Assembly (NCBI GenBank): GCA_963796645.1 | Contig: CAWCMQ010000013.1 | Location: 20,318 to 84,317 of the forward strand | Length of the DNA stretch: 64,000 nt | Source: an uncultured Solirubrobacterales bacterium | Lineage (GTDB): Bacteria; Actinomycetota; Thermoleophilia; Solirubrobacterales; Solirubrobacteraceae | Direction of reading: 5' to 3' | Part shown: positions 1 through 64,000 of the stretch, piece after piece | How the letters are laid out: every line of letters starts with the position of its first letter | Numbering within the stretch: the stretch's first letter is position 1 | Notes under the pieces: generated by a model | What the model was told of the DNA's origin: nothing | Database searches by the model: none | The model's input: the letters and a program-made list of their open reading frames with translations, nothing else | Program-made: the position numbers and the translations under genes

Positions 1-2
1 CC

Positions 3-779
3 CGGGAGTTCCCCGCGCACGAGCCGATCCACGCCGCGCGCGAGTTGCGCCGCGCCTGGCGGCTGCCGATCGGCCGCATCGACGACCTCACCGCGGTGAT
101 CGAGGGCGCCGCCGGGATCGTGCTCTACGTCGACTTCGGCGCCGACGAGGCGACCGCGGCGTTCATCAGCACCCCCGGCGACGAGCGCATGTGGTTCTTG
201 CTCAACACCCGCGAATACGCCGGCGATCGGCTGCGGCTCAGCCTCGCCCACGAGCTCGGCCACGCCGTCCTGCACCGCCGCCTGCCCAGCTCTGATGAGG
301 CGGAGCAGGAACACGAGGCCTTCCAGTTCGCCGCTGAGCTGTTGCTGCCCGCCGACACGTTTGACAGCGCCGTCCCCTACGACGGGCTCACGCTCGCCAC
401 CGCCCGGAGCCTGAAGGAGACCTACTGGGTCTCCATCCAGGCGATCATCCGCGCCGCCCACGACCGCGGACGCATCACCCGCGCCCGCTACACAAGTTTG
501 TACAAACAGCTGTCCGCGCGGGGTTGGCGAACCGATGAACCGGTCGCCGTCGAGCCCGAGCAGCCGCGACTCTGGCCAGAGATTCTCCGCGTGCACCGCG
601 ACGAGCACGGGTTCAGCGACGGGGATCTCGCCGCCACCGCGCGCGTGACCACGGATGCCCTCACCGACCTGTTTCCCCACGACTTCGTCAGGACCCAACC
701 ACCGCTGCGGCTCGTCCGCTCGAGCGCCGCGACTGGCCCGCATCGAGCACGCGACGCTCCAGGCTCCCGTCGTCGCTGA
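3..779 (+). CDS. ImmA/IrrE family metallo-endopeptidase (5'-truncated by window edge)
   Basis: HExxH zincin motif in RLSLAHELGHAVLH and EHEAFQFAAELLLP. The frame is open from position 3 (REFPAHEPIHAARELRRAW), so the start lies outside the window. Confidence 0.9.
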   Translation, partial: REFPAHEPIHAARELRRAWRLPIGRIDDLTAVIEGAAGIVLYVDFGADEATAAFISTPGDERMWFLLNTREYAGDRLRLSLAHELGHAVLHRRLPSSDEAEQEHEAFQFAAELLLPADTFDSAVPYDGLTLATARSLKETYWVSIQAIIRAAHDRGRITRARYTSLYKQLSARGWRTDEPVAVEPEQPRLWPEILRVHRDEHGFSDGDLAATARVTTDALTDLFPHDFVRTQPPLRLVRSSAATGPHRARDAPGSRRR

Positions 780-848
780 GCCGCCCAATTTGGTTTCTCC
801 CGCTCCGAAGCTGCTCCACAAACCAGAAAGCCGCTGACTTGCTCCCAA

Positions 849-880
849 TGGAGCTAGCCGGACTTGAACCGGCGGACCTC
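849..880 (-). mobile_element. Candidate att scar: 3' half of a tRNA-Ala (T-arm + acceptor 3' strand), not an intact tRNA
   Basis: Minus strand reads GAGGTCC-GCCGG-TTCAAGT-CCGGC-TAGCTCC-A: a perfect 5-bp T-stem with TTC loop, then the tRNA-Ala acceptor 3' strand. No anticodon arm, D arm or GGGGCTA 5' strand upstream. Confidence 0.65.
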
Positions 881-1023
881 CCTGGCGGGCACCACCGCCG
901 TGCGGAGGGCGGTCGAGTGCCTAGTCAACCAGAAAGCATGTGTTACTTACGCGTGAGGCGATTTGCAACGCCGCCGATTACGACAATTAGCTCGAGCGGA
1001 AGGCCACGGTCCAGGCCGGCTCC

Positions 1024-1503
1024 TCATCCACCTGTCAGCAACGCCCGCAGCGTGTGCCACGCCGGCGAACACGGCGACGTCATAAACGCAATGCGCCGAC
1101 GGCCGATACGGCCGCTCACGGAAGCACTCGGGGCGCCGCGGACGATAACGAGGCACTGGACTCGCGGGATCCAGAGGTCGCTGGCATGGTGAGATAGCTC
1201 GCGGCATGCGGCTTCGCGCGCGGGATGGGTTCCGCCCGGCGGCCAGCAGGTCAGACTCCAGCGGTGTGCGGGGCCGCGCTGGCCTGACTCCGGATAGAGA
1301 CCGTGGGGCCGGTACGTGACGTTCAGGCGCACCGATGGCCGAGTGCGCGCGCCACCGGACCCTGAAGCCGTGCTCCGTGAGGACGACGTCGCTGTCGACC
1401 CGCAGCCGGCCACGAACCCGGCCGCGAGAACGACGGCGGCGACGCTCCTAACGCGTGACTGAAAGCTTCGTGGTCGTGGTGTGGGACAGCGTGCCGGCAG
1501 CAC
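1024..1503 (-). CDS. Lipoprotein with SSI (Streptomyces subtilisin inhibitor)-like domain
   Basis: Lipobox FVAG-C and Ser-rich linker. WSLTCWPPGGTHPAREAACREL resembles SSI [23 protein letters not shown]. Second Cys pair QCLVI...SPC. Start codon uncertain (GTG 1503 overlaps the peptidase 3' end). Confidence 0.7.
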   Translation of the reverse strand: MLPARCPTPRPRSFQSRVRSVAAVVLAAGFVAGCGSTATSSSRSTASGSGGARTRPSVRLNVTYRPHGLYPESGQRGPAHRWSLTCWPPGGTHPAREAACRELSHHASDLWIPRVQCLVIVRGAPSASVSGRIGRRRIAFMTSPCSPAWHTLRALLTGG

Positions 1504-3271
1504 CCTTGATCGTAATCGTGAAGCTGCCGAGTGAGGCGCGCGTGGTGGCCGTGAGCTTGAGCGTGGTCGGAGTGCCAGGGGTTGCGGGGTTTGTCGACCA
1601 GGTCGGGGAGACCCCGCCGGGCAGGCCGCTCACGCTCATCGTGGCTGGGCTGGCGAAACCGTTCACCGGATTCACGGTCACCGACAGTTGCGTGGTGCCT
1701 CCGCGGCGCACGGATGCGGTGGACGGAGCGCTGACGGTGAAGTCGGCCTGGCCGGCAGCGACCGGCGCTGTGGCCGTGGAGGTGGCGTAGACAGGCCCCC
1801 CAACGGAATTGCTCGCGCCCACGGTGACTTCGATCGTGTGGCCGACGTCGCTGCTCACGGGTTGATACGTCGAGACGTTGCCGCCAACCGGTGAGCAGGT
1901 ACCGGTCGAGTTGCAGGTCTGCCAGGCGTAGCTGAACGTCGTCGGGGAGTTCGTCCAAGTGCCGGTTGTCGCGGTCAACGTCTGACCGACCACTGGACTG
2001 CCGGTGATCGTGGGCAGGCCCGTGTTCTGCGGAGGCGCGGTCGGAGGCGTGACAGCCCCCGCTCCGTTCGGCGTGCCGATACCTGTCGGACCGTCGTACC
2101 CGGTCAACGCGTTGCACAGGAAGGTGACCGAGCACGTGCCGTTCTTGCCCCCGACCACGTCGAAGAACTGGGACGAATTCATGTATGGGAAACCAAGGCC
2201 TCGAGCCGTGCTGGACAGGGCATCGACGCTGGCCACGACCGGCGAGGCCACGCTCGTCCCGCCGAACACCAGCCAGCCCGAGTAACCCTGATAGGAGAGG
2301 CTGTCGTAAACCGCGACGCCGGTGTTCGGGTCGGCGTCGGCCGAAACGTCGGCGACGACACGGCGAGAGCAGCCGGCGGGGGTCGACTGCCACGCGGGCT
2401 TCGGCTCATACGCCGAGCAACCACTGCCCGCCCCTGACCACGCCGTCTCCGTCCAGCCGCGTGTGTTCGTGGCGGTCTTGGTCAGGCTGGTCCCGCCGAC
2501 CGCGGTTACGTACTGCGAGGCAGCTGGGAACTCCACGCCGTAGCCGTTATCGCCAGAGCTGACGGTGACATTGATACCCGGGTGGTTGTAGTAGCTGGAC
2601 TCATCACTGGTCTCGCCCGAGTACTCGCCGCCGCCATAGCTGTTGGAGATCGCAGACGCGCCGAGGCTGGCCGCGGTGTTGACCGCCTTGCCGAGATCGG
2701 ACATATACGACGAATTCGCTTCCACCAGCAGGATGTTGCAGCCGGGGCAGACGGCGGAAACCATGTCGAGGTCGAGCGAGATCTCCTGGGACCAGCCGCC
2801 ATTGGTGGAGGGATAGGAGGAGGAGCTGCCGTTCTCGTTGACCTGGCGGAAGCATCCGTTCTGAGTGGTGCAGGGCGTCAGGCCATATGTCTGCCGGTAG
2901 ACACCGAGATCGGCCGCAGCGTTCGGGTCGTGGTAGGCGTCGACGATCGCGACCGTCTTGCCCGAACCGCCGCCGGCAGCTACCGCCGACGCCAGGTTGT
3001 AGGCGTTCTGCAGGTCGGAGGGGCCGTAGCCCGGCGGCAGGGTGGCTGCAGTAGCCAATGGTGCGCCGGAAGCGTTCGTGACAACGTCCGCGAGACAGTG
3101 GGCGACGGGCGGCCGGGTCGCGGCGCACACGGCGTGGTGAAAGCGTCCGGAAGCCCCGGGATGAGGAGCGGCGAACGCCGACGGGCTCAGCACGAGCATG
3201 GCCACCGAGGTCAGCAACAGAACGCGCAAGCGCGAAGAGCGGCACCAACCATGAACGAAACCTCGAAGCAT
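1448..3271 (-). CDS. Secreted S53 (sedolisin-like) serine peptidase with C-terminal Ig-like domains
   Basis: Signal peptide. Catalytic E-x3-D (QEISLDLD), oxyanion SSGDNG, nucleophile GGTSVASP, Ca-site YDGPTGIGTP, then beta-rich C-terminal modules. Confidence 0.9.
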   Translation of the reverse strand: MLRGFVHGWCRSSRLRVLLLTSVAMLVLSPSAFAAPHPGASGRFHHAVCAATRPPVAHCLADVVTNASGAPLATAATLPPGYGPSDLQNAYNLASAVAAGGGSGKTVAIVDAYHDPNAAADLGVYRQTYGLTPCTTQNGCFRQVNENGSSSSYPSTNGGWSQEISLDLDMVSAVCPGCNILLVEANSSYMSDLGKAVNTAASLGASAISNSYGGGEYSGETSDESSYYNHPGINVTVSSGDNGYGVEFPAASQYVTAVGGTSLTKTATNTRGWTETAWSGAGSGCSAYEPKPAWQSTPAGCSRRVVADVSADADPNTGVAVYDSLSYQGYSGWLVFGGTSVASPVVASVDALSSTARGLGFPYMNSSQFFDVVGGKNGTCSVTFLCNALTGYDGPTGIGTPNGAGAVTPPTAPPQNTGLPTITGSPVVGQTLTATTGTWTNSPTTFSYAWQTCNSTGTCSPVGGNVSTYQPVSSDVGHTIEVTVGASNSVGGPVYATSTATAPVAAGQADFTVSAPSTASVRRGGTTQLSVTVNPVNGFASPATMSVSGLPGGVSPTWSTNPATPGTPTTLKLTATTRASLGSFTITIKGAAGTLSHTTTTKLSVTR

Positions 3272-3553
3272 CTAGCCCCCTGTGAACGGGATTGAAACGG
3301 AGGAGCGTCCGATGCTCCTCGGCCTTCCTTGTCCAAAATAGGTTAGACGACAGCGAGCTCAAACGGCGCCGGCGCCCACTCCGAGGGGCACCCGTAGCGC
3401 AGCGCCCGCCCAGCGGCCACCGGATGAGTGATCAGGCTGTCCTCGCCGCATGGGTACGAGTGGTTCTGATGCCTGGCGTGGGCGAGACCCAGAAGGGTTC
3501 TGAGCGTCATTTCTGCATCGATGCCGTCGCGCAGGCCGTGAGATACTCACAGC

Positions 3554-4015
3554 GTGCCGACAGGCTGGCGCAGCGACGGTGTCCGGGTGGTTCGCAGCGA
3601 CGAGCTGGACCTCAACACGCCGCAGACGCCGGGGATGACGCGCGCGGCAGCTATCACGACCGCCCGCACCGGCGCCGAGAAGCTGTGGGCGGGCACGGTG
3701 GTCATCGAGCCCGACGCAAAGACGGGCGCGCACCACCACGGTCCGGTCGAAAGCGTCATCTACGTCGTGTCCGGCCGCGCGCGGATGCGCTGGGGCGAGC
3801 GCTTGGAGTACGTCGCGGAGGCCGGGCCTGGCGATTTCATCTACGTCCCGCCATATGTTCCCCATCAGGAGATCAATGCCGAGCCGTCGGAGCCGCTCTC
3901 GTGCGTCCTCGCGCGCTCGGGCCAAGAGCCGGTCGTCGTCAATCTCGACCTCGCCGAGGTCGAGCCGAACCCGCAGCAAGTCCACTGGGTCGACGACATC
4001 CATTCGGCGCCCTGA
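3554..4015 (+). CDS. Cupin domain protein
   Basis: Cupin motifs GAHHHGPVESVIYVVSG and GPGDFIYVPPYVPHQEIN. The true start may be slightly downstream. Confidence 0.9.
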   Translation: MPTGWRSDGVRVVRSDELDLNTPQTPGMTRAAAITTARTGAEKLWAGTVVIEPDAKTGAHHHGPVESVIYVVSGRARMRWGERLEYVAEAGPGDFIYVPPYVPHQEINAEPSEPLSCVLARSGQEPVVVNLDLAEVEPNPQQVHWVDDIHSAP

Positions 4016-4117
4016 CGCTTGCTGTCCCCAGCCGTAGCTGACCGCCACCAAGACCCTGTCGTGGCACCTGCGGCGCACGACGCGGTGGCGCATTTTCTCC
4101 GGGGTGCGCCTCGGGAC

Positions 4118-4981
4118 TCAGCCGGGCATCTTCGCGAGCACGGCGCGGGCCACGTGTATCTCGGCGGCCATATCAGCGGCCTGCGACCCACCGAGGTTGA
4201 CCACTACCTCGATGCCGACGTTCCCCTTGACGGCGACCAGGCCGCTGCCGGGTGTGGGGGCGTGGGCCGGAACGCCCAACCCGCTGATGGCCGGGGACTG
4301 CCAGGACGACTCCGACTCGGTCGTTGCTCCGTCCCCTACATCCAGCGAAACCAGATTCAGCTCGTTGGTTTGGTAGCTGCAGAACGTGTCGAACGAACTC
4401 TGCCGCGTGAGCTGTGCGCGCCCGGCCCCACGGCCCAGCACGCCCCTCGCGATCGCGCGAGTCAGTAGGACGCACGCCGACGGGAACGCGGCGGAGAGCG
4501 GCGGGAGCGCCGTCGGCGGCGGGGGGCAGTCGACCGTCACGCTGAGCTTCGCTCCGTTGATGTTCGCGCTCCAATGCAGCGCGTGGGCAGTTCGGACAGG
4601 TCCGGCCGCCAAGTGGTAGAGGACCCCGGCCGACAAAAGATATGCGTCATGCCCGCTATAGCGAAAGTCGAGCGGAAGCCCGTAAGGGTCTTCGGTGCTG
4701 AAATAGTGTCCACGACAGCCGAGTGGTCCGCTGTAGTCAATTGGCGGTGCGTCCTGCTGGTGAACAGTCGCCTTGCCGCTCTCTGTGACGGAAATGACGC
4801 GACCCCGGACGTTGAAGGTCGCTGTGTCGCCGCTTGCTGCCCCACCGCACCCACTGAGGGCAAGAACACCGAGCGTGGCCACGATCGACGTCACACGCAG
4901 ACGGCGTCGCACCGGCCGAACGATACAACCCTCAGGCTCCCTCCAGAACCGCCTCCACGTGGCACATCCGACCGGCTCCAC
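4118..4981 (-). CDS. Hypothetical lipoprotein
   Basis: Lipobox LALSG-C after a basic/hydrophobic leader. No family recognised; start uncertain. Confidence 0.65.
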   Translation of the reverse strand: MEPVGCATWRRFWREPEGCIVRPVRRRLRVTSIVATLGVLALSGCGGAASGDTATFNVRGRVISVTESGKATVHQQDAPPIDYSGPLGCRGHYFSTEDPYGLPLDFRYSGHDAYLLSAGVLYHLAAGPVRTAHALHWSANINGAKLSVTVDCPPPPTALPPLSAAFPSACVLLTRAIARGVLGRGAGRAQLTRQSSFDTFCSYQTNELNLVSLDVGDGATTESESSWQSPAISGLGVPAHAPTPGSGLVAVKGNVGIEVVVNLGGSQAADMAAEIHVARAVLAKMPG

Positions 4982-5236
4982 CGCGGCGCATCCCGGCAGC
5001 GCCGCCCGACCAGGCGTGCCGAAGCGTCGTCAACCGAGTGGTCAGGCACCGTCGAGCCCGCGGAACGCTACCCGTAGGCCAGCGCCTGCGGGAACGCCCA
5101 GCCACGCGCCTATCCCTTTTGAACATCGGGAGCGCGCCGCCGCCGCCGATTGCATCGGCGACACCCCGTAGTTCTGCCTCTACATGCACCGCGTCGCAGG
5201 GCCACGCTTCGCCACAGTCGCGGGTAAGCTCGCGAC

Positions 5237-5692
5237 ATGGCTCCCTCGTTCGTCCCGGATGACTACGTCGTTCCGCTGCATCTCGCCGGTCCGGGCTTCC
5301 GCTTGGAGCCGCTCGGACCGCAGCACAACGACGCCGACCACCGCGCGTGGACGACGAGCATCGAGCACATTCGCGCCACCCCAGGCTTTTCCACCAGGAG
5401 ATGGCCACCCGCCGGCGGAATGTCACCTGACGAGAACCTCCGCGACCTGCGAGCCCATGCCGAGGACTTCAGGCGACGCGTCGGCTTCACGTACACCGTC
5501 CTCGATGACGAAGACGTCGTCGTCGGCTGCGTCTACATCTACCCCTCACGGACAGACCCCGGCATCACCGAGGTGCGGTCTTGGGTCAGCGCAGATCGGG
5601 CGGAACTGGACTCCCTGCTGCACGAAACCGTGGACAGCTGGCTCGCCGCCGACTGGCCGTTCACCGACGTCAGATACCGCACGCGCGTCTAG
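5237..5692 (+). CDS. GNAT-like N-acetyltransferase family protein
   Basis: ATG start. Pattern FRLEPLGPQHNDAD...GFTYTVLD...VGCVYIYP...VRSWV is typical of RimJ-like actinobacterial proteins. Confidence 0.65.
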   Translation: MAPSFVPDDYVVPLHLAGPGFRLEPLGPQHNDADHRAWTTSIEHIRATPGFSTRRWPPAGGMSPDENLRDLRAHAEDFRRRVGFTYTVLDDEDVVVGCVYIYPSRTDPGITEVRSWVSADRAELDSLLHETVDSWLAADWPFTDVRYRTRV

Positions 5693-5776
5693 TCAGCGCC
5701 GCCTGACGTGGTGCGTCGGGAGGATGAAGGCGATCGTGGCGGGAGGACGGTCAGCCGGGCGCCCGTCTCGCCGCTA

Positions 5777-7219
5777 CTAGGTGACGATTGCGAACGTCAG
5801 CCGCGCGAACGTTGAGCCGAGGCCCGGTGTGTTCGCGGTGATGACGAGTATGTATTTGCCGGGCTTCAGCTTGATGGAGGTCGAAACGCGACCCTGGAAT
5901 CGAACCGTGTTCAGGCCCGCGTGCCCGGCGAAGCTGAACGAGCCCCGAGGTACCGTGCGCGCGCACGCGTGGGCGTGCTTATTGCCATTCGTCCTCGCCA
6001 CGCACTTGCCGTGCACCCTCCGGCCCGGCTCTGATCGCATGAAGTCGAGGTGCACCCTCGCTGACCCGCCGAGAAGAAACCGGAACGTCGTCCCGACCGG
6101 AGGCTGCTTCTTGGTGAACGTCGCAAGCTTGGGGTTGCGCGGTTCGCGCCACCTCTCGTGTGACTGCGCGGCGCTCCCGATGCCGAGCACGGCGGCTGTC
6201 GTGCTCGAGGAGTTGTTGGCTGGATTCGGGTCGCCGGCGCCGCTCGCATCGTGTCCTGCCGTGTCGAGTGTCGCGCTGCTGACCGTCACCCTGTCGGTCT
6301 TGGATCCGATGCTGGTCATCCTGACGACGAGCCTGACCGTCGCCGTGGCCCCGCTGGCCAGCGTGCCGAGGTTGCAGCTCGCGGTCGAGCTGCCAACGCA
6401 CGACCCGTCGCTCGACCTCGCCGACACGACAGTTGAACCCGGCGCAAGCCTGTCCGTGAGCACGACGTTCGGAGCCGGGTCCGGCCCGTTGTTCGCTGCG
6501 GTCAGCGTGTCGGTCACCGTACCGCCGCGCAGCACGGCACCTGTGCTCGCCGCCTCCGTGATCGACAGGTCGGCCTTCGGGCAGCCCTGCACCGAGCCGG
6601 ACACACCGACGCATTTGTCCTGTGTCTCGTCGCCCCAGCCGTCGTGATCGGCATCAGGCTCGACTCGTGCGCTGACGTTGTACGCCTCACCGGAGCTGGT
6701 TTCGGGAATGCCGGTAAACGTCGTGTTGGGTGCAGGATCAGCGCTCGGAAGGTAGGCGTCCGTATTCCCAGTTGTGTGAGTACTCACCACGCAGTCGTCG
6801 CCGTCGAACGTGAAGAGGCCGAGAAGATCTCCGGCATGCACGGGGATCCGGACCAAAAAGGTGTTCAGAGTGCTCGGCGTCATCGTCTCAAGCGCGCTTT
6901 CGCCGACGACGAAGAACTGGTTCGCGGTTCCGGTGGGTCGCACCACCTTCAACTTGTCCTGCTCAGCCGCGGTACTTCCCGCAGCGAAGCTCCAAGACGT
7001 GATCACCCCGCCGCCGGTCGGCACGGCGTAGCTCGGAACGCTTGGGGCGGTCCCAGTCTGGACGAACGTATTTCCCGCGCCGCACGTCCCCGCCACGCTC
7101 GCGCCGTTCTGACCGATAGTCGTCGCAGCAGATGCCGGGCCAGCCACCACCGCCAAAAGACACCCCGAAAGTCCCGCAGCCAGAGCGCCACGCCTCAGCC
7201 GACTCATGTGATTACGCAT
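5777..7219 (-). CDS. Secreted DUF11 (Ig-like) domain protein
   Basis: ATG at 7219 with GGAG upstream and a signal peptide (LLAVVAGPASA). DUF11 signature ADLSITEAAS...TLTAANNGPDPAPNVVLTD...CNLGTLASG...DPNPANNS. Confidence 0.8.
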   Translation of the reverse strand: MRNHMSRLRRGALAAGLSGCLLAVVAGPASAATTIGQNGASVAGTCGAGNTFVQTGTAPSVPSYAVPTGGGVITSWSFAAGSTAAEQDKLKVVRPTGTANQFFVVGESALETMTPSTLNTFLVRIPVHAGDLLGLFTFDGDDCVVSTHTTGNTDAYLPSADPAPNTTFTGIPETSSGEAYNVSARVEPDADHDGWGDETQDKCVGVSGSVQGCPKADLSITEAASTGAVLRGGTVTDTLTAANNGPDPAPNVVLTDRLAPGSTVVSARSSDGSCVGSSTASCNLGTLASGATATVRLVVRMTSIGSKTDRVTVSSATLDTAGHDASGAGDPNPANNSSSTTAAVLGIGSAAQSHERWREPRNPKLATFTKKQPPVGTTFRFLLGGSARVHLDFMRSEPGRRVHGKCVARTNGNKHAHACARTVPRGSFSFAGHAGLNTVRFQGRVSTSIKLKPGKYILVITANTPGLGSTFARLTFAIVT

Positions 7220-7434
7220 GCTCCCCTGCTCCCTTACGCGACGATTTTCGATCCACATCGACGCCCGTTGCGCCAGCGCGCAGCCCCTGGGCAAAGCTAT
7301 CAAGAGCGATCGAGACTCGCTTCACGACCACAAGGAGAGGGGAGGGACCTGATCGATCAGGAACCAGGACGCCGCGACCCGGTGTGAGGACCGTTTCAGC
7401 GGTCCGCAGCCGAGCCGCGGCGACCGGATCACTC

Positions 7435-8058
7435 TCAGCGGTCGTTCTTGCGTTCGGCCTTCGTGCGGCCGGCGGCTTCGCGTAGCCGGCGAGCCTCGTC
7501 GGCGGCCGTGATTGCCTGCTCCTTCTTGCGAAGGGCGTCGGCCTTGGCGTCGAGCGTGTCCAACCGCGCCTTGGGCGCACGCTCATCGATGGCCTGATCG
7601 CCACGAACCTCGGCCTTGCGGCTCGCGTCGAGACGCTTGTCCTCAGCCTGGACGGCGCGACGAGTCTTCTGCTCGCGCACCTTCGCAGCCTGCTCGCGCC
7701 GGGTGCTGGCGCGCCGGTTGGCCTGCTCGCGCTGGCGCGAGGCCTGGGCTTCGCGCTGGTCGAGGCGCGAATCGGCCTCTTCGCGCTTGCGTTCGGCCGC
7801 ACCGCGCAACCGAAGCGCGCGTTTGCGCTCGTCTGCAGCTGCCTGCCGCTGCTCTGCATCCTCACGCAGCAACGAATCGCCAAATAGGTTGGCGAGCAGT
7901 GCGCGCAGGGAAGCGTCGGCGCGGTCGACGAACCACCTCGCGGTCGGGGCCGCGCCGGTCCCGTTTCCGGGGAGCCGCTGGATCGCCGCATCAAGCGGGA
8001 GCCGAATGAGCTTCAAATAGCTGTCAACCGTCGCTCCGGGAATGTCACTCACGTTCAC
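7435..8058 (-). CDS. Coiled-coil hypothetical protein, CsbD-linked
   Basis: GTGA 4-nt overlap with the csbD-like stop. Ala/Arg/Glu-rich helical sequence. Confidence 0.75.
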   Translation of the reverse strand: MNVSDIPGATVDSYLKLIRLPLDAAIQRLPGNGTGAAPTARWFVDRADASLRALLANLFGDSLLREDAEQRQAAADERKRALRLRGAAERKREEADSRLDQREAQASRQREQANRRASTRREQAAKVREQKTRRAVQAEDKRLDASRKAEVRGDQAIDERAPKARLDTLDAKADALRKKEQAITAADEARRLREAAGRTKAERKNDR

Positions 8059-8564
8059 TGGTTCTCCTTAGGGTCGATGGTGTCCGCTGCTGCCTCCGCA
8101 CGACGCGCCTGCTGGTCGAGCCGAATGGACTCCTCGGCGACAGCGACACGCTCACGCTCAGCGCGCTGCTCTGTACTCGCCGCTGCGGACTCTTCCGCCT
8201 TGCGCTGAGTCTCTGCAGCCGCCTGTTGGCGTTGCGCCTCGGACTGGGCATCGCGCTCGGCGTCCTGCCTCTCATGTTCGATCCGCTGCTCGCGCTGTTG
8301 CGCTGCCACCTCGTTCTGCAGGCGGTCGCGCTCGATCTCGGTCTCAGTCCGATCCGCCTCGAGCGAAGCGGCTTCCTCGCGCTGCCTTGCCTCGGCAGCC
8401 TCGCGGTGTGCGGTGGCCTCAGCGTCCACCTGGGCCTGCTGGAGCCGACCCTCACGGGACAGCTCGTCGTTTCCTACGACGGAGCCCGCGGCTTCCTTAG
8501 CCTTACCCGCAAGCTTGCCGACAAGGCCGCCCGCGGTCCGTTCAGGATTCTGTTGGTCTGTCAA
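8055..8564 (-). CDS. CsbD family stress protein with coiled-coil extension
   Basis: N-terminal KLAGKAKEAAGSVVGNDELSREGRLQQ matches the CsbD pattern. Confidence 0.8.
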   Translation of the reverse strand: MTDQQNPERTAGGLVGKLAGKAKEAAGSVVGNDELSREGRLQQAQVDAEATAHREAAEARQREEAASLEADRTETEIERDRLQNEVAAQQREQRIEHERQDAERDAQSEAQRQQAAAETQRKAEESAAASTEQRAERERVAVAEESIRLDQQARRAEAAADTIDPKENQ

Positions 8565-8631
8565 AACGTCACATCTCTTTCAATTGGTTGGGGGGGAAAT
8601 CGATCAGCGCACGGCCGGCGCCGCAGAGCGG

Positions 8632-9285
8632 CTACCGCTGGTAAGCCAATGCGTCGACCTTCCCGTGATAGCGCCGTCCAGCCTTGCCACCGAGGGTCGA
8701 GACCAGCAGCGTGCCGAGGAGGATCGCCGCAAGTGCGATCGCGCCACCCGTGGCGAGATCTCCCTCTTTGATCGGGATTCTCGGCAGATTCAGCGCCGTG
8801 AGGACGTTGTACTTCGATCCGAGAATGACACCCGCGGCTGCGAACAGCAGCGTGATCAGTATCCCGAGTGCCCACACACCAAATCCTTGACGCCCGCCGT
8901 CAAAGCGCGACATCCGGCCGGCCACGTATCCGCCCGAGTAATACGCGAGCAGCAACACGAGCAGGAGTGCGATGCCGCCACCGATCCCGATCGTCCCGGC
9001 ATTCTTGGTGAGCTCGTTGCTACTGGCATTCGTTAGCCCAATCGCCGCGCCGGCAGCGCTGACGATGGCAATCAGGACCACGGCCATGCCGGTCGCAACC
9101 AGCCAGCCAAAGAAGGCTGCGCCCCAGTTGAATCCGCCGAACTCCTCCCGCTGGGCGCGAACCCCAGCTGCAGGATCACGCTCGCCGCTGGGCGCCGGTT
9201 GCTCGTTACGCAGGCCGCCCTGCGGCTCATCATTTAGTACAGCGCCGTTTCCGGCTCGCTGGGTTGTGTCCTCTTGTCCGATCAT
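8632..9285 (-). CDS. Four-TM hypothetical membrane protein
   Basis: FNWGAAFFGWLVA followed by four hydrophobic segments. ATG preceded by GGAGG. Confidence 0.8.
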   Translation of the reverse strand: MIGQEDTTQRAGNGAVLNDEPQGGLRNEQPAPSGERDPAAGVRAQREEFGGFNWGAAFFGWLVATGMAVVLIAIVSAAGAAIGLTNASSNELTKNAGTIGIGGGIALLLVLLLAYYSGGYVAGRMSRFDGGRQGFGVWALGILITLLFAAAGVILGSKYNVLTALNLPRIPIKEGDLATGGAIALAAILLGTLLVSTLGGKAGRRYHGKVDALAYQR

Positions 9286-9580
9286 GCTTAACCTCCGGTT
9301 CTCGTGATCTGTGGTGCGTAGACCGTCTGGTCACGCTTCAAAGCCGTCAGCCCGTAGTCCGCAGCGAGCTGCGCTGAGGACGGCGAGGGCCCGACTAGCG
9401 TTGCGACGGGTTCGTCGCTGGCTGCTGGACGTTCTGGGCGGAGCGTTTTGCGCTCTCGCCGCGGGCTTGGCCGTGCTCGTCGGTCCTCTCCTGCGCCCTG
9501 TCCTTGGCGCCTGAGAAGCGAAATACGATCGACGCCAGACGACCCCGAGGGCGGGACCTGAGACATACTTGGTCGCTAAG

Positions 9581-9678
9581 AGAGACAAAGGTCTCTGTTC
9601 GGGTCATCTGATGCATCGTTCCGAGACTATAGCGGCTCACTTAGCGTTAGTCAAGGTAGAAGTGATACAGTTGTCTCA
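9581..9678. promoter_or_regulatory. Two candidate TetR operators (WGA[G/T]AC-N4-GTCTCW)
   Basis: AGAGAC-AAAG-GTCTCT at 9581-9596 is a perfect dyad. TGATAC-AGTT-GTCTCA at 9663-9678 has one mismatch. Both lie upstream of the TetR-PP2C gene. Confidence 0.5.
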
Positions 9679-9713
9679 GTTCCTGAGGCTCCAACGACGA
9701 CCGGAGGGAAGAG

Positions 9714-11201
9714 ATGGTCGAGCATTCCGAGGGTCGGGACATCGACGCGGCCGGCAGCGACCGTCTCACCGCCCGCCGCCGTCGCGCAGATGCCGAGCAG
9801 AACTTCAGCCGCATCATCGAGGCAGCGGTCGAGCTCTTAGATCGCCACCCGGGCGCGAGCATCGAGCAGATCGCCGCGGCGGCCGGCGTCGGACGCGCGA
9901 CCGTCTACCGCCACTTCGCGACTCGCACCGCGTTGGTTGAAGCCGCGACGCGCCATGCGTTCGAGGACGCGCTCGTCAGCGTTTCCACGACCGAGGCGGA
10001 GGAGTCCAATGACGGCGGACCTGACCTGTTTGGCGTCGTCGAGCTGCTCAACCGTGTGCCGCCTCACCTAATCGGCGACCAGGTGGTCGCCGAGGCGCGG
10101 CGCCTCGCGGGTGTTTCATCGGCGGCGCTGTACGTCGTCGACATTGACGGGTCACGGCTGCTGCGGTTCGCGGGGTCCGAGGAGTTCCCCGCCGAGCTCC
10201 ACGCCCCCTTGGCCGTGGGTCCGGAGCTTCCCCGAGACGGAATCCCGAGCTTGCGCCGCCTCGTCGCCGAACAGCTGCCCGGCACGGTCGCCGCGCCGCT
10301 CTACCTCCGCGGTCGAGCGATCGGGCTACTGCTGGCGGTCGGGGCCAGCGAAAGCTCGCTCGACAATCTCGCGCGTCAGGCCGCCGCGGCCATCAACCTG
10401 GCCGAGAGCTATACGGACGTGTTCGCATTGAGCCGACGTCGTAAACCAATCAGCGCAGCCGCGGAGATACAACAGAACCTACTGCCGCCGCGGGTGGTGC
10501 AGATGTCGGGCGCGGCGGTCGCCGGCACCGTGTTGCCCAGCTATGACGTAGGTGGCGACTGGTTTGACTATGCAGAGAACTCGGACGGCGCCTGGATCGG
10601 TGTCGCCGACGCGACCGGCAAAGGCGCCTCCGCGGCGAGCCTCAGCGCACTCGCGCTGGGAGCCTTCAGAGCCGCCCGGCGGAGCGGCGCGAACCTCGAA
10701 CAGGCGGTCAGCGCCATGGACGATGCGGTCAGCTCGATCAACGAAGGTGGAGCAGTCGTCACCGCCATCATCGGCCGCTGGCACGGGCCCACCGCGACCT
10801 TCGCATGGATCAACTGCGGACATCCCGCTCCCGTGCTCATCACGGCCGACGGAGAACTACACGCGCTTGACGACGGCCGTGGAAGGGCCCTGGGAGCGTC
10901 GGACAACGGACGGGAATGGAGCACCAGCACGGCACGCCTCCAAACGGGGCAACGACTCATTCTCTATTGCGACGGCGTCACCGAGCGACCCGATCAGGGT
11001 GGGACCGAATTCGGACTCGGCGGCATCAAGAACGCGGCCGCTCAAGCTCGCAGCGACTCCGCCCCCGCGACCGCCAAGGCGATCGGGGATGCCGTATCCG
11101 CCGCGTCTGCCGAGCCCCTTGAGGACGACGCGACGATCGTCGTGCTTGTGCCTACAAGCGGCACGGCGGCGTCCGAGTGGGATGGGCGAGAGCGCCGGTG
11201 A
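9714..11201 (+). CDS. TetR-HTH fused to GAF-like linker and SpoIIE/PP2C (RsbU-like) phosphatase
   Basis: N-terminal RADAEQNFSRIIEAA...IAAAAGVGRATVYRHF. PP2C motifs EIQQNLLP, VGGDWFD, VADATGKG, NCGHP, LYCDGVTE, DDATIVV. Confidence 0.9.
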   Translation: MVEHSEGRDIDAAGSDRLTARRRRADAEQNFSRIIEAAVELLDRHPGASIEQIAAAAGVGRATVYRHFATRTALVEAATRHAFEDALVSVSTTEAEESNDGGPDLFGVVELLNRVPPHLIGDQVVAEARRLAGVSSAALYVVDIDGSRLLRFAGSEEFPAELHAPLAVGPELPRDGIPSLRRLVAEQLPGTVAAPLYLRGRAIGLLLAVGASESSLDNLARQAAAAINLAESYTDVFALSRRRKPISAAAEIQQNLLPPRVVQMSGAAVAGTVLPSYDVGGDWFDYAENSDGAWIGVADATGKGASAASLSALALGAFRAARRSGANLEQAVSAMDDAVSSINEGGAVVTAIIGRWHGPTATFAWINCGHPAPVLITADGELHALDDGRGRALGASDNGREWSTSTARLQTGQRLILYCDGVTERPDQGGTEFGLGGIKNAAAQARSDSAPATAKAIGDAVSAASAEPLEDDATIVVLVPTSGTAASEWDGRERR

Positions 11202-11390
11202 GCTGCCACCGCGACTGATGAACGGGCCGGACGGGCCCGCCCGGCCCCATGGACGCTGCGAAGCAGCCCCTCTGGACCCCGGTCGAGACCGTTGTGCGGA
11301 TCCGGAAGGTTTACGCGCGCCGAGCGGCGAGGGCGGTCGGTCGTCCAGGTATCTACGAACGGGACCGGCCTGGCGCCGCATAATGTCCGC

Positions 11391-12098
11391 ATGCCCTCCC
11401 CTCGCCTGCGACTCGCCATATCGGGAACGCTCATGGCCCTCGCAACAACCCTGCTCGTCGCCGCCCCCGCCGGCGCCAGCACGCCCCTCAAACCGTCCAT
11501 CGCCTTCTCGAAACCACCGCCCGGCGTGGTTCGGATCGGTCAGTTGGTCCTGATCAGAGGCCGTGCTCATGATGTGCCGGCGGGCACCACCGTCGTGCTC
11601 CAGGGCAAGCAGCGCAGCGGCTGGGCAAGGCTCGCTCGCCGCGCCGTCGGCCGACACGGGGTCGTCACGGTCCGCTGGACGGTGGCCGAGGGAACGGCGA
11701 TCGGGCCAATCTCGCTGCGGTTGGCCGTGCGCCGGCGAGGCCGGGTGCTGGCCGTAAGTACCCCCGCGCAGTCGGCGATCGGCTCCGCCTACGTGCCCTG
11801 CTCGCGACCCACGCCGCCCTCACGAGTGCCCGACGGCGACGGCTGGATCACCGGCGGCGTCTACGGCGAGGGCGGGCCGTTCCCCGGGATGGACGCGTGT
11901 CTCTCGCAGCGGTACACGATCGAGGCGCTCGATTCGGGCGGATCGGTTGCCGCCCGTGAGACGGTGCCCGGCGGCCATAGCTACACGCTGGTCGTGCCGG
12001 CCGGCAGCTACACGCTGATGAGCTCCGGATGTCGGGGTCGGGCGACGGTGAGAGCTGGCCAGCAGACGAAAGCCAACACCTTCTGCCTCTACCCCTGA
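11391..12098 (+). CDS. Secreted hypothetical protein (beta-sandwich-like)
   Basis: ATG 11391 with signal peptide MPSPRLRLAISGTLMALATTLLVAAPAGA. Four Cys in the C-terminal half. Confidence 0.7.
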   Translation: MPSPRLRLAISGTLMALATTLLVAAPAGASTPLKPSIAFSKPPPGVVRIGQLVLIRGRAHDVPAGTTVVLQGKQRSGWARLARRAVGRHGVVTVRWTVAEGTAIGPISLRLAVRRRGRVLAVSTPAQSAIGSAYVPCSRPTPPSRVPDGDGWITGGVYGEGGPFPGMDACLSQRYTIEALDSGGSVAARETVPGGHSYTLVVPAGSYTLMSSGCRGRATVRAGQQTKANTFCLYP

Positions 12099-12408
12099 GT
12101 CGTCGGGCGGCACCGGTTGGCGCGTGCGGTTCCTCTAGGGCGAGAGGTGATGCTGCGGCCCCCGACTTGATGTGGGATTCCCGCACGGAGAATCGGGGTG
12201 AGCACCGATGACAAAGCGGCCGGACGGAGGATCGTTCTTTGTTCCCCGCAGCACTGAGGGAGGACACATAGTGAGTGCCGAGCATCGTCAAGGCGGCTCG
12301 TAAGCCTGCTGGATGGTGCCCTGTGTGGCACGGATGCTCGCCCGGGCGATGCTCGTCGCCAGATTGGTGCGTTGATGATGTCGGCGCACCCGGAGGAGGG
12401 TCTTCATC

Positions 12409-13086
12409 ATGGCAACCGTCTCGGAACGGTCACCTCGGCAAGAGGCTGAGGCCAATGGCGCGCCACGGCGCGCAACGACTCCTGAGCCCACTGGCGCGCC
12501 GTCGCGCGTGACGACTTTGGACTGGGGCAACTCGGCTCCGCTTGCGCTGGTCGCGTTTGCGGTCACGACTTTCATGCTCAGCATGGTGAACGCGAATGCG
12601 ATCGCCAAAGGCGTGGAGCCTGTGGTGTTCGGCGTCGCGCTGATGTTCGGCGGTCTCACGCAGTTGATCGCGGGCGTCATCCAGTTGCGGGTCGGGAACA
12701 CCTTCGCGGGTGTCTTGTTCTCGGGGTTCGGTGCGTTCTGGCTGTCGCTGTTCGCGAACGTGCAGTGGTTCTTGAAGGATGTGCCGCCGGCGCACGCTGG
12801 GCAGGCATTGGGTTTGTTCCTGTACGCCTTTGGGATCTTCATCGTGATCATGTTGGCGGTGTCGCTGCGCACAAACGCTGTCGTCGTCTTGGCGTTGGCG
12901 ATCCTCGTGTTCGCCATCTTCTTCCTCGCGGCGGGGAACTACGGGGCTAACACCACCTTGATCCATTGGGGCGGCTACACCGGGCTCGCCGCTGCCGCCT
13001 TGGCCTTCTATCTGGCTCTGGCGGAGCTCTGTGAGTCCTCGTATGGCAGAGCCGTGCTGCCGATCTGGTCTCTCGCCCGGCGTTGA
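12409..13086 (+). CDS. satP: Acetate uptake transporter, SatP/GPR1/FUN34/YaaH family
   Basis: GNSAPLALVAFAVTTF signature, GGLTQLIAG, FGAFW, six TMs. GGAGG RBS. Confidence 0.88.
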   Translation: MATVSERSPRQEAEANGAPRRATTPEPTGAPSRVTTLDWGNSAPLALVAFAVTTFMLSMVNANAIAKGVEPVVFGVALMFGGLTQLIAGVIQLRVGNTFAGVLFSGFGAFWLSLFANVQWFLKDVPPAHAGQALGLFLYAFGIFIVIMLAVSLRTNAVVVLALAILVFAIFFLAAGNYGANTTLIHWGGYTGLAAAALAFYLALAELCESSYGRAVLPIWSLARR

Positions 13087-13641
13087 ACCTCCGAGGCCCT
13101 GATTAGAGCGAAGGATGTGAGCGAGTCGCCTTCATGATCGAATGGATACCGGGAGCGGTGGAGACCGAAGCGGTCCGCGAGTTCCGCAACGGCAAGACCT
13201 ACACGACGCGATCGTGGATCCGGCACAGACGCTACTGCAGGGGCCAGCCTCCCGGGTCCCGGCCCGGGAGCGATGGTCGCACCGGTGCCGACCCCGTTGC
13301 AACGTCCCGCGCCTCGGCTTCCGGCGCGCGGAGATCCGTATCGGCGTCGCCGTGAGCCACGTGTCATCCATCCGGTCGTCGCTGGCGCGGGACAACGGCC
13401 CAGCGCATCCGACGCTGACACCGTTGGATGCGAACTCACAAAGCGAACGATCCATACCCAGCGCCACGGCCGCCTCCTCGCCCCGGGCTCCCCCGGTGCC
13501 AGTCACCGGCCCCCGACCCTCATCAGCCACCTTGCAAACCTGCCGTGAACGGTTGAAACTGCGGCATCGACCAGTGCAGGATTGCCGCCGGGTCCAAGCG
13601 GCTTAAGTCTGGGGCAGCGGTCGCTGGCGGCATTGATTTCA

Positions 13642-15246
13642 ATGAGGGTCTTCATTAACTATCGACGCGAGGACAGCGAGGCGTATGCGCGCCTGCTGCG
13701 CGACCGTTTGGCGGGCGTCTACGGCGCGGAGAGCGTGTTTCTGGACGTCGTCGATCTGACGCCGGGGCTCAGCTGGTTGGAGCAGATCAAGGCGAGCAGT
13801 ACCTCATGTGGCGCTTTTCTGGCCCTGATCGGACCGCGGTGGATGGCGACCATGACGGATCGGGCTCAGCGGCGCCTCGACGATGCGCCGGAGGACGTGG
13901 TCCGGCAGGAGATCGAGTTCGCGCTCAGCCGCGGATCTCAGGTTGAGGTCATTCCGCTCCTCGTCGGCGGCGCCCAGATGCCGAGCGGCGACGGTCTGGT
14001 CAGGTCGATTCGGCCGCTGACGTCGTTGCACGCCATCGAACTGCGCCACACCCACTTCGACACCGATCTTGAGCATCTGATTGAGACGCTCAACCGCATT
14101 CAGGAGCAGGTCGGGCCGGATCCGGGCAGATCAGCCGGACCCGCGCCGGGGGACGAAGATCCTGCTGGCCTCACCTCGGCTGGCGACCAGGAACCGGCCA
14201 CTCCTGCGATCTCTCGCCCACCGCGAGCGCCGGCGGCCGAGCCCACACCCGCCACCCCGCCGCCAGGCGCCGCGCCCTTGCCAGATCACGGGCATTTCGC
14301 AACCGTGCTCAGATATCTGCTCGATGACGATGGTCTCGTGCCTGTGCTCGGCCCCGACGTCAACTTCGCTCAGAGCGGCCAAACGGCCGCGAACGGCTCG
14401 GAGACCTTCCCCAATGCCCAGGAGCTCGCGATTGGGCTGTCCAACCGATTCGGCATAGAACCCGTTACCGACGACCTGGCCAAGGTGGCCCAGCAGGTGT
14501 TTCTCACCTGCGGTTCGCCTGACCTCTACCGAGGCCTCAAGCGCCTGCTATCGAGGGATGCAGAGCCCTCGGTCGTACACCGGTTCCTTGCCCAGTTCCC
14601 GCGTCGCCTGGAGGAGCTGGGCCTGCCGAGGCGCCGCCAGCTGATCGTTACGACCAACTACGACAACGCCCTCGAGCGTGCGTTCGATGATGCGAACGAG
14701 CCGTACGACGTCGCGGTGTACATGGCAAGCGGCATCGATCGCGGGCGCTTCGTCCATTTCCCCGTGGATGCCGATCCGGAGGTGATCACGGTTCCGAACC
14801 GTTACGGAAAGCTGCCGATCGACGAGTACGGCGAGGTTCAACGGTCACTGATCGTAAAGGTGCATGGAGCGGTCGACGGGAGCAGCGGTGGCTACCGCTG
14901 GAAGGACAACTACGTCATCACCGAGGACCAGTACATCGACTACCTGAGCCACAGTCCGGTCGAGAGGCTGGTTCCGATCCAGATCCTCGACAAGCTCACC
15001 TCCGCCCACTGCCTGTTCCTGGGGTACTCGATGCACGACTGGAACCTCCGGGTGTTCCTCAAGCGCATCTGGGGGGGCGCTCCGATCCCAGCCAAGTCGT
15101 GGGCGATCGAGCGCGACCCAGAGAGCATGGAGAGCGACTTCTGGCGCCACTCCGGCGTCGATCTGCTTGCGGCGCCGCTGGCCGATTACGTGCAACAGCT
15201 GGCCGAGCAGATGAGACTCGAGTCCGGCACAGCCGGTAGCGCGTGA
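13642..15246 (+). CDS. TIR domain + Pro-rich linker + SIR2-like (SIR2_2) domain fusion
   Basis: TIR: VFINYRREDS, VFLD, ALIGPRW, VVRQEIEFAL (putative catalytic Glu). SIR2: VPVLGPDVN, IVTTNYD, VKVHG, VITEDQY, LFLGYSMHDWN. Confidence 0.88.
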   Translation: MRVFINYRREDSEAYARLLRDRLAGVYGAESVFLDVVDLTPGLSWLEQIKASSTSCGAFLALIGPRWMATMTDRAQRRLDDAPEDVVRQEIEFALSRGSQVEVIPLLVGGAQMPSGDGLVRSIRPLTSLHAIELRHTHFDTDLEHLIETLNRIQEQVGPDPGRSAGPAPGDEDPAGLTSAGDQEPATPAISRPPRAPAAEPTPATPPPGAAPLPDHGHFATVLRYLLDDDGLVPVLGPDVNFAQSGQTAANGSETFPNAQELAIGLSNRFGIEPVTDDLAKVAQQVFLTCGSPDLYRGLKRLLSRDAEPSVVHRFLAQFPRRLEELGLPRRRQLIVTTNYDNALERAFDDANEPYDVAVYMASGIDRGRFVHFPVDADPEVITVPNRYGKLPIDEYGEVQRSLIVKVHGAVDGSSGGYRWKDNYVITEDQYIDYLSHSPVERLVPIQILDKLTSAHCLFLGYSMHDWNLRVFLKRIWGGAPIPAKSWAIERDPESMESDFWRHSGVDLLAAPLADYVQQLAEQMRLESGTAGSA

Positions 15247-18200
15247 CCGACGATCGAGTCGATCCGAGGCTCGCCATCCCAGCCTCGCCGTACGTCGGCC
15301 TCGGCTACTACACCGAGGAGCGAGCGAACGTGTTCTTTGGGCGGGACGCCGAGCGCAAGGTGATCCTCACCAACCTCAGGGCCACACGACTCACGCTCCT
15401 GTATGCGCAGAGCGGTGTGGGTAAGAGCTCGCTCCTGCGTGCCGGCGTGATGCCGGGGCTTCGCGAGGCCGCGCGCACGAACCTCGCCCGCCGGGGCCAT
15501 GCCACCCACATCCCCGTGCTGTTCAGCTCTTGGCGCGACGACCCGGTGGAGGAATTTCGGTCCGAGCTCCAGCACGCGGTCCGTGGGTTCTGGCCCGAGC
15601 GAGAACCACTGGACTTGCCGACAGGCCCCCTGTCCGACGCCTTCAGCCATGTGGCGAAGGCAACGAACGCCACGGTGCTCGTGATCCTCGACCAGTTCGA
15701 GGAGTACTTCCTGTATCGATCCGGAGAGCAACGACCCGGCCGGTTTGCGCAGGAGGTCGCCGACACGATCAACACCCCCGGCCTGCGAGCGAACTTTCTG
15801 ATCGCCGTGCGGGAGGACGCGTACGCGGGGCTTGGGGACACGTTCGGAAGCCACCTCGCGAACGTCTACGGCAACTACCTGCACCTGGAGTACCTCGACC
15901 GCGACGCGGCGCGGCAGGCGATCGCCGGCCCGATCGAGCACGTCGACCTCGGTCAGTCGCCTGGCGATGCGGTGGACATCGAACCTGAACTGATCGATGC
16001 GGTCCTTGACCAGGTGCGGACCGGCCAGGTGGTTTTCGAGCAGGCGGGCAAGGGAGCTGTGTCCGGCCCCAACGGGGCCTCTCCGTCGGTCGATGAGATC
16101 GAAACTCCGTATCTGCAGCTCGTGATGACAACCCTCTGGAAGGCCGAGCTCGGTGCCGGGTCTCATACGCTTCGACGATCGACGCTGGAGCGTCTCGGTG
16201 GCGCCCAGGAGATCGTCCGCACGCATTTGGACCACGCGCTCGGGGTCCTGTCGGACGAGCAGCGCGAGCTCGCGGTCGACATCTTCGACCACCTGGTCAC
16301 TCCGTCGGGGACGAAGGTCGTGCACCGAGTCTCGGACCTGGCCGCGTACAGCGGCCGAGATCCTGCGGAGGTCGAGGCGCTGGTGGAGCGGCTGGCCGGG
16401 GGTGGGCAACGGATCCTGCGTCCGGTTCCGGCGCCTCCGGGAGAGGATGGGCCGCCGCGGGTGGAGATCTTCCACGACGTTCTCGCGCCGGCAATCCTGG
16501 CCTGGCGCACGGCGCAGACCGCCGAGCGTCTCCGGCGAGAGAAGCAGGAGGCCGAGCGCGAAGCAGCGTCCCAGCGACGGCGAGCCCGAACCTTCAGAGC
16601 GATCGCCGCCGTTGTGTCGGCGCTGCTAATAGCCGCAATCGCCGCGGTGGTCGTCGGCGAGGCGATTCGCGCTCGTAACGCGCAGCATGTGGCCCAATCG
16701 CGACTACTCGCCTCGCAGGCAGGTACCGATTTCCAGCTCGGGAAGCTCGACCGCGGTGTGCTCCTCAGCATCGAGGCATACAGAACCGTCCAGACCGCGG
16801 AGGCACGCGGCGCACTCGCGCAGGGGCTGTATCGAACTCAGGGGATGGTGGCGTACTTCGCCGACCACACGGGTGCGGTGTCGAGCGTCTCCTTCAGCCC
16901 GGATGGCAGGACGATCGCGTCAGCGAGCGCCGATGACACCGTGACGCTGCGCGATATCGCGACGGGAACGCTCCTGCACACGCTGCGCGGTTACCGGGAC
17001 GTGGTCACAAGCGTTGCCTTCGCGCCCGACGGACGAACGCTCGCCACGGCCAGCCTCGATGGAACAGTCGGCCTGTGGAACGTCGCGACCGGCACGCGGA
17101 TCCTCACTCTGCACGACCACGCAGGTGGAGTATGGGACGTGGCCTTCGGCAAGAACGGAACACTGCTCGCGTCGGCCGGCGCCGACGGGACGGTGGTCCT
17201 CACAAACCCCTCGACAGGCCGGCGGATTCGAACGCTGCGAGGCCACGCAGGGGCCGTCTACGACGTTGCCTTCAATCCCGCCGGCACAAGCTTGGCGTCG
17301 GCGGGCGCGGACCACACGGTTCGGGTGTGGAACGTCGCGACAGGGCAGACGCTCCATACGTTGCGCGGACACACCGGAGCGGTCAACAGCGTCGCCTTCG
17401 GGGCCGGAGGACGGACGCTCGCGACGGCCGGCGCCGATGGCACGATCCGGTTGTGGGATGCAGCGACCGGCCGCCCGCTACACATCCTGCGAGGCCACCG
17501 CGGGGCCGTGAACAGCGTCGTCTTCAGTCCCGGCGGCGACCTGCTGGCATCGGCCGGCAATGACCATCGAGTGGGACTGTGGAATGCGGCGACGGGGCAG
17601 CTCGTGCGCTTTCTCCCCGCCCAGGCACAGGTGATTGAGACCGTTGCCTTCAGCCCCGGCGGAGCGGTCGTCGCGTCCGGAGGAGCTGATGGTTCCGTCG
17701 TTCTGTGGACCGCGTCGCCGCCCACGCTGCACACCCTGAACGCTGGGCGCGCCGTACTGGATGTCGCGTTCAGCCCCGACGGTAGACAGCTCGCGTCGGC
17801 GACCGCCGGCGGCTTTGTCTTCACGTGGGACGCGGCAACCGGTCGGCCCATCCGGGAACTGGTCGCCCCCAGCGGGGACGCCGAGGCGGTCGCGTTCAGT
17901 CCCGACGGGAGAATGCTCGCCGCTGGGACCACCGGAGGGCGGCTCACGATCTGGGATCCGAACACGGGACGCGTGCTGCGGGTTCTGGCTCCCGGCGCCG
18001 GTGCGCTCTACAGCGTCGCGTTCAGCCCGGACGGCCAGATGCTCGCCGCCGCGAGCGCGGACGGTTCGGTGCTCCTTTGGGACGCCCGAACCGGGGTTCT
18101 TGCGCGCCGCCTGAGCGTCGACACCAGCCCGCTGTACACCGTCGCGTTCAGCCCTGACGGCAGGCTGCTCGCGTCGGCCGGCGCCGATGACGTTGTGACC

Positions 18201-18725
18201 CTCTGGGATTTACGAAGCGGCCGGCGCCGGAGCACCCTCAGCGGGCACCTGGGTGCCGTTGAGGCCCTCGCGTTCAATCCGACCGGGAACGAGCTGGCGT
18301 CGGGAAGCGATGACCACACGGTGATCCTCTGGAACGTGCGGACGGGCGATCAGCTGGGCGACCCGCTCCGCGGACATCAGGACGCCGTGGTCACTCTCGC
18401 GTTCGGCCCGGGCGGAAAGGCCCTGGTCTCGGGCAGTCGCGACGGTACGGTCTTCATCTGGGACGTCGCGGACCGTCTCGGAGTCCCACTTGGACCGTTC
18501 CCCGGAGCCGTCGACAGCGTTGCCCTGGGCTCGTCGCGTCCGGTGCTGGCGGTGGGAAGCTCCGACGGCACCGTGGCCCTGCTGAGCGCGATAGCGGCGC
18601 CGCCCACCGGCCGATCGGTCCAGGCCCGCCTGTGCAGCGTCGTCCGTCGAAGCCTCACGGGCCCCGAGTGGCACGAGTTTCTTCCCAACCGGAGCTACCG
18701 GCGGACCTGCCCGGGGTATGCGTGA
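15243..18725 (+). CDS. nSTAND1-type NTPase + TM helix + 14 WD40 repeats, no N-terminal effector domain
   Basis: SPYVGLGYY..FFGR, Walker A AQSGVGKSS, Walker B ILDQFEE, PYLQL, EIFHD, one hydrophobic helix, 14 counted WD repeats, C-terminal LC..RSLT.EW...Y..TCP. GTGA overlap with the upstream stop. Confidence 0.92.
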   Translation: MTDDRVDPRLAIPASPYVGLGYYTEERANVFFGRDAERKVILTNLRATRLTLLYAQSGVGKSSLLRAGVMPGLREAARTNLARRGHATHIPVLFSSWRDDPVEEFRSELQHAVRGFWPEREPLDLPTGPLSDAFSHVAKATNATVLVILDQFEEYFLYRSGEQRPGRFAQEVADTINTPGLRANFLIAVREDAYAGLGDTFGSHLANVYGNYLHLEYLDRDAARQAIAGPIEHVDLGQSPGDAVDIEPELIDAVLDQVRTGQVVFEQAGKGAVSGPNGASPSVDEIETPYLQLVMTTLWKAELGAGSHTLRRSTLERLGGAQEIVRTHLDHALGVLSDEQRELAVDIFDHLVTPSGTKVVHRVSDLAAYSGRDPAEVEALVERLAGGGQRILRPVPAPPGEDGPPRVEIFHDVLAPAILAWRTAQTAERLRREKQEAEREAASQRRRARTFRAIAAVVSALLIAAIAAVVVGEAIRARNAQHVAQSRLLASQAGTDFQLGKLDRGVLLSIEAYRTVQTAEARGALAQGLYRTQGMVAYFADHTGAVSSVSFSPDGRTIASASADDTVTLRDIATGTLLHTLRGYRDVVTSVAFAPDGRTLATASLDGTVGLWNVATGTRILTLHDHAGGVWDVAFGKNGTLLASAGADGTVVLTNPSTGRRIRTLRGHAGAVYDVAFNPAGTSLASAGADHTVRVWNVATGQTLHTLRGHTGAVNSVAFGAGGRTLATAGADGTIRLWDAATGRPLHILRGHRGAVNSVVFSPGGDLLASAGNDHRVGLWNAATGQLVRFLPAQAQVIETVAFSPGGAVVASGGADGSVVLWTASPPTLHTLNAGRAVLDVAFSPDGRQLASATAGGFVFTWDAATGRPIRELVAPSGDAEAVAFSPDGRMLAAGTTGGRLTIWDPNTGRVLRVLAPGAGALYSVAFSPDGQMLAAASADGSVLLWDARTGVLARRLSVDTSPLYTVAFSPDGRLLASAGADDVVTLWDLRSGRRRSTLSGHLGAVEALAFNPTGNELASGSDDHTVILWNVRTGDQLGDPLRGHQDAVVTLAFGPGGKALVSGSRDGTVFIWDVADRLGVPLGPFPGAVDSVALGSSRPVLAVGSSDGTVALLSAIAAPPTGRSVQARLCSVVRRSLTGPEWHEFLPNRSYRRTCPGYA

Positions 18726-18787
18726 GCGATTCGACTCGTTTCCATCGGCGAACCCGTTCCGTTACCGTGGCTGGGGCCGTGAGCAGG

Positions 18788-20497
18788 ATGCTGAGACGGG
18801 GCCTGGCATTTTCGCTGGTTGTTGCTGCAGCCGCGTTGGCCTGCAGCTCGGCCATGGCGGCGCGGGGCGCGCTCCCGTCGAGTTCTGTGCGGTCGGGATC
18901 GGCCTGGGACGAGGTTGCGCGAGGCGCGGTGCGGAGCGTGAAAAGGGCCGGTGCGGATGTGCCCGTTCAGCGCGTGGCGCGGGCCGGTAACGGATCACCC
19001 ATACAGGCGCCCGAGACGCAGAGCGTGAGCCAGCGCGGCACCGCGATGTCGTGGGCCCCTCCGGGTGGCGGACCCTCGGTTCGCGGCCCGGTGCGACGTC
19101 ACCGCAAGGCACCGACGGGTCAGACACGATCGACCGTGCATCGCTGCTTCACGAAGGGCGCGGGTCGGTGCAGCACGAGTGTCAGGAGCCTCCCGCAGCG
19201 GCCCTCGACCGTCGCGGTGACCGGAGCGAACGTACCGAGCCGAGGCGTTGTCGTGACAACGAGGATCTGTCTGCCGCCGCCATTGTCAGAGCCCGAGATC
19301 TGCACGACGACGACGACCACGATCATATGGTCCAGGCACCCGGATGGGGGTGCCACGCAGCGGACGGGGGCGCGGAGTTGCGAGTTCGGAAGCTGCGCGG
19401 CGTTGTCGCCACACGAGCAGCATCACGCGTTGGGTTGCGGGACCACGGCCACATCCTGCGTGCGGAGCGTGACCTGCCACTCGGTGGCCGATGGACGCGA
19501 AGCCCGTTGCACAATTGAGCTGGCTTCCCGGTTCGTCGTGTTCTGCACCTCGCCGGCAGGAGCGGATCCGAACAGCACTACCTGTCAAAACGTCGTCAAC
19601 TTCGTCTGCACAGATCCGCCCGGAGCGCTGCCAGCGAATTGCGCGGCCTCGCAGGCTGTACCCCCGAGATTGGAGCGCATCACGGTGTTGATCCTGGGCG
19701 TGGCGATTGCCGTCAAGCCGGTGTTTCAACCCGCGCCGAAGCGCGCACCATCCGGAGCTCCTGGTGGGCTCGCTCCCGTGACGTCCGGCGGCGGGGGGAC
19801 TCTGCGGTCCACACCGGTGAGGACTGCCGCTGGAACCGCATTTGCGTCGGCGGGATCTGCGACGACGATCACGCTGACCTCGTCCGCGAATCCGTCAGTG
19901 ACCGGACAGCGGGTGGCGTTGACCGCGCAACTCGCCCCCGTGCCCGCGGGAGGAACCGTCCGCTTCCTGATCGGCACCACCGTGATTCCCGGCTGCGGCG
20001 CGGTTACCGTGAACCCGTCGTCGGGCACCGCAGTGTGCGAGACGACATTCGCCACTGCCGGCGTGCCGCAGATCCAGGCGGTCTACTCGGGCGATGCCAC
20101 CGTCGCCGCCGCACAATCAGCCGTGCTGGGGCAAACCGTCGGGTGGAGCGTCCGCCTCGACGGACCGCCGGAGGGTCACGGGAAAGCGGCCGTGACCAGG
20201 CTCTCGTGTGCGCCCACGTCCGGTGGCTGTCGAGTGACCGTGCGCCTGCTGGCCAGTGGCTCGGCAGCCGCCGCGCTCAGCCCCTCGGCAGGAGGCCCGC
20301 ATCAGCCGGTCGTCGTGGGCAGTGAGACCCGCCCGATTGGAGCCGGGCAGTCGAGCACGCTCACGACGGCGCTCACGTCGGCAGCCCAGAAGCTCGCCGA
20401 GAGATCGGGAGGGCTTCCGGTCCAAGAGATCGTCGCGGTGACGATCGCCGGACGGCAACACACGGTCGCTTCCGAGAGACTGACGATCGCCTCCTGA
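18788..20497 (+). CDS. Secreted Cys-rich protein with bacterial Ig-like (group 3) domain
   Basis: Signal peptide MLRRGLAFSLVVAAAALACSSAMAA, Cys-dense middle region, Ig signature TLTSSANPSVTGQ.V.LTA...GTV.F...AVYSGD. Confidence 0.75.
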   Translation: MLRRGLAFSLVVAAAALACSSAMAARGALPSSSVRSGSAWDEVARGAVRSVKRAGADVPVQRVARAGNGSPIQAPETQSVSQRGTAMSWAPPGGGPSVRGPVRRHRKAPTGQTRSTVHRCFTKGAGRCSTSVRSLPQRPSTVAVTGANVPSRGVVVTTRICLPPPLSEPEICTTTTTTIIWSRHPDGGATQRTGARSCEFGSCAALSPHEQHHALGCGTTATSCVRSVTCHSVADGREARCTIELASRFVVFCTSPAGADPNSTTCQNVVNFVCTDPPGALPANCAASQAVPPRLERITVLILGVAIAVKPVFQPAPKRAPSGAPGGLAPVTSGGGGTLRSTPVRTAAGTAFASAGSATTITLTSSANPSVTGQRVALTAQLAPVPAGGTVRFLIGTTVIPGCGAVTVNPSSGTAVCETTFATAGVPQIQAVYSGDATVAAAQSAVLGQTVGWSVRLDGPPEGHGKAAVTRLSCAPTSGGCRVTVRLLASGSAAAALSPSAGGPHQPVVVGSETRPIGAGQSSTLTTALTSAAQKLAERSGGLPVQEIVAVTIAGRQHTVASERLTIAS

Positions 20498-20539
20498 TCG
20501 CGAGCCCGGCTGGATGGGCAACGCTCAGCCGTAGACCGT

Positions 20540-21130
20540 CTACGCCGCCCCGCCGCCAGCCAGCAGGCGGGATTTCGCCTCGGCGAACTCGGCGTCGGTC
20601 AACGCCCCGGTGGCATGTAGCTGCGCGAGATCCTTGAGCCCGGTGACCACATCGCCAGCGCCGCCGGGGGCGGGTGGATCCTGACCGCCGACGCTCACGA
20701 CGGAGATCTGGTTGAGATCCTGGACCACGCCCTCAAACTTCTCCTTGGCCCACCACTGTGGGATGGTGCGGCGCTTCTTCCCGTCGGCGCGGCCGAACTC
20801 CTTCGTCAGTCGATCGCCGTCGATATGACACGTATCGGGGTGCTCGGGGTCAAAGAGCACATAGGTCCAATGTCCCTCTTCGAGATAGGCCTCATCGCCG
20901 CCGAGCACGGTCGCTTGGGACTCGAAGTCCGGTCCTGACTCATCTGGAGTCACGCGAACGTGAACGTGCGACGCGACCGTACTGATCGGGTTCTGCCACG
21001 CAAACCCGGTGCCAGAGCTCATCTGTGCGAGACCCTTGGCCTTGATTATCAGGGCCCGCCCCGTTGCCTTCTGACTGCCGTGCAGAAACCCCACTCGACC
21101 GACGATAGTTGTCCGACCGGGGCCCGTCAA
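20540..21130 (-). CDS. SHOCT domain-containing protein
   Basis: C-terminal LKDLAQLHATGALTDAEFAEAKSRLL. An alternative ATG lies at 21022. Confidence 0.75.
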   Translation of the reverse strand: MTGPGRTTIVGRVGFLHGSQKATGRALIIKAKGLAQMSSGTGFAWQNPISTVASHVHVRVTPDESGPDFESQATVLGGDEAYLEEGHWTYVLFDPEHPDTCHIDGDRLTKEFGRADGKKRRTIPQWWAKEKFEGVVQDLNQISVVSVGGQDPPAPGGAGDVVTGLKDLAQLHATGALTDAEFAEAKSRLLAGGGAA

Positions 21131-21153
21131 CGCAGGCGAGCACGCTCCTTCGC

Positions 21154-22146
21154 CTACGCCACCTCGACCGTCTGAGCCTCGCGGAGCGATTCCTCCGGCG
21201 ATTCGGACGAATCCGAGACCGCGACTGGTTCAGCAACCCGCTTGCGCTCCATCGCCTCCGGGGTCACGCGCTGCACGTCCCACGCCAGGCCCGTCTTCTC
21301 CATCGTCCGGATGAGCCACCAGGTTGGATCGAACTGCCCGCGCTCCAGGCCGTGCTTGGCCGATCTCGGAAAGGCGTGGTGGTTGTGATGGTTGCCTTCG
21401 CCAAGTCCGATGAGCGCGACAAGCGGATTGTTTCGACTCTCATCCCGGGTTTCGAACGGGCGCTTGCCCCAGAGGTGGCAGACCGAGTTGACGCTCCAGG
21501 TGGCGTGGTGCACGAAGAACACGCGGAGGGCGCCGCCCCACAGGAAGGCTCCGATCCCACCCCGCAGCTTCCTGGTGGCGATCAGACCGGCGGTGAAGGG
21601 CGCCACGAAGTAGCTCAGCACGACGATCAGAGCGAAGCGGCGGTGTACCGCCATCACGACGGGATCGTCGAGCAAATCCGGGACATAGCGGTGCCGCGAG
21701 GCCTTCTCGTCGGCGAACAGCCAGCCGAAGTGAGCATGGACGAAGCCTCTCAGCGGGCCACCTTTGTGGCCGACATGGGGGCTGTGAGGATCGCCCGCCT
21801 CGTCGGCATAGGCGTGGTGCTTGCGATGGTCCGCCACCCAGTCGGGGACTGAGCCCTGAATCGCCGTCGAGCCGAGAACGGCAAAGATGCCCCGGATCAC
21901 CGGGTAGGTCTTGAAGCTGCGGTGTGTGAAGAGCCGGTGGTAGCCCGCCGTTATGCCGAATCCGCTCAGGAGGTAGAACACACTGAAAATCCGACGGTTC
22001 GTGGGCGTTGCCATGAACCACCGCTTCCGGAATGACGCCACCAGCAGGGCCGGCGGACCGAACACAAACATCCCGGTGAATATTCGATAGACGCGGCTGG
22101 CCGGGTGCGTCTCGGGTACTTCAGATACTGGTGCTTGGTCCATCAT
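21154..22146 (-). CDS. Acyl-CoA (delta-9-type) fatty acid desaturase
   Basis: Three His boxes: GYHRLFTHRSF, DHRKHH, HHNHHAFPRSAKHG. Confidence 0.93.
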   Translation of the reverse strand: MMDQAPVSEVPETHPASRVYRIFTGMFVFGPPALLVASFRKRWFMATPTNRRIFSVFYLLSGFGITAGYHRLFTHRSFKTYPVIRGIFAVLGSTAIQGSVPDWVADHRKHHAYADEAGDPHSPHVGHKGGPLRGFVHAHFGWLFADEKASRHRYVPDLLDDPVVMAVHRRFALIVVLSYFVAPFTAGLIATRKLRGGIGAFLWGGALRVFFVHHATWSVNSVCHLWGKRPFETRDESRNNPLVALIGLGEGNHHNHHAFPRSAKHGLERGQFDPTWWLIRTMEKTGLAWDVQRVTPEAMERKRVAEPVAVSDSSESPEESLREAQTVEVA

Positions 22147-22443
22147 CGACTCCTATCCGGCACGTGGAGATGCAGTGGCGACGGACTGCGCCCACGCGGC
22201 TCTCTCATTCAGAGGCTACCCCACGCTCTCCTTCTAAGAACTCCGCGCCCGGCGGCGTCGCCTGATGGCCTCCCGCGTGGCCACCGTAGTCTCGCGGGCA
22301 AGGCTGCCTGCTTGTACGGATGACGGATCGGTTCCCGCGTTCTACAACCCACCGAACGCCGCCCCTCGGCGTGTGCGGTGATCAGGTTTGTGCGCGAGAC
22401 TCGACGATGTCCTTCCTCGCGTGCGTCAATGGAGGTAATCGAG

Positions 22444-24114
22444 ATGTCGACGCTTACTCTTGCTCGTCCGGACAGGGATTGTCCCCCACGTTTGGTGGAC
22501 CTTGACGCGGAGCGCGCCAGCTACTCCGTCACCGCCCCGGAGCGGTTCAACGCCGTCTTGGACATCGTCGACGTCTGGGCCTCGGAGGACCCCGACGCCC
22601 TCGCGGTGCTGTCCGTCGACGCGGTGGGGGACGTTGTCGCGGAGCAGTCGGCGGCCGACCTGGCGCGCGCCTCGCGCGAGGTGGCGCGCGTACTGCTCGA
22701 TCTCGGGGTCGGCAAGGGTGACCACGTGTTCGTGATGCTGCCGCGGATTGCCGAGTGGTATTCGGCGCTGCTCGGCGCGATGCGGATCGGTGCGATCCCG
22801 ATGCCTGGCCCGAATCTGCTCACTCCGAAGGACATCGCGTACCGCTTCGATCAGACCGGCGCCACCGCGGCGATCACCGACGAGGCGGGCGCCTCGAAGG
22901 TCGATGAGGGTGTACCTGACCTGAGCACCCGGCTGTGCGTGGGAGGGGCGCCTGGTGACTGGCTCTCGCTCGAGGATCGCTGCCGCGCGGTTGGAGACGG
23001 TCCGACCCCAGCCGATCCGACCCATCGCGACGATCCACTGCTTCTGTATTTCACCAGCGGCACGGTCGCCTACCCGAAGATGGTCCAGCACTCGCACTCC
23101 TACGCGCTTGGGCACATCGGAACGGCGCGCTTTTGGCATGACCTGCGTCCGGGCGATCTGCACTGGACCGTTACCGACACCGGCTGGGCGAAGGCGGCGT
23201 GGGGCGGCCTGTTCGGACAGATGCACGAACGCACCGCGATCCTGAACGTCGCGCTCGGCCGCCCTGATGCGGACACGATCTTCGGCATTCTCGCTCGCCA
23301 TCGCGTGACCTCATTCTGCGCACCGCCGACGCTCTATCGGCGGTTGGTCCACGCGGACTTCTCCAAGCACGACCTCTCCGCACTACGGCATTGCACGAGC
23401 GCAGGCGAGCCACTGAACCCGGAGGTCATCCGCGAGTGGCAGCAGAAGACAGGTGGGCTGACCGTCTACGACGGCTACGGCCAGACGGAGACGACGTGCC
23501 TCGTCGCCAACTACCGGACGATGGAGCTTCGCCCTGGCTCGATGGGCCGGCCCGTCCCCGGCTACGACGTAACGATCGTCGACGACGATGGCCAACCGGT
23601 CAGCCCCGGTGACGTGGGCAACGTCGTGGTTCGCTGCGAACCGGAGCGCCCGATCGGACTGTTCCCGGGCTACTACGGTGATCCGGCGGCTACCGCGGGC
23701 GCCTTCCGAGGACCGTTCTACTTCACCGGCGACAAGGCGGCGATGGACGAGGACGGCTATTTCTGGTTCGAGGGCCGCGACGATGACGTCATCACGTCCA
23801 GCGCATACCGAATCGGGCCGTTCGAGGTTGAGAGCGTGCTCATCGAGCACCCAGCTGTGATGGAGGCGGCCGTGGTCGGCAAGGACGATGCCGACCGCAC
23901 ACAGATCGTCACCGCGTTCTGCGTGCTTGCTCCCGGAGAGCACGGATCACCGGAGCTCGCCGGCGAACTGCAGGAATTCGTCAAACGCAGCACCGCCCCC
24001 TACAAATACCCGCGCGAGATCCATTTCGTCGAGGAGCTGCCGAAGACCATCAGCGGCAAGATCCGGCGCTCCGAACTACGCGAGGAACTGCGCGGCGAAC
24101 CCGTCGACGGCTAG
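22444..24114 (+). CDS. Acyl-CoA synthetase (medium-chain/ACSM-like AMP-binding enzyme)
   Basis: YFTSGTVAYPK P-loop, SAGEPLNP, YGQTET, TGDKA, FEGRDDDVI, YRIGPFEVES, PKTISGK. GGAGGT RBS before ATG 22444. Confidence 0.93.
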   Translation: MSTLTLARPDRDCPPRLVDLDAERASYSVTAPERFNAVLDIVDVWASEDPDALAVLSVDAVGDVVAEQSAADLARASREVARVLLDLGVGKGDHVFVMLPRIAEWYSALLGAMRIGAIPMPGPNLLTPKDIAYRFDQTGATAAITDEAGASKVDEGVPDLSTRLCVGGAPGDWLSLEDRCRAVGDGPTPADPTHRDDPLLLYFTSGTVAYPKMVQHSHSYALGHIGTARFWHDLRPGDLHWTVTDTGWAKAAWGGLFGQMHERTAILNVALGRPDADTIFGILARHRVTSFCAPPTLYRRLVHADFSKHDLSALRHCTSAGEPLNPEVIREWQQKTGGLTVYDGYGQTETTCLVANYRTMELRPGSMGRPVPGYDVTIVDDDGQPVSPGDVGNVVVRCEPERPIGLFPGYYGDPAATAGAFRGPFYFTGDKAAMDEDGYFWFEGRDDDVITSSAYRIGPFEVESVLIEHPAVMEAAVVGKDDADRTQIVTAFCVLAPGEHGSPELAGELQEFVKRSTAPYKYPREIHFVEELPKTISGKIRRSELREELRGEPVDG

Positions 24115-24135
24115 CTCCGGGCCGCGGCCACCGCC

Positions 24136-25575
24136 CTACCCGATCGACCCCTCCATCTGCAGTTCGATCAGCCGGTTCATCTCGACCGCGTACTCCATCG
24201 GGAGCTGCTTGATGATCGGCTCGATGAAGCCATTGACGATCAGCTTCGACGCCTCTTCCTCGGGGATGCCGTGGGACATCAGGTAGAAGAGCTGCTCGTC
24301 GCCAACCTTGGAGACGGTCGCCTCGTGGGCGACGTTGACGTCGTTGTCGCTGATCCGGATCGTTGGGTAGGTGTCTGAGCGCGAGTGCTCGTCCAACAGC
24401 AGTGCGTCGCAGACGACCTTGGACTTGGAGCCGTGGGCGCCCTTTGCGATTTCGAGCAGACCTCGGTAGGACCCGCGGCCGCCGTCCTTGCTGATCGACT
24501 TGGCGAAGATGTTCGAGGTCGTGTTCGGCGCCGCGTGAATGATCTTGGCGCCGGCGTCCTGGTGCTGGCCGGCGCCGGCGAAGGCGATCGACAGGACCTC
24601 GCCGTGGGCTCGCTCTCCGAGCAGGTAGATGCTCGGGTATTTCATCGTCAGCTTGGACCCGAGGTTGCAGTCGACCCACTCGACCGTGGCGTCGGCATGC
24701 GCTACGGCGCGCTTGGTGACCAGGTTGTAGACGTTGGTCGACCAGTTCTGGACTGTCGTGTAGCGGATCCGCGCGCCTGGTTGGGCGATCAGCTCGACCA
24801 CCGCAGAGTGGAGCGAGTCTGAGCTGTAGGTGGGGGCGGTGCAGCCCTCGACGTAGTGAACATACGAGCCCGGCTCGGCGATGATCAGCGTCCGTTCGAA
24901 CTGTCCCATGTTCTCGGTGTTGATCCGGAAGTAGGCCTGCAGCGGCATCTCGACATGGACGCCTGCGGGCACGTACACAAACGATCCACCGGACCACACC
25001 GCAGAGTTCAGCGCCGCGAGCTTGTTGTCGTTCGACGGGATCACCGTCGAGAAGTACTGACGCACGAGGTCCTCGTGCTCCCGCAGCGCGGTGTCCATGT
25101 CGGTGAAGATCACGCCCTGCTTCTCGAGGTCCTCGTGAACCTGGTGGTAGACGACCTCTGACTCGTACTGGGCGCCGACGCCCGACAGGAACTTCCGCTC
25201 CGCCTCCGGAATGCCGAGGCGATCGAAGGTCCGCTTGACGTCCTCGGGCACGTCGTCCCAGGACCGGCTGGGTGTCTCGGAGGCGCGCACGAAGTACCGG
25301 ATGTCGTCGTAGTCGAGCTCGGCCAGCATCGGGGAGCCCCACGTGGGCTGCTTGCGTGCCAGGAAGTGGTCGAGTGCCTTGATGCGGAAGTCGCGCATCC
25401 ACTGCGGCTCGGACTTGAACTCGGAGATCTTCTCGACGATCTCCCGGTTGAGCCCCTTGGGCGCCTTGTACAGATAGTGCTCGGCGTCGTGGAACCCGTA
25501 GCGCTGTTGGTAGTCGGCATTGATGCCGGCGAGCTGCTCGTTCTCGGTCAGGATCGTGGCTTCGGGAGTGGCCAT
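24136..25575 (-). CDS. sufB: Fe-S cluster assembly protein SufB
   Basis: [72 protein letters not shown]. Confidence 0.96.
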
Positions 25576-25901
25576 TACCGCACCGCGCCTCGCGGGGGGT
25601 GGTTCAAGGCATGGCGCGCTCGCTGGGCGTCATCGTTCGCGTCACGCTGCGTGGCAACGCGGGCATCCCATTCGCCCTTCGTTTGCTCGGCGAGGCGCAG
25701 GGCTTCCTCGTCGCCGTCCCTTGCGGCCTGTCGCACCGCTTCACAGATCCGGGCATAGTCGGGATCGCTCCGTTCCCATCGCGCCTGTTCCTCCGCGAAG
25801 GTTTCGTGCTCCCAGACCTCGGTGTGGCGCACAGCCTGATCGCCTCCGCCGGTTGCGGCCTGCCCGTCGGCGCTCTGTAGCGGCTTTTGCGTCGTCGTCA
25901 T
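25575..25901 (-). CDS. Hypothetical 108-aa helical protein translationally coupled to sufB
   Basis: ATG 25901. Its TAA overlaps the sufB ATG (TAATG). Confidence 0.6.
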
Positions 25902-26369
25902 GCCTGACCCTCTACCTGGACCCCCGCACAACAGGGACGGGTCCGGCTTGTGAACGGCGTTTCTGTCGCTTTGGACGAAACGACCCGTGAGGTCAGCGGA
26001 AGGCGTGCAGCCCGCCGAGGGCCTGCGCGAGAGAATCGAGCGCAGCGGCCGATAACGGCCCTGAGTTGACAGTACTCCTTCTCGGGGCCTGTGACCGGTC
26101 GAATTGGCGGATCGTTGGCATCGCTTCCGGCGAGCTTCACGGGGCATAGCGACGAATTCGGGGATTGGGCCCACAGACGCCGCAATCGGAGTAGTGTCGT
26201 AAGCAGCTGGCCCTGCGGCCAGAATTCTCAGCTCAGGCCCGAATGCCACCAACGGCGCACTCCGCGCCACGAGGCGGGAGGTCGGAGCTACTGGTTTTGA
26301 CTGCGGGGCCGGTGGATTACTTCTACGGCGTCACCCCACCGACCCGGTGGGCGACCGCCGGTTGCATCG

Positions 26370-27026
26370 TCACGACGCCGGCAGCACCCAGCCGACGATC
26401 GCGATGTACTGCGCGGCCGCGGCCACGATCACGAGCGCGTGGAAGACCTCATGGAAGCCGAACGTCCGCGGCCAGGGATTCGGTCGCTGCGTCGCGTACA
26501 CGACCGCCCCGGCGGAATAGAGCAGGCCGCCGCCAGCCAGCAGGATGAGCGGAACAGCACTGAGCAGTTGGAGCAGCTGCGGAAGTGTGACCACGGCGAT
26601 CCACCCGAGCGCGAGGTAGCTGCTCGCGATAACGGCTCGCGGCGCATCGATCCAGCCGAGCGCGAAGGCTACGCCGGCCGCGGCGCCCGCCCAGGCGACC
26701 ACGAGGACCATCCAGGCGAGCGCGCCGTGCAGCAGGACGAGGGCGATCGGGGTGTAGCTCGCTGCGATGAACACATAGATCGTGCTGTGGTCGATGCGTT
26801 GGAGTAACGGTGTGAAACGCGGTGGTCCCGGCCAGCGGTGGTAGAGCGCGCTGGCGCCGAAGAGCGCGATGAGGCCCACGCCGTAGATCCCGAGCGGGAC
26901 GATGGCGCGAGTGGTCGGGGCGAGCGCCACGGCCACGACCGCCGCCGCAACGGCCACCACGGACGCGACTGCGTGCGAGACGCCGCGCAACCGCGGCACC
27001 AGCTGATCAGAGGCGTTCGCGATCAT
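26370..27026 (-). CDS. Hemolysin III / PAQR family membrane protein (TrhA-like)
   Basis: PRLRGVSH, SALYH, RIDHSTIY..IAASYTP, YLALGW, FGFHEVFH. ATG 27026 chosen; start uncertain. Confidence 0.9.
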   Translation of the reverse strand: MIANASDQLVPRLRGVSHAVASVVAVAAAVVAVALAPTTRAIVPLGIYGVGLIALFGASALYHRWPGPPRFTPLLQRIDHSTIYVFIAASYTPIALVLLHGALAWMVLVVAWAGAAAGVAFALGWIDAPRAVIASSYLALGWIAVVTLPQLLQLLSAVPLILLAGGGLLYSAGAVVYATQRPNPWPRTFGFHEVFHALVIVAAAAQYIAIVGWVLPAS

Positions 27027-27242
27027 CGCGAAACCGTCGACAGCCTTGGCGTCCGAACCGCCAAGCGGAGGGCTTGACCGGCCGGGCCTTTCATGGGGAT
27101 CATGCGATCCCCTTCCTGATCGCGCACCCGGCCGCTCCGACCGCCGCGCTCCCAATTGCGTCCGTCGAGCGTACTCCTCGTCGAACCGGATAGCGAGGGA
27201 TGCTTAACGAATGGACGCCGGGGAGCGGGTCGCCACCGAACG

Positions 27243-27461
27243 TCAGCTCGGACCCGGCGGACTACCGTCCGTCGTGGGGGCGCGCTCCTGTGCCTCAGCC
27301 GCGCGCAGGCGTGCTTCCGCCTGCTCGGAGGCTCGTTGGAGCTCGCGCAGGCGTGTGGGGCTGGTGGGCCGCTGGCCGTAGGCCCTCGCCTTGTAAAGGT
27401 CGTAACGCTGGCGGGCGTACTGAGCCTGGACCCGAAGGTCGTCAAGGTGCCCGCTGGACAC
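27243..27461 (-). CDS. Small hypothetical protein (72 aa)
   Basis: Coding-like helical sequence (AQYARQRYDLYKARAYGQRPTSPTRLRELQR). Co-oriented with and 31 bp from the upstream small ORF. Confidence 0.6.
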   Translation of the reverse strand: MSSGHLDDLRVQAQYARQRYDLYKARAYGQRPTSPTRLRELQRASEQAEARLRAAEAQERAPTTDGSPPGPS

Positions 27462-27492
27462 GGCCGCGCCGACTGGTTGATCTCAGGCGCTT

Positions 27493-27696
27493 CTAGTAGT
27501 CGCGTTCGCGGCGCTTGATTCGCTCTTTGCGGTCGCGTTCCGTTCGAAGCTTGCGAGCCTCTTGATGCGCTCGCTCGTTGCGTTGGGCGACCTCCTTGCG
27601 GAGATCGTTAAAGGCCGCTTCCGCTGTCGAGCGTCCCGGGCCTGGCTGCTCACGAACCGGGGCTGGCTTCTGATTCTGCTTCGCCATGTGCTGCAC
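27493..27696 (-). CDS. Small basic hypothetical protein (about 64-67 aa)
   Basis: GGAG RBS-like sequence upstream. Helical charged sequence (FNDLRKEVAQRNERAHQEARK). Confidence 0.6.
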   Translation of the reverse strand: MQHMAKQNQKPAPVREQPGPGRSTAEAAFNDLRKEVAQRNERAHQEARKLRTERDRKERIKRRERDY

Positions 27697-27864
27697 TCCT
27701 CATCGCTCCGCTTGGAAAGACGGCCACAGGAAGAATGCAGAGCGGGGCACTCAGACGGTGGACACTGCTACTGAGTTTAGCCCGGTTTTTGGCTGCCGCG
27801 CGCGGCTGTGGTCACGGTAGGTAGTTGACATCGCCCCGCAACGACCTTCACTCTCGTACCTCCG

Positions 27865-29071
27865 TCATCCCGCGCGCATCACACCGGAAGCGGACCGCGC
27901 CGCCTCCTCCCAACGCTCCGACAGAAACGCGACAACCGCCTCGTGGGTCTGCCGTGGACGCTCCACCTGCGGTACGTGCCCACAGTCGAGCTCCAGATTA
28001 CGCGCGCGGGGGAGGGCTTCCTTTACGTGGCGTTCGAAGGCGATCGGAACGAGCCGGTCACGGCGACCCCAGACGAACAACGCGTCGGGCTGAAGCGTGG
28101 CCAGCCTGGGCCAGAATCCGTTCTCGCCGTGTGGTTCCTCCAGATAGATGTGACGGGCGGCGGCGTAGAAGGCCGCGCGACCGGCTGGGGTCAGGTAGGC
28201 ACGGAGGAATTCGTCAACTCCGGCGGCGGTCCAGCCGTCATCGGCGCCGGGGATGAGGCGGTGAACGAATCCCTCGACGATCGGTCTCGGGGCAAGTTGG
28301 ACAAGTCCGAGCTCTGGCCGGGTGAGCCGAAGCAGCGGAAGCAGCGGCCGACCGCGCCGCCACGCCAGCGAAGGGGCGAGCAGCACCAGACGGCGAACGC
28401 GTTCCGGTGCGCGCAACGCGACCTCGAGCGCAATCCGGCCGCCGAGGCTGTTGCCGATTAGGTCGACCCGATCCAGCTCGAGTGCATCAAGCAGGTCGAT
28501 CACCGCGCGGGCGAAGAAGGGCGGGTCATAGCGCGCCCCGATCGGCTTATCGGAATCGCCGAAGCCGGGGAGGTCGGCCGCGATCACGCGGAACTGCCCG
28601 GCCAGGGCGGAGACGGTTGGGAGGAACGAGCCCATCGTCCCGCCGAGGCCGTGCAGCGCCAGGACGGGGCTGCCGACTCCGGCTTCCATGATCGCCATCC
28701 GTGCATGCCGCGTTGCGATCGTGCGAAACCGCAGCCGCCCGGGTCTCTGAGGCGCCGCTCGTCGCGGCGAGGAATCCGACGCCCGCGTGGAGATTGCGTC
28801 GCACGGACAGTCGCCCTTGCTGATAGGCACCCATTCCTGCCCGAACGTCCGCGGCCATCTCCCGCCAGGTGTTCGCGTCGGCGCTGAACTCCGCGTCCGG
28901 GCGTCCGGCCGCCTCGGTGATCGCGGTGCTCGCTCCGGTCACGACGACATCCCAGGCGCGGGCATCACGGACGGTCAGGCGGATCCGCGTGCGCGGCCGC
29001 CGCGAGTCATCAAAGACGGAGTGATCGAAGCGATCGACGAGGTCCTGGATGAAGCTCGGTGGCGCCGCCAT
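27865..29071 (-). pseudogene. SCP2-like domain + alpha/beta hydrolase fusion, +1 frameshift near 28744-28750 (or sequencing error)
   Basis: ORF 28547-29071 encodes the sterol-carrier-like N-terminus up to AATSGASE. The next frame continues PGRLRFRT...LHGLGG...GNSLGG...CGHVPQ. Removing one base gives a 401-aa protein. Confidence 0.75.
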
Positions 29072-29088
29072 TACTCATCACACTCAAG

Positions 29089-30526
29089 TCACGACCCAAC
29101 CGTATGTGGTCTTGGGTCCTTGGGTCTGGATCGCGCCGATCCCGGCGGACGCGGCTTGGGTGGCGTCGCGGCGCGTGTCAATTCGCGCATCGAGTCCTCG
29201 ATCCCGGCGCAGAGGACTCCGATGTCAGGCGCGAGGTCGTAGTCCCCGGTCACGCCGAAGCTGAGCCCTCCGTTGTAGGAGAAGATCGCCACGCCGACTC
29301 GCACATGTCCGGCCAACGGAACGTACGGGAAGCACTCGAGCATCTGCCGGCCCGCCGCATACAGCGGCCGTTGAGGACCGGGCACGTTGGTCGTGACCGT
29401 GTTGACGCTTCGCTGCGGCACGTGTGTCGCGGTCCGCAGCGCGACTCCGAGCAACATCGCCGGGGCGAACCCGGAGAGGCTCACGAGGACGTCACCAGCG
29501 ACGGCCTCATGCGATCCCTTGAGGTGCTCCATCTGCGTCCTCACGGAGCTGAGCCGCTGGACCGGATCCTCGATCCCGACCGGGAGGTCGGCGAAGATCG
29601 CTGAGACTCGGTTGTTGTACGTGCCGTGCTCATTGGCTCCGCGGACCGACACGGGCACGAGCGAGCGAACGACGCGGTCGGCCGGTTCGCCTCGCGAGAG
29701 CAGCAGCTCACGGAAGCCCCCGGTGATCGCGGTGAGCACGACATCGTTGACCGTGCCTCCGAGCGCGTCGCGGATCAGCTTGACCTCGGAAAGACTCGAG
29801 CGGGCGAAATCCCAGCGCCGGTGCGGTCCGATCGGACCGTTGAGCGACGATGCGGGTGGTGCCCGCAGCACCCCGCTGAGGGTCAGCAGCCCCTCGGCCG
29901 TTTCGATGATGCGCTGTCCCGCCGTGCGCGGCGAGCCCAGGAGCGAACGCGCACTCTCGAACGGACTCCGCGCACGCTCGGCAAGAGCCCGGACCGCGAG
30001 CTCTGCTCCCGAGGGCTGGCGCTCCGGCCGCCATACCGCAGGCGATGCCGGATTCGGGGTCTCGTTCGGTGTCGAGAATCGAGGACAGCAGCTCGGCGCC
30101 GGAAACGCCGTCGACCATCGAGTGGTGGACCTTGCTCAGCAACACCCACCGACCCTGCGAGAGCCCCTCGATCATCCACATCTCCCAGAGGGGTTTGTGA
30201 CGATCGAGCTGCTGCGACATGACGCGGCCGACCAGGAGGCGCAGCTCTTCGTCGTTGCCCGGCGGCGGAAGTGCCGTGCGGCGCAGGTGGTACTGCAGGT
30301 TGAAGTGAGGATCGTCGACCCAGACGGGGCGACCGAGCTCGAACGGCACGAAGCGAACCCTCTGCCGGTAGCGGGGAACGCCCGGCAGGTTCGCCCGCAC
30401 CCGGTCCGCGAGCCGGCCGTACGGCGGGGGTGGCCCCTCGAGGATCGCCACCGTGCCGATGTGCATGTGGCTGACCCCATCTTCGAAGTGCAGGAACGAC
30501 GTGTCTTGTGAACTCAGGCGGTTCAT
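29089..30526 (-). pseudogene. Wax ester/TAG synthase (WS/DGAT), +1 frameshift at GGGG 30056-30059 (or sequencing error)
   Basis: The N-half has RLSSQDTSFL and the HHSMVDG catalytic motif. Deleting one base in the 4-base run joins it in frame to WRPERQPSGAEL...GTVNDVVL...VTTNVPGP, giving 478 aa. Confidence 0.82.
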
Positions 30527-30645
30527 CCGAGCCTGGCGGCGAAATTGGTGACGGACGTTCTATCCAACGTCGCAGGCCGGGCGGTGTCGTTCATCCGTAC
30601 GGACCCACATGGAAGATCGGGGCGCCGCCGCAGACCGGCTTCGAG

Positions 30646-32124
30646 CTATGGCCAATCGAGCTGTCCGGGTCGGGGCCTCAGCTGCGCGAGGTTATCGATC
30701 GCGGGATGGGCGCGGCCGGCTGGGCCGCGGGCGAACGCACGCAGGAGGTTCATCGTCGCGCGGTCGACGAAGGTGCGGGCGGCGACCCCGACACCGTGGC
30801 CGCATGATGGGACGCGGATCGCGCAGACCCAGCGCATCGTCCCCGAGGCGAAGACGCCGGCGCCGCTCGGCGCCGTGTAGTAGGCGGTGTCCGCGGAGCT
30901 GACCCTGCCGTCGCAGCGCAGCGGGGAGTGGGCGAGTACCTGGATCGGCCGCGGGACGGGCGCCGCCGGGTTGAGACGGTCGTACTCGGGTCCGACCAGA
31001 CCGGGAAATGCGGTTCCCGCCCGCACGCCCGTCCCGGCGAAGATCCAGTTTCGCGGGTCGTAGACGACGTAGGCAGAGCTGACCGGGTCGCACTCGTAGA
31101 ACACGCCGGTGATCGCACTCTCGGGTCGTGGATCGGGTGGATCTCGCCAATCCTGCGTTGTCGCTGCGTTGTCGCGGCCATACTCGGGGTCGAGACGGGC
31201 GATCTTGTAGGCAATCTCGCGCCGATCGGCTCCGAGCGACGAGGACGCGAACCTGATGTGACGGTACATCGCGTTGGCGCCGAGGAACGCGAGGTTCGTG
31301 CCGGCGTCGCGAGCGGCGAACATGGCGCGCCGCATCGCAGCTGAGTAGTACTCATCGTGTCCGAGCGAGATCACCGCACGCGCGCCGGCGAGCAGCCTCG
31401 GATGCTCGTCGAGATCGACGTCCGTCTCGTATGCGAGCGGCAGTCCGCTCCGTTCGGCGAGCGTGATGGGGGGTTGATCGAAGGACAGAAACCACGTCGC
31501 GCCGTTGCCGTGAGAGTCGTACGGACGGTCGAAGCTGACCATGTAGGAGCGGTCGCCGAACCCCCGGGGTCCGGCGTAGAGGTCGTATCCGCCCCACAGG
31601 TTGTATGCCTGCCAGGTCGTAACGCCTTCGAGGATCACCACCCTGCCCGCCGTGCTCGGCGAGCGCACCGTGATCGGCACGTACCGCTGCGCTCCGCTCG
31701 ACGCATCGAGCCGAAGCAGGTACGCCCCCGGCGCCCAACCCGCGGTGGTCACGGACAGGCTCGGTCGCCACGGCGCGGTGATCGTGCGCGTCGCCGCGGT
31801 CAGCTCAGCCGGCGCCTGGACGCGACCGGGGACCTGACCGGACTCCCAAATCTGGCGGGCCTGCGCGCCGCCGTACCAGCCGACCCGAAGAGCTCGCACC
31901 CGGAAGCTCGGGGCCGTCGTCGAGACGTACAGCCGGAACCCCTGTCCAGGGAGGACGCTGACGGCGCTCGCGTAGCCCTCGATCGCGTTGGTTGCCCCCT
32001 CGTTGCCGATCCTCCAGCTCGTCGCGCCGCCTGCGGCGCCGCAGCCGGCGATCAGCCCGGCGGCTCCGAGCGACGCGAGCCGCAGCGTGAGGCGCCCCGG
32101 CCGTCGCCCGCCGACGGCCGTCAA
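30646..32124 (-). CDS. Lipoprotein with N,N-dimethylformamidase beta-subunit-like domain
   Basis: Lipobox LIAG-C. TWQAYNLWGGYDLY, SFDRPY, SLGHDEYYS, NLAFLGAN..YRHIR, GVFASGT. Confidence 0.8.
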   Translation of the reverse strand: MTAVGGRRPGRLTLRLASLGAAGLIAGCGAAGGATSWRIGNEGATNAIEGYASAVSVLPGQGFRLYVSTTAPSFRVRALRVGWYGGAQARQIWESGQVPGRVQAPAELTAATRTITAPWRPSLSVTTAGWAPGAYLLRLDASSGAQRYVPITVRSPSTAGRVVILEGVTTWQAYNLWGGYDLYAGPRGFGDRSYMVSFDRPYDSHGNGATWFLSFDQPPITLAERSGLPLAYETDVDLDEHPRLLAGARAVISLGHDEYYSAAMRRAMFAARDAGTNLAFLGANAMYRHIRFASSSLGADRREIAYKIARLDPEYGRDNAATTQDWRDPPDPRPESAITGVFYECDPVSSAYVVYDPRNWIFAGTGVRAGTAFPGLVGPEYDRLNPAAPVPRPIQVLAHSPLRCDGRVSSADTAYYTAPSGAGVFASGTMRWVCAIRVPSCGHGVGVAARTFVDRATMNLLRAFARGPAGRAHPAIDNLAQLRPRPGQLDWP

Positions 32125-32420
32125 GCGCCGTAGGCGCCGGCCTCGTTGTAGAGCCTGATGACCAGATTCGCGGTGCCGTGCAGGTGGTGAAGCGTGTCGC
32201 GCACGTCGGGCCGCTGCTCGAGACGCTGGCGGTCCTGTGCTGATCGCATTTCCACGATCGCCGCGATCGAGGTCCTGTCGTCGGTTTGGAGAACTCGTGC
32301 GGACACGAACTCGGGATCCTTGACGATGTTGCCGAACATCTCATTGAGATGCTGAATGGCGGCAGCTTCTTCGGCGGGATCTACCTCCCACACGTGGACG
32401 AGTACTGGGCTCTCGTTCAT
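32121..32420 (-). CDS. Antibiotic biosynthesis monooxygenase (ABM)-like protein
   Basis: VLVHVWEVDP...PEFVSARVLQT pattern of the dimeric alpha-beta barrel. Confidence 0.65.
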   Translation of the reverse strand: MNESPVLVHVWEVDPAEEAAAIQHLNEMFGNIVKDPEFVSARVLQTDDRTSIAAIVEMRSAQDRQRLEQRPDVRDTLHHLHGTANLVIRLYNEAGAYGA

Positions 32421-32520
32421 CAACACACCTCGCTTTGGGGCTCGACGGCGATCCGATCGTGGCGGCAGGCAGATTCGGGTGGATCATATGTCGCCGCGGC
32501 ACTCGCGAGCGAGCCGGACC

Positions 32521-32868
32521 TCACCCCTTCTGCTGCAACGTGTACCGCACCGTCTGCACGCGGATCAGCCCGTCCTCGAACACGAACGTATCGATCCCGT
32601 CCTCGGCCTTGGTGCGCTCGGCCTCGGCGCGCCACTCGAGAAACAGGACGTCGCCCTCGAAGATCTGCGTCGGCAGCTCCCAGTTCGCGTCTGGGAGATC
32701 GCTCAGCAGCTTGACGAAGCCCTCGCGCACGCCGTCCTTGCCGTGCAGGGTCCCGGCCGGCGTGATGAAAAGGGCATCGTCGGCGTAGTCGCTGACGATC
32801 CCGTCGATGTCCCCGGCGATCAGCACCTCGCCGTGATGCTGGAAGACCTCCTGCGGTGTACGCGCCAT
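32521..32868 (-). CDS. NTF2/SnoaL-like protein
   Basis: HGEVLIAGDIDGIVSDYADDA...GKDGVREGF...LFLEW...GIDTFVFEDGLI. AGGAG RBS. Confidence 0.85.
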   Translation of the reverse strand: MARTPQEVFQHHGEVLIAGDIDGIVSDYADDALFITPAGTLHGKDGVREGFVKLLSDLPDANWELPTQIFEGDVLFLEWRAEAERTKAEDGIDTFVFEDGLIRVQTVRYTLQQKG

Positions 32869-32890
32869 CTCGTTCTCCTTAGTTCGGTGT

Positions 32891-33919
32891 CTACGCGGGC
32901 ACCAGAATGCCGCGGCCCTGCAGCCGTCCCTGATCGAGGTCGGCCATCGCGTCGTTGATCGCGTCGAGTGGATAGGTGCTCGTGTGCAGGCTGACCTTGC
33001 CCTGGGCGGTCAGCGTCATCAGCTCGACGAGGTCGTTGTAGGTCCCGACCAGATTCCCGATGAACGAGATCTCGCGGGAGATGACGTCGATCGTCGGGAT
33101 GTTGATGTTCTCGCCGTAGCCGATCACGTAGTAGAAGCCGCCGTCACGGACCATCGCGATGCCGTCCTCGATCGCTCCCTTCTCGCCGACGAAGTCGATG
33201 ATCGCCTCCGCGCCCAGGCCGTCGGTCATCTCCCTGACCTTGTCCACGTGCGTGCCGTCGACCTGCAGCGTCTGATCCGCGCCGAGCTCGCGCGCCAGCG
33301 CCAGCGCGGGCTCGGAGGGGTCGATCACGATGATCTCGGTCGGCGTCATCGCCCTCAGGCACTGAATCCCGATGTGCCCGAGACCGCCGGCGCCGATCAC
33401 CACCGCCCGGGTGCCCGCGGTCAGGACCGGGATCGCCTTCTTGACGGCGTGGATCGCGGTGAGCCCGGCGTCGGCGAGCGCCGCGATGTCCTTGGGTTCG
33501 AGCGAGGGGTCGAGCTTCACGACCGAGCGGGCGGAGGTCTTCAACAAGGCGGCAAAGCCGCCGTCCCGGTCGATCCCCGGAAACGAGCCGTTCAGGCAGT
33601 GCATGTCGTCGCCGGCGCGGCACGGTTCGCACAGTCCGCACGAGATGTACGGATGAACGATCACCGTGTCGCCGACCGCGACGTTCGTGACGGCGGTGCC
33701 GATCTCGTGGACCCACCCGGCGTTCTCGTGGCCCGGGGTGTAGGGCAGCTTGACACCGGAGTTCTCGGCCCACTGACCTTCCTGGATGTGAAGGTCGGTC
33801 CGGCACAGACCGGCGGCGCCGATCCGGACGATCACGTCCAGCGGCCCGTCGATCTTCGGTTCGTCGATCTGTTCGAGCTTCAGCGCCTCGTGGTAGGCGT
33901 GGAGCCTTGCGGCATTCAA
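32891..33919 (-). CDS. Zn-dependent NAD(P) alcohol dehydrogenase (prm/mim-cluster type)
   Basis: GLCRTDLH, GHENAG, CGLCEPC...C, ADAGLT, GAGGLG. TTG start after AGGAGG with a 4-nt overlap on the DUF59 stop. Confidence 0.92.
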   Translation of the reverse strand: MNAARLHAYHEALKLEQIDEPKIDGPLDVIVRIGAAGLCRTDLHIQEGQWAENSGVKLPYTPGHENAGWVHEIGTAVTNVAVGDTVIVHPYISCGLCEPCRAGDDMHCLNGSFPGIDRDGGFAALLKTSARSVVKLDPSLEPKDIAALADAGLTAIHAVKKAIPVLTAGTRAVVIGAGGLGHIGIQCLRAMTPTEIIVIDPSEPALALARELGADQTLQVDGTHVDKVREMTDGLGAEAIIDFVGEKGAIEDGIAMVRDGGFYYVIGYGENINIPTIDVISREISFIGNLVGTYNDLVELMTLTAQGKVSLHTSTYPLDAINDAMADLDQGRLQGRGILVPA

Positions 33920-34620
33920 GTCAGCACCTCCTGTCGATCCTGGACCGCCACGCCGTGGCGGATTTGCAGAAGTGAGCGGCAGATGCCGCCGTTGGCCTCG
34001 AGACTTGTGCGCACCAATCGGGCCATCCTCAGCCAGCGCGTGAGCTCGCCCGGGGCAAGTGGCGCACCATCGGGACGGACGAACGCCGGCGAGTCCGGTT
34101 CGCAGGCGACTCCCAGAGCCCCTCGCAGCTCGAGGCACCGCCGGACGCCCGGCCCGGGGGCGAGCTCGGAGACCCGCATCGAGCAGATCGCCGTCGGCGT
34201 GACACCGCGGCCCAGGAGTTCCTCGCACAGCGCCGCCTGCCGGGCAAGGAGTGCCTTGCGCTCGAACAGCTCGCGCAGCGCGTCGAGGTCATCGTCCGCA
34301 GATTCCCCGGGAAACGCTCCCGTGAATCCGAGTCCTCGCCGTAGCGCCCGGTTGATCTCCGTCTCGGTGTAGTGGTCCTCGAGCACCACGTTCACCTCGC
34401 GCACGCCGGGTAGCCGGCGCACGGCCGCGCGCGCGTCGGCTGCCATCAGGAACGCGAAGTTCGGTGCGCACTGTGGCGTCGGCAGCCGCAGAGCGACCGA
34501 CACGCGGCCGTCGTCGGACACCTCGCAGCGGCTCACGAACCCGAGCGAGGTGATCGGCTCGTCGAGCTCGGGATCATGGACCGTCCCGAGCGCCGCGAGG
34601 ACCTCGGTGCGCATGCTCAC
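33916..34620 (-). CDS. DUF59/FeS-assembly (metal-sulfur cluster biosynthesis) domain protein
   Basis: VHDPELDEPITSLGFV, LRLPTPQCAPNFAFLM, SLEANGGICRSLLQIR. Confidence 0.88.
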   Translation of the reverse strand: MSMRTEVLAALGTVHDPELDEPITSLGFVSRCEVSDDGRVSVALRLPTPQCAPNFAFLMAADARAAVRRLPGVREVNVVLEDHYTETEINRALRRGLGFTGAFPGESADDDLDALRELFERKALLARQAALCEELLGRGVTPTAICSMRVSELAPGPGVRRCLELRGALGVACEPDSPAFVRPDGAPLAPGELTRWLRMARLVRTSLEANGGICRSLLQIRHGVAVQDRQEVLT

Positions 34621-35666
34621 GCCGACTCGACGAGCTGCGCGTCCTCCCTCGCCCCGGGATCGCCCTCGGAGGCTGGCAGCCGATACTCGGCCGGCACCTC
34701 GATGCCGTACAGCTTCGCGGCGTTGAGACCGAGGATCTTCCGCCTCGTGGCGGTCGTGACCTCCGGGTAGTCCGAGTAATCCTGGTCGGGGTAGTCCCAG
34801 GTGACGAACCCCTCGATCTGCCAGCGCGGCTCCCAGATCGCGTAGTCACTGCCGAACAGCAGCTTGTCCTCGCCGACCCAGAACAGCAGCTCACCCATCA
34901 CCTTCGCGAAGAACCGCGGACGTGCGTGCATCAGTCCGCCGATCACGACAGCGAGGCCGGCATAGACGTTCGGCTCCTGCGTGGCCATGAAGCAGAAGTC
35001 CTCGATCCGCGGGATCCCTGCGTGCTCGATGATGAAGTTCAGGTCCGGGTGATCGGTCGCCGCTCGGTCGACGTCCCTCGGATCGAACGCGTCCTTGTCC
35101 AGAGGCCAGATCGTCGGGCCCTTATGGACGTGGATGTTCTTGATCCCCAGCTCCTGGCACTTCTCGTAGAACGGCTCGCAGGCGTCGTCGTCGAGCCTCC
35201 AGCCGCGCGAGCCCTGGTACCACTCGGCGGTGTAGAGCTTCGCGCCCTTCAGGCCGTAGCGCTTGGCATCCTCCTCGAGTCGCTTCAGCCCCGCCTCGCC
35301 CTCGCGTGGATCCCAGCGGCCGTTGGCGATCAGCCGGCCCGGATACTTCTCGACCATCGCCGCGTTGCACTCGAGCGTGTTGAACCCCTCCGTGTACCAC
35401 TCCTTCAGGTACGTGGACTGGAAGATCCCGACGTCGACGCAACCGTCCTCGAAGACGTCCTTGACGAAGTCCTCCTCGGAGTACTTCTGGAACTTCTCGA
35501 GTGGCCAATGCGTCTCGGGCGGCCCGAGGCCCTGGTAGGCGTGGAAGCACTCGATCCAGCCCTTGGCGTACTGCTCCTGGCCGCTGACCCAGTTCGCGGG
35601 GCTGGCGTCCCAGAAGTGGACGTGACCATCGACAACGAAGTACTTCTCTCCGTTGTGCTCGTACAT
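34617..35666 (-). CDS. Amidohydrolase_2 family protein (prm/mim-cluster type)
   Basis: MYEHNGEKYFVVDGHVHFWDAS, IHVHKGPTIWPL, FIIEHAG, LFGSDYAIW. Confidence 0.92.
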   Translation of the reverse strand: MYEHNGEKYFVVDGHVHFWDASPANWVSGQEQYAKGWIECFHAYQGLGPPETHWPLEKFQKYSEEDFVKDVFEDGCVDVGIFQSTYLKEWYTEGFNTLECNAAMVEKYPGRLIANGRWDPREGEAGLKRLEEDAKRYGLKGAKLYTAEWYQGSRGWRLDDDACEPFYEKCQELGIKNIHVHKGPTIWPLDKDAFDPRDVDRAATDHPDLNFIIEHAGIPRIEDFCFMATQEPNVYAGLAVVIGGLMHARPRFFAKVMGELLFWVGEDKLLFGSDYAIWEPRWQIEGFVTWDYPDQDYSDYPEVTTATRRKILGLNAAKLYGIEVPAEYRLPASEGDPGAREDAQLVESA

Positions 35667-35867
35667 TTTCGACCTCCCTCAAGTCGACGAGCGCGGGGGT
35701 TCAAAAACCAATCTACTCCGCGTGCCAAGTCGGCTTCCAAGGGCCGAAATCGGGTGCGTCGGGGGACCGCGTTGCCTCCCTGGATGAAACCGCCCCGCGT
35801 GAGCGTCTGAGAAGACTCAGACCTCGAATCACCCCGCCGGCCCCCCCCGCCCACGACGCGTCCTGCG

Positions 35868-36521
35868 TCAGTCGGTGTCAACCGCGGCGAGGGCGAGCTG
35901 CACGCATGCAGCTCGCATCTCCTCGGCGCCGATTGTGAAGGGCTGGGCCAGGCCAGGCGCGACCTGGCGCAACCCGCTACCGGAGCGGGCGAGATGCAGG
36001 ACCCCGATCGCCTGGAGGTAGAGCTGGTTGGCGCGCAGGTCCGGCTCGGCCACGTCCAAGTCGTGCAGGACATCGGCGAGCCACCCGATCAACGCACCCG
36101 TCGCCCGGCCCAGTCGCAGCCACACGACGTCGGAGACCTGGGCCTGCAGGTCGCCGGCCGGCTGGCGGACGAGGGCGAGCGCGCAGTCAAGGAACGCGGG
36201 ATGCTCCATGCCGTAGTCGGCAAAGGCCTCGAAGCCGCGGCTGAGCCGCTCGCTGGCGCTGTTCGCCTGTGTGTCGACGGCGTCGAGCAGGGCACTGATC
36301 TCGGCCAGGTAGCGCGTGGTCGTCAGCGCGAACAGCTCCTCCTTGGAGACGAAGTGCCGGTAGACGAGGGCCTTATTGATGCCGACGCGGCGGGCGATCT
36401 GGTCGATTCGGGCGTCCTGGCGGCGGCGCTCGTCGAACAGGGCACGAGTAGCGTCGACAATCTTTCGCTCACGCGCGCCATGCACGGCCGCGCGAGAATG
36501 CCGGGAGGGCCTCACGCGCAA
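35868..36521 (-). CDS. TetR/AcrR family transcriptional regulator
   Basis: HTH IDQIARRVGINKALVYRHFVSKEELF. Start uncertain. Confidence 0.88.
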   Translation of the reverse strand: MRVRPSRHSRAAVHGARERKIVDATRALFDERRRQDARIDQIARRVGINKALVYRHFVSKEELFALTTTRYLAEISALLDAVDTQANSASERLSRGFEAFADYGMEHPAFLDCALALVRQPAGDLQAQVSDVVWLRLGRATGALIGWLADVLHDLDVAEPDLRANQLYLQAIGVLHLARSGSGLRQVAPGLAQPFTIGAEEMRAACVQLALAAVDTD

Positions 36522-36554
36522 ACTGTAACCAATCGTCTAACCTTCGTTTACACA

Positions 36555-37463
36555 ATGGCGCTCGAACACCGTTCTGTTCGTCTCCACGGACGCGAGGTCG
36601 CATACGTCGTCGGCGGCGAGGGTCCCACCCTGTTGCTGATTCACGGCATCGGCGGCGACTGGCGCACCTGGGAACCGGTGCTCGACGGGCTCGCCCGCCA
36701 GCATCACGTGGTGGCGGTCGACCTCCCCGGCCACGGCGGCTCGGCCAAGGGCGCCGGCGACTACTCGCTCGGCGCGCTCGCCAGCGCCCTGCGTGACCTC
36801 GGCGGGGCGTTGGGGCTCGAGCGTGCAACCGTGGTCGGCCACTCACTGGGCGGCGGCATCGCCATGCAGTTCGCCTACCAGTTCCCCGAGCGCTGCGAGC
36901 GCCTGGTGCTGGTCTCAAGCGGCGGCCTCGGCCCCGACGTTGGCCTGATCCTTCGCCTCGCAACCCTTCCGGGGAGCGAGTTCTTCCTCTCACTGAGCGC
37001 TCCGGCGGCGCGTCGCCTGGTTGACCTGGCCGGCAGCGTCGGCCGCAAGCTGCGGATCCGCGCAGCCGCCGACGCCGAGCACTACGCTCGGGCATACGCC
37101 GCGCTCGCCGAGCCCGAGACACGTGCGGCGTTCCTCGGCACCCTGCGCGGGGTGGTCGGGACGCGCGGACAGCTCGTCGACGCTCGCGACCGCCTGTACC
37201 TCGCCGGGCAGATGCCGACGCTGATCGTGTGGGGCGCTCGCGACGCCGTGCTTCCCGTCGACCATGGACACGCCGCCCAGGAGGCCATCCCGGGCAGCCG
37301 GCTCGAGATCTTCGAGGACGCCGGTCACCTTCCCCAGCTCGACGAGCCCGGGCGCTTCGTCAACGCCGTGGATGACTTCATGGCAACCAGCGAGCCGTCC
37401 ACGTTCTCGATCGAGCGCTGGGCAGAGCTCCTACGCTCGCACGCAGAGTTCATCGAGACCTGA
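36555..37463 (+). CDS. Alpha/beta fold hydrolase
   Basis: LIHGIGG, DLPGHG, GHSLGG nucleophile, WGARD, AGHLP. Confidence 0.92.
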   Translation: MALEHRSVRLHGREVAYVVGGEGPTLLLIHGIGGDWRTWEPVLDGLARQHHVVAVDLPGHGGSAKGAGDYSLGALASALRDLGGALGLERATVVGHSLGGGIAMQFAYQFPERCERLVLVSSGGLGPDVGLILRLATLPGSEFFLSLSAPAARRLVDLAGSVGRKLRIRAAADAEHYARAYAALAEPETRAAFLGTLRGVVGTRGQLVDARDRLYLAGQMPTLIVWGARDAVLPVDHGHAAQEAIPGSRLEIFEDAGHLPQLDEPGRFVNAVDDFMATSEPSTFSIERWAELLRSHAEFIET

Positions 37464-37490
37464 CATCGCCCGGTCCCGCGGTCGATGGGC

Positions 37491-37910
37491 CTACTTCGGC
37501 TTGTCTGGCCCGCTCAGTGACTTGGCCGCACTGTCGATCACTTTGCGGATGAAGTCATATTGGGTGTGGACCAGTCGGTCCGCCATCTCCAGCGCGGAGT
37601 CGACGACCTCCTGACGACGGGACGGGCCTTCGCCGTGTGGCAGCGATGGCAACGCCTTGTCGACGGTGTCGACGAACTTGCGCACGGACTCGATCGCGGC
37701 ACGCTGACTCTTCTCAACGGTCTCGAGCACCTCTTCGGACAGCTTCGCTGTCTCGTCGACCGAGGGCGTGGTGCGCTTGCTGGCCGCCGGTGACTTTGCG
37801 GCGGGCTTGGCGGGCTTGCGGCTCGCCGATGACTTTGCGGCGGGCTTGGCGCGCTTGCCGCTGGCCGGTGACTTCGCGGCGGGCTTGCGTTTGGTCGGAG
37901 CTTGAGGCAT
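37491..37910 (-). CDS. Small protein with three histone-H1-like KPAAKS repeats and an amphipathic helical (phasin-like) domain
   Basis: Three 13-aa repeats (nt 37770-37886), then SQRAAIESVRKFVDTVD...ALEMADRLVHTQYDFIRKV. Confidence 0.75.
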   Translation of the reverse strand: MPQAPTKRKPAAKSPASGKRAKPAAKSSASRKPAKPAAKSPAASKRTTPSVDETAKLSEEVLETVEKSQRAAIESVRKFVDTVDKALPSLPHGEGPSRRQEVVDSALEMADRLVHTQYDFIRKVIDSAAKSLSGPDKPK

Positions 37911-38031
37911 GACAATCCTTTCCAGGATGTGGCTTCGTGGACTCGAACGCTAGGCCAGACGCGTGCGCGCGCCATCCGTAGAAACTGCGCGGCCGCCTCG
38001 CCGTCATCCCGCGCCTGCGATGCTTTCGGAC

Positions 38032-39396
38032 ATGCCTTCTCTGCCTCCCGGTCCCACTGAGCCGCCTGGCCTCCAGACGGCCCGCTGGCTGACACGGCCG
38101 ATCGCGTTTCTGGACTCGTGTCGGGATCGGTTCGGCGACTCGTTCAGCGTGCGATTCGTCGGGTTCCAGACGCCGTTGGTGATGGTGTCGGACTCGGAGG
38201 CGATCCGGGCGCTGTACACCGAGCGTGCGCACGGTCTGCCGCCGGGCCGGTCGTTCGCGCTGCGGCCGGTGATGGGGCCGCGGTCGGTATTGCTACTCGA
38301 GGGCGCCGAACACCTGGCGCGGCGACGCCTGATGCTTCCCCCGTTCCACGGTGAGCGGATGCGCGCGTACGAGGGCACGGTTGGCGAGGTCGCGGAGCGG
38401 GAGGTCGACAGCTGGCCCGTGGGGAAGCCGTTCGCGCTTCACCCGCGGATGCAGGCCGTGACGCTCGAGGTGATCCTGCGCGCGGTGTTCGGCGTCACCG
38501 ACCCGGAGCGGCGCGAGCGTCTGCGCCGGCTGCTGCCGCGCTTGCTCGAGAGCACCTCGTCTCCGAGCAACCAGTTTCGTCTCGTGCTGGCGCGGCGAGT
38601 GGGCCGACCCGGACCGCTGGTGAAACTGCGCGAGCTGACCCGGGACATCGACGATCTGCTGCTGGCGGAGATCGCGGAGCGACGTGCCGATCCGGCGGTG
38701 GGGGACAGGGAGGACATCCTCTCGATGCTCACGGTCGCGCGGTTCGAGGACGGCAGCGCGATGGACGATCAGGAGATCCGCGATCAGCTCGTCACCCTGC
38801 TGCTCGCGGGTCACGAGACGACCGCGACCGCGCTGGCGTGGACGGTTGACCTGCTGTTGCGCTATCCGACGGCGCTCGAGCGTCTCACCGCAGAGATCGA
38901 CGAGGGCGCCGACGACGCGTACCTCCGCGCCGTGATTCAGGAGTCGCTGCGGCTGCGCCCGGTGGTGCCGCTGGCCGGCCGGCGCCTCGCCACCGAGCTC
39001 CGCGTCGACGGGCTCACACTTCCTGTGGGAACCGACGTGACGCCGGCGATCTGGCTGACCCACACGCGCCCCGACCTGTACCCCGAGCCGTTCGCATTCC
39101 GGCCGGAGCGGTTCCTGGGCAACCCGCCCACCACCTACGGCTGGGTTCCATTCGGCGGTGGTGTGCGCCGGTGTCTCGGTGCCTCGTTCGCCGAACTCGA
39201 GATGCGCGTCGTGCTGAGCACGATGCTGAAGGGCCGCGTCCTGCACGCCGCCAGTCGCAACGCCGAGTACGCGACCCGGCGCAACGTGACGCTCTCCCCG
39301 CGCCACGGCACACGGATCTCCGTCTCACTTCGCTCCAAACGGCGCGATCTTGACGAAATCTCAACGCCCGCGGCCGGATTCTTATCGCCGGCTTGA
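38032..39396 (+). CDS. Cytochrome P450 (CYP135/CYP110-like)
   Basis: AGHETT, ESLR, PERF, FGGGVRRCLG heme Cys. Confidence 0.95.
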   Translation: MPSLPPGPTEPPGLQTARWLTRPIAFLDSCRDRFGDSFSVRFVGFQTPLVMVSDSEAIRALYTERAHGLPPGRSFALRPVMGPRSVLLLEGAEHLARRRLMLPPFHGERMRAYEGTVGEVAEREVDSWPVGKPFALHPRMQAVTLEVILRAVFGVTDPERRERLRRLLPRLLESTSSPSNQFRLVLARRVGRPGPLVKLRELTRDIDDLLLAEIAERRADPAVGDREDILSMLTVARFEDGSAMDDQEIRDQLVTLLLAGHETTATALAWTVDLLLRYPTALERLTAEIDEGADDAYLRAVIQESLRLRPVVPLAGRRLATELRVDGLTLPVGTDVTPAIWLTHTRPDLYPEPFAFRPERFLGNPPTTYGWVPFGGGVRRCLGASFAELEMRVVLSTMLKGRVLHAASRNAEYATRRNVTLSPRHGTRISVSLRSKRRDLDEISTPAAGFLSPA

Positions 39397-39420
39397 CGCG
39401 CGGTCACCGACCATGGTGGT

Positions 39421-39936
39421 GTGCCGCTTTCCGCCACCCACCGGCCTCAGACAGCACCTCTCCAAACCCGGCGCGTCCGCCGGCGCCAAGCACCGTGGAC
39501 CTGGACCGCCTCGCGGTTCGAACACGCCCTGCTCCACCTCAACGCGGCCCTGCGCAGTGTCACGCTCGACCGCGAGCTCGCGGCGGGCGTCGACCCGGAG
39601 ACGAACGCGGCCCTCGCGGTCAGGGCCCGCCGGCTGACCGGTCCTCGCGGCCGTAAGCTCGTCGTCGACGGGTTGGCCGGAGCGCTCAGCCGGGCGAGCG
39701 ACGGCACCCCGGGCTTCACAGCGGCGGTGCGGCCACAGGCGCGCGAGCTGCGCGAGTCGAGCGCGGTCCTGTCCGCGCTCGAGGCCCGTCTGAGAGCGTC
39801 CGAGCCCGTCACCGCGCGTGGCGTGGCGCTCCTCAGGGTCCTGTTGACCGACGCCGCGAGTCCGCTCTATCAACCAAGCGCTCCGGGCGAGCTCGCGAGC
39901 CGGCTCCGTGCCGCCGCGGCGGCGCTCGAGCCGTGA
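39421..39936 (+). CDS. Conserved-type actinobacterial hypothetical protein
   Basis: LDRELAAG...RARRL...GVALLRVLLTDAASPLY. GTGA overlap with kup. Confidence 0.65.
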   Translation: MPLSATHRPQTAPLQTRRVRRRQAPWTWTASRFEHALLHLNAALRSVTLDRELAAGVDPETNAALAVRARRLTGPRGRKLVVDGLAGALSRASDGTPGFTAAVRPQARELRESSAVLSALEARLRASEPVTARGVALLRVLLTDAASPLYQPSAPGELASRLRAAAAALEP

Positions 39937-42020
39937 GCCGCTCGGTACGCAAACGGCCTGCCGCTGAGGCCCCGCCCAAGGTCAGCGTTCCCACCAAGCG
40001 CACCCTGAACGAGGGGGCGCACAAGCTCGGGTATTGGCGGCCGGCTTCCTCGGATACCAGGGAACAGGATTCGGACGGTGCTCGCAGGCGCTTCGCGGCG
40101 CTTGCCGACTCCGATCGCGACGTCGTCGCCCATGCCGGCAAGGCCGTATTGGCGCTGGGCGCGCTCGGCGTCGTCTACGGGGACATCGGCACGAGCCCGC
40201 TGTACACCGAGCAGGTGATCTTCGGCTCCTACCGGGCCACGGCGCATGTGACGCCGGCCACCGTCTACGGCATCGCCTCGCTGATCTTCTGGGCCCTCAT
40301 GATCGTCGTCTCGATCAAGTACGCGGGCTTCATCATGCGCGCGCACAACCGGGGCGACGGCGGGATCATGGCGTTGACGGCGCTGCTCCAGCGTCACAAG
40401 GTGAGTCGCGGCGCGCTGCTGGTCACGCTCGGGATCTTCGGGGCGGCGCTGTTCTTCGGCGATGGCGTCATCACCCCGGCGATCTCGGTCCTCGGGTCGA
40501 TCCAGGGGGTCAATGTCGCGACGCCCGCGCTGGCGCACGTCGTCGTGCCGGTGTCGGTGGTGATCCTGATCGGGTTGTTCGTGCTGCAGCGGTTCGGTTC
40601 CGGGGCGATCGGCAAGCTGTTCGGTCCGGTGATCCTGATCTGGTTCACCGTAATCGGCCTGCTCGGCCTCAGCGAGGTGCTCAAGGACCCGGCCGTGCTC
40701 CAGGGACTTTCGCCCAGCTGGGGTGTGCGCTTCATGGTCGATCACGGGGCCGCCGGCTACCTGGTGCTCGGCGGTGTGGTGCTGGCCGTCACCGGGGCCG
40801 AGGCCCTGTATGCCGATCGGGGCCACTTTGGGGCTGGGGCGATTCGACTCGGGTGGTTTGGCCTCGCACTCCCGGCGCTGATGCTCAACTACCTCGGCCA
40901 GGGAGCGTTCATCCTCCACCATGCGGCCCTGACCAAGGATCCGAGCACCTTCAATCCCTTCTACCAGATGGCGCCGCGCTGGATGCTGTGGCCGCTGGTG
41001 GTGCTGGCCGCGGTCGCGACGGTGATCGCCTCGCAGGCGGCGATCTCGGGCTCGTTCTCGGTGGCCAAGCAGGCGGTGCAGCTCGGCTTTCTCCCCCGGC
41101 TCAACGTGCGTCACACCTCCAAGATGGAGGGTCAGATCTACGTGCCGGTGGTCAACTGGGCGCTGTGCGTCGGCGTGGTCACGCTGACCCTCGTGTTCCG
41201 CTCCGCGGACAAGCTGGGAGACATCTACGGCGTCGCCGTGACCGGGACCTTCATTCTCAACACGCTCCTGTTCCTGGCCGTGGCTCGATTCCTATGGGGC
41301 ACATCCAAGGCGAGGCTGGTGCCCGTGGCCGTGCTGTTCCTGACCGTGGAGGTTGCGTTCTTCAGCGCCAACATCGCCAAGGTCGAGCACGGGGCGTGGC
41401 TGCCGCTCGTGATCGGGCTCGTGCTCTCGATCGTGATGATCAACTGGCGCCGCGGTCAGGTGATCGTCACGCGCAACCGTGTCGCGCAGGAGGGTCCGCT
41501 GAACGAGTTTCTACGCGGGCTCGCGGCCAAGGAGCCGGCACTGGTGCGGGTGCCGGGCGTCGCGGTGTTCCTCTGCCGCGACAACGACACCACGCCGCTG
41601 GCGCTGCGTGCGGATGTCGAGCACACGCACTCGCTGCACGAGAAGGTGATCATCGTCTCGGTCGACACCGTCAGCATCCCGCACGTCGACGGGCCCGACC
41701 GATTCGCGGTCGAGGTGCTGGGGCAGGGACTGTTCAAGGTGATTCACCTGACCGCGCGCGTCGGCTATCAGGACAAGCTCAACGTGCCCGAGTCGCTGGT
41801 GCTGGCGCGCAAGCGCGGCCTGCTCCAGCGGAACCTGGACCTCGAGCACGCCTCGTACTTCGTCTCGCGAATCGCGATCACGGCCACCGACGCCCCGGGG
41901 ATGCAGCGCTGGCGCAAGAACATGTTCATTGCGATGGCTCGCAACGCGTCGAGCCCAATCGAGCACTTCAACCTGCCGGGCGACCGCACCGTGGTGATGG
42001 GCTCTCAGGTCGCGCTGTGA
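39933..42020 (+). CDS. kup: KUP/HAK/KT potassium transporter
   Basis: LGVVYGDIGTSPLY, GDGGIMAL, GDGVITPAISVL, GAEALYADRGHF, GQIYVP, YGVAVTGT. Confidence 0.96.
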   Translation: MSRSVRKRPAAEAPPKVSVPTKRTLNEGAHKLGYWRPASSDTREQDSDGARRRFAALADSDRDVVAHAGKAVLALGALGVVYGDIGTSPLYTEQVIFGSYRATAHVTPATVYGIASLIFWALMIVVSIKYAGFIMRAHNRGDGGIMALTALLQRHKVSRGALLVTLGIFGAALFFGDGVITPAISVLGSIQGVNVATPALAHVVVPVSVVILIGLFVLQRFGSGAIGKLFGPVILIWFTVIGLLGLSEVLKDPAVLQGLSPSWGVRFMVDHGAAGYLVLGGVVLAVTGAEALYADRGHFGAGAIRLGWFGLALPALMLNYLGQGAFILHHAALTKDPSTFNPFYQMAPRWMLWPLVVLAAVATVIASQAAISGSFSVAKQAVQLGFLPRLNVRHTSKMEGQIYVPVVNWALCVGVVTLTLVFRSADKLGDIYGVAVTGTFILNTLLFLAVARFLWGTSKARLVPVAVLFLTVEVAFFSANIAKVEHGAWLPLVIGLVLSIVMINWRRGQVIVTRNRVAQEGPLNEFLRGLAAKEPALVRVPGVAVFLCRDNDTTPLALRADVEHTHSLHEKVIIVSVDTVSIPHVDGPDRFAVEVLGQGLFKVIHLTARVGYQDKLNVPESLVLARKRGLLQRNLDLEHASYFVSRIAITATDAPGMQRWRKNMFIAMARNASSPIEHFNLPGDRTVVMGSQVAL

Positions 42021-42315
42021 GCAGCGCGCCGCCGAGAAACCCAGCTAGTGCGTATCCGGTTGGCTCGGGTTGGCGATGGGCGCGTGACTGGGTGGCGGGC
42101 CGGCGAGCGCGCCCGCGGCCCGGGCAGGCGCCCGGATAACGCCACTCTCGGTTCGCGCCCGGGGGCGAGAGTGACGTTGGCGCTGCTGGTGGGGGTCATC
42201 GTCACCTTCGCGCGCGCCGCCGCGCCGAGTGTGACGTTTCCCGAGGCCGAGAGCCGAGAGCCGGGGGAGCGGGAGCCGGGTCGGCGGCGAGCGGGAACGG
42301 GCGCCGGGGCGGGCA

Positions 42316-42659
42316 TAACCTCGAAAACTCCGCTGCGGCCCGCGAGCATTCGAGGTTAAGTCTGCCCATCAGACCTAACCCGCCATCCCCTCCGCGCCAG
42401 GTCCGAGTCGCGGCGCCGACGCCGGCCGAGCGGATTTGATGCTTTTCTCCCCACGCTCGGCGCGTCAACACGCGAGCACACACGACCAGATACAGACTGC
42501 TCACCGAGCTCGTGAACAGCGGCGAATCCCACGAGCACCAGAAAATTCGGGCGACCGACGAGGCGCGACGATCGGGTCACAAGATGCAGGCACCGGACCG
42601 CGCGATCAGCCCCGGGCCAACACCACCCACCCCAGGTGCTAGCTCGTATTTCGAGGTTA
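42316..42659. repeat. Three copies of 10-mer TAACCTCGAA (one inverted pair + one distal copy)
   Basis: TAACCTCGAA 42316-42325 (+), TTCGAGGTTA 42349-42358 and TTCGAGGTTA 42650-42659. Confidence 0.7.
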
Positions 42660-42765
42660 CTCCCGCCTTCCCGCCGTCGCACCGGACTACAAACCCGGCG
42701 TGCCATGCACCCCAACCTGAGCCAACCGGACACGCACTACCCAGCTACTCGAACCACTGCCCGCC

Positions 42766-43254
42766 CTACCGCGTCCGTCCCTCGCGCCGTTCCCGTGCCG
42801 CGGCGAACAGCTCCGCGGTCTCCGGTTCCATGTAGTAATCGGTGCCGCCGTCAGCCCGGCCCTCGGTGGAGATCGGAAGCACCCGGTTGAGGTGACGTGA
42901 GTACCGACCGGGCCAGGCGAGGATGCCGGCGACGCCGTGGGCGCCCTTGTCCAGGCCGAGCCGCTTGGCGAGCTGCTCTCCCGCGACCCGCTCACCTCCG
43001 GCGTCGATCAAGAGGTCGAACAGCTCGCGTGCGGGCGGCGCGAGTTTGCGATAAAGCCAGGCGGCCTGGTCGGCGTCCTGCGCCGACCAGGCGATCGCCT
43101 CTGCGCGGTGCCGCAGCCCGCGTGGGCCGCGGCGTCCGCGTCCCCCCGATGGGGGTGGAGTCCCAGGTTCGGCCGTGAGGAATGCCGCGAACCAGGAGTA
43201 GAACTCCGGCACGCGCTCCTCGGGGACCGCGACTGTGATCTCCTTGTCGGCCAT
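42766..43254 (-). CDS. DUF6416-like putative helix-turn-helix protein
   Basis: LYRKLAPPARELFDLLID...GEQLAKRLGL..GAHGVAGILAWPGRY...YYMEPETAELF. The family label is from recall. Confidence 0.65.
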   Translation of the reverse strand: MADKEITVAVPEERVPEFYSWFAAFLTAEPGTPPPSGGRGRRGPRGLRHRAEAIAWSAQDADQAAWLYRKLAPPARELFDLLIDAGGERVAGEQLAKRLGLDKGAHGVAGILAWPGRYSRHLNRVLPISTEGRADGGTDYYMEPETAELFAAARERREGRTR

Positions 43255-43493
43255 CAGAGCTCAGTGGCTGCGGTGGCCTGCTCCTGCGTCTGCTCGGCGG
43301 TCTCCTCGCGCCGGCCACAGCCGCGCCCGTGGGCACGATGGTGGTGGCTTCCGGGCCGTCCTCTGCGGCCGCGACCGGGTCGGCCGGCCAGAAATCGACC
43401 AAAGAACGCGTGGAATTCCGCGATCCGGTCCTCCGGCACATCGACCGTGACCTGCTGGTACTTCGTTGTGGTGGATTCTGAAGAGGTATCCAT
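43254..43493 (-). CDS. 79-aa hypothetical protein sharing an N-terminal module with the downstream gene
   Basis: AGGAG RBS, ATG 43493, TGATG overlap with the next gene. Confidence 0.7.
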   Translation of the reverse strand: MDTSSESTTTKYQQVTVDVPEDRIAEFHAFFGRFLAGRPGRGRRGRPGSHHHRAHGRGCGRREETAEQTQEQATAATEL

Positions 43494-43509
43494 CAAATAC
43501 TCCTTAGTT

Positions 43510-43550
43510 TGCTTACGCGAGCAAGCATAGCAGAAGTAAATACTTAAGTA
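43510..43550. promoter_or_regulatory. AT-rich operator-like segment: TGCTT-N8-AAGCA and palindrome TACTTAAGTA
   Basis: Inverted repeat at 43510-43514/43523-43527 and a perfect 10-bp palindrome at 43541-43550, directly upstream of the 43493 start. Confidence 0.5.
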
Positions 43551-43552
43551 AA

Positions 43553-43667
43553 GGGGAGGCCGCCGGGGCGACCGCACGGGGAGGCCGCCGGGGCGACCGC
43601 AAGGGGAGATCGCCGGGGCGATGGCGGAGATCGCCGGGGTGACCGCGGAGTCCGCCGGGGCGACCGC
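43553..43667 (+). repeat. Five imperfect GC-rich tandem repeats (25, 25, 23, 21, 21 nt)
   Basis: Core GGAGNYCGCCGGGGYGAYSGC repeated five times with no unique spacers. Confidence 0.85.
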
Positions 43668-43695
43668 GAGCGGTCTGCGCGACAATGTCGACGCG

Positions 43696-45075
43696 ATGGG
43701 GGCCCGAAGTCCGATCGGAGGTTGCTGGCGGCTGGTGATCGCCGCTGCCGTAATGCTCGCGACCTTGGCGTCGCAGGCGTCCGCGGCGACCGGCATCCAC
43801 AAGATCCGCCACGTGATCATCATCATGCAGGAGAACCGGTCGTTCGACGACTACTTCGGCACCTTCCCCGGAGCGGACGGGATCCCCATGCGGCACGGCC
43901 GGCCGACGATCTGCATGCCGGCGCCGGCGCTGGGTCACTGCGTACGACCGTCGCACGATCCGCACGACGAGGACCACGACGTGTGGCACGACGCCTGGTC
44001 GTTCCTGGACGACTTCGACCACGGGCGCATGGACGGGTTCGGCCGCGTCGCCTCGATCTGCCCGATCCACGGAGGCGGGCTGGGCTGCGAACCCCTGATC
44101 GTGAAGGAGGCGATGGGCTACCACGATCGACGGGAGCTCCCCAACTACTGGGCCTACGCGCGCCGGTTCGTGCTCCAGGATCACCTGTTCGAGCCGATCG
44201 CGAGCTGGAGCCTCCCGGCTCACCTGTGGATGGTGTCCGAATGGTCGGCACGGTGCCTGCAGCCCACCAACCCCTTCAGCTGCAAAAGGGATATCACCGC
44301 GCCTCAGAACCCGCCGGACTATGGCGCCGCGCCGCACGTCGCTCCCAACTACGCGTGGACCGACCTCACGTATCTGCTGCACCGGCATCACGTGAGCTGG
44401 GGCTATTACGTCTCGAAGGGGCCCGAGCCTGACTGCGAGAGCGGCGGCGTCACCTGTGTCTACAAGCCCCAGTCACCGAGCACGCCCGGGATCTGGAACC
44501 CGCTCCCGTACTTCGCCACCGTGCACCAGGACCACCAGCTCGGCAACATCCGCGGTATCAACGCGTTCTACCACGCCGCCAAGCACGGACATCTGCCGGC
44601 CGTGTCCTGGGTCGTTCCGAGCGCCCGAGTCAGCGAACATGCACCAGCAAGGCTCAGCACCGGGCAGGCGTACGTCACGAGTCTGATCAACGCCGTGGCG
44701 CACAGTCGCAACTGGAAGCACACGGCGATCTTCCTCGCCTGGGACGACTGGGGCGGCTTCTACGACCACGTCGCTCCACCGCGACTCGACGGCATGCGTC
44801 TCGGCTTCCGCGTGCCTGGTTTGGTCATCAGCCCGTACGCGCGACGCCATTACATCGACCATCATCAGCTGACCTTCGACGCCTACGTCAAGTTCATCGA
44901 GGACGACTTCCTCGGCGGCCAGCGACTTGACCCGCAGACGGACGGCCGCCCCGACCCACGTCACCACGTCCGCGAGGACAACCCCGGCATCGGCGACCTC
45001 CTACGGGACTTCAACTTCAGGCAGCGTCCGCGGCGGCCGTTGTTGCTGTCGGCGGATGTGCGGGTGCGGGGTTGA
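43696..45075 (+). CDS. Secreted phosphoesterase (phospholipase C / AcpA-like, alkaline phosphatase superfamily)
   Basis: Signal peptide. [49 protein letters not shown]. Confidence 0.92.
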
Positions 45076-45132
45076 GCCCGGCCCGTACGCCGGTCCCTGC
45101 GCGACCGCTGCTGCAGTCGCGATACTGAGCGC

Positions 45133-46602
45133 ATGCAGATCCCTCCGCCGACGTCCTACGCCGAGCGGGATGGGACGAGCATCGCGTTTCAAGCATTTGG
45201 TGAGGGGCCTGATGTGGTGATGCTGCCTGCGGCGCCATCGCACCTGGACCTGATGTGGATCGATCCGGGCTATACGAAGGTGCTCCGGCGGCTGGCGGGC
45301 TTCGCGCGGATGGTGGTTTTCGACGCGCGAGGGGTGGGGCTGTCGGATCCGCTGGCCCACGTGCCGACAGTCGAAGAGGGCGCGGATGACCTCGAGACCG
45401 TGATGGACACTGCGCGCGTCGAACGTGCGGTGCTGTTTGCGTTCGGCTCCGGCTACCCGTCCGCCGCGATGTTTGCCGCCCGGGCGCCTGAGCGCGTTGC
45501 CGGCCTGGTCCTCGGCATGCCGTGGGCGGTGGGGCTGTCGAAGGTGGAGGACCCCACGGCGATAGTCGGTTTCGACGAGCGCATGCGCCAGGCGATGGCA
45601 GCGTGGCAGGACGCGATCGAGAACCACTGGGGCGAGGGGCGAACGATCGAGGTGGTCGCACCCTCGATCGCGACCGAGCGCGTCAAGCGAAACTGGGGCA
45701 TGCTCGAGCGGGCGGCGGCATCACCCGCGATGATCCGTGCGGTCACCCAAGCGTCCCTGGAGATCGATCTCCGCGGCGTGCTGACGGCGATCCAGGCGCC
45801 CACGATCGTCGTGGCGAGAAAGGGCAGCTACCAGCCGCGGGCGATCCCCGAGCACGTAGCCGAGCTGGTCCCCGGCGCTGAGTTTGACTGGCATCCGGAG
45901 GCGATCGCCGGAGACGGTGTCGAGGGTTATATGACTCCATTCATCGACGCCGTCGAGCGTATGGCGACCGGTGGCCGCATCAGGCAGCGGACGAACCGCA
46001 TCCTTGCCACCGTGCTCTTCACCGACATCGTCGGCTCGACCGAGCTGGCGACCCGGATGGGCGATGTGGACTGGCGGGATCTATTGGCGCGCCACGAGTC
46101 GCTCCTGCGTCAGCACGTCGCCGACGCGGGCGGACGCGTCGTGGATCTGGTGGGGGACGGCTCGCTCACGGTATTTGACGGTCCTGCGCGCGCGATTGAC
46201 TGCGCGCGCGAGCTCTCCACGGCAGTGCGGGGGCTCGGCATCGAAATCCGCGCCGGCGTACACACGGGTGAGTGCGAGCTAACGGGCGACAAGCTCGCTG
46301 GGCTGACCGTCCACATCGGGGCACGGGTGGGTGCTCTCGCCGGCCCGGGGCAGGTGCTCGTCTCGCGAACTGTCAAGGACCTCGTGGTGGGCTCAGGCCT
46401 CGAGTTTGAGTCCCGCGGCATCGAGGAGCTCAAGGGCGTACCTGGGACCTGGGAGCTTTTCGCGCTGGCCGACGGCGCGACACCGAGCATCCCCGTTACC
46501 CAGGAGGCGCGCTCCGTGCGGGCAAGCGACCGGATCGTTCTTGCCGCGGCCCGCCGGGCACCCGGATTGCTCCGGATGGCGGGCCGCCTGACCCGCGACT
46601 AG
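45133..46602 (+). CDS. Alpha/beta-hydrolase-fold + class III adenylate/guanylate cyclase (LipJ/Rv1900c-like)
   Basis: N-terminal SHLDLMW, FDARGVGLSD. C-terminal LFTDIVGST, GDG, RAGVHTGE, VHIGARV, ELKGVPG. Confidence 0.92.
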   Translation: MQIPPPTSYAERDGTSIAFQAFGEGPDVVMLPAAPSHLDLMWIDPGYTKVLRRLAGFARMVVFDARGVGLSDPLAHVPTVEEGADDLETVMDTARVERAVLFAFGSGYPSAAMFAARAPERVAGLVLGMPWAVGLSKVEDPTAIVGFDERMRQAMAAWQDAIENHWGEGRTIEVVAPSIATERVKRNWGMLERAAASPAMIRAVTQASLEIDLRGVLTAIQAPTIVVARKGSYQPRAIPEHVAELVPGAEFDWHPEAIAGDGVEGYMTPFIDAVERMATGGRIRQRTNRILATVLFTDIVGSTELATRMGDVDWRDLLARHESLLRQHVADAGGRVVDLVGDGSLTVFDGPARAIDCARELSTAVRGLGIEIRAGVHTGECELTGDKLAGLTVHIGARVGALAGPGQVLVSRTVKDLVVGSGLEFESRGIEELKGVPGTWELFALADGATPSIPVTQEARSVRASDRIVLAAARRAPGLLRMAGRLTRD

Positions 46603-46658
46603 GCGGATCGGTGTCAGCGACGTCCGTTAGGCTTGGCTCCAATCGGAGATAGGAGACG

Positions 46659-48236
46659 GTGATGGGGGCAGGGGCATCGAGGCGTTTGGTCCGCACGCGT
46701 GCATTGCGGCTTGGGCTGGCCGGTCTGGCCATCGCCCTCGTGTTCGCCGCGCTCGCGCCGGACTCCCGAGCCGCGGCAGGAACAGGGCCTGACGCGGTCG
46801 TGCTCGTGTCGGGCATCACCACGACGACTCCGTTCACGTCTCCGGGCGCGGCGTGCACGGGCACCTATCCGCGCGGCTTTAGTTGGACCGACTACGGCGC
46901 CCAGTTCGCCGCGGCCGGCTACAGGGTGTACACGGCGCCGGTCAACTATGGCGCGGGCCCGGTCCGGCCCGATCCGCCGGACTTCTCGGGGTGCCCCTCC
47001 CAGCTGCCGGCGAGCATGACGATCAACTCGCGCGGGGACATCTACGCCAATGCGCGGGCGCTGGCGTCGTTCATCGGTTATCTGCACTCACATTTTGCAG
47101 TGAACACGGTGCGGTTCGTCGCCCACTCCTACGGTGGGTTGTGGACGCGCGGGGCGATGCGGCTCGCGTCGAGCGCCTTCCCGGCCGTGCACGTGCAATC
47201 GATCACCACGCTCGGCACGCCGCACCTTGGCAGCTTCATGGCCGACATCGGCGAAGGCGTCGATCCATCGTTGTGCGGGACGGATCTCGCCTGCAAGGCG
47301 ATCGCCTACCTTCTGATCGCCTTCCGGGAGTCGTATTACGAACCGGCCATGAGCCAGGCCACCGCTCCGGCGGTCGCGCAGTGGAACCCCGGTCAGGGAA
47401 CTTCTCTGAACGGCATTCCGGTTACGGCGATCGGGGGCGACGCGATCTCACTCCCAGGCCAGACGAGCCCCTACGTCTCGCCGAACGACCTCCTGATTGG
47501 AATCCAGAGTGCACAGGCCGTCGGGCTTCAAGGGAACGGCGTGATCCCCGAACTCTCCTGCTTCCCGGCATTTCCCGTCGTGCACAGCAACACATTCCTG
47601 CCCTATGTCCCGAGCGTCAAGTACAGCCTGTTGAGCGATCCGCAAATCGCCACCGACGTCGAGCAGACACTCGCCGGCGAGCTGCCGACGAGCGGCTGCC
47701 CGAACCCCGCCTTCCCGCCGATGCTCACAGGCGGGCGACCGTTCGTCAGAGGCGTGACCAGAAGCCAGATCACGGTGCCGCTCCGAACCGCCGGCCCGCC
47801 GACCGGTGCGCTTACCGCCAGAGCAGCGAGTGAGAGCGCAATCATCATCCGCAGCGGAACTCAGGTCACCTGCGACGGGCGGAAGCTCGCGTCGATCCCG
47901 TTCATGAACTCGGCTCGGATACGGGTGATCCTGCAGCCGAGGTGCAGCCGCTCCCTGCACGCCACGCAGAACCACAGGATGCTGTTCCTAACCGACGCTC
48001 CGGGCTCGGCCTCGTTCCGAGTCAAGGGCAGACGTATCTACGTCCGCGTCCGGGGGCAGCTCAGCCACCGCAGGCTGGCTGTGGCGATCAAGCGCGGAAA
48101 ACGCTTCGCTGCGGTGCGGCTCGACCGTCAGCACTCGCTGCACATCAGGGGCGCGGTCCAGACCGTGACCCTGCGCGTCGTGCTGACTCAGGGCAGGTCT
48201 CGACCGGCCGTGGCGATCGCGACGATCCACCTGTGA
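46659..48236 (+). CDS. Secreted lipase/esterase-like alpha/beta hydrolase with C-terminal extension
   Basis: Signal peptide. VLVSG, AHSYGG nucleophile elbow, TLGTPHLG, NDLLI. Confidence 0.75.
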   Translation: MMGAGASRRLVRTRALRLGLAGLAIALVFAALAPDSRAAAGTGPDAVVLVSGITTTTPFTSPGAACTGTYPRGFSWTDYGAQFAAAGYRVYTAPVNYGAGPVRPDPPDFSGCPSQLPASMTINSRGDIYANARALASFIGYLHSHFAVNTVRFVAHSYGGLWTRGAMRLASSAFPAVHVQSITTLGTPHLGSFMADIGEGVDPSLCGTDLACKAIAYLLIAFRESYYEPAMSQATAPAVAQWNPGQGTSLNGIPVTAIGGDAISLPGQTSPYVSPNDLLIGIQSAQAVGLQGNGVIPELSCFPAFPVVHSNTFLPYVPSVKYSLLSDPQIATDVEQTLAGELPTSGCPNPAFPPMLTGGRPFVRGVTRSQITVPLRTAGPPTGALTARAASESAIIIRSGTQVTCDGRKLASIPFMNSARIRVILQPRCSRSLHATQNHRMLFLTDAPGSASFRVKGRRIYVRVRGQLSHRRLAVAIKRGKRFAAVRLDRQHSLHIRGAVQTVTLRVVLTQGRSRPAVAIATIHL

Positions 48237-48287
48237 GCGCGACCCTGGCGCTACGCTTAACCACGTCTCAATTTCGGAGGTCGAAGG

Positions 48288-49544
48288 TTGCGCCCAGGGG
48301 GTATTGCGGGAGTTCGACATCGCCGGTTCTCGCGAGGACTGGCAATCGTGGCCGCGTGCATCGCGGCCGCGGTCCTGCTCGCCGCCTGCGGCGGCGGCGG
48401 AGGGACCACGGGCTCAGCAAGCGATAAGCAGGGCGGGAGCGGGAAGTCCGGGGGTGGTAGCACCAACGCCGTGAGCCTTTCGATCACGCCGGCGGGCGGC
48501 AACAGCGTCCGCTCGACCGACGGCGGCATCACGGTGCGGGCCGCCGGCGGCAAGATCGGGAAGGTGACGGTCAGGACCTCAGGCGACGCGGTAGCCGGGA
48601 CGTTCAACGCCGGCCACACCACGTGGCACAGCAAATGGGCGCTGGGCGTGGGGCAGCACTACACGGTCACCGCGAGCGCGGCCGCGACGGGCGGCGGTCA
48701 GGTCACCAAGACGAGCTCGTTCCACACGTTCACACCGACGCAGACCTTCGATACCAGGATCGTCGAGGGCGACGGGCAGAGCTACGGCGTCGGGATGCCG
48801 ATCATCCTGTACTTCGATCGGAGCCTCAGCAACACGAAGGCACTCGAGCGGTCGCTGCAGATCAAGACCTCGAAGCGGGTCGTGGGCGCGTGGTACTGGG
48901 ACAGCCAATGTGGCACCGCGCCGCTCTGCGCCTACTTCCGCCCGCGCCACTACTGGCCGGCGCACACCCGGGTCAGCTTCGTCGGCCACCTGGATGGCGT
49001 GCAGGCCGCGCCGGGCGTGTACGGGCACCACACGCTCACGCAGAGCTTCACGATCGGCTCCTCCGTGACCGTATCCGTCAGCACCACCTCGCACACGATG
49101 AACGTGTACCGGGACAAGAAGCTGTTCGCGCACTGGCCGATCAGCAGTGGACGGCCAGGCGACGACACGCCGGACGGGACGTACATGACGATCGAAAAGG
49201 CAAACCCCGTCGACATGGTCGGCCCGGGATACAACATCCAGGTGCCGTACTCGGTGCGCTTCACCTGGAGCGGCGACTACCTGCACGACGCGTACTGGTC
49301 GGTCGGCGAGCAGGGGTTCACGAACGTCAGCCACGGCTGCGTGAACATGTCGCCAGCTGACGCTCAGACCTTCTACAACATGGCCGTGCCCGGCGATCCG
49401 GTGACGGTCACCGGGAGCCCGAAGGCCGGCCAGTGGGACAACGGCTGGACGATGTGGTTCCTCAACTGGAAGCAGTGGGTGCGCGGTAGCGCTCTGAAGT
49501 CGGCCGTCGTGGCCAGCCGCCACGGCAGTAGGTTCGTGTCCTAG
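48288..49544 (+). CDS. L,D-transpeptidase lipoprotein (Ig-like + YkuD)
   Basis: Lipobox LLAA-C. GVGMPI, ISSG...TPDG, YLHDAYW, SHGCVNM. Confidence 0.95.
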   Translation: MRPGGIAGVRHRRFSRGLAIVAACIAAAVLLAACGGGGGTTGSASDKQGGSGKSGGGSTNAVSLSITPAGGNSVRSTDGGITVRAAGGKIGKVTVRTSGDAVAGTFNAGHTTWHSKWALGVGQHYTVTASAAATGGGQVTKTSSFHTFTPTQTFDTRIVEGDGQSYGVGMPIILYFDRSLSNTKALERSLQIKTSKRVVGAWYWDSQCGTAPLCAYFRPRHYWPAHTRVSFVGHLDGVQAAPGVYGHHTLTQSFTIGSSVTVSVSTTSHTMNVYRDKKLFAHWPISSGRPGDDTPDGTYMTIEKANPVDMVGPGYNIQVPYSVRFTWSGDYLHDAYWSVGEQGFTNVSHGCVNMSPADAQTFYNMAVPGDPVTVTGSPKAGQWDNGWTMWFLNWKQWVRGSALKSAVVASRHGSRFVS

Positions 49545-49586
49545 CGTCGTCCCGGCGCACCGCCTACCCGACGGCGCTCAGCGGGC

Positions 49587-50009
49587 CTACCCGACTGCGC
49601 TCAGCCCGGCCTGCGCGACCTCCATGTCCTGCGAGTAATGACCGCCGCTGACGCCGATCGCGCCGACGATGCGCTCGCCGATCGTGATCGGATAACCACC
49701 GCCGAACACGACCAGGCGGTCGATGCCGCCCACGGCGCCCGCGGCCAGCGGCGGGTCGTCCTTGATGAATGGATGCCACGCATCGGTCGCCATGCCGAAG
49801 CCAACCGCGGTGTATGCCTTGTCCTGCGCGATCTGCACGCTCAGAAGCGCGGCGCCGTCCATCCGGCTGAACGCCTTCAGCACCCCCGACTCGTCGCACA
49901 CGGCGATCACCATCGGCGTGCCGATCTCGTCGGCCCTGGCCTCGGCGGCGCTGATCATCCGACGCGCGAGTTCGGTGCTCACGCTCTGTTTGTCGATTAC
50001 ATCGGCCAT
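49587..50009 (-). CDS. GlcG/HbpS family heme-binding protein
   Basis: IAVCDESG...RMDGA...AQDKAYTA...FGGGYPI...GAIGVSGG. Confidence 0.92.
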   Translation of the reverse strand: MADVIDKQSVSTELARRMISAAEARADEIGTPMVIAVCDESGVLKAFSRMDGAALLSVQIAQDKAYTAVGFGMATDAWHPFIKDDPPLAAGAVGGIDRLVVFGGGYPITIGERIVGAIGVSGGHYSQDMEVAQAGLSAVG

Positions 50010-50028
50010 CTAGAACCCTCCATTCGGT

Positions 50029-50925
50029 CTACTCGATGTCCCCAAAGCGCTGTTCGAGCTCGCTGATCTCGTCGGTGCCGATGAACGACAGGAACTCCTG
50101 GAACGGGAGCAGTGTGGGCAACGCGTCGATCGGCGAGCCCGCCGTCCTGATCTGCGCCAGCACCGTCCGCATCGCGGCCGTCGCGGCGAGCAGCGTGCTG
50201 ATCGGAAAGATCACGAGCGAGAAGCCGGCCCGGCGCAGGAACTCCTGCGTGACCGCCGGCGTCTTGCCGCCCTCGGCGTAGTTGAACAACAGCGGCACGT
50301 CCGGGAACGCCTTTCCCACCGCGCCGATCTCCTCGACCGACTGCGGCGCCTCGATGAACAGCATGTCGGCACCGGCAGCGTGGTAGGTCCGGGCTCGCCG
50401 CAGTGCGGCGTCAAGTCCCTCGACAGCACGCGCATCCGTGCGGGCGATGATCAGGAACTCGTCCGATCGTCTGGCGGCCACTGCGGCCTCGATCTTGGCC
50501 GCCATCTCGCCGACCGGCACGACCTGCTTTCCCTCCATGTGGCCGCACTTCTTCGGCATCACCTGATCCTCGACGTGGATCGCCGCGACCCCGGCCGACT
50601 CGTACTCCTGGACGGTCCGGATCACGTTGATCGGGTTCCCGTAGCCGGTGTCGGCATCGGCGATCACCGGCAGGTCAACCGCCCGTGCGATCCGCCGGGC
50701 GTTGTCGACCATCTCGGACATGGTCATCAGCCCGACGTCGGGGCGTCCAAGACGCGACGCGGCGCTGCCGAAGCCGGTCATGTACACGGCCGGAAAGCCC
50801 GCCTCCTCGATCAACCGAGCGCCGAGCGCGTCGTAGCAGCCGGGCGCCAGCACCATTTCCCCGGCGTCGAGCAGCCGGCGAAGGGTCGAGCGCGGGTTGC
50901 GATCAGTCGCCAGCAGGTTGGCCAT
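50029..50925 (-). CDS. Isocitrate lyase/PEP mutase superfamily C-C lyase (PrpB/dimethylmalate lyase-like)
   Basis: PGCYDAL, IADADTGYG, HVEDQVMPKKCGH, IIARTDA, GADMLFIEA. ATG 50925. Confidence 0.9.
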   Translation of the reverse strand: MANLLATDRNPRSTLRRLLDAGEMVLAPGCYDALGARLIEEAGFPAVYMTGFGSAASRLGRPDVGLMTMSEMVDNARRIARAVDLPVIADADTGYGNPINVIRTVQEYESAGVAAIHVEDQVMPKKCGHMEGKQVVPVGEMAAKIEAAVAARRSDEFLIIARTDARAVEGLDAALRRARTYHAAGADMLFIEAPQSVEEIGAVGKAFPDVPLLFNYAEGGKTPAVTQEFLRRAGFSLVIFPISTLLAATAAMRTVLAQIRTAGSPIDALPTLLPFQEFLSFIGTDEISELEQRFGDIE

Positions 50926-51793
50926 GAGTGGAGGTAACCCTATCCCTGCCAGGGTCACCATCCGCCACCCCGCGCCCCATCCGCCCGGCCAGCTGCTCAA
51001 AGAACCTGTCCGCCCCGAGCGCACTCACCACGCGCTCGGCCACCCGCGGTGCGATCTCCTGGATCGCCAGCAGCGGGCGCATCGGCCACCCCGTCACGAG
51101 CACGTCTGGCCGGTCACGAATGATCGCGTCGACGACCGCGCGCGCCACGCGCTCGGGCGGCACAGGCCTCAGCGCCAGCGGCGCATCCACCCCAAGCCGC
51201 TGCATCTCCACGTACATCCCGTCGTCAGAAACGAATCCTGGGCAGATGACGCTGGCCCCAACCGATGTCTGGGCGAGCTCGGCACGCAGCGATCGGCTGA
51301 ACCCGATCAGTCCGGCCTTGGTCGTCGCGTAGGTGACGTTGTACGAGTTGCCTCCGCGTCCGGCGAGCGAGGAGATCGTCACGATGTGGCCGCGATCGCG
51401 TCTCAGCATCCCCGGCAGGGCGTGGCGGGTGAGCACCAACGGCGCGAGCAGATTCAGTCGGAGCACCATCTCAAGCTCTTCGTCGGTGAACGCGGTGAAG
51501 GCCGACGGCAGTTCCATCCCCGCGTTGTTGACCAACACGTCCAGCGGGCCGATCGCGGCCTCGGCGTGCGAGACAAGCGAGTCGGTCTCGTCAGTGTCGG
51601 TCAGATCCGCAAGCACGGGCACGGCATCGACTCCGCGCGCACCCAATTCAGAGCAGAGCTCGTGCAGCGGCTCCTCGTGGCGTCCGGATACGACCAGCCG
51701 CACACCCCGCTCGCCCAGCGCGCGGGCCATGTGCCGACCCAAGCCGCCGGCGGCTCCGGTCAGGAGCACGTTGGCTCCTCGCAAGTCGTCCAT
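50903..51793 (-). CDS. SDR family oxidoreductase
   Basis: TGAAGGLG, NNAG, YATTK (YxxxK), CPGFV. Confidence 0.92.
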   Translation of the reverse strand: MDDLRGANVLLTGAAGGLGRHMARALGERGVRLVVSGRHEEPLHELCSELGARGVDAVPVLADLTDTDETDSLVSHAEAAIGPLDVLVNNAGMELPSAFTAFTDEELEMVLRLNLLAPLVLTRHALPGMLRRDRGHIVTISSLAGRGGNSYNVTYATTKAGLIGFSRSLRAELAQTSVGASVICPGFVSDDGMYVEMQRLGVDAPLALRPVPPERVARAVVDAIIRDRPDVLVTGWPMRPLLAIQEIAPRVAERVVSALGADRFFEQLAGRMGRGVADGDPGRDRVTSTHGQPAGD

Positions 51794-51860
51794 CGCGCGA
51801 CCGTAGTACGCGGGCCGCCCCGCGCACAGCCGTAGTGAACCGCGGTTCTGGTACCCGGAA

Positions 51861-53246
51861 CTACTCGGTCAGCTCGCGCGCCAGATCGTCGAAGACCTGG
51901 ACGTAGGCGTCGACCGCCTCGTCGGAGTGAGCCACCGACAGCGTCCACTCCTCCTCGCGGCCGGGGGTCATGAAGATGCCCCGGTTCATGTTGAAGAGCC
52001 AGGCGAGCTCGGTCAGCTCCACGTCCTGGTTGACCTTGAACGTCTCATAGTCGACCACCCGGGTCGGCGAGAAGGTCACGCAGCCCTTGGCGGCGATGCC
52101 GATCGCGTAGCCGGGGAGGTTGTACCGGTCGACCACCCCCTGGCAGCCCGAGACGATCCGGTCATTCAGCGCGTCGAGGTGCCGATACGCGTCGGGCGTC
52201 AGGACCTCGAGCAGGCTCGCGCGGGCCGCGGCCATCGCGAGCGGGTTGCCGTTGTAGGTCCCCACCTGGTACACGGTGCCGTCCTCCACGACGCGCATGA
52301 CCTCCTCGGTGCCCCCGATCGCGCCGGAGGGAAGTCCGCCGCCGAGCGTCTTCGCGAGCGTGACCATGTCCGGCTGCACGCCGAAGCGCTCCGTCGCCCC
52401 ACCCGCGCCGATCGCCAGGCCGGTCTTGACCTCGTCGAAGATCAGCACGATCCCGTGCCGGCGCGTGATCTCGCGCACCTCCTCGAGGTATCCCTCCTCA
52501 GGAAGCACGACCCCGAGGTTCATCATCGCCGCCTCCATGATCACGCAGGCGGGCTTGCGTCCCTCGGCCTCGAGTCGCTCGATCCGGCGCTCCATCGCAC
52601 CGGCGTCGTTGAACGGCACCGCGATCGTGAGCTCCGTGATGGCGTGGGGGATGCCAGCCCCGTAGGCCAGCGAGGCATAGTTCTCGCGGTCCCCGATCTC
52701 GTCGTACTCGACGCCGATCGAGACCATCACCGCGTCGTGATGGCCGTGGTAGGAGCCGAAGATCTTGATGATCGTCTCACGGCCGGTGAGTCCGCGGGCG
52801 ATTCGAATCGCGTCCATCGTCGCCTCGGATCCCGAGTTGACGAAACGCCATCGGTCGAGCCCCCAGCGGCGCTTGAGCTCCTCGGCGACGATCACCCCGT
52901 CCTCGGTGGTGGCCGCGAAATGCGTCCCGAGCCCGACGCGCTCGCGTACCGCGCGCACGATCGCGGGATTGCCGTGACCCTGGACCATTGAGCCGAACCC
53001 GTTGTGGAAGTCCCACATGCGGTTGCCGTCGACGTCGAAGACGACGGCCCCCTCGCCGGTGGTCAGGTAAATGGGCCATGGCTCGAGCGCCTGGTAGCTC
53101 GACGCGACGCCGCCGCTCAGCGACTCGCGCGCGCGCTGGTACATGTCGCGCGAGCCTGGAGTGCGCTCCTCGAGGGTCGCCTGCTCTCGCTCGGTGAGCT
53201 CCCGGATCCGCTCGCGGTCAAGCTTGGTGAAGGTGTTGGCTGTCAT
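51861..53246 (-). CDS. Class III PLP aminotransferase (GSA-aminomutase/HemL-like)
   Basis: DVDGN, FVNSGSEAT, GSYHG, FDEVKTG, LAKTLGGGLP, GTYNGNP. Confidence 0.9.
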   Translation of the reverse strand: MTANTFTKLDRERIRELTEREQATLEERTPGSRDMYQRARESLSGGVASSYQALEPWPIYLTTGEGAVVFDVDGNRMWDFHNGFGSMVQGHGNPAIVRAVRERVGLGTHFAATTEDGVIVAEELKRRWGLDRWRFVNSGSEATMDAIRIARGLTGRETIIKIFGSYHGHHDAVMVSIGVEYDEIGDRENYASLAYGAGIPHAITELTIAVPFNDAGAMERRIERLEAEGRKPACVIMEAAMMNLGVVLPEEGYLEEVREITRRHGIVLIFDEVKTGLAIGAGGATERFGVQPDMVTLAKTLGGGLPSGAIGGTEEVMRVVEDGTVYQVGTYNGNPLAMAAARASLLEVLTPDAYRHLDALNDRIVSGCQGVVDRYNLPGYAIGIAAKGCVTFSPTRVVDYETFKVNQDVELTELAWLFNMNRGIFMTPGREEEWTLSVAHSDEAVDAYVQVFDDLARELTE

Positions 53247-53328
53247 CGTCGAACTCCAATCGGATCGCGGCGCGCCCCCTGCCATGTCTCAGCTTACGTG
53301 AGCGACGCGGGTCGGCGGGCCCTCAGCC

Positions 53329-54015
53329 TCACGCGGCCAGGCCCCGAGCGACCTGCAGCGCGCCGACGGCCGCAAGCGCCACAACGGCGATCGTGCGACC
53401 GTGGCCGACGAGCCACGCCTTGAATGACACCACCGCCACCTGAGTCCGGTGGGGGGCAAACACACAGGCCAGCAGCGGCAGCTCGAGCAGTACCTGCTGC
53501 ATCACGCAGAAGTACAGGATCAGCAGCAGGATCGAGATCGTGGGCGGTCCGAGGTGCGCAATGTGGTCGAGCGCGTTGAGGTAGCTCACGCCCGGGAAGC
53601 TCACGACCGCGCCGACCAAGAACGTGAACACCGCGGAGTTCCTCGCGAGCATCCGTTGCGTCCAGGACCCGTGCTCGCTTCGCTGACCGTTCTTCCGGCG
53701 TTTCCGCCACCGCTGCAGCGGCGCGTCGAGACCGAAGCCCAGCACGAGCGAGATCGCCAGCGCGACGGCACCGATCGCGAGGTCCTCCGCCGGACTGGCG
53801 GCGTGGTTGGTCGTGATCACGGTGCCCGATCCCTCGAGCGAGAAGACGACGGCCAGGCCCGCGACGATGCTGGTCGTGTATGCGCCGAGGAGGTAGCCGA
53901 GCATCAGGCGTTTCGGATTCGGGAGCAGCAGCATCACGGTCACGGCGGCGAGCAGGGACGGGTTGAGCATCGCTACCGCGGAGGCGATAAAGACGATCGC
54001 CAGATCCCGGCTCAT
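53329..54015 (-). CDS. GAP/Sap (glycolipid-addressing) family membrane protein
   Basis: AMLNPSLLAAVTVML...GYLLG...GVSYLNAL...ELPLL, six TMs. ATGA overlap with the upstream gene. Confidence 0.75.
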   Translation of the reverse strand: MSRDLAIVFIASAVAMLNPSLLAAVTVMLLLPNPKRLMLGYLLGAYTTSIVAGLAVVFSLEGSGTVITTNHAASPAEDLAIGAVALAISLVLGFGLDAPLQRWRKRRKNGQRSEHGSWTQRMLARNSAVFTFLVGAVVSFPGVSYLNALDHIAHLGPPTISILLLILYFCVMQQVLLELPLLACVFAPHRTQVAVVSFKAWLVGHGRTIAVVALAAVGALQVARGLAA

Positions 54016-54395
54016 CGGCGCGACCCTGCCCGGAGCGTTTCTACAGACGCGACGGCGGTCCGCGCATCGACCTGCTTGCCGGCCAGAAACCGCACGATCG
54101 ACACCCCGGAGAAGCGAGCGCCGCCGGCCTCGTCCGTCGCTCGCCACCGCACGACGACCCGATCCTCCTCGGCGATCTCGTCCTCGATCTTCGCGTAGAG
54201 GCCGGGGTAAGCCCGGCGGGCCCTCAGGACTAGCCGCCGGAGCTCGGCCGGCCCGACCACGGGCGACGCGACGCCCGTCAGCTGACCGACGAAGTCCACC
54301 GCCACCAATTCCTCGATCAACTCCAGCCGGCCCTCGTTCAGCACGCCCTCGACGAACAGCCGCAGCTTCTGCTTGTTGCGCTCGGTCACGGACAT
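54012..54395 (-). CDS. Ester cyclase / SnoaL-like protein
   Basis: NKQKLRLFVEGVLNEGRLELIEELVA...AYPGL..KIEDEIAEEDRVVVRW. Confidence 0.82.
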   Translation of the reverse strand: MSVTERNKQKLRLFVEGVLNEGRLELIEELVAVDFVGQLTGVASPVVGPAELRRLVLRARRAYPGLYAKIEDEIAEEDRVVVRWRATDEAGGARFSGVSIVRFLAGKQVDARTAVASVETLRAGSRR

Positions 54396-54482
54396 CACCC
54401 AGCGAGATCCTGAGCGTTCCCACACTGACCACAAGGGAGGATCCCCGAGGATTTCCCCTACGGTTTTGACAACGCACGCCGG

Positions 54483-57320
54483 GTGTATCTTCAACGTGTG
54501 TCGCCGAGTGCGCTGGGAGCTCTGCTGGAGCGCGAGCGCGAGGTTGGGACGCTGCGGGAGGGCCTCAATCGCGCGTGCGCGGGCGAGGGGACCCTGCTGT
54601 TGATCGCAGGGCCGCCTGGCGTCGGCAAAACCGAGCTGACGCGGGAGGTGCGCCGTGCGGCCGGCCCGGCGCGGATCGCACTGCTGCAGGCGCGGGGCTC
54701 GGAGCTGGAGCAGCCGTTCGCGTTCGGCGTCGTCCGTCAGCTGCTGGAGCCCGTGATCGGAGCCCCCGGCTCGCGCGCCGATCTGTTCGCCGGCGCCGCG
54801 GCTCCTGCGACGCGGCTGTTCGAGGTCGGCGAGCAGCGGCGGGCCGACACTGACGCGGGATTCGAGGCGCTCCACTCGCTGTACTGGCTGGTCGTCAATC
54901 TGGCCGAACAGACGCCGATGCTTGTGCTGGTCGACGATTGCCACTGGGTCGACCGTGATTCGCTTCGGTTCCTGGCCTATCTGGCCCAGCGGGTGGAGGA
55001 CCTCCCGATCGCGATGGTCCTGGCCGGGCGTCCACCGGAGTCCGGCGCGTCCGAGGTGGCGACGCTCTGGGCGCAGATCGCCTCGCGCCCGGCAGCGGTC
55101 GCGATATATCCCCGGCCGCTGAGCGAGTCGGCAGCGAGCGAGCTGACGCGCGAGCGCCTTGGGTCGGAGGCGGACGAGGAGTTCTGCCGCGCGTGTCATA
55201 CCGCGACCGGAGGCAATCCGCTGTTCCTCGGGGAGCTGCTGCGAGCGCTCGAAGCTGCGGGCGTGGCCCCTTCGGCGACGGCAGCGGACGAGGTGCAGGC
55301 GGTCGGGCCGGCCGCGGTCAGCCGGTTCGTCCTGCACCGGCTCGCGACGCTCGGCGTGCCGGCGACCGAGCTCGCGAGGGCTGTCGCGGTGCTCGGAGAC
55401 GACAGCGATCCGGCGCTCGCGGCTCGCGTGGCGGTCGTCAGCGAGGACGCGGCGCGGACGGCCGGTGACGAGCTCGTTCGCGCCGACATATTCGTCCGCG
55501 GCGAGCGCTTCGGATTCGTTCATCCGATCGTGCGCGCCGCGCTGTACGAGGACCTCACGCCGGGCGAGCGACAGGCCCTGCATCGTGCCGCCGCGGAGGC
55601 ATTGGCGGCCGAGGATGCCTCGGCAGAACGGGTCACCGCGCATCTCCTGTTGACCGTCCCGACCGGGGACCCGCAGCGGGTCCGGACGCTCAGGGCGGCC
55701 GCGATCAGCGCCGCGGGCCGTGGCTCGCCTCGGGCGGCTGCGGCTCGGCTTCGCCGAGCCCTCCTCGAGGCTCCAGCCGGGCCGGAGCGTGCCGAGATCC
55801 TGGCCGAGATCGGCCGCTACGAGCTGGCGGCCATGGAATTCGCAAGTGCCGAGAGCCATCTGCGCGAGGCGCTGGCACAAACCGGCGCGACGCTGACGAC
55901 GCGAGCCGAGGCAGCGTCGTGGCTTGGTCGGTGCGCGACCGTGTCGGGCGGGCAGTCCGCCGAGGCCGCGGCCGACGCGCTGACCGCGCTTTCGGCTGAG
56001 CTTGAGCCGCACGACGCGGAGCGGTCACTCGAGCTCGACGCGGATCTGTTGTCGCTGCGGAGCATCCTGCCGCGAATGCGCCCCGGCGCCGCGGCGCAGC
56101 TCGATCGCTTTCGCGTCCAGGCGAGGGGCCATCCGGGGTTCGAGGCTGTCGCGCGGGTCTACCAGGCCCAGGAACTGCTGATCAGCGGCGGCTCCGCGGA
56201 GGACGTGGTGGCCGAGGTGCTGGCGGCGCTCGCGGTCGGGCTTCCCCCGGCAACGCAGACGACCGCGGGTCTGACGGCGCTGCTGACGCTCGGCGTGGCC
56301 GAGCGCTACGACGTCGTCGCGGGATTGCTCGACGCCGCGCTCGACCACGCCCGGAGGGAGGGCCATGCGACCCGTCAGGGCATCATCCACGGGTTGCGCG
56401 CCACGATCGCGCTGGCGACGGGATCCGTGCACGACGCGGAGGTGGAGGCCGAGACAGGGCTGCTGTTACTCGAGGAGCGGCATTTCGTCGTGCTCCAGCT
56501 CATCGCGACCGCGATCCTCGTGCAGGTCGAGCGCGGCGCACTCGAGATAGCCGCCGAGCTGGCGCAGACCGGCGAGCGACTCGCGCGCTCCGGAAATCAA
56601 ATCTTCGCCGTGGAGTACATGACCGCGCGAGGTCGCCTGCGGATCGCGCAGGGGGAGGTCGAGGCTGGGGTTGCGGATCTGCTGTGGTGTGGCGAGCAGC
56701 GTGAGGCGATGGCGATGCCGTGGCCGAGCGATTGGAGGGCGCTCGTGGCGCCCGCGCTCGCCTCATTGGGCGAGACGGCAAGGGCCACAGAGTTGGCGCG
56801 CGAGCAGCTCGAGACGGCCCGGCGGGTCGGCGCGTCCGGCGCGCTAGGCAGGTCGCTGCGGGCATCCGCACTCGCGACCGAGAACGGGGAGCGGTTGCCG
56901 TTGCTCGAGGAGGCGGTCGCGGTCCTCGAACCCAGCCCATCGCGACTCGACCTCGCTCATGTACTCGCCGACCTGGGTGCTGAGCTGAACCGGCTGGGCC
57001 GGCGCCGCGAGGGCCGGGAGGTCGAGCGGAGGGCGATCAAGCTCGCGGGCGATTGCGGGGCGGCCGCGCTCGCCGAACGCGCGAGATTGGAGTTGCAAGC
57101 GGGACCCGGCCGGCGCGCCCGGGCCGAGCTGACCGGACCGAATGCGCTGACCGCCGCGGAGTGGCGCGTGTGCCGGCAGGCGGTCGAGGGACGCACCAAC
57201 CGCCAGATCGCCGAGACCCTGTTCGTGACCGAGAAGACGATCGAGCGTCACCTCAGCAGCGCCTACCAGAAGCTCGAGATCCGCTCCCGATTTCAGCTCG
57301 CGGCGGCGATCGAGCACTAG
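54483..57320 (+). CDS. LAL-family regulator (AAA ATPase + LuxR HTH)
   Basis: GPPGVGKT, VDDCHWVD, TGGNPLFL, F.HP, C-terminal LTAAEWRV...GRTNRQIAETLFVTEKTIERHLSSAYQKL. Confidence 0.95.
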   Translation: MYLQRVSPSALGALLEREREVGTLREGLNRACAGEGTLLLIAGPPGVGKTELTREVRRAAGPARIALLQARGSELEQPFAFGVVRQLLEPVIGAPGSRADLFAGAAAPATRLFEVGEQRRADTDAGFEALHSLYWLVVNLAEQTPMLVLVDDCHWVDRDSLRFLAYLAQRVEDLPIAMVLAGRPPESGASEVATLWAQIASRPAAVAIYPRPLSESAASELTRERLGSEADEEFCRACHTATGGNPLFLGELLRALEAAGVAPSATAADEVQAVGPAAVSRFVLHRLATLGVPATELARAVAVLGDDSDPALAARVAVVSEDAARTAGDELVRADIFVRGERFGFVHPIVRAALYEDLTPGERQALHRAAAEALAAEDASAERVTAHLLLTVPTGDPQRVRTLRAAAISAAGRGSPRAAAARLRRALLEAPAGPERAEILAEIGRYELAAMEFASAESHLREALAQTGATLTTRAEAASWLGRCATVSGGQSAEAAADALTALSAELEPHDAERSLELDADLLSLRSILPRMRPGAAAQLDRFRVQARGHPGFEAVARVYQAQELLISGGSAEDVVAEVLAALAVGLPPATQTTAGLTALLTLGVAERYDVVAGLLDAALDHARREGHATRQGIIHGLRATIALATGSVHDAEVEAETGLLLLEERHFVVLQLIATAILVQVERGALEIAAELAQTGERLARSGNQIFAVEYMTARGRLRIAQGEVEAGVADLLWCGEQREAMAMPWPSDWRALVAPALASLGETARATELAREQLETARRVGASGALGRSLRASALATENGERLPLLEEAVAVLEPSPSRLDLAHVLADLGAELNRLGRRREGREVERRAIKLAGDCGAAALAERARLELQAGPGRRARAELTGPNALTAAEWRVCRQAVEGRTNRQIAETLFVTEKTIERHLSSAYQKLEIRSRFQLAAAIEH

Positions 57321-57435
57321 CCGAACAAAACGTTGGGGTAAACACGCGGGTGCCCCCCCTTGTTTGGGGCAGCCGCCCCTCACACCATGTCAACCGGTCA
57401 GGTAATGACGATTTGCGGAGAGGAAGTGGCCGGTC

Positions 57436-59670
57436 ATGACAGGTGTGCTCTACGGGTTGGCGCGGCTCTGCGCGCGCCGTCGGTTCGTCGTTCTCGCGCT
57501 GTGGGTGGTGGTGACCGTCGCGCTGGTGGCGGTCTCTCAGCGGCTCGGTGACAACACCAACGACAACCTGAAGCTGCCCGGAACCAACAGCCAGCTGGCC
57601 ACCGACACGCTCAGCAAGTCGTTTCCCGATCAGGCGAACGGGACCAGCCCGATCGTGCTGCATGCGGGGAGCGGCAAGCTGACCGACTCCAAGTACGCGA
57701 ACGCGGTCAACCAGGCCGCGGCCGACGTGGCGAAGGCGCCCGACGTGGCAAACGTCGTCAACCCACTGACCCAGCAGGGTGCGAACCAGCTGAGCAAGGA
57801 CAAGGCGACCGGGTACCTGTCGGTCACTCTGTCGGTCAGCCCCGGGGCGCTCTCGGTGAGTGACGTCCAGACGATCATCAACGCAGCGACCAAGCCCGCG
57901 GAGGCAGCTGGGCTTCAGGTCGAGACGGGCGGTCAGCTCGGTCAGAAGGTGTCCAAGCCGGCGACCGAGTCCAGCGAGCTGATCGGGATCCTCGCCGCGA
58001 TGGTGATCCTCACGCTCACGTTCGGGTCGGCGGTGGCGATGGTGCTCCCGATCTTCAACGCGATCCTCGCCCTCGCCTGCACTCTGTCGATCGTCCGGAT
58101 CCTCAGCCACGTGATGACGGTCTCCACGGTGGCGCCGACGCTGGCGACGATGATCGGGCTCGGCGTCGGGATCGACTACGCGCTGTTCATAGTCACGCGA
58201 CACTTCCGCGGCCTCGATGATGGCCTGGAGCTGCGCGAGTCGATCGCGCGGGCGACCGCGACCTCAGGAGGGGCGGTGCTGTTTGCCGGGAGCACGGTGA
58301 CGATCGCCCTGGTGTCGCTGGCGGTGGCCAACATCCCGCTCGTCACGACGATGGGGCTGATGGCCGCGGTCGCGGTCGTCGTTGCGGTGGTCGCGGCGCT
58401 CACCCTGCTTCCGGCGACCCTCGCGATCACGGGCGCTCACATCAATTCGCTCCGGGTGCATGGCGGTGGTAAGCCCCGTGACCCCAAGCAGGGCATGTGG
58501 GCGAAGTGGGCCCACGAGATCGCCAGCCGGCCGGTGCTGTCCGGGCTCGCCGCCCTGATGATCCTGATCCCGCTGGCGATCCCGCTGCTGTCTCTCAGCC
58601 TGGGTCAGAAGGACACCGCTGCGCTCTCCACCTCGACGACGGCGCGCCGGGCATACGACCTGCTTTCGAAGAATTTCGGCGCGGGCGTCAACGGCCCGCT
58701 GATCGTGGCCGTTTCGCTCGGCTCTCCCGCGAGTGGGACCAGCGACCCACGGCTGCAGACGCTCGAGAAGGACGTATCGCAGACCAAGGGAGTGGCCGCG
58801 ATCACGGCGGTTCAGATAGACAAGGCCGGGACAACCGCGTACTTCAACGCGATCGCCACAAAGGGCCCGTCGGACCAGGCCACGTCCGACCTGGTCAACC
58901 AGCTTCGCTCGAGCGTGATCCCCTCGGCTGAGAAGGGGACCGACATGAAGGCCTACGTCGGCGGCACCACGGCTGGCTATATCGACCTGGCCTCGAACAT
59001 CTCGAGCAAGCTGCCGCTGCAGATCGCCGTCGTGATCCTGCTCAGCTTCATGCTGCTCGTGCTCGCGTTCCGGACGGTCGTGGTCCCGGTCCAGGCCGCG
59101 GTGATGAACATCCTCTCGATCGGCGCCGCCTACGGCGTGCTGACCGCGATCTTCCAGCTCGGCTGGGCGCACAGCCTGATCGGACTCAGCGGCTCGGTGC
59201 CGATCGTCTCGTACGTGCCGCTGTTCATGTTCGCGATCTTGTTCGGGCTGTCGATGGACTACGAGGTGTTCCTGGTCAGCCAGATCGAGGAGCACGTGCA
59301 CGCCGGCGAGGACAACAAGAGCTCGGTCGTCTCCGGGCTCGTCACCAGTGCCCGCGTTATCACGGCGGCGGCGATGATCATGGTGTTCGTGTTCGGCAGT
59401 TTCGTCCTCAACGGCGATCCGACGGTCAAGCAATTCGGCATCGGTCTCGCCGTGGCGGTGATCCTCGACGCCACGATCGTGCGATGCCTGCTCGTGCCGG
59501 CGGTGATGGTGATCGTGGGTAAGGCCAACTGGTACATGCCGCGCTGGCTTGACCGGATCGTGCCGCGCATCAGCATCGAGGGCGCCGAGTTCTTCAACGC
59601 CCGTAAGCGGACCCAGAGGACGGCGCCCGAGCCGGAGGCTGAGCTGGCCGCCACCGTCCCGGGGTCGTGA
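57436..59670 (+). CDS. MMPL family (RND) transporter
   Basis: IGLGVGIDYALF, GGAVLFAG.TV, TLLPA, FGLSMDYEVF, ARVITAAA.IM, DATIVRCLLVPA. Confidence 0.95.
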   Translation: MTGVLYGLARLCARRRFVVLALWVVVTVALVAVSQRLGDNTNDNLKLPGTNSQLATDTLSKSFPDQANGTSPIVLHAGSGKLTDSKYANAVNQAAADVAKAPDVANVVNPLTQQGANQLSKDKATGYLSVTLSVSPGALSVSDVQTIINAATKPAEAAGLQVETGGQLGQKVSKPATESSELIGILAAMVILTLTFGSAVAMVLPIFNAILALACTLSIVRILSHVMTVSTVAPTLATMIGLGVGIDYALFIVTRHFRGLDDGLELRESIARATATSGGAVLFAGSTVTIALVSLAVANIPLVTTMGLMAAVAVVVAVVAALTLLPATLAITGAHINSLRVHGGGKPRDPKQGMWAKWAHEIASRPVLSGLAALMILIPLAIPLLSLSLGQKDTAALSTSTTARRAYDLLSKNFGAGVNGPLIVAVSLGSPASGTSDPRLQTLEKDVSQTKGVAAITAVQIDKAGTTAYFNAIATKGPSDQATSDLVNQLRSSVIPSAEKGTDMKAYVGGTTAGYIDLASNISSKLPLQIAVVILLSFMLLVLAFRTVVVPVQAAVMNILSIGAAYGVLTAIFQLGWAHSLIGLSGSVPIVSYVPLFMFAILFGLSMDYEVFLVSQIEEHVHAGEDNKSSVVSGLVTSARVITAAAMIMVFVFGSFVLNGDPTVKQFGIGLAVAVILDATIVRCLLVPAVMVIVGKANWYMPRWLDRIVPRISIEGAEFFNARKRTQRTAPEPEAELAATVPGS

Positions 59671-59683
59671 GGACCCGCAGCGG

Positions 59684-60205
59684 TCACCCGCACAGCTCAG
59701 CCACGATCTGGTCCACCGCCCCGTGCGCCAGCTCGCGCAGCTCCTCATCGGAGCGATCCTGGATTGGATGGGCGACGAGGACGCGGTGAATGTCGGGTTG
59801 GCCGAGCGCCTTGGACTGATGCTCTGCCGCCTGTTCGAAGGCGCTCGAAGCGACCAGCACCGCCGGCTTTCCCATCCCCTCGAAGCTGAGCACGTCGCGC
59901 AGACCGCACGACACGCAGGAGCCTCAGTCGGCGAGCGCCTCGATCACCGCGTCGCAGTTGCGGGCGATCTCGGCACGCACGTCCTGCGGCGCGGGCTTGG
60001 TGAAGGTCGGCTTGGCGGTGCGGACGATCGTGTGGCCACGCCCGGTCAGCAGCCGTTCCAGCTCGTTAAGAAAGACGTCGCCCCGCGGCTTGCGGATGTC
60101 CATCAGCGCGATCGTGGCCGGCTCGCCCGGCTTCAGCCGCTCACCGGCGAGCGGCCGGCCCGACGGGGTTGCCTCGGCCGTCGGATCGAGGATTGTCACC
60201 GCCAC
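59684..60205 (-). CDS. UGSC-family selenoprotein (in-frame TGA 59924-59926 read as Sec), 173 aa
   Basis: ORFs 59924-60205 and 59684-59914 are in the same frame. The junction reads GCC GAC TGA GGC TCC TGC GTG TCG TGC = A-D-U-G-S-C-V-S-C. A SECIS hairpin follows 11 nt after the TGA. Confidence 0.88.
59894..59912 (-). promoter_or_regulatory. Bacterial SECIS element
   Basis: GUCGUGC-GGUCU-GCGCGAC: 7-bp stem (one G-U) starting 11 nt after UGA. Apex resembles E. coli fdhF SECIS (GGUUGCAGGUCUGCACC). Confidence 0.8.
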
Positions 60206-61671
60206 GGTTCAGCGCTCCGGGTCACGGGATCGGATCCTATGTCCCCGGCGACCCAGCCGCCATAGACCATGCTGAACAGTCCAGCGTCGCCACCGGCGTG
60301 AGCGAGCAGGATTCGTCCGGGGGCGGCGAACTTCGGCACCGGCGCGTCCGGATCGGTGACGAACCGTGCCTCGATTCCCTCCTCGATCCCGCCCACCCCG
60401 CGGGCCAGCCCACCCGCTGGGCTCCTGGATTGCTCGAACAGCTCGTCCTGGACCCTCGCGCGATCCCAGCCGTGCTCGCGGAAGATGCGGCCGTGCTCGG
60501 GCCCCACCACGAGCACGGCATCGAAGGCGAAGCGCTGGCGCCGGTGCCCCACCCACTCGAGCGCCGGCCCGAAGCTGGCGCATAGCTGCTCCGGCGTCCG
60601 CGCCAACTGGTCGACGATCAGCCGGGGCGCCTCGCCGGCGAATAGCGTGACGCCGGTCTCCGCCGCGGGGACGCCTCGATCCTCCGCCAATCCCGGCCAG
60701 GGCGAGTCGTGCAGCCGCTCGGCGAAGCACGAGCTGAGCTTGCCCGGCTGCCCGTGGGCGGCGCGGTCCTCCTGCTGCGGCCTGCCACCGCCGACATTGC
60801 GGACCACCAGTCCGAGCGCTCGGCCGATCGTCACGTTGGCCCGGTTGCCCTGACCGAGCGCGTTGCCGGCGCTGTTCATGCCGACCTCGTCGGCGAGCGG
60901 GCCGCTCACGATCACCACCGGCCCCGAGGGGTGCGTCGTCGACACGAGTCCAAGCAGTGCGAAGGCGGGATCGCAGGCGGCCTCGACCGCAGCCAGCACG
61001 ATCGGGAACACCGCTGGCGGGCAGCCCGCCATCACGGCATTGATCGCGACCTTCTCGACCGTGGCCGCCCCGTCGTAGGGCGCGATCAGGCCGACCAGGT
61101 CCTGCGGGTCCCGGCGGGTGGCGCCGAGCATCTCGACCACCCGCTCCGGGGTCGGCGGGACGAGCGGGAGGCCATCCGAGAACCCGCGATCGAACAGCGC
61201 CTCGATCGGGTCCTCGAGCTCGCCGATCTCGATCTCGCGTGAGCGCAGTCGGCCCTCGCGTCGGGCCCGGTTGGCGGCGAGCCGGGCCGCGACGATCGGG
61301 TCTCGGGTGATGCTGGCGCAGCCGGGGCGCCGGTCGGGCAGCCCATCGAGCTCGAGCTCAATGCCCGCCCGACGGGCGAGATCCTGGAGCCGGGCTCGGT
61401 CCAGCCCCTCAACCCGGGCCTGTTCGTGACCCCCGTCGAGGAGCACGACGGCCGGCACGGCGTCCGGGTCGAGGCGGGCCGAGAGCTCGAGATCTGGATC
61501 GAGCTCCGGAGGACTCCCAAGCTCGAGGCGCTGCGCCTGGGCAGCGTTCTCCTCGGCGGAGGACTGCGAGACGATCCGGATCGAGCCGCCGTCGGCAAGC
61601 GCCGAGTCCAGCACCGGGAGCACCTGGTCGCACACCGGGCAGTCGTGTTTGACCAGCACCACGAGCTCCAT
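60196..61671 (-). CDS. Thioredoxin-like CxxC domain + conserved domain partnered with UGSC proteins
   Basis: N-terminal KHDCPVC, RRPGCAS, GFSDGLPLVPPTPERV, TVEKVAINAVMAGC, GQGNRANVTIGRA. 10-nt overlap with the UGSC gene start. Confidence 0.82.
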   Translation of the reverse strand: MELVVLVKHDCPVCDQVLPVLDSALADGGSIRIVSQSSAEENAAQAQRLELGSPPELDPDLELSARLDPDAVPAVVLLDGGHEQARVEGLDRARLQDLARRAGIELELDGLPDRRPGCASITRDPIVAARLAANRARREGRLRSREIEIGELEDPIEALFDRGFSDGLPLVPPTPERVVEMLGATRRDPQDLVGLIAPYDGAATVEKVAINAVMAGCPPAVFPIVLAAVEAACDPAFALLGLVSTTHPSGPVVIVSGPLADEVGMNSAGNALGQGNRANVTIGRALGLVVRNVGGGRPQQEDRAAHGQPGKLSSCFAERLHDSPWPGLAEDRGVPAAETGVTLFAGEAPRLIVDQLARTPEQLCASFGPALEWVGHRRQRFAFDAVLVVGPEHGRIFREHGWDRARVQDELFEQSRSPAGGLARGVGGIEEGIEARFVTDPDAPVPKFAAPGRILLAHAGGDAGLFSMVYGGWVAGDIGSDPVTRSAEPWR

Positions 61672-61705
61672 CGGCCGACCGTAACACGGCTAGGCTCCCC
61701 CACGC

Positions 61706-62356
61706 ATGCACTGGCTGCTCGGGACCCGGACCGGCTTCTCGCTGGAGGCCTTGCGGCAGCTGCGCGACCCGCACCTGTTCAAGTGGTACGCGGTGGCGCT
61801 GCTCTCGTTTGTTGTCTACGCGTACGCCGTCGAGGTCGAGCGCCGTCGCTGGGACATCGTCGCGGCCGGCCTCGCCGTCTGGCTCGCCGACTGGTTCAAC
61901 GAGATCATCAACGCGCTCGTTCTGCACGCCTCGAACCAGGCCGCGCTCTGGACCTCGACCGGTCCCACCGCCTACCAGATCCTGATCGGACTGAACGTGG
62001 AGATCATGTTCATGTTCGCGGTGGCCGGCATCGTCTACGCCAAGCTTCTGCCCGCCGACCGCACCGTCCGCATCCTGGGGATGCCCAACCGGTTCGCGGT
62101 CGCGCTGGGGCTGTCCCTGGTCAGCGTGGCGGTAGAGCTGTTCCTTCACGCTTCGGGCACGTTCCACTGGCACTACTGGTGGTGGAACACGCCGTTCGTG
62201 CTGCTGATCATCATCTTCGGCTACCTGTGGTTCTACCTCTACGCCGCATGGGTCTACGACGCGCCGCCGCGCAAGCGGGTCACGCGCCTCGGCGCGCTCG
62301 CCGCGATCGACGTGACGATGGCGATCGTGTTCGGGGTCGTGCTCGGCTGGATCTGA
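61706..62356 (+). CDS. Hypothetical integral membrane protein
   Basis: About six hydrophobic helices. DWFNEIINALV, GLNVEI, HWHYWWWN. Confidence 0.78.
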   Translation: MHWLLGTRTGFSLEALRQLRDPHLFKWYAVALLSFVVYAYAVEVERRRWDIVAAGLAVWLADWFNEIINALVLHASNQAALWTSTGPTAYQILIGLNVEIMFMFAVAGIVYAKLLPADRTVRILGMPNRFAVALGLSLVSVAVELFLHASGTFHWHYWWWNTPFVLLIIIFGYLWFYLYAAWVYDAPPRKRVTRLGALAAIDVTMAIVFGVVLGWI

Positions 62357-62488
62357 CCGGTCCGCGAGACCCGCGGCCCGGGAACGCACCGTAGTTTCCC
62401 ACGCCGAGGACCGGTGTTGGACCGGTTGTGGGCCTCGGCGAGGCGAACCTAGACTCGCCTCAGTAACCGGCACGGCCGAGAGGAGAGG

Positions 62489-63922
62489 GTGGACATGGCT
62501 GCGATGCAGGAGCGCGTCGACGTGCACATGCGCGATAGCGACGCATTCGCCTGGTACATGGAGAAGGATCCGCTGCTGCGGTCGACCGTTGTGTGCGTAC
62601 TGCTGCTCGACGGTAGCCCCGACTGGGATCGGCTGCTCGATCGGCTTGAACGAGTGACACGGTTGGCGCCGGGGTTCCGGCACCGGGTCGTCTCGCCGCC
62701 GCTGCGGCTGTCCACGCCCCGCTGGGTCGTCGATCCGGACTTCGACCTCTCATGGCACATTCGTCGTTTCGAGGCCGCGGCTCCGAAGACGCTGGAGACG
62801 GTCCTGGAGTTCGCGCGCAAGACCGGGATGGCGGGCCTCGACCGCGACCGGCCGCTGTGGGAGTTCACGTTCATCGACGGGCTCGAGGATGGCCGCACGG
62901 CGCTGATCATGAAGCTTCACCACTCGCTGACCGATGGCGTCGGTGGCATGGATGTCGCACGGCTGCTGTTCGACATCGAACCCGACCCAGGGGACCTCGG
63001 GCCGATGCCCGACGCCCCGGCCGGAGAGCACCTGGGTACCGTCGGTCTGGCTCGGGATGCGCTTGGCTATGACTGGTCGCAGCTGTTCGACTTCTCCATG
63101 CGTCATCTCGGCTCCGCTCCCGGCGACGTCGCTCACGCGTTGCGGCACCCCCGCGAAACCGTCACCGAGGCGGTCGCGACCGGTGAGGCGATCGCGCACT
63201 TCGTCGAGCCCGTGTCCGACACGCTCTCGCCGGTGATGACCGAACGCCACCTGAACTGGCACTACGACGTGCTCGAGTTCCCGCTCGCGGACATCCTCAG
63301 CGCGGCGCACGCCGCGGGCGCCAAGCACAACGACGCGTTCATCGCGGGTGTCACGGCGGGATTGCGTCGCTACCACGAGCGGCACGACACCCAGGTCGAG
63401 GAGCTGCGGCTCACGATGCCAATCAGCATTCGCAAGCCCGAGGACCCGATCGGCGGCAATCGCATCACGCTGATGAGGTTCAAGGTTCCCGTCGACACCG
63501 CCGATCCGAGCGAGCGGATGGCCGAGATCCGGCGGCGGTCCCAATCGGTGAAGGCCGATCGGTCGCTGCCGTACACGAACTCGATCGCCGGCGCGCTGAA
63601 CCTGCTGCCGCGCTCCTACATCGGCGGAATGCTCAAGCACGTCGACTTCCTGGCCAGCAACGTGCCTGGAATCCGGGTGCCGCTGTATCTCACCGGCGCG
63701 CGAGTCGAGAGCTTCTACGGTTTCGGTCCCACGACCGGCGCGGCGCTGAACCTGACGCTGATGTCCTACGACGACACGTGCTACGTGGGCGTCAACATCG
63801 ACACCGGGGCCGTTCCCGACCCCGACGTGCTGATGGATTGTCTACGGAAGGGCTTCAACGAGGTGCTCGCGGTGGGGGGCGGCAAGGGACATAGCGTGCT
63901 GCCGGCAAAAGCACACCACTAG
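62489..63922 (+). CDS. Wax ester/TAG synthase (WS/DGAT) family O-acyltransferase, intact
   Basis: RPLWEF, KLHHSLTDGVGG, HNDAFIAG, GGNRI, ASNVPG. AGGAG RBS (ATG 62495 possible). Confidence 0.92.
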   Translation: MDMAAMQERVDVHMRDSDAFAWYMEKDPLLRSTVVCVLLLDGSPDWDRLLDRLERVTRLAPGFRHRVVSPPLRLSTPRWVVDPDFDLSWHIRRFEAAAPKTLETVLEFARKTGMAGLDRDRPLWEFTFIDGLEDGRTALIMKLHHSLTDGVGGMDVARLLFDIEPDPGDLGPMPDAPAGEHLGTVGLARDALGYDWSQLFDFSMRHLGSAPGDVAHALRHPRETVTEAVATGEAIAHFVEPVSDTLSPVMTERHLNWHYDVLEFPLADILSAAHAAGAKHNDAFIAGVTAGLRRYHERHDTQVEELRLTMPISIRKPEDPIGGNRITLMRFKVPVDTADPSERMAEIRRRSQSVKADRSLPYTNSIAGALNLLPRSYIGGMLKHVDFLASNVPGIRVPLYLTGARVESFYGFGPTTGAALNLTLMSYDDTCYVGVNIDTGAVPDPDVLMDCLRKGFNEVLAVGGGKGHSVLPAKAHH

Positions 63923-64000
63923 GCACCACGGCCCCGGCTCGCGAAGTACTCGGCCTCGGCCTGCCCGAGCGCTGTCGCGGGCGGCTCGCCGTGCAGGTAC

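Follow-up and report, generated by a model that had tools for sequence, protein, structure and literature searches.

A TIR-SIR2 and nSTAND1-transmembrane-WD40 gene pair from a Solirubrobacterales bacterium: a candidate NLR-like module with a predicted extracytoplasmic sensor

The window, meaning the whole stretch of DNA that was analysed, comprises 64,000 nucleotides from an uncultured Solirubrobacterales bacterium (GenBank assembly GCA_963796645.1, contig CAWCMQ010000013.1, positions 20,318 to 84,317 of the forward strand). It contains a pair of genes, the reading frames and translations of which are as an earlier note on this DNA described them. The two genes overlap by 4 nt (...gcGTGAcc...), the GTG start of gene 2 sharing bases with the TGA stop of its neighbour, gene 1. 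Gene 1 encodes a TIR-SIR2 partner protein and gene 2 an nSTAND1 NTPase with a single transmembrane (TM) helix and WD40 repeats (Table 1).

Table 1. Features of the gene pair, in window coordinates
Feature	Position	Strand	Specifics
Gene 1, TIR-SIR2 partner protein	13642..15246	+	534 aa; ATG start; TGA stop 15244-15246
SARM1-like TIR domain, aa 1-157	13642..14112	+	candidate catalytic Glu, E90, codon 13909-13911
Pro/Ala-rich disordered linker, aa ~158-214	14113..14283	+	sequence; AF2 pLDDT
SIR2_2 domain, aa 215-534	14284..15243	+	Pfam, Foldseek, site census
SIR2_2 phosphate-loop position, GPD	14350-14358	+	GAG in SIR2-only relatives
SIR2_2 site residues kept: N339, D341, H408	N339 14656-14658; H408 14863-14865	+	site census
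Gene 2, nSTAND1-TM-WD40 protein	15243..18725	+	1160 aa; GTG start
nSTAND1 NTPase module, aa 16-440	15288..16562	+	Walker A K61 15423-15425; Walker B ILDQFEE
Single TM helix, aa 453-472	16599..16658	+	basic stretch RRRARTFR just before
Helical stalk from TM helix to first propeller, aa 473-538	16659..16856	+	AF2 helices
14 WD40 blades, aa 539-1124; predicted extracytoplasmic sensor	16857..18614	+	repeat parsing, Pfam, AF2
C-terminal two-Cys tail (C1131, C1156), then stop codon	18615..18725	+	sequence

In the gene 1 protein, Pfam places a TIR_2 domain at aa 3-147 (E 2.3e-11, 44.7 bits, cut-off 28) and a SIR2_2 domain at aa 334-508 (E 3.2e-20, 73.1 bits, cut-off 24.5), with the Pro/Ala-rich linker between them that had been noted before; the motifs quoted at that time are all present. 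The TIR domain of SARM1 is the top match of the gene 1 TIR in a profile search against the PDB (E 8e-7), and the Foldseek TM-score between the two is 0.77-0.80. E90, contained in the motif DVVRQEIEFAL, is aligned by the profile search with the Glu of SARM1 'DWVHKEI', which we take to be the catalytic E642. This Glu is conserved in 59/60 TIR domains of the family. The domain is therefore a candidate SARM1-like NADase, having the conserved Glu within a predicted TIR fold. The AF2 model of gene 1 has a mean pLDDT of 85.5, and the linker is disordered in it (pLDDT <50 at aa 163-194), varies in length and sequence in the homologue alignment and matches no Pfam family. The SIR2 domain carries the motifs VTTNYDN (N339, D341), VKVHGA (H408) and FLGYS. 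It resembles KomC, ThsA, DSR2 and SIR2-HerA (Foldseek E 1e-9 to 1e-7), a likeness that is structural only, at 13-19% identity to the defence SIR2 NADases.

The nSTAND1 domain of gene 2 (Pfam PF20703) occupies aa 16-440 (E 4.8e-46, 158.6 bits, cut-off 27.1). Because it begins at aa 16, the protein is without an N-terminal effector or adaptor domain, and Pfam finds no EAD or Death-like adaptor in the product of either gene. The Walker A sequence is GVGKSS (K61), and residues G58, G60, K61, S63, D150, Q151, F152 and E153 are invariant in two gene 2 alignments. Repeat parsing gives exactly 14 WD40 units of ~42 aa between aa 539 and 1124, forming two 7-bladed propellers, and Pfam recognises the same region as WD40 (E 1e-122). 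Pfam, hydropathy and repeat parsing thus agree with the earlier description of an effector-less nSTAND1 protein with one TM helix and 14 WD40 repeats. In the AF2 model (mean pLDDT 85.9, >90 in the WD40 region) the stalk is formed by helices at 454-499, 502-515 and 519-531, the first of which includes the TM helix. The best full-length structural matches are to Apaf-1 (Foldseek E about 1e-45). C1131 and C1156 are the only cysteines of the protein and lie in a tail with the motif C-x7-L-T-x2-E-W-x2-F-L-P-x4-Y-x2-T-C-P, which is conserved in most WD40-bearing relatives. Neither stalk nor tail matches a Pfam family. Divergence is faster in the sensor: identity to the nearest relatives is 45-48% in the WD40 region vs 68-71% in the STAND region. 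Tandem Repeats Finder detected no high-identity DNA repeats in the WD40 region of gene 2, and hence neither homogenisation nor hypervariability; repeat shuffling of the HET-E type was ruled out on the same ground.

Where does the sensor lie? The sole hydrophobic helix of the gene 2 protein is AIAAVVSALLIAAIAAVVVG (aa 453-472). Exactly one TM segment, in the same place after the STAND domain, is present in 69/69 proteins analysed, a segment being called at a 19-aa Kyte-Doolittle mean of >=1.9 with a best window of >=2.0. Among these related sequences, Lys and Arg are commoner on the N-terminal side of the helix in 67/69 proteins (mean 6.2 vs 2.8). Cysteine counts after the helix, likewise drawn from relatives, are even in 54 and odd in 4 of the 58 proteins with any Cys there (binomial p = 3e-12), as against 24 even and 37 odd in the cytoplasmic part (Fisher p = 2e-10). 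The single helix, the excess of basic residues on its N-side and the even cysteine counts beyond it indicate that the WD40 domain probably lies outside the cytoplasm. Gene 2 is accordingly predicted to encode a single-pass type II receptor with an extracytoplasmic sensor. A point against this topology is that all 14 WD40 blades would have to be exported behind an internal signal-anchor, a plausible step at best. Of the membrane-anchored STAND sensor proposed in the earlier note, the helix stands; the prediction is of a membrane-spanning protein with its propellers outside and not merely of an anchored one, a placement that alters the range of possible ligands.

The pairing is obligatory whichever gene is taken as the starting point. 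An nSTAND1 gene is directly downstream in 80/80 genome loci found via gene 1, and a SIR2 gene is directly upstream in 75/75 evaluable metagenome loci found via the STAND domain, a recurrence that puts the two-gene arrangement far beyond chance. The prior proposal, that an effector-less STAND protein is paired with a separate NAD-domain protein and that this pairing should be sought across genomes, is thus upheld by strict linkage from both genes in 155/155 evaluable loci. Distances between SIR2 domains and between STAND domains are also correlated (Mantel r = 0.865, or 0.87 when rounded; p = 0.001). In 36/80 loci start and stop could overlap as NTGA. The family is widespread among soil bacteria, with >1331 gene 1 homologues of two-domain architecture in the protein database, at least 391 matching stretches in a one-genome-per-species collection and at least 535 metagenome loci. 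The genome of the window has one copy of the module, and within the genus only 3/24 other genomes have a homologue, with 40-49% identity; together with the fast-diverging sensor, this marks the module as accessory.

Around a constant core of SIR2 and nSTAND1-TM, both proteins vary. Gene 1 homologues are SIR2 only, TIR-SIR2, TIR-TIR-SIR2, CHAT-TIR-SIR2 or CHAT-TPR-SIR2. The region after the TM helix of gene 2 homologues may be nothing at all, ~200 aa of unknown fold, or 7, 14 or >21 WD40 blades. Such modular variation is typical of conflict systems. The TIR-bearing partners form one clade (84/85 tips, support 1.0), a tree pattern which indicates that the TIR domain was gained once, later than the pairing of SIR2 with STAND.

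Gain of the TIR coincides with a change in the SIR2 domain. The canonical site, GAG with N/D/H, is found in 42/45 SIR2-only partners (20/20 and 22/25 in two samples) and in 0/82 TIR-bearing partners (0/59 and 0/23), several of which are without the N and H (KDN, KDS). From this loss we read a relaxed selection on SIR2 catalysis once a TIR is present, the NAD pocket, to judge from the alignments, degenerating after the TIR is gained. In the window copy N339, D341 and H408 are kept, as their equivalents are in 64/80 relatives, and only the GAG loop is changed, to GPD. With this phosphate loop lost despite the retained residues, the window SIR2 most likely serves for coupling or as a scaffold, with nucleotide binding perhaps retained, and not as a second full-strength NADase; with N, D and H still present it could nonetheless be active. 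Of the dual NAD-acting chain that had been proposed, then, both domains are indeed present, and a 'dual NADase' is improbable given the altered loop and the later arrival of the TIR.

The pair is not named in PADLOC or NCBIfam, nor is it described in the literature searched, in keeping with the earlier reader's failure to recognise it. PADLOC gave only partial matches for gene 1 (ThsA-SIR2, PDC-S25 and ThsB), so that membership in a catalogued system was rejected, as was an assignment of gene 2 to HEAT-ARM_XIII, a match driven by its WD40 repeats. In NCBIfam nothing is near the cut-offs for either gene, the Thoeris match scoring 18.8 bits vs a cut-off of 220 bits.

The closest published relatives are the nSTAND1 conflict systems (Kaur, Burroughs, Iyer, Aravind; eLife 2021, PMC8195603), which have the same NTPase family (PF20703), C-terminal superstructure-forming repeats as the presumed sensor and TIR- or caspase-type effectors, and which are, like the pair, enriched in soil and filamentous lineages. 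These systems couple their effectors in cis or through EAD/Death-like adaptors, whereas gene 2 starts at the NTPase; neither N-terminal fusion nor a shared EAD/Death-like adaptor was found by Pfam in the two proteins, and classic nSTAND1 effector coupling was set aside. Unlike them, the pair has an upstream SIR2-family partner and a TM helix between NTPase and sensor. SIR2 is named once in that paper, for another (EAD10/TPR/PIN) system. The Avs/AVAST systems, especially Avs5 (SIR2-STAND) and the TIR-STAND variants, share the logic of a STAND with a SIR2 or TIR NADase (PMC11897194; PMC13581612), and the SIR2 of Avs5 is activated by filamentation (PMC11897194). Each Avs protein is, however, one cytosolic chain, the sensor of which, in most cases made of helical repeats, binds phage proteins intracellularly. 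In the pair the effector is encoded by a separate gene and the TM helix separates STAND from a WD40 sensor predicted to be outside the cytoplasm, which rejects Avs membership; no PADLOC Avs model matches either gene.

ThsA (Thoeris I), DSR2, KomC (Kongming) and SIR2-HerA have the same SIR2_2 fold as gene 1, with equivalents of the TTNYD Asn and the catalytic His. The pair differs from these in having no SLOG, HerA, KomA/B or long DSR sensor, in its degenerate GAG loop and in a membrane STAND as partner. Membership in DSR1/DSR2, SIR2-HerA, SPARSA or Kongming was rejected since the only conserved neighbour is the nSTAND1-TM gene, and membership in Thoeris, which has its TIR (ThsB) in a separate gene, since here one chain carries both TIR and SIR2, with no ligand-binding domain in Pfam or AF2, and the PADLOC ThsA matches extend over only a portion of the SIR2 domain. 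Among eukaryotic proteins, Apaf-1 is like gene 2 in having a NOD module followed by two WD40 propellers, and in recruiting its effector (caspase-9) in trans; it is built on NB-ARC, has a CARD adaptor and is soluble, whereas gene 2 combines nSTAND1 with a TM helix and is without an adaptor. The layout of the pair also recalls Toll-like receptors (TLRs), in which one TM helix links repeats outside the cell to a TIR that acts in the cytoplasm. Compared with SARM1 and TLRs, the pair has its TIR in a protein of its own, a STAND ATPase stands between membrane and output, and the ectodomains are non-homologous, being WD40 in the pair and LRR in TLRs.

The surroundings of the pair are not conserved. 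When flanking ORFs of 81 loci were clustered in search of a third conserved gene, no family occurred in >12 loci and none included the window. A downstream ORF (18632-20497, Big_3_5) was considered as part of the system and dropped, having no homologue beside other copies. The 119 nearest neighbours contain 166 Pfam families, none in >4 loci. No defence-island signal was found by PADLOC, with 25 families among the 119 neighbours vs 59 among 110 random genes of the same genome, in a crude census in which the HMMs readily matched ATPases and kinases of housekeeping function. Within the genus, the two flanks used as DNA queries matched only isolated genes on unrelated contigs, and relatives are absent from 72,556 plasmids, 50,697 phage records and IMG/VR.

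SARM1, plant TNLs and Avs-type STANDs have TIR or SIR2 effectors that are activated by induced oligomerisation. We favour, with modest confidence, the interpretation that the pair is a co-inherited NLR-like (STAND) conflict or immune module with a membrane-crossing sensor and a SIR2-docked TIR NADase effector. Its topology, docking, oligomerisation-driven activation, NAD+ depletion and immune role are what we infer from sequences and models. The gene 2 product would be a type II membrane protein that keeps its nSTAND1 ATPase on the cytoplasmic side, crosses the membrane once and exposes its helical stalk, two WD40 propellers and a probably disulfide-bonded Cys-Cys tail outside the cell. An extracytoplasmic ligand would bind the propellers and the signal be relayed through the helix, upon which the NTPase would swap its nucleotide and oligomerise at the inner membrane face. 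The oligomer would cluster the gene 1 protein, stoichiometrically co-translated and docked via its SIR2 module, the domain that always accompanies this STAND clade. Once clustered, the SARM1-like TIR domains may assemble as active NADases; destruction of NAD+ would follow, leading to growth arrest or death, or to an ADPR-derived signal. Against this scheme count the absence from both proteins of an EAD or Death-like domain that would account for the docking, the heterogeneous neighbours with no defence-island signal, the lack of relatives in the plasmid, phage and IMG/VR collections, and WD40 DNA that is neither homogenised nor hypervariable. Taken in full, as a bacterial transmembrane NLR in which an outside WD40 sensor drives a STAND switch and a separate TIR NADase docked via a retired SIR2, the scheme is a tentative one, to which we give somewhat less than even weight.

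Other readings share parts of this evidence. TIR and SIR2 might both be active NADases, released together by the STAND protein for redundant or synergistic destruction of NAD+. The residues still present at the window site, the fold shared with the active defence NADases KomC, ThsA and DSR2, and the SIR2-only relatives, whose fully canonical site makes the ancestral module evidently a SIR2 effector, all speak for this; we nevertheless think it unlikely in view of GPD in place of GAG and of the site losses throughout the TIR-bearing clade. A slightly lower likelihood attaches to a non-immune function, as a transducer of envelope or environmental conditions (cell-wall damage, neighbour contact, development or dormancy) with NAD+ turnover as output. 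Such a function would fit the predicted extracytoplasmic sensor, the missing defence-island signal, the absence of the module from phage and plasmid collections, and a CHASE2-TIR receptor in the same genome with the layout typical of environmental sensors. It fits poorly with a distribution that is patchy even inside the genus, with the swapping of TIR, CHAT and SIR2 effectors and free sensor variation that are hallmarks of conflict systems (PMC8195603), and with a SARM1-like TIR, the output of which is destructive.

Is the helix instead a mere tether or oligomerisation helix, with cytoplasmic propellers sensing an intracellular (phage) protein as in Apaf-1 and Avs? The characterised bacterial STAND sensors are all cytosolic (PMC13581612), the overall fold is Apaf-1-like and WD40 domains are mostly cytoplasmic. 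This arrangement is nonetheless improbable: the single, strongly hydrophobic 20-aa segment is conserved in position and carries the positive-inside bias in 67/69 proteins, the region beyond it has even cysteine counts that are not seen in the NTPase part, and a single-span helix puts the two halves on opposite sides, of which the NTPase needs cytoplasmic nucleotide. Least credible of all is Thoeris-like signalling in cis, with a cyclic ADPR-type signal made by the TIR switching on the adjacent SIR2. Type I Thoeris is made up of a TIR half and a SIR2 half, and weak PADLOC matches, to ThsB and to the SIR2 part of ThsA (E 7e-9), point the same way. Against it, Pfam and AF2 reveal no SLOG, Macro or other ligand-sensing domain, the NCBIfam Thoeris score is far below its cut-off, the SIR2-only members do without a TIR, and the SIR2 pocket decays in the TIR-bearing ones.

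Bacterial STAND/NLR-type immune sensors characterised to date (Avs, bNACHT and relatives) survey the cytoplasm. If the transmembrane NLR scheme is true, NLR biology would extend to outside-in signalling in bacteria. The pair would then match, on the prokaryotic side, the pattern-recognition receptors of the cell surface and could detect phage adsorption, envelope attack or foreign cells before cytoplasmic entry, and TLR-to-TIR/SARM1 signalling would gain an analogue that is tractable. The pair would also record the replacement of a SIR2 NADase effector by a TIR and the retention of the SIR2 as an adaptor. The family offers a natural series (SIR2-only partners, then TIR-SIR2 whose SIR2 site looks intact, TIR-SIR2 in which that site is dead, and lastly CHAT-TIR-SIR2) in which effector exchange and the change from enzyme to adaptor can be studied. 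The prediction is that E90 and K61 are essential, and that N339 and H408 are dispensable for NAD+ loss here and essential in the SIR2-only relatives.

The same genome also encodes a TIR-nSTAND1-TM-WD40 protein with its effector in cis, a TIR-TM-propeller protein and the CHASE2-TIR protein, so that sensors with a TM helix and a TIR output recur in this genome.

The earlier note had read from this stretch a gene that joins a TIR and a SIR2_2 domain through a Pro/Ala-rich linker, and a second gene that overlaps the stop of the first (GTGA), begins at a STAND NTPase without an effector domain, and runs through one TM helix into 14 WD40 repeats forming two propellers. The ORFs, the domains, the linker, the overlap, the TM helix and the WD40 repeats are all found, and every element of that observation is therefore confirmed; the interpretation placed on it is only partly supported. 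In the partner protein encoded by gene 1, TIR_2 (aa 3-147) and SIR2_2 (aa 334-508) both score above the Pfam gathering cut-offs, with a Pro/Ala-rich segment between them at about aa 158-214. The AlphaFold2 model of this protein (mean pLDDT 85.5) has a disordered linker, with pLDDT below 50 at aa 163-194. The protein database contains more than 1,331 homologues, and TIR_2 and SIR2_2 occur together in 120 of 120 among the matches listed.

Gene 2 has a GTG start overlapping with the gene 1 stop, TGA (gcGTGAcc). Its nSTAND1 domain (Pfam PF20703, 158.6 bits) spans residues 16 to 440, which leaves no N-terminal effector or adaptor domain; the Walker A and Walker B motifs are GVGKSS (K61) and ILDQFEE. 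Compared with the described nSTAND1 systems, this NTPase is a bona fide nSTAND1 (PMC8195603). The single hydrophobic helix, AIAAVVSALLIAAIAAVVVG (aa 453-472), comes immediately after RRRARTFR and leads to a helical stalk; the WD40 units, each about 42 aa long, number exactly 14 (aa 539-1124) and are followed by a 36-aa tail. The only Cys residues of the protein, C1131 and C1156, lie within the conserved tail LCSVVRRSLTGPEWHEFLPNRSYRRTCP. In the AlphaFold2 model (mean pLDDT 85.9) a NOD-like module is followed by a long helix (454-499), two propellers and a pair of short helices at the C-terminus. Over its full length the model most closely resembles Apaf-1 structures (E about 1e-45), and the switch of the module is predicted to work like that of the Avs or Apaf-1 type.

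Location of the two genes and of other features. Positions without a prefix are those of the window; L093 and L094 are stretches of the window's own genome, C13 and C1 are its contigs, and the other L-numbers are loci from the homologue scans.
Feature	Location	Strand	Description
Gene 1	13642-15246	same as gene 2	ORF, 534 aa, N-terminus MRVFINYRRED
Gene 2	15243-18725	same as gene 1	ORF, 1160 aa
Downstream ORF	18632-20497	+	start probably later, near 18800
TetR_N-PP2C gene	9714-11201	+	unusual fusion of TetR_N DNA-binding and SpoIIE/PP2C phosphatase domains, 495 aa
TIR-STAND-TM-WD40 gene	L093:408-4478 (C13:120408-124478)	-	1356 aa
TIR-TM-propeller gene	L094:880-4044 (C1:41880-45044)	+	1054 aa
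CHASE2-TIR_2 gene	L094:7978-9684 (C1:48978-50684)	+	
CHAT ahead of TIR-SIR2 or TPR-SIR2	L026:5738-8512		
CHAT ahead of TIR-SIR2 or TPR-SIR2	L030:5855-8455		
CHAT ahead of TIR-SIR2 or TPR-SIR2	L077:5492-7951		
Minimal gene 2	L060:7897-9336		nSTAND1 and TM helix
Minimal gene 2	L079:7900-9309		nSTAND1 and TM helix
Minimal gene 2	L069		nSTAND1 and TM helix
Gene 2 with short post-TM region	L004:8524-10437		
Gene 2 with short post-TM region	L063:7890-10064		
Gene 2 with short post-TM region	L065:7945-9972		
Gene 2 with short post-TM region	L080:5151-7472		

The conservation of the pair across genomes holds from whichever gene the search begins. A gene 1 profile matched at least 391 stretches in a set of one genome per prokaryotic species, and an nSTAND1 gene lies directly downstream of the SIR2 gene in 80/80 of the best loci, which were kept (tblastn script). 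Reciprocally, a profile restricted to the STAND domain found at least 535 relatives in metagenome contigs, with the SIR2 gene directly upstream in all 75 kept loci that have sufficient upstream DNA. A start/stop overlap of the form NTGA is possible in 36 of the 80 genome loci, with a short gap in most others. Pairwise distances among the SIR2 modules correlate strongly with those among the STAND modules (Mantel r = 0.865, p = 0.001), and the two genes are therefore inherited together. Flank comparison found no conserved third gene, the largest flank family being present in 12/81 loci, the window not among them. The ORF downstream of the pair has a hydrophobic N-terminal segment, a Big_3_5 Ig-like domain and a moderate GC3 coding signal. 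As no counterpart lies beside the pair at the other loci, it probably encodes a secreted protein unrelated to the module.

Both proteins vary around fixed domains. At the variant loci gene 1 encodes, by Pfam, SIR2 alone (about 320 aa), TIR-SIR2, TIR-TIR-SIR2, CHAT-TIR-SIR2 or CHAT-TPR-SIR2; since CHAT, a caspase-like protease domain, is added in front of TIR-SIR2, the partner protein can hold up to three death-type domains. Beyond the TM helix, gene 2 has nothing (STAND and TM only, about 470 aa), about 200 aa without a Pfam family, or 7, 14 or more than 21 WD40 blades. The invariant core is thus SIR2 plus nSTAND1-TM. When 147 SIR2 modules were placed in a maximum-likelihood tree, the TIR-bearing proteins fell in one clade (84/85 tips, support 1.0, two parsimony changes); on this tree the TIR is gained once. 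The minimal gene 2 versions, with almost no ectodomain, have canonical SIR2-only partners. Where gene 2 has about 200 aa after the TM helix (table), this stretch contains 2-4 Cys and may be an undescribed extracytoplasmic sensor domain. At some long-read MAG loci (L010, L033, L042, L049, L056, L058 and L061) gene 2 is broken into short ORFs, which may reflect either sequencing frameshifts or pseudogenes.

Which of the two NAD sites would act as the effector? When the family profile was compared with PDB sequences, the SARM1 TIR was the top match, and E90 aligned with the Glu of DWVHKEI, which we take to be the catalytic residue E642. The gene 1 TIR matches that of SARM1 with TM-scores of 0.77-0.80 (Foldseek), and the Glu is kept in 59/60 TIR domains of the family. 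The SIR2 domain has structural matches to the defence NADases KomC, ThsA, DSR2 and SIR2-HerA. Its canonical site, comprised of the G-A-G loop, the TTNYD Asn/Asp and the His, is present at the genome loci in 20/20 SIR2-only versus 0/59 TIR-bearing proteins, and in an independent metagenome set in 22/25 versus 0/23. The deviations within the TIR clade are heterogeneous: GPG, GSG, GSR, GLD, GPD, or GAG kept with KDN, KDS or NDN. These might be taken for many independent events; because the clade arose once, they are best read as relaxed constraint continuing after TIR gain. A census of the site found the SIR2 His or Asn lost in 16/80 loci and both kept in the window copy, where GPD stands with N339, D341 and H408; the catalytic side chains are retained and the dinucleotide-phosphate loop is not. 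With the TIR Glu kept and the SIR2 loop altered, the TIR is read as the main effector and the SIR2 as a retained coupling module. For the window copy we regard this division into TIR effector and SIR2 scaffold as slightly favoured by the sequence, and residual SIR2 activity is possible. Of the dual TIR+SIR2 NAD effector, split off and paired with a STAND protein, that the earlier note had proposed, the separate partner gene stands (80/80 and 75/75 loci), while the GPD loop speaks against the SIR2 half. By analogy, SIR2-only members probably work as does Avs5, in which a SIR2 effector is switched on by STAND-driven filamentation (PMC11897194).

A strongly hydrophobic segment (best 19-aa Kyte-Doolittle window 2.0-3.3) occurs exactly once in 69/69 gene 2 homologues, at the same position just past the NTPase. 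In 67 of these proteins Lys and Arg are more numerous in the 15 residues preceding it than in the 15 that follow (means 6.2 versus 2.8), which by the positive-inside rule places the NTPase in the cytoplasm and the repeats outside; the NTPase must also be cytoplasmic because nucleotide binding is needed. The Cys counts test this independently: 54 proteins have an even and 4 an odd number after the helix, versus 24 even and 37 odd for the cytoplasmic part (binomial p = 3e-12, Fisher p = 2e-10, values that overstate independence as the sequences are related). Even counts of 2, 4, 6 and 8 are spread over different subclades, and the four odd-Cys proteins look frameshifted. Even Cys counts are the pattern expected of disulfide-bonded exported domains. 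We consider it quite likely that the gene 2 sensor faces outside.

In the mechanism proposed here, a ligand would bind the propellers outside the cell and the signal would pass through the helix and the stalk. The nSTAND1 NTPase would next oligomerise beneath the membrane, and the co-translated gene 1 partner, docked via its SIR2 module, would become clustered. Composite TIR active sites form on assembly in SARM1, plant TNLs and TIR-STAND proteins; the clustered TIR domains would build such sites, and NAD+ consumption would bring growth arrest or death, or a nucleotide signal. To this chain as a whole, from outside ligand through STAND oligomerisation and TIR clustering to NAD+ loss, we give a little over an even chance.

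Is the pair a form of a known system? Avs is a single cytosolic polypeptide, and Thoeris has a separate TIR gene and a ligand-gated effector, unlike the module; the cognate partners of the DSR, HerA, pAgo and Kongming SIR2 systems are absent from it. Membership of all of these is ruled out by the missing defining features. Kaur et al. 2021 described nSTAND1 effectors fused in cis or coupled via EAD or Death-like adaptors, with SIR2 solely in the unrelated EAD10 system (PMC8195603). The term SIR2 is absent from the 2020 companion paper (PMC7159879), whose membrane-associated systems rest on other components (iSTAND ternary systems, GAP1-N2 GTPase systems and 'System 4'). A SIR2 gene with a transmembrane STAND is not described in a 2025 survey of TIR signalling systems, in a 2026 STAND survey or its preprint, or in a 2026 ParA preprint. 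The literature search returned no paper on TIR-SIR2, and for SIR2-STAND it gave Avs5 papers and papers citing Avs5, none describing the pair. The pair is classed with STAND/NLR-like conflict systems, among which its transmembrane topology and SIR2 as constant coupling module are unusual. It is a widespread but uncharacterised two-gene module with a probable outside-in, NLR-like architecture, and any function given to it is a prediction.

A conflict or immune role of the module is moderately likely. It is single-copy in its own 5.09-Mb genome, and homologues (40-49% identity) are found in 3/24 other genomes of the genus and 0/16 genomes from the rest of the order. Carriers among the best 80 loci are soil MAGs, mostly Solirubrobacterales; further carriers are some Acidimicrobiia, Gaiellales, Acidobacteriota, Verrucomicrobiota, Chloroflexota and Gemmatimonadota. 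Relative to the closest relatives, the WD40 region (45-48% identity) diverges faster than the NTPase (68-71%), and no repeat homogenisation was seen in the WD40 DNA. Such patchy distribution, with swapping of effectors and sensors, is typical of conflict systems. The neighbours in the window are a point against the immune reading: a TetR-PP2C fusion, a YaaH-family transporter, the secreted Ig-like protein, a SHOCT protein, a desaturase and an acyl-CoA synthetase. At other loci, the 119 genes closest to the pair represent 166 Pfam families, each present in at most 4 loci, and give no more PADLOC matches than 110 random genes of the window's own genome; some are conflict-type genes (patatin, caspase, IetA/IetS-like, DUF4231), for which no enrichment could be shown. 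No relatives were present in the plasmid collection, the phage collection or IMG/VR. Within the genus no empty site could be shown, the flank synteny being too eroded.

The same genome encodes other transmembrane proteins with a TIR domain. About 36 kb past the window end, one gene unites the design of the pair in cis: TIR_2 (aa 5-123) and nSTAND1 (326.7 bits) precede one TM helix (about aa 594) and WD40 repeats, and the Cys...Cys tail resembles that of gene 2. It was not found by tblastn with the gene 2 NTPase, its own NTPase being too divergent. Another contig encodes a protein with a Toll-like-receptor-style topology and no STAND module: TIR_2 (99.9 bits) stands at its N-terminus, a single TM helix follows at about aa 202, and the C-terminal region is long and beta-propeller-like. 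About 4 kb from its gene lies that of another transmembrane receptor with TIR output, which combines a CHASE2 extracytoplasmic sensor (149 bits), TM segments and a C-terminal TIR_2.

Follow-up and report, generated by a model that had tools for sequence, protein, structure and literature searches.

The window, a 64,000-nucleotide stretch of a contig from an uncultured Solirubrobacterales bacterium, contains on its minus strand two overlapping genes: a conserved partner gene and, downstream of it, a UGSC-family gene whose 173-codon frame has one sole interruption, the TGA at 59926-59924 (Table 1). ORF listing divides the second gene into a 93 aa ORF (60205..59924, minus) that ends in ...IEALAD followed by TGA, and a 76 aa ORF (59914..59684, minus) in frame with it. 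Translated with TGA read as selenocysteine (Sec, U), 60205..59684 gives a protein of 173 residues with U94 in the context ...CDAVIEALAD-U-GSCVSCGLRDV... and a terminal TGA, and homologs begin with M-A-L/V-T-I-L-D-P-T at the place where the window protein starts. A preliminary description of this DNA had joined the two same-frame ORFs at ...ALAD-TGA-GSCVSC...; listing and translation agree with it, and its coordinates, motif and 173 aa length are correct. It had also expected gene callers to split the gene, which is what has happened in GCA_963803475.1, the nearest relative in public records (82% identical), where the gene is called as products of 93 and 76 aa, each of them matching PF24696.

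Table 1. Positions of the genes, codons and RNA features of the UGSC locus within the window
Feature	Coordinates	Strand	Basis
Conserved partner gene, 491 aa; thioredoxin-fold domain (CPVC) plus ~370 aa domain without family	60196..61671	minus	gene neighbourhood; AlphaFold2 model
Shine-Dalgarno-like GGAG, 9 nt 5' of the UGSC GTG start	60215..60218	minus	read from the sequence; function assumed
UGSC-family selenoprotein gene (predicted), 173 codons plus TGA stop	59684..60205	minus	reading frame; HMM matches
GTG start of the UGSC gene	60205-60203	minus	
Predicted selenocysteine codon 94, in-frame UGA in D-U-G-S-C-V-S-C	59924..59926	minus	aligned column TGA in 91/92 loci
Clade-specific extension of the stem to 11 bp (GCGUGUCGUGC / GCGCGACGUGC)	59890..59916	minus	minimum free energy structure
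Conserved SECIS core (predicted): 7 bp stem 59912-59906 / 59900-59894, loop GGUCU 59905-59901	59894..59912	minus	covariation; FdhA geometry
TGA stop of the UGSC gene	59686-59684	minus	

The read-through protein belongs to the UGSC (seleno)protein family, as the preliminary description had assigned it, scoring above the cut-offs of both curated models: 141.9 bits (cut-off 125) for the NCBIfam equivalog NF041046, 'UGSC family (seleno)protein', and 140.3 bits (cut-off 25) for Pfam PF24696, 'UGSC', in a single match over residues 4-172 of 173 that spans the TGA. At E <= 10 Pfam gave no second family for this protein, PF07355 (GrdB/PrdB) being absent, and a PDB sequence search gave no related solved structure. 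In the Global Ocean Sampling data the UGSC-containing protein, which has a UxxC motif, ranked among the most abundant selenoprotein families, 255 forms having Sec and 21 having Cys; it was regarded in 2008 as a probable redox protein with a Trx-like fold, and fusions of it to a conserved domain without assignment were reported then (PMC2398784). It has also been counted in surveys of bacterial genomes (PMC5029168), and a 2026 review, which enters it under NF041046, describes its function as uncharacterised (PMC13188914).

The window locus is thus an ordinary and already known case, a member of the curated UGSC selenoprotein family in a Sec-using genome, and we call it ordinary because the family was published in 2008 together with its UGA codon and hairpin signal. 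With the family as described by Zhang and Gladyshev (PMC2398784) the window protein shares its length class, the D-U-G-S-C motif and the Sec column, as well as the excess of Sec forms over Cys forms and a SECIS that lies within the ORF right behind the UGA; nothing essential is different. The word 'hidden' in the preliminary description does not fit in the sense of something new, the family and its Sec codon being both curated and published (PMC2398784, PMC13188914). With the family, the Sec codon and the SECIS described since 2008 and covered by curated models, the locus adds little biology; for annotation it is a clean case of a selenoprotein gene cut in two by ordinary gene callers in metagenome-assembled genomes (MAGs).

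On the plus strand, a 744 aa ORF for a multi-pass membrane protein (57436-59670) is convergent with the UGSC gene, the two stop codons lying 13 nt apart. By eye it looks like an MMPL/RND-type transporter, and it is not conserved beside UGSC elsewhere.

Conservation of the TGA codon and of the hairpin that follows it

The window protein was aligned by codon with 92 loci (sources: 20 from relatives and 76 from GTDB species genomes) that cover Actinomycetota including Acidimicrobiia, Pseudomonadota, Chloroflexota, Myxococcota, Spirochaetota and others. At the column of U94 the codon is TGA in 91 of the 92 homologous loci and TGC in the remaining one (L035, ...VAD-C-GTCSS), while the codons that flank the conserved TGA vary synonymously from locus to locus. 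Judged from these aligned codons, TGA in 91 loci together with TGC in one is the classical Sec/Cys signature, an outcome in keeping with the preliminary description, which had proposed such an alignment as a check. Recurrence of TGA at one column in 91/92 loci excludes a nonsense mutation and makes an assembly error very unlikely. Among related genomes, family matches occur in 17 of 41, and nearly all of these matches contain exactly one in-frame TGA. Family matches without a stop are found in genomes G009 and G056.

Within the alignment of the window subfamily no variation is seen at D93, U94, G95, S96, C97 and C100. Other, paralogous subfamilies of the genus have UGSCSAAS or UGSCSASA (peptides CSAASLAD and CSASAVAD) and lack UxxCxxC, so the motif common to the whole family is U-G-S-C; the UxxCxxC given in the preliminary description holds for the window subfamily and not family-wide. 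Up to five UGSC copies, of at least three subfamilies (UGSCVSC, UGSCTSC and UGSCSAAS/UGSCSASA), are present in single same-genus relatives (G016, G007 and G001; loci L022-L025 and L039-L041). Every one of these copies contains an in-frame TGA and a hairpin variant of its own, with loops GGUCU, AGUGU, AGUUU or GGUC, and each lies beside a copy of the partner family.

Numbering the U of the UGA (59926) as 1, positions 15-21 (GUCGUGC) of the window gene pair with positions 27-33 (GCGCGAC) and enclose the loop GGUCU at 22-26. The 7 bp stem begins exactly 11 nt after the UGA, and the base pairing is that of the hairpin with a GGUCU apex which the preliminary description had drawn. A longer, 11 bp version of the stem takes in positions 11-37, and in the alignment its four lower pairs are absent outside the Solirubrobacterales clade. 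The element appears to resemble the SECIS of E. coli fdhF, the paradigm among formate dehydrogenase genes, in its 11 nt spacer, in the shortness of its upper stem and in having GGUC(U) in the apical loop. Compared with the SECIS of bacterial formate dehydrogenases, no bulged U is evident in the UGSC stem and the stem sequences are unrelated. The window clade combines the peptide UGSCVSCGL with the GGUCU loop and the 11 bp stem, whereas most other UGSC members have UGSC(T/A)(S/T)CS(V/L)HD, an AGUGU or AGUUU loop and a 7 bp stem.

The minimum free energy of the hairpin (-24.3 kcal/mol, z = -0.61) is equalled by 49 of 200 shuffled sequences at 69% G+C; folding energy is not significant in such G+C-rich sequence, and we therefore relied on covariation and on comparison with FdhA, the selenoprotein formate dehydrogenase of the same genome. 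Over 74 distinct sequences the 7 bp stem is 95.8% paired, and 0/500 shuffles reach its covariation score. Compensatory double changes occur at three pairs, 18:30 (G-C to C-G or A-U), 21:27 (C-G to U-A) and 15:33 (G-C to A-U), and as a control, sliding the 3' arm by 1-3 columns leaves 4-55% paired in place of 95.8%. The loop has the form NGUNU, with G23, U24 and U26 invariant in the 74 sequences. Part of the conservation of the hairpin is driven by the protein, because the hairpin sits in a stretch that codes for a conserved peptide; several of the compensations fall at synonymous third positions (for example TCG...CGC vs TCC...CGG), and these are not explained by protein conservation. The paralogous subfamilies, which have different peptides, retain at this place a hairpin whose loop contains G-U, and the single Cys form is without that hairpin. 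The apical loop lies 18 nt from the UGA and carries the invariant G23 and U24, the published range for bacteria being 16-37 nt with a conserved loop G-U as the mark of an in-ORF SECIS (PMC10778597 for the range). An Rfam scan of 59600-60300 at E <= 10 returned chance matches only, with no SECIS model.

FdhA served as an internal control. Its gene (TIGR01553, 909 bits summed) lies at C7:429905-432910 on the plus strand and has one in-frame TGA, at C7:430346, in the motif ...ENQARI-U-HSSTVPG.... The SECIS that follows this codon has an 11 nt spacer, a 7 bp stem (GGUCCCC/GGGGACC) and the loop GGUCU, and the UGSC element is identical to it in geometry and loop sequence. Both strands of the 5.09 Mb genome were then scanned with the pattern TGA-N9-13-(7 bp)-GGTCT-(7 bp). 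Three perfect stems were found, of which only two, those of the UGSC gene and FdhA, stand in long open frames, and the signature of this genome (11 nt, 7 bp, GGUCU) singles out exactly its two recognisable selenoprotein genes. Four hairpins with a TGA, a GGUCU loop and one mismatch in the stem also occur in long open frames (C9:107435, C9:39895, C11:486284 and C11:100245); they were rejected as Arg/Pro/Gly-rich off-frame translations.

Predicted structure, the partner gene and a possible function

An AlphaFold2 model of the UGSC protein, built from a 31-sequence alignment, has a pLDDT of 89 and a pTM of 0.84 and consists of five parallel beta/alpha units. Sec94 is placed in the turn that joins strand 86-92 to helix 95-110, and Cys97 one turn into that helix; in the predicted model this is the placement usual for a redox-active UxxC pair, and U94-x-x-C97 could form a selenenylsulfide redox couple. 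Further conserved thiols are Cys84 and, in the window subfamily only, Cys100. Foldseek comparison of the model with the PDB retrieved flavodoxins and other flavodoxin-like folds as weak matches (TM 0.4-0.5) and no thioredoxin among the top 50, so that the Trx-like fold guessed in 2008 is not supported by this flavodoxin-like model. In contrast to the thioredoxin-fold UxxC selenoproteins, the predicted model does not place a thioredoxin fold around the UxxC of UGSC.

The partner gene adjoins UGSC in 94 of about 96 loci across phyla, these loci having been chosen by similarity to the window gene. UGSC has no other conserved neighbour, no further flanking family being present in more than 10 of 76 loci. 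In the window the partner gene, with its TGA stop at 60198-60196, extends 10 nt into the UGSC gene, and with the GGAG 9 nt upstream of the GTG start the UGSC gene is predicted to be translationally coupled to the partner. Searches of the partner protein against Pfam (to E <= 10) and NCBIfam found no family, with a weak Thioredoxin_2 match only, and a PDB sequence search returned nothing useful. Its AlphaFold2 model (pLDDT 92) has at the N-terminus a thioredoxin fold that resembles ResA and StoA: residues 1-108 superpose on these with a TM of about 0.6 (target-normalised) and an rmsd of about 3 A, and the CxxC is at the place expected from the thiol-disulfide oxidoreductases ResA, StoA and CcmG. 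Unlike in those proteins, the predicted thioredoxin domain is fused to a C-terminal domain of about 370 residues which has no family, and for which comparison with PDB structures gave no meaningful match. C11, C14, C118 and C217 of the partner are invariant.

In two Acidimicrobiia MAG loci (L116 and L061) the codon for partner Cys118, elsewhere in the context P-G-C-G-S, is a TGA ('KPG*GSLT'; in L116 at about 2925-2927). A 6 bp hairpin follows it in both, CGAUCC/GGAUCG in one and CGACCC/GGGUUG in the other, with the common loop CGGGC and with stems that differ from each other in pairing positions. The partner is thus occasionally a candidate selenoprotein itself, which marks C118 as a redox-active residue.

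The position of the motif in the predicted structure and the conserved gene neighbourhood indicate that UGSC and its partner probably form one redox unit, in which electrons would pass between the thiols of the partner and the Sec/Cys centre. A more specific version, which we offer tentatively, is that the two proteins are subunits of an uncharacterised selenoenzyme, Cys118 and Sec94/Cys97 forming a catalytic relay fed by the fused thioredoxin domain; were this so, only the chemistry and role of Cys118 and Sec would be new, since the fusion of UGSC was already noted in 2008. Such a pair would recall GrdB and PrdB of glycine/sarcosine/betaine reductase and D-proline reductase (PF07355), which likewise combine a Sec motif of the UxxC type (PMC2398784 gives PrdB as UxxC) with a gene arrangement in which the small Sec subunit stands next to a larger partner subunit. 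The resemblance does not extend to sequence: UGSC has no detectable relationship to GrdB/PrdB, and the partner has no match to the GrdE or PrdA families.

Alternatively, and with respect to function only, UGSC could be a stand-alone thiol/selenol oxidoreductase or antioxidant, Trx-like or SelW-like, with the upstream gene as a mere neighbour. This agrees with the description of 2008, in which UGSC was a probable redox protein of Trx-like fold (PMC2398784), and we regard it as rather unlikely: the partner is adjacent in 94/96 sampled loci across phyla and is the only neighbour conserved there, its gene and that of UGSC share 10 nt in the window, fusions to a domain without assignment are in print (PMC2398784), the invariant Cys118 of the partner is a TGA in the two Acidimicrobiia loci, and the predicted fold of UGSC is not a thioredoxin fold. 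The locus provides a further example of the pair in its thioredoxin-fused form, and what remains of interest is that pair's role.

Upstream, the ATG of the partner (61671, minus) and the start of a divergent 216 aa membrane-protein ORF (61706, plus) are separated by 34 nt (61672-61705). Two promoters would hardly fit into such a gap, and one of the two start codons may therefore be miscalled.

Selenocysteine machinery and the reading of the UGA codon

The preliminary description implied that selA, selB, selC and selD would be present elsewhere in the genome, and the source assembly (a MAG of a soil actinobacterium, 5.09 Mb in 16 contigs, about 69% G+C) has them. On contig 12, selA (478.7 bits) stands adjacent to selB (304.4 bits); selD (385.2 bits) is on contig 1, and all three score above the curated cut-offs. 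A canonical tRNA-Sec lies at C4:611340-611432, with 66.5 bits in Rfam and an ARAGORN call of SeC(tca) with an 8 bp acceptor stem and a long variable arm. A second tRNA-SeC(tca) called by ARAGORN, at C16:46117-46207 on the minus strand, is most likely a false positive: it has no Rfam support, is 81% G+C, and its weak acceptor stem contains numerous G-U pairs and mismatches.

Across a sample of 41 relatives, a UGSC gene with TGA is carried by 15 genomes, every one of them with selA, and by none of the 16 that lack selA (Fisher p = 5e-5). By analogy with the mechanism of E. coli fdhF, SelB-GTP with Sec-tRNA-Sec would bind the apical loop of the hairpin while the UGA is in the ribosomal A site, and selenocysteine would be inserted at the UGA in place of termination.

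We consider it highly probable that 60205..59684 (minus) is one gene for a 173-residue UGSC selenoprotein, in which a SECIS directs the insertion of Sec; that its product works with the partner as a redox unit is probable. That the TGA is instead a true stop, separating a 93 aa protein from a 76 aa protein begun at the GTG at 59914, or marking a pseudogene or an assembly error, would agree with standard ORF calling, which yields exactly these two ORFs in the window and likewise in the public calls of the relative, and with the use of TGA as the ordinary stop of both the UGSC gene and the neighbouring partner. It is nevertheless very improbable, in that one HMM match runs across the TGA, the codon holds the same column in 91/92 loci across phyla where flanking codons vary synonymously, a SECIS follows it, and among the sampled relatives TGA forms occur only in selA-positive genomes; the predicted fold, too, requires the parts on either side of the codon, where strand 86-92 and helix 95-110 lie. 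Readthrough without Sec-tRNA-Sec, whether by near-cognate Trp or Cys insertion or by a genome-wide reassignment of UGA, could appeal to the few homologs in which Cys is functionally tolerated here (L035 and the stop-free form in G056), and is extremely unlikely against complete Sec machinery and a matching SECIS in the genome, reassignment being contradicted by the UGA that ends each of the UGSC, partner and FdhA frames.

Sec use in this lineage had been called poorly documented in the preliminary description. This is right for the literature, where we found almost nothing on Sec use in the Solirubrobacterales lineage, and not for the genomes: of 25 genomes sampled from the genus 22 have selA, so that Sec use is common there at genome level, and the source genome also has a Sec-type FdhA. 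UGSC itself is patchy across the class Thermoleophilia (5/201 genomes), and every close relative of the locus comes from a MAG with the label Solirubrobacterales or Solirubrobacteraceae (Actinomycetota, Thermoleophilia). Among the homologous loci the cultured carriers are Noviherbaspirillum soli SUEMI10 and Noviherbaspirillum sp. 1P10PC, which suit testing better than the uncultured lineage of the window.
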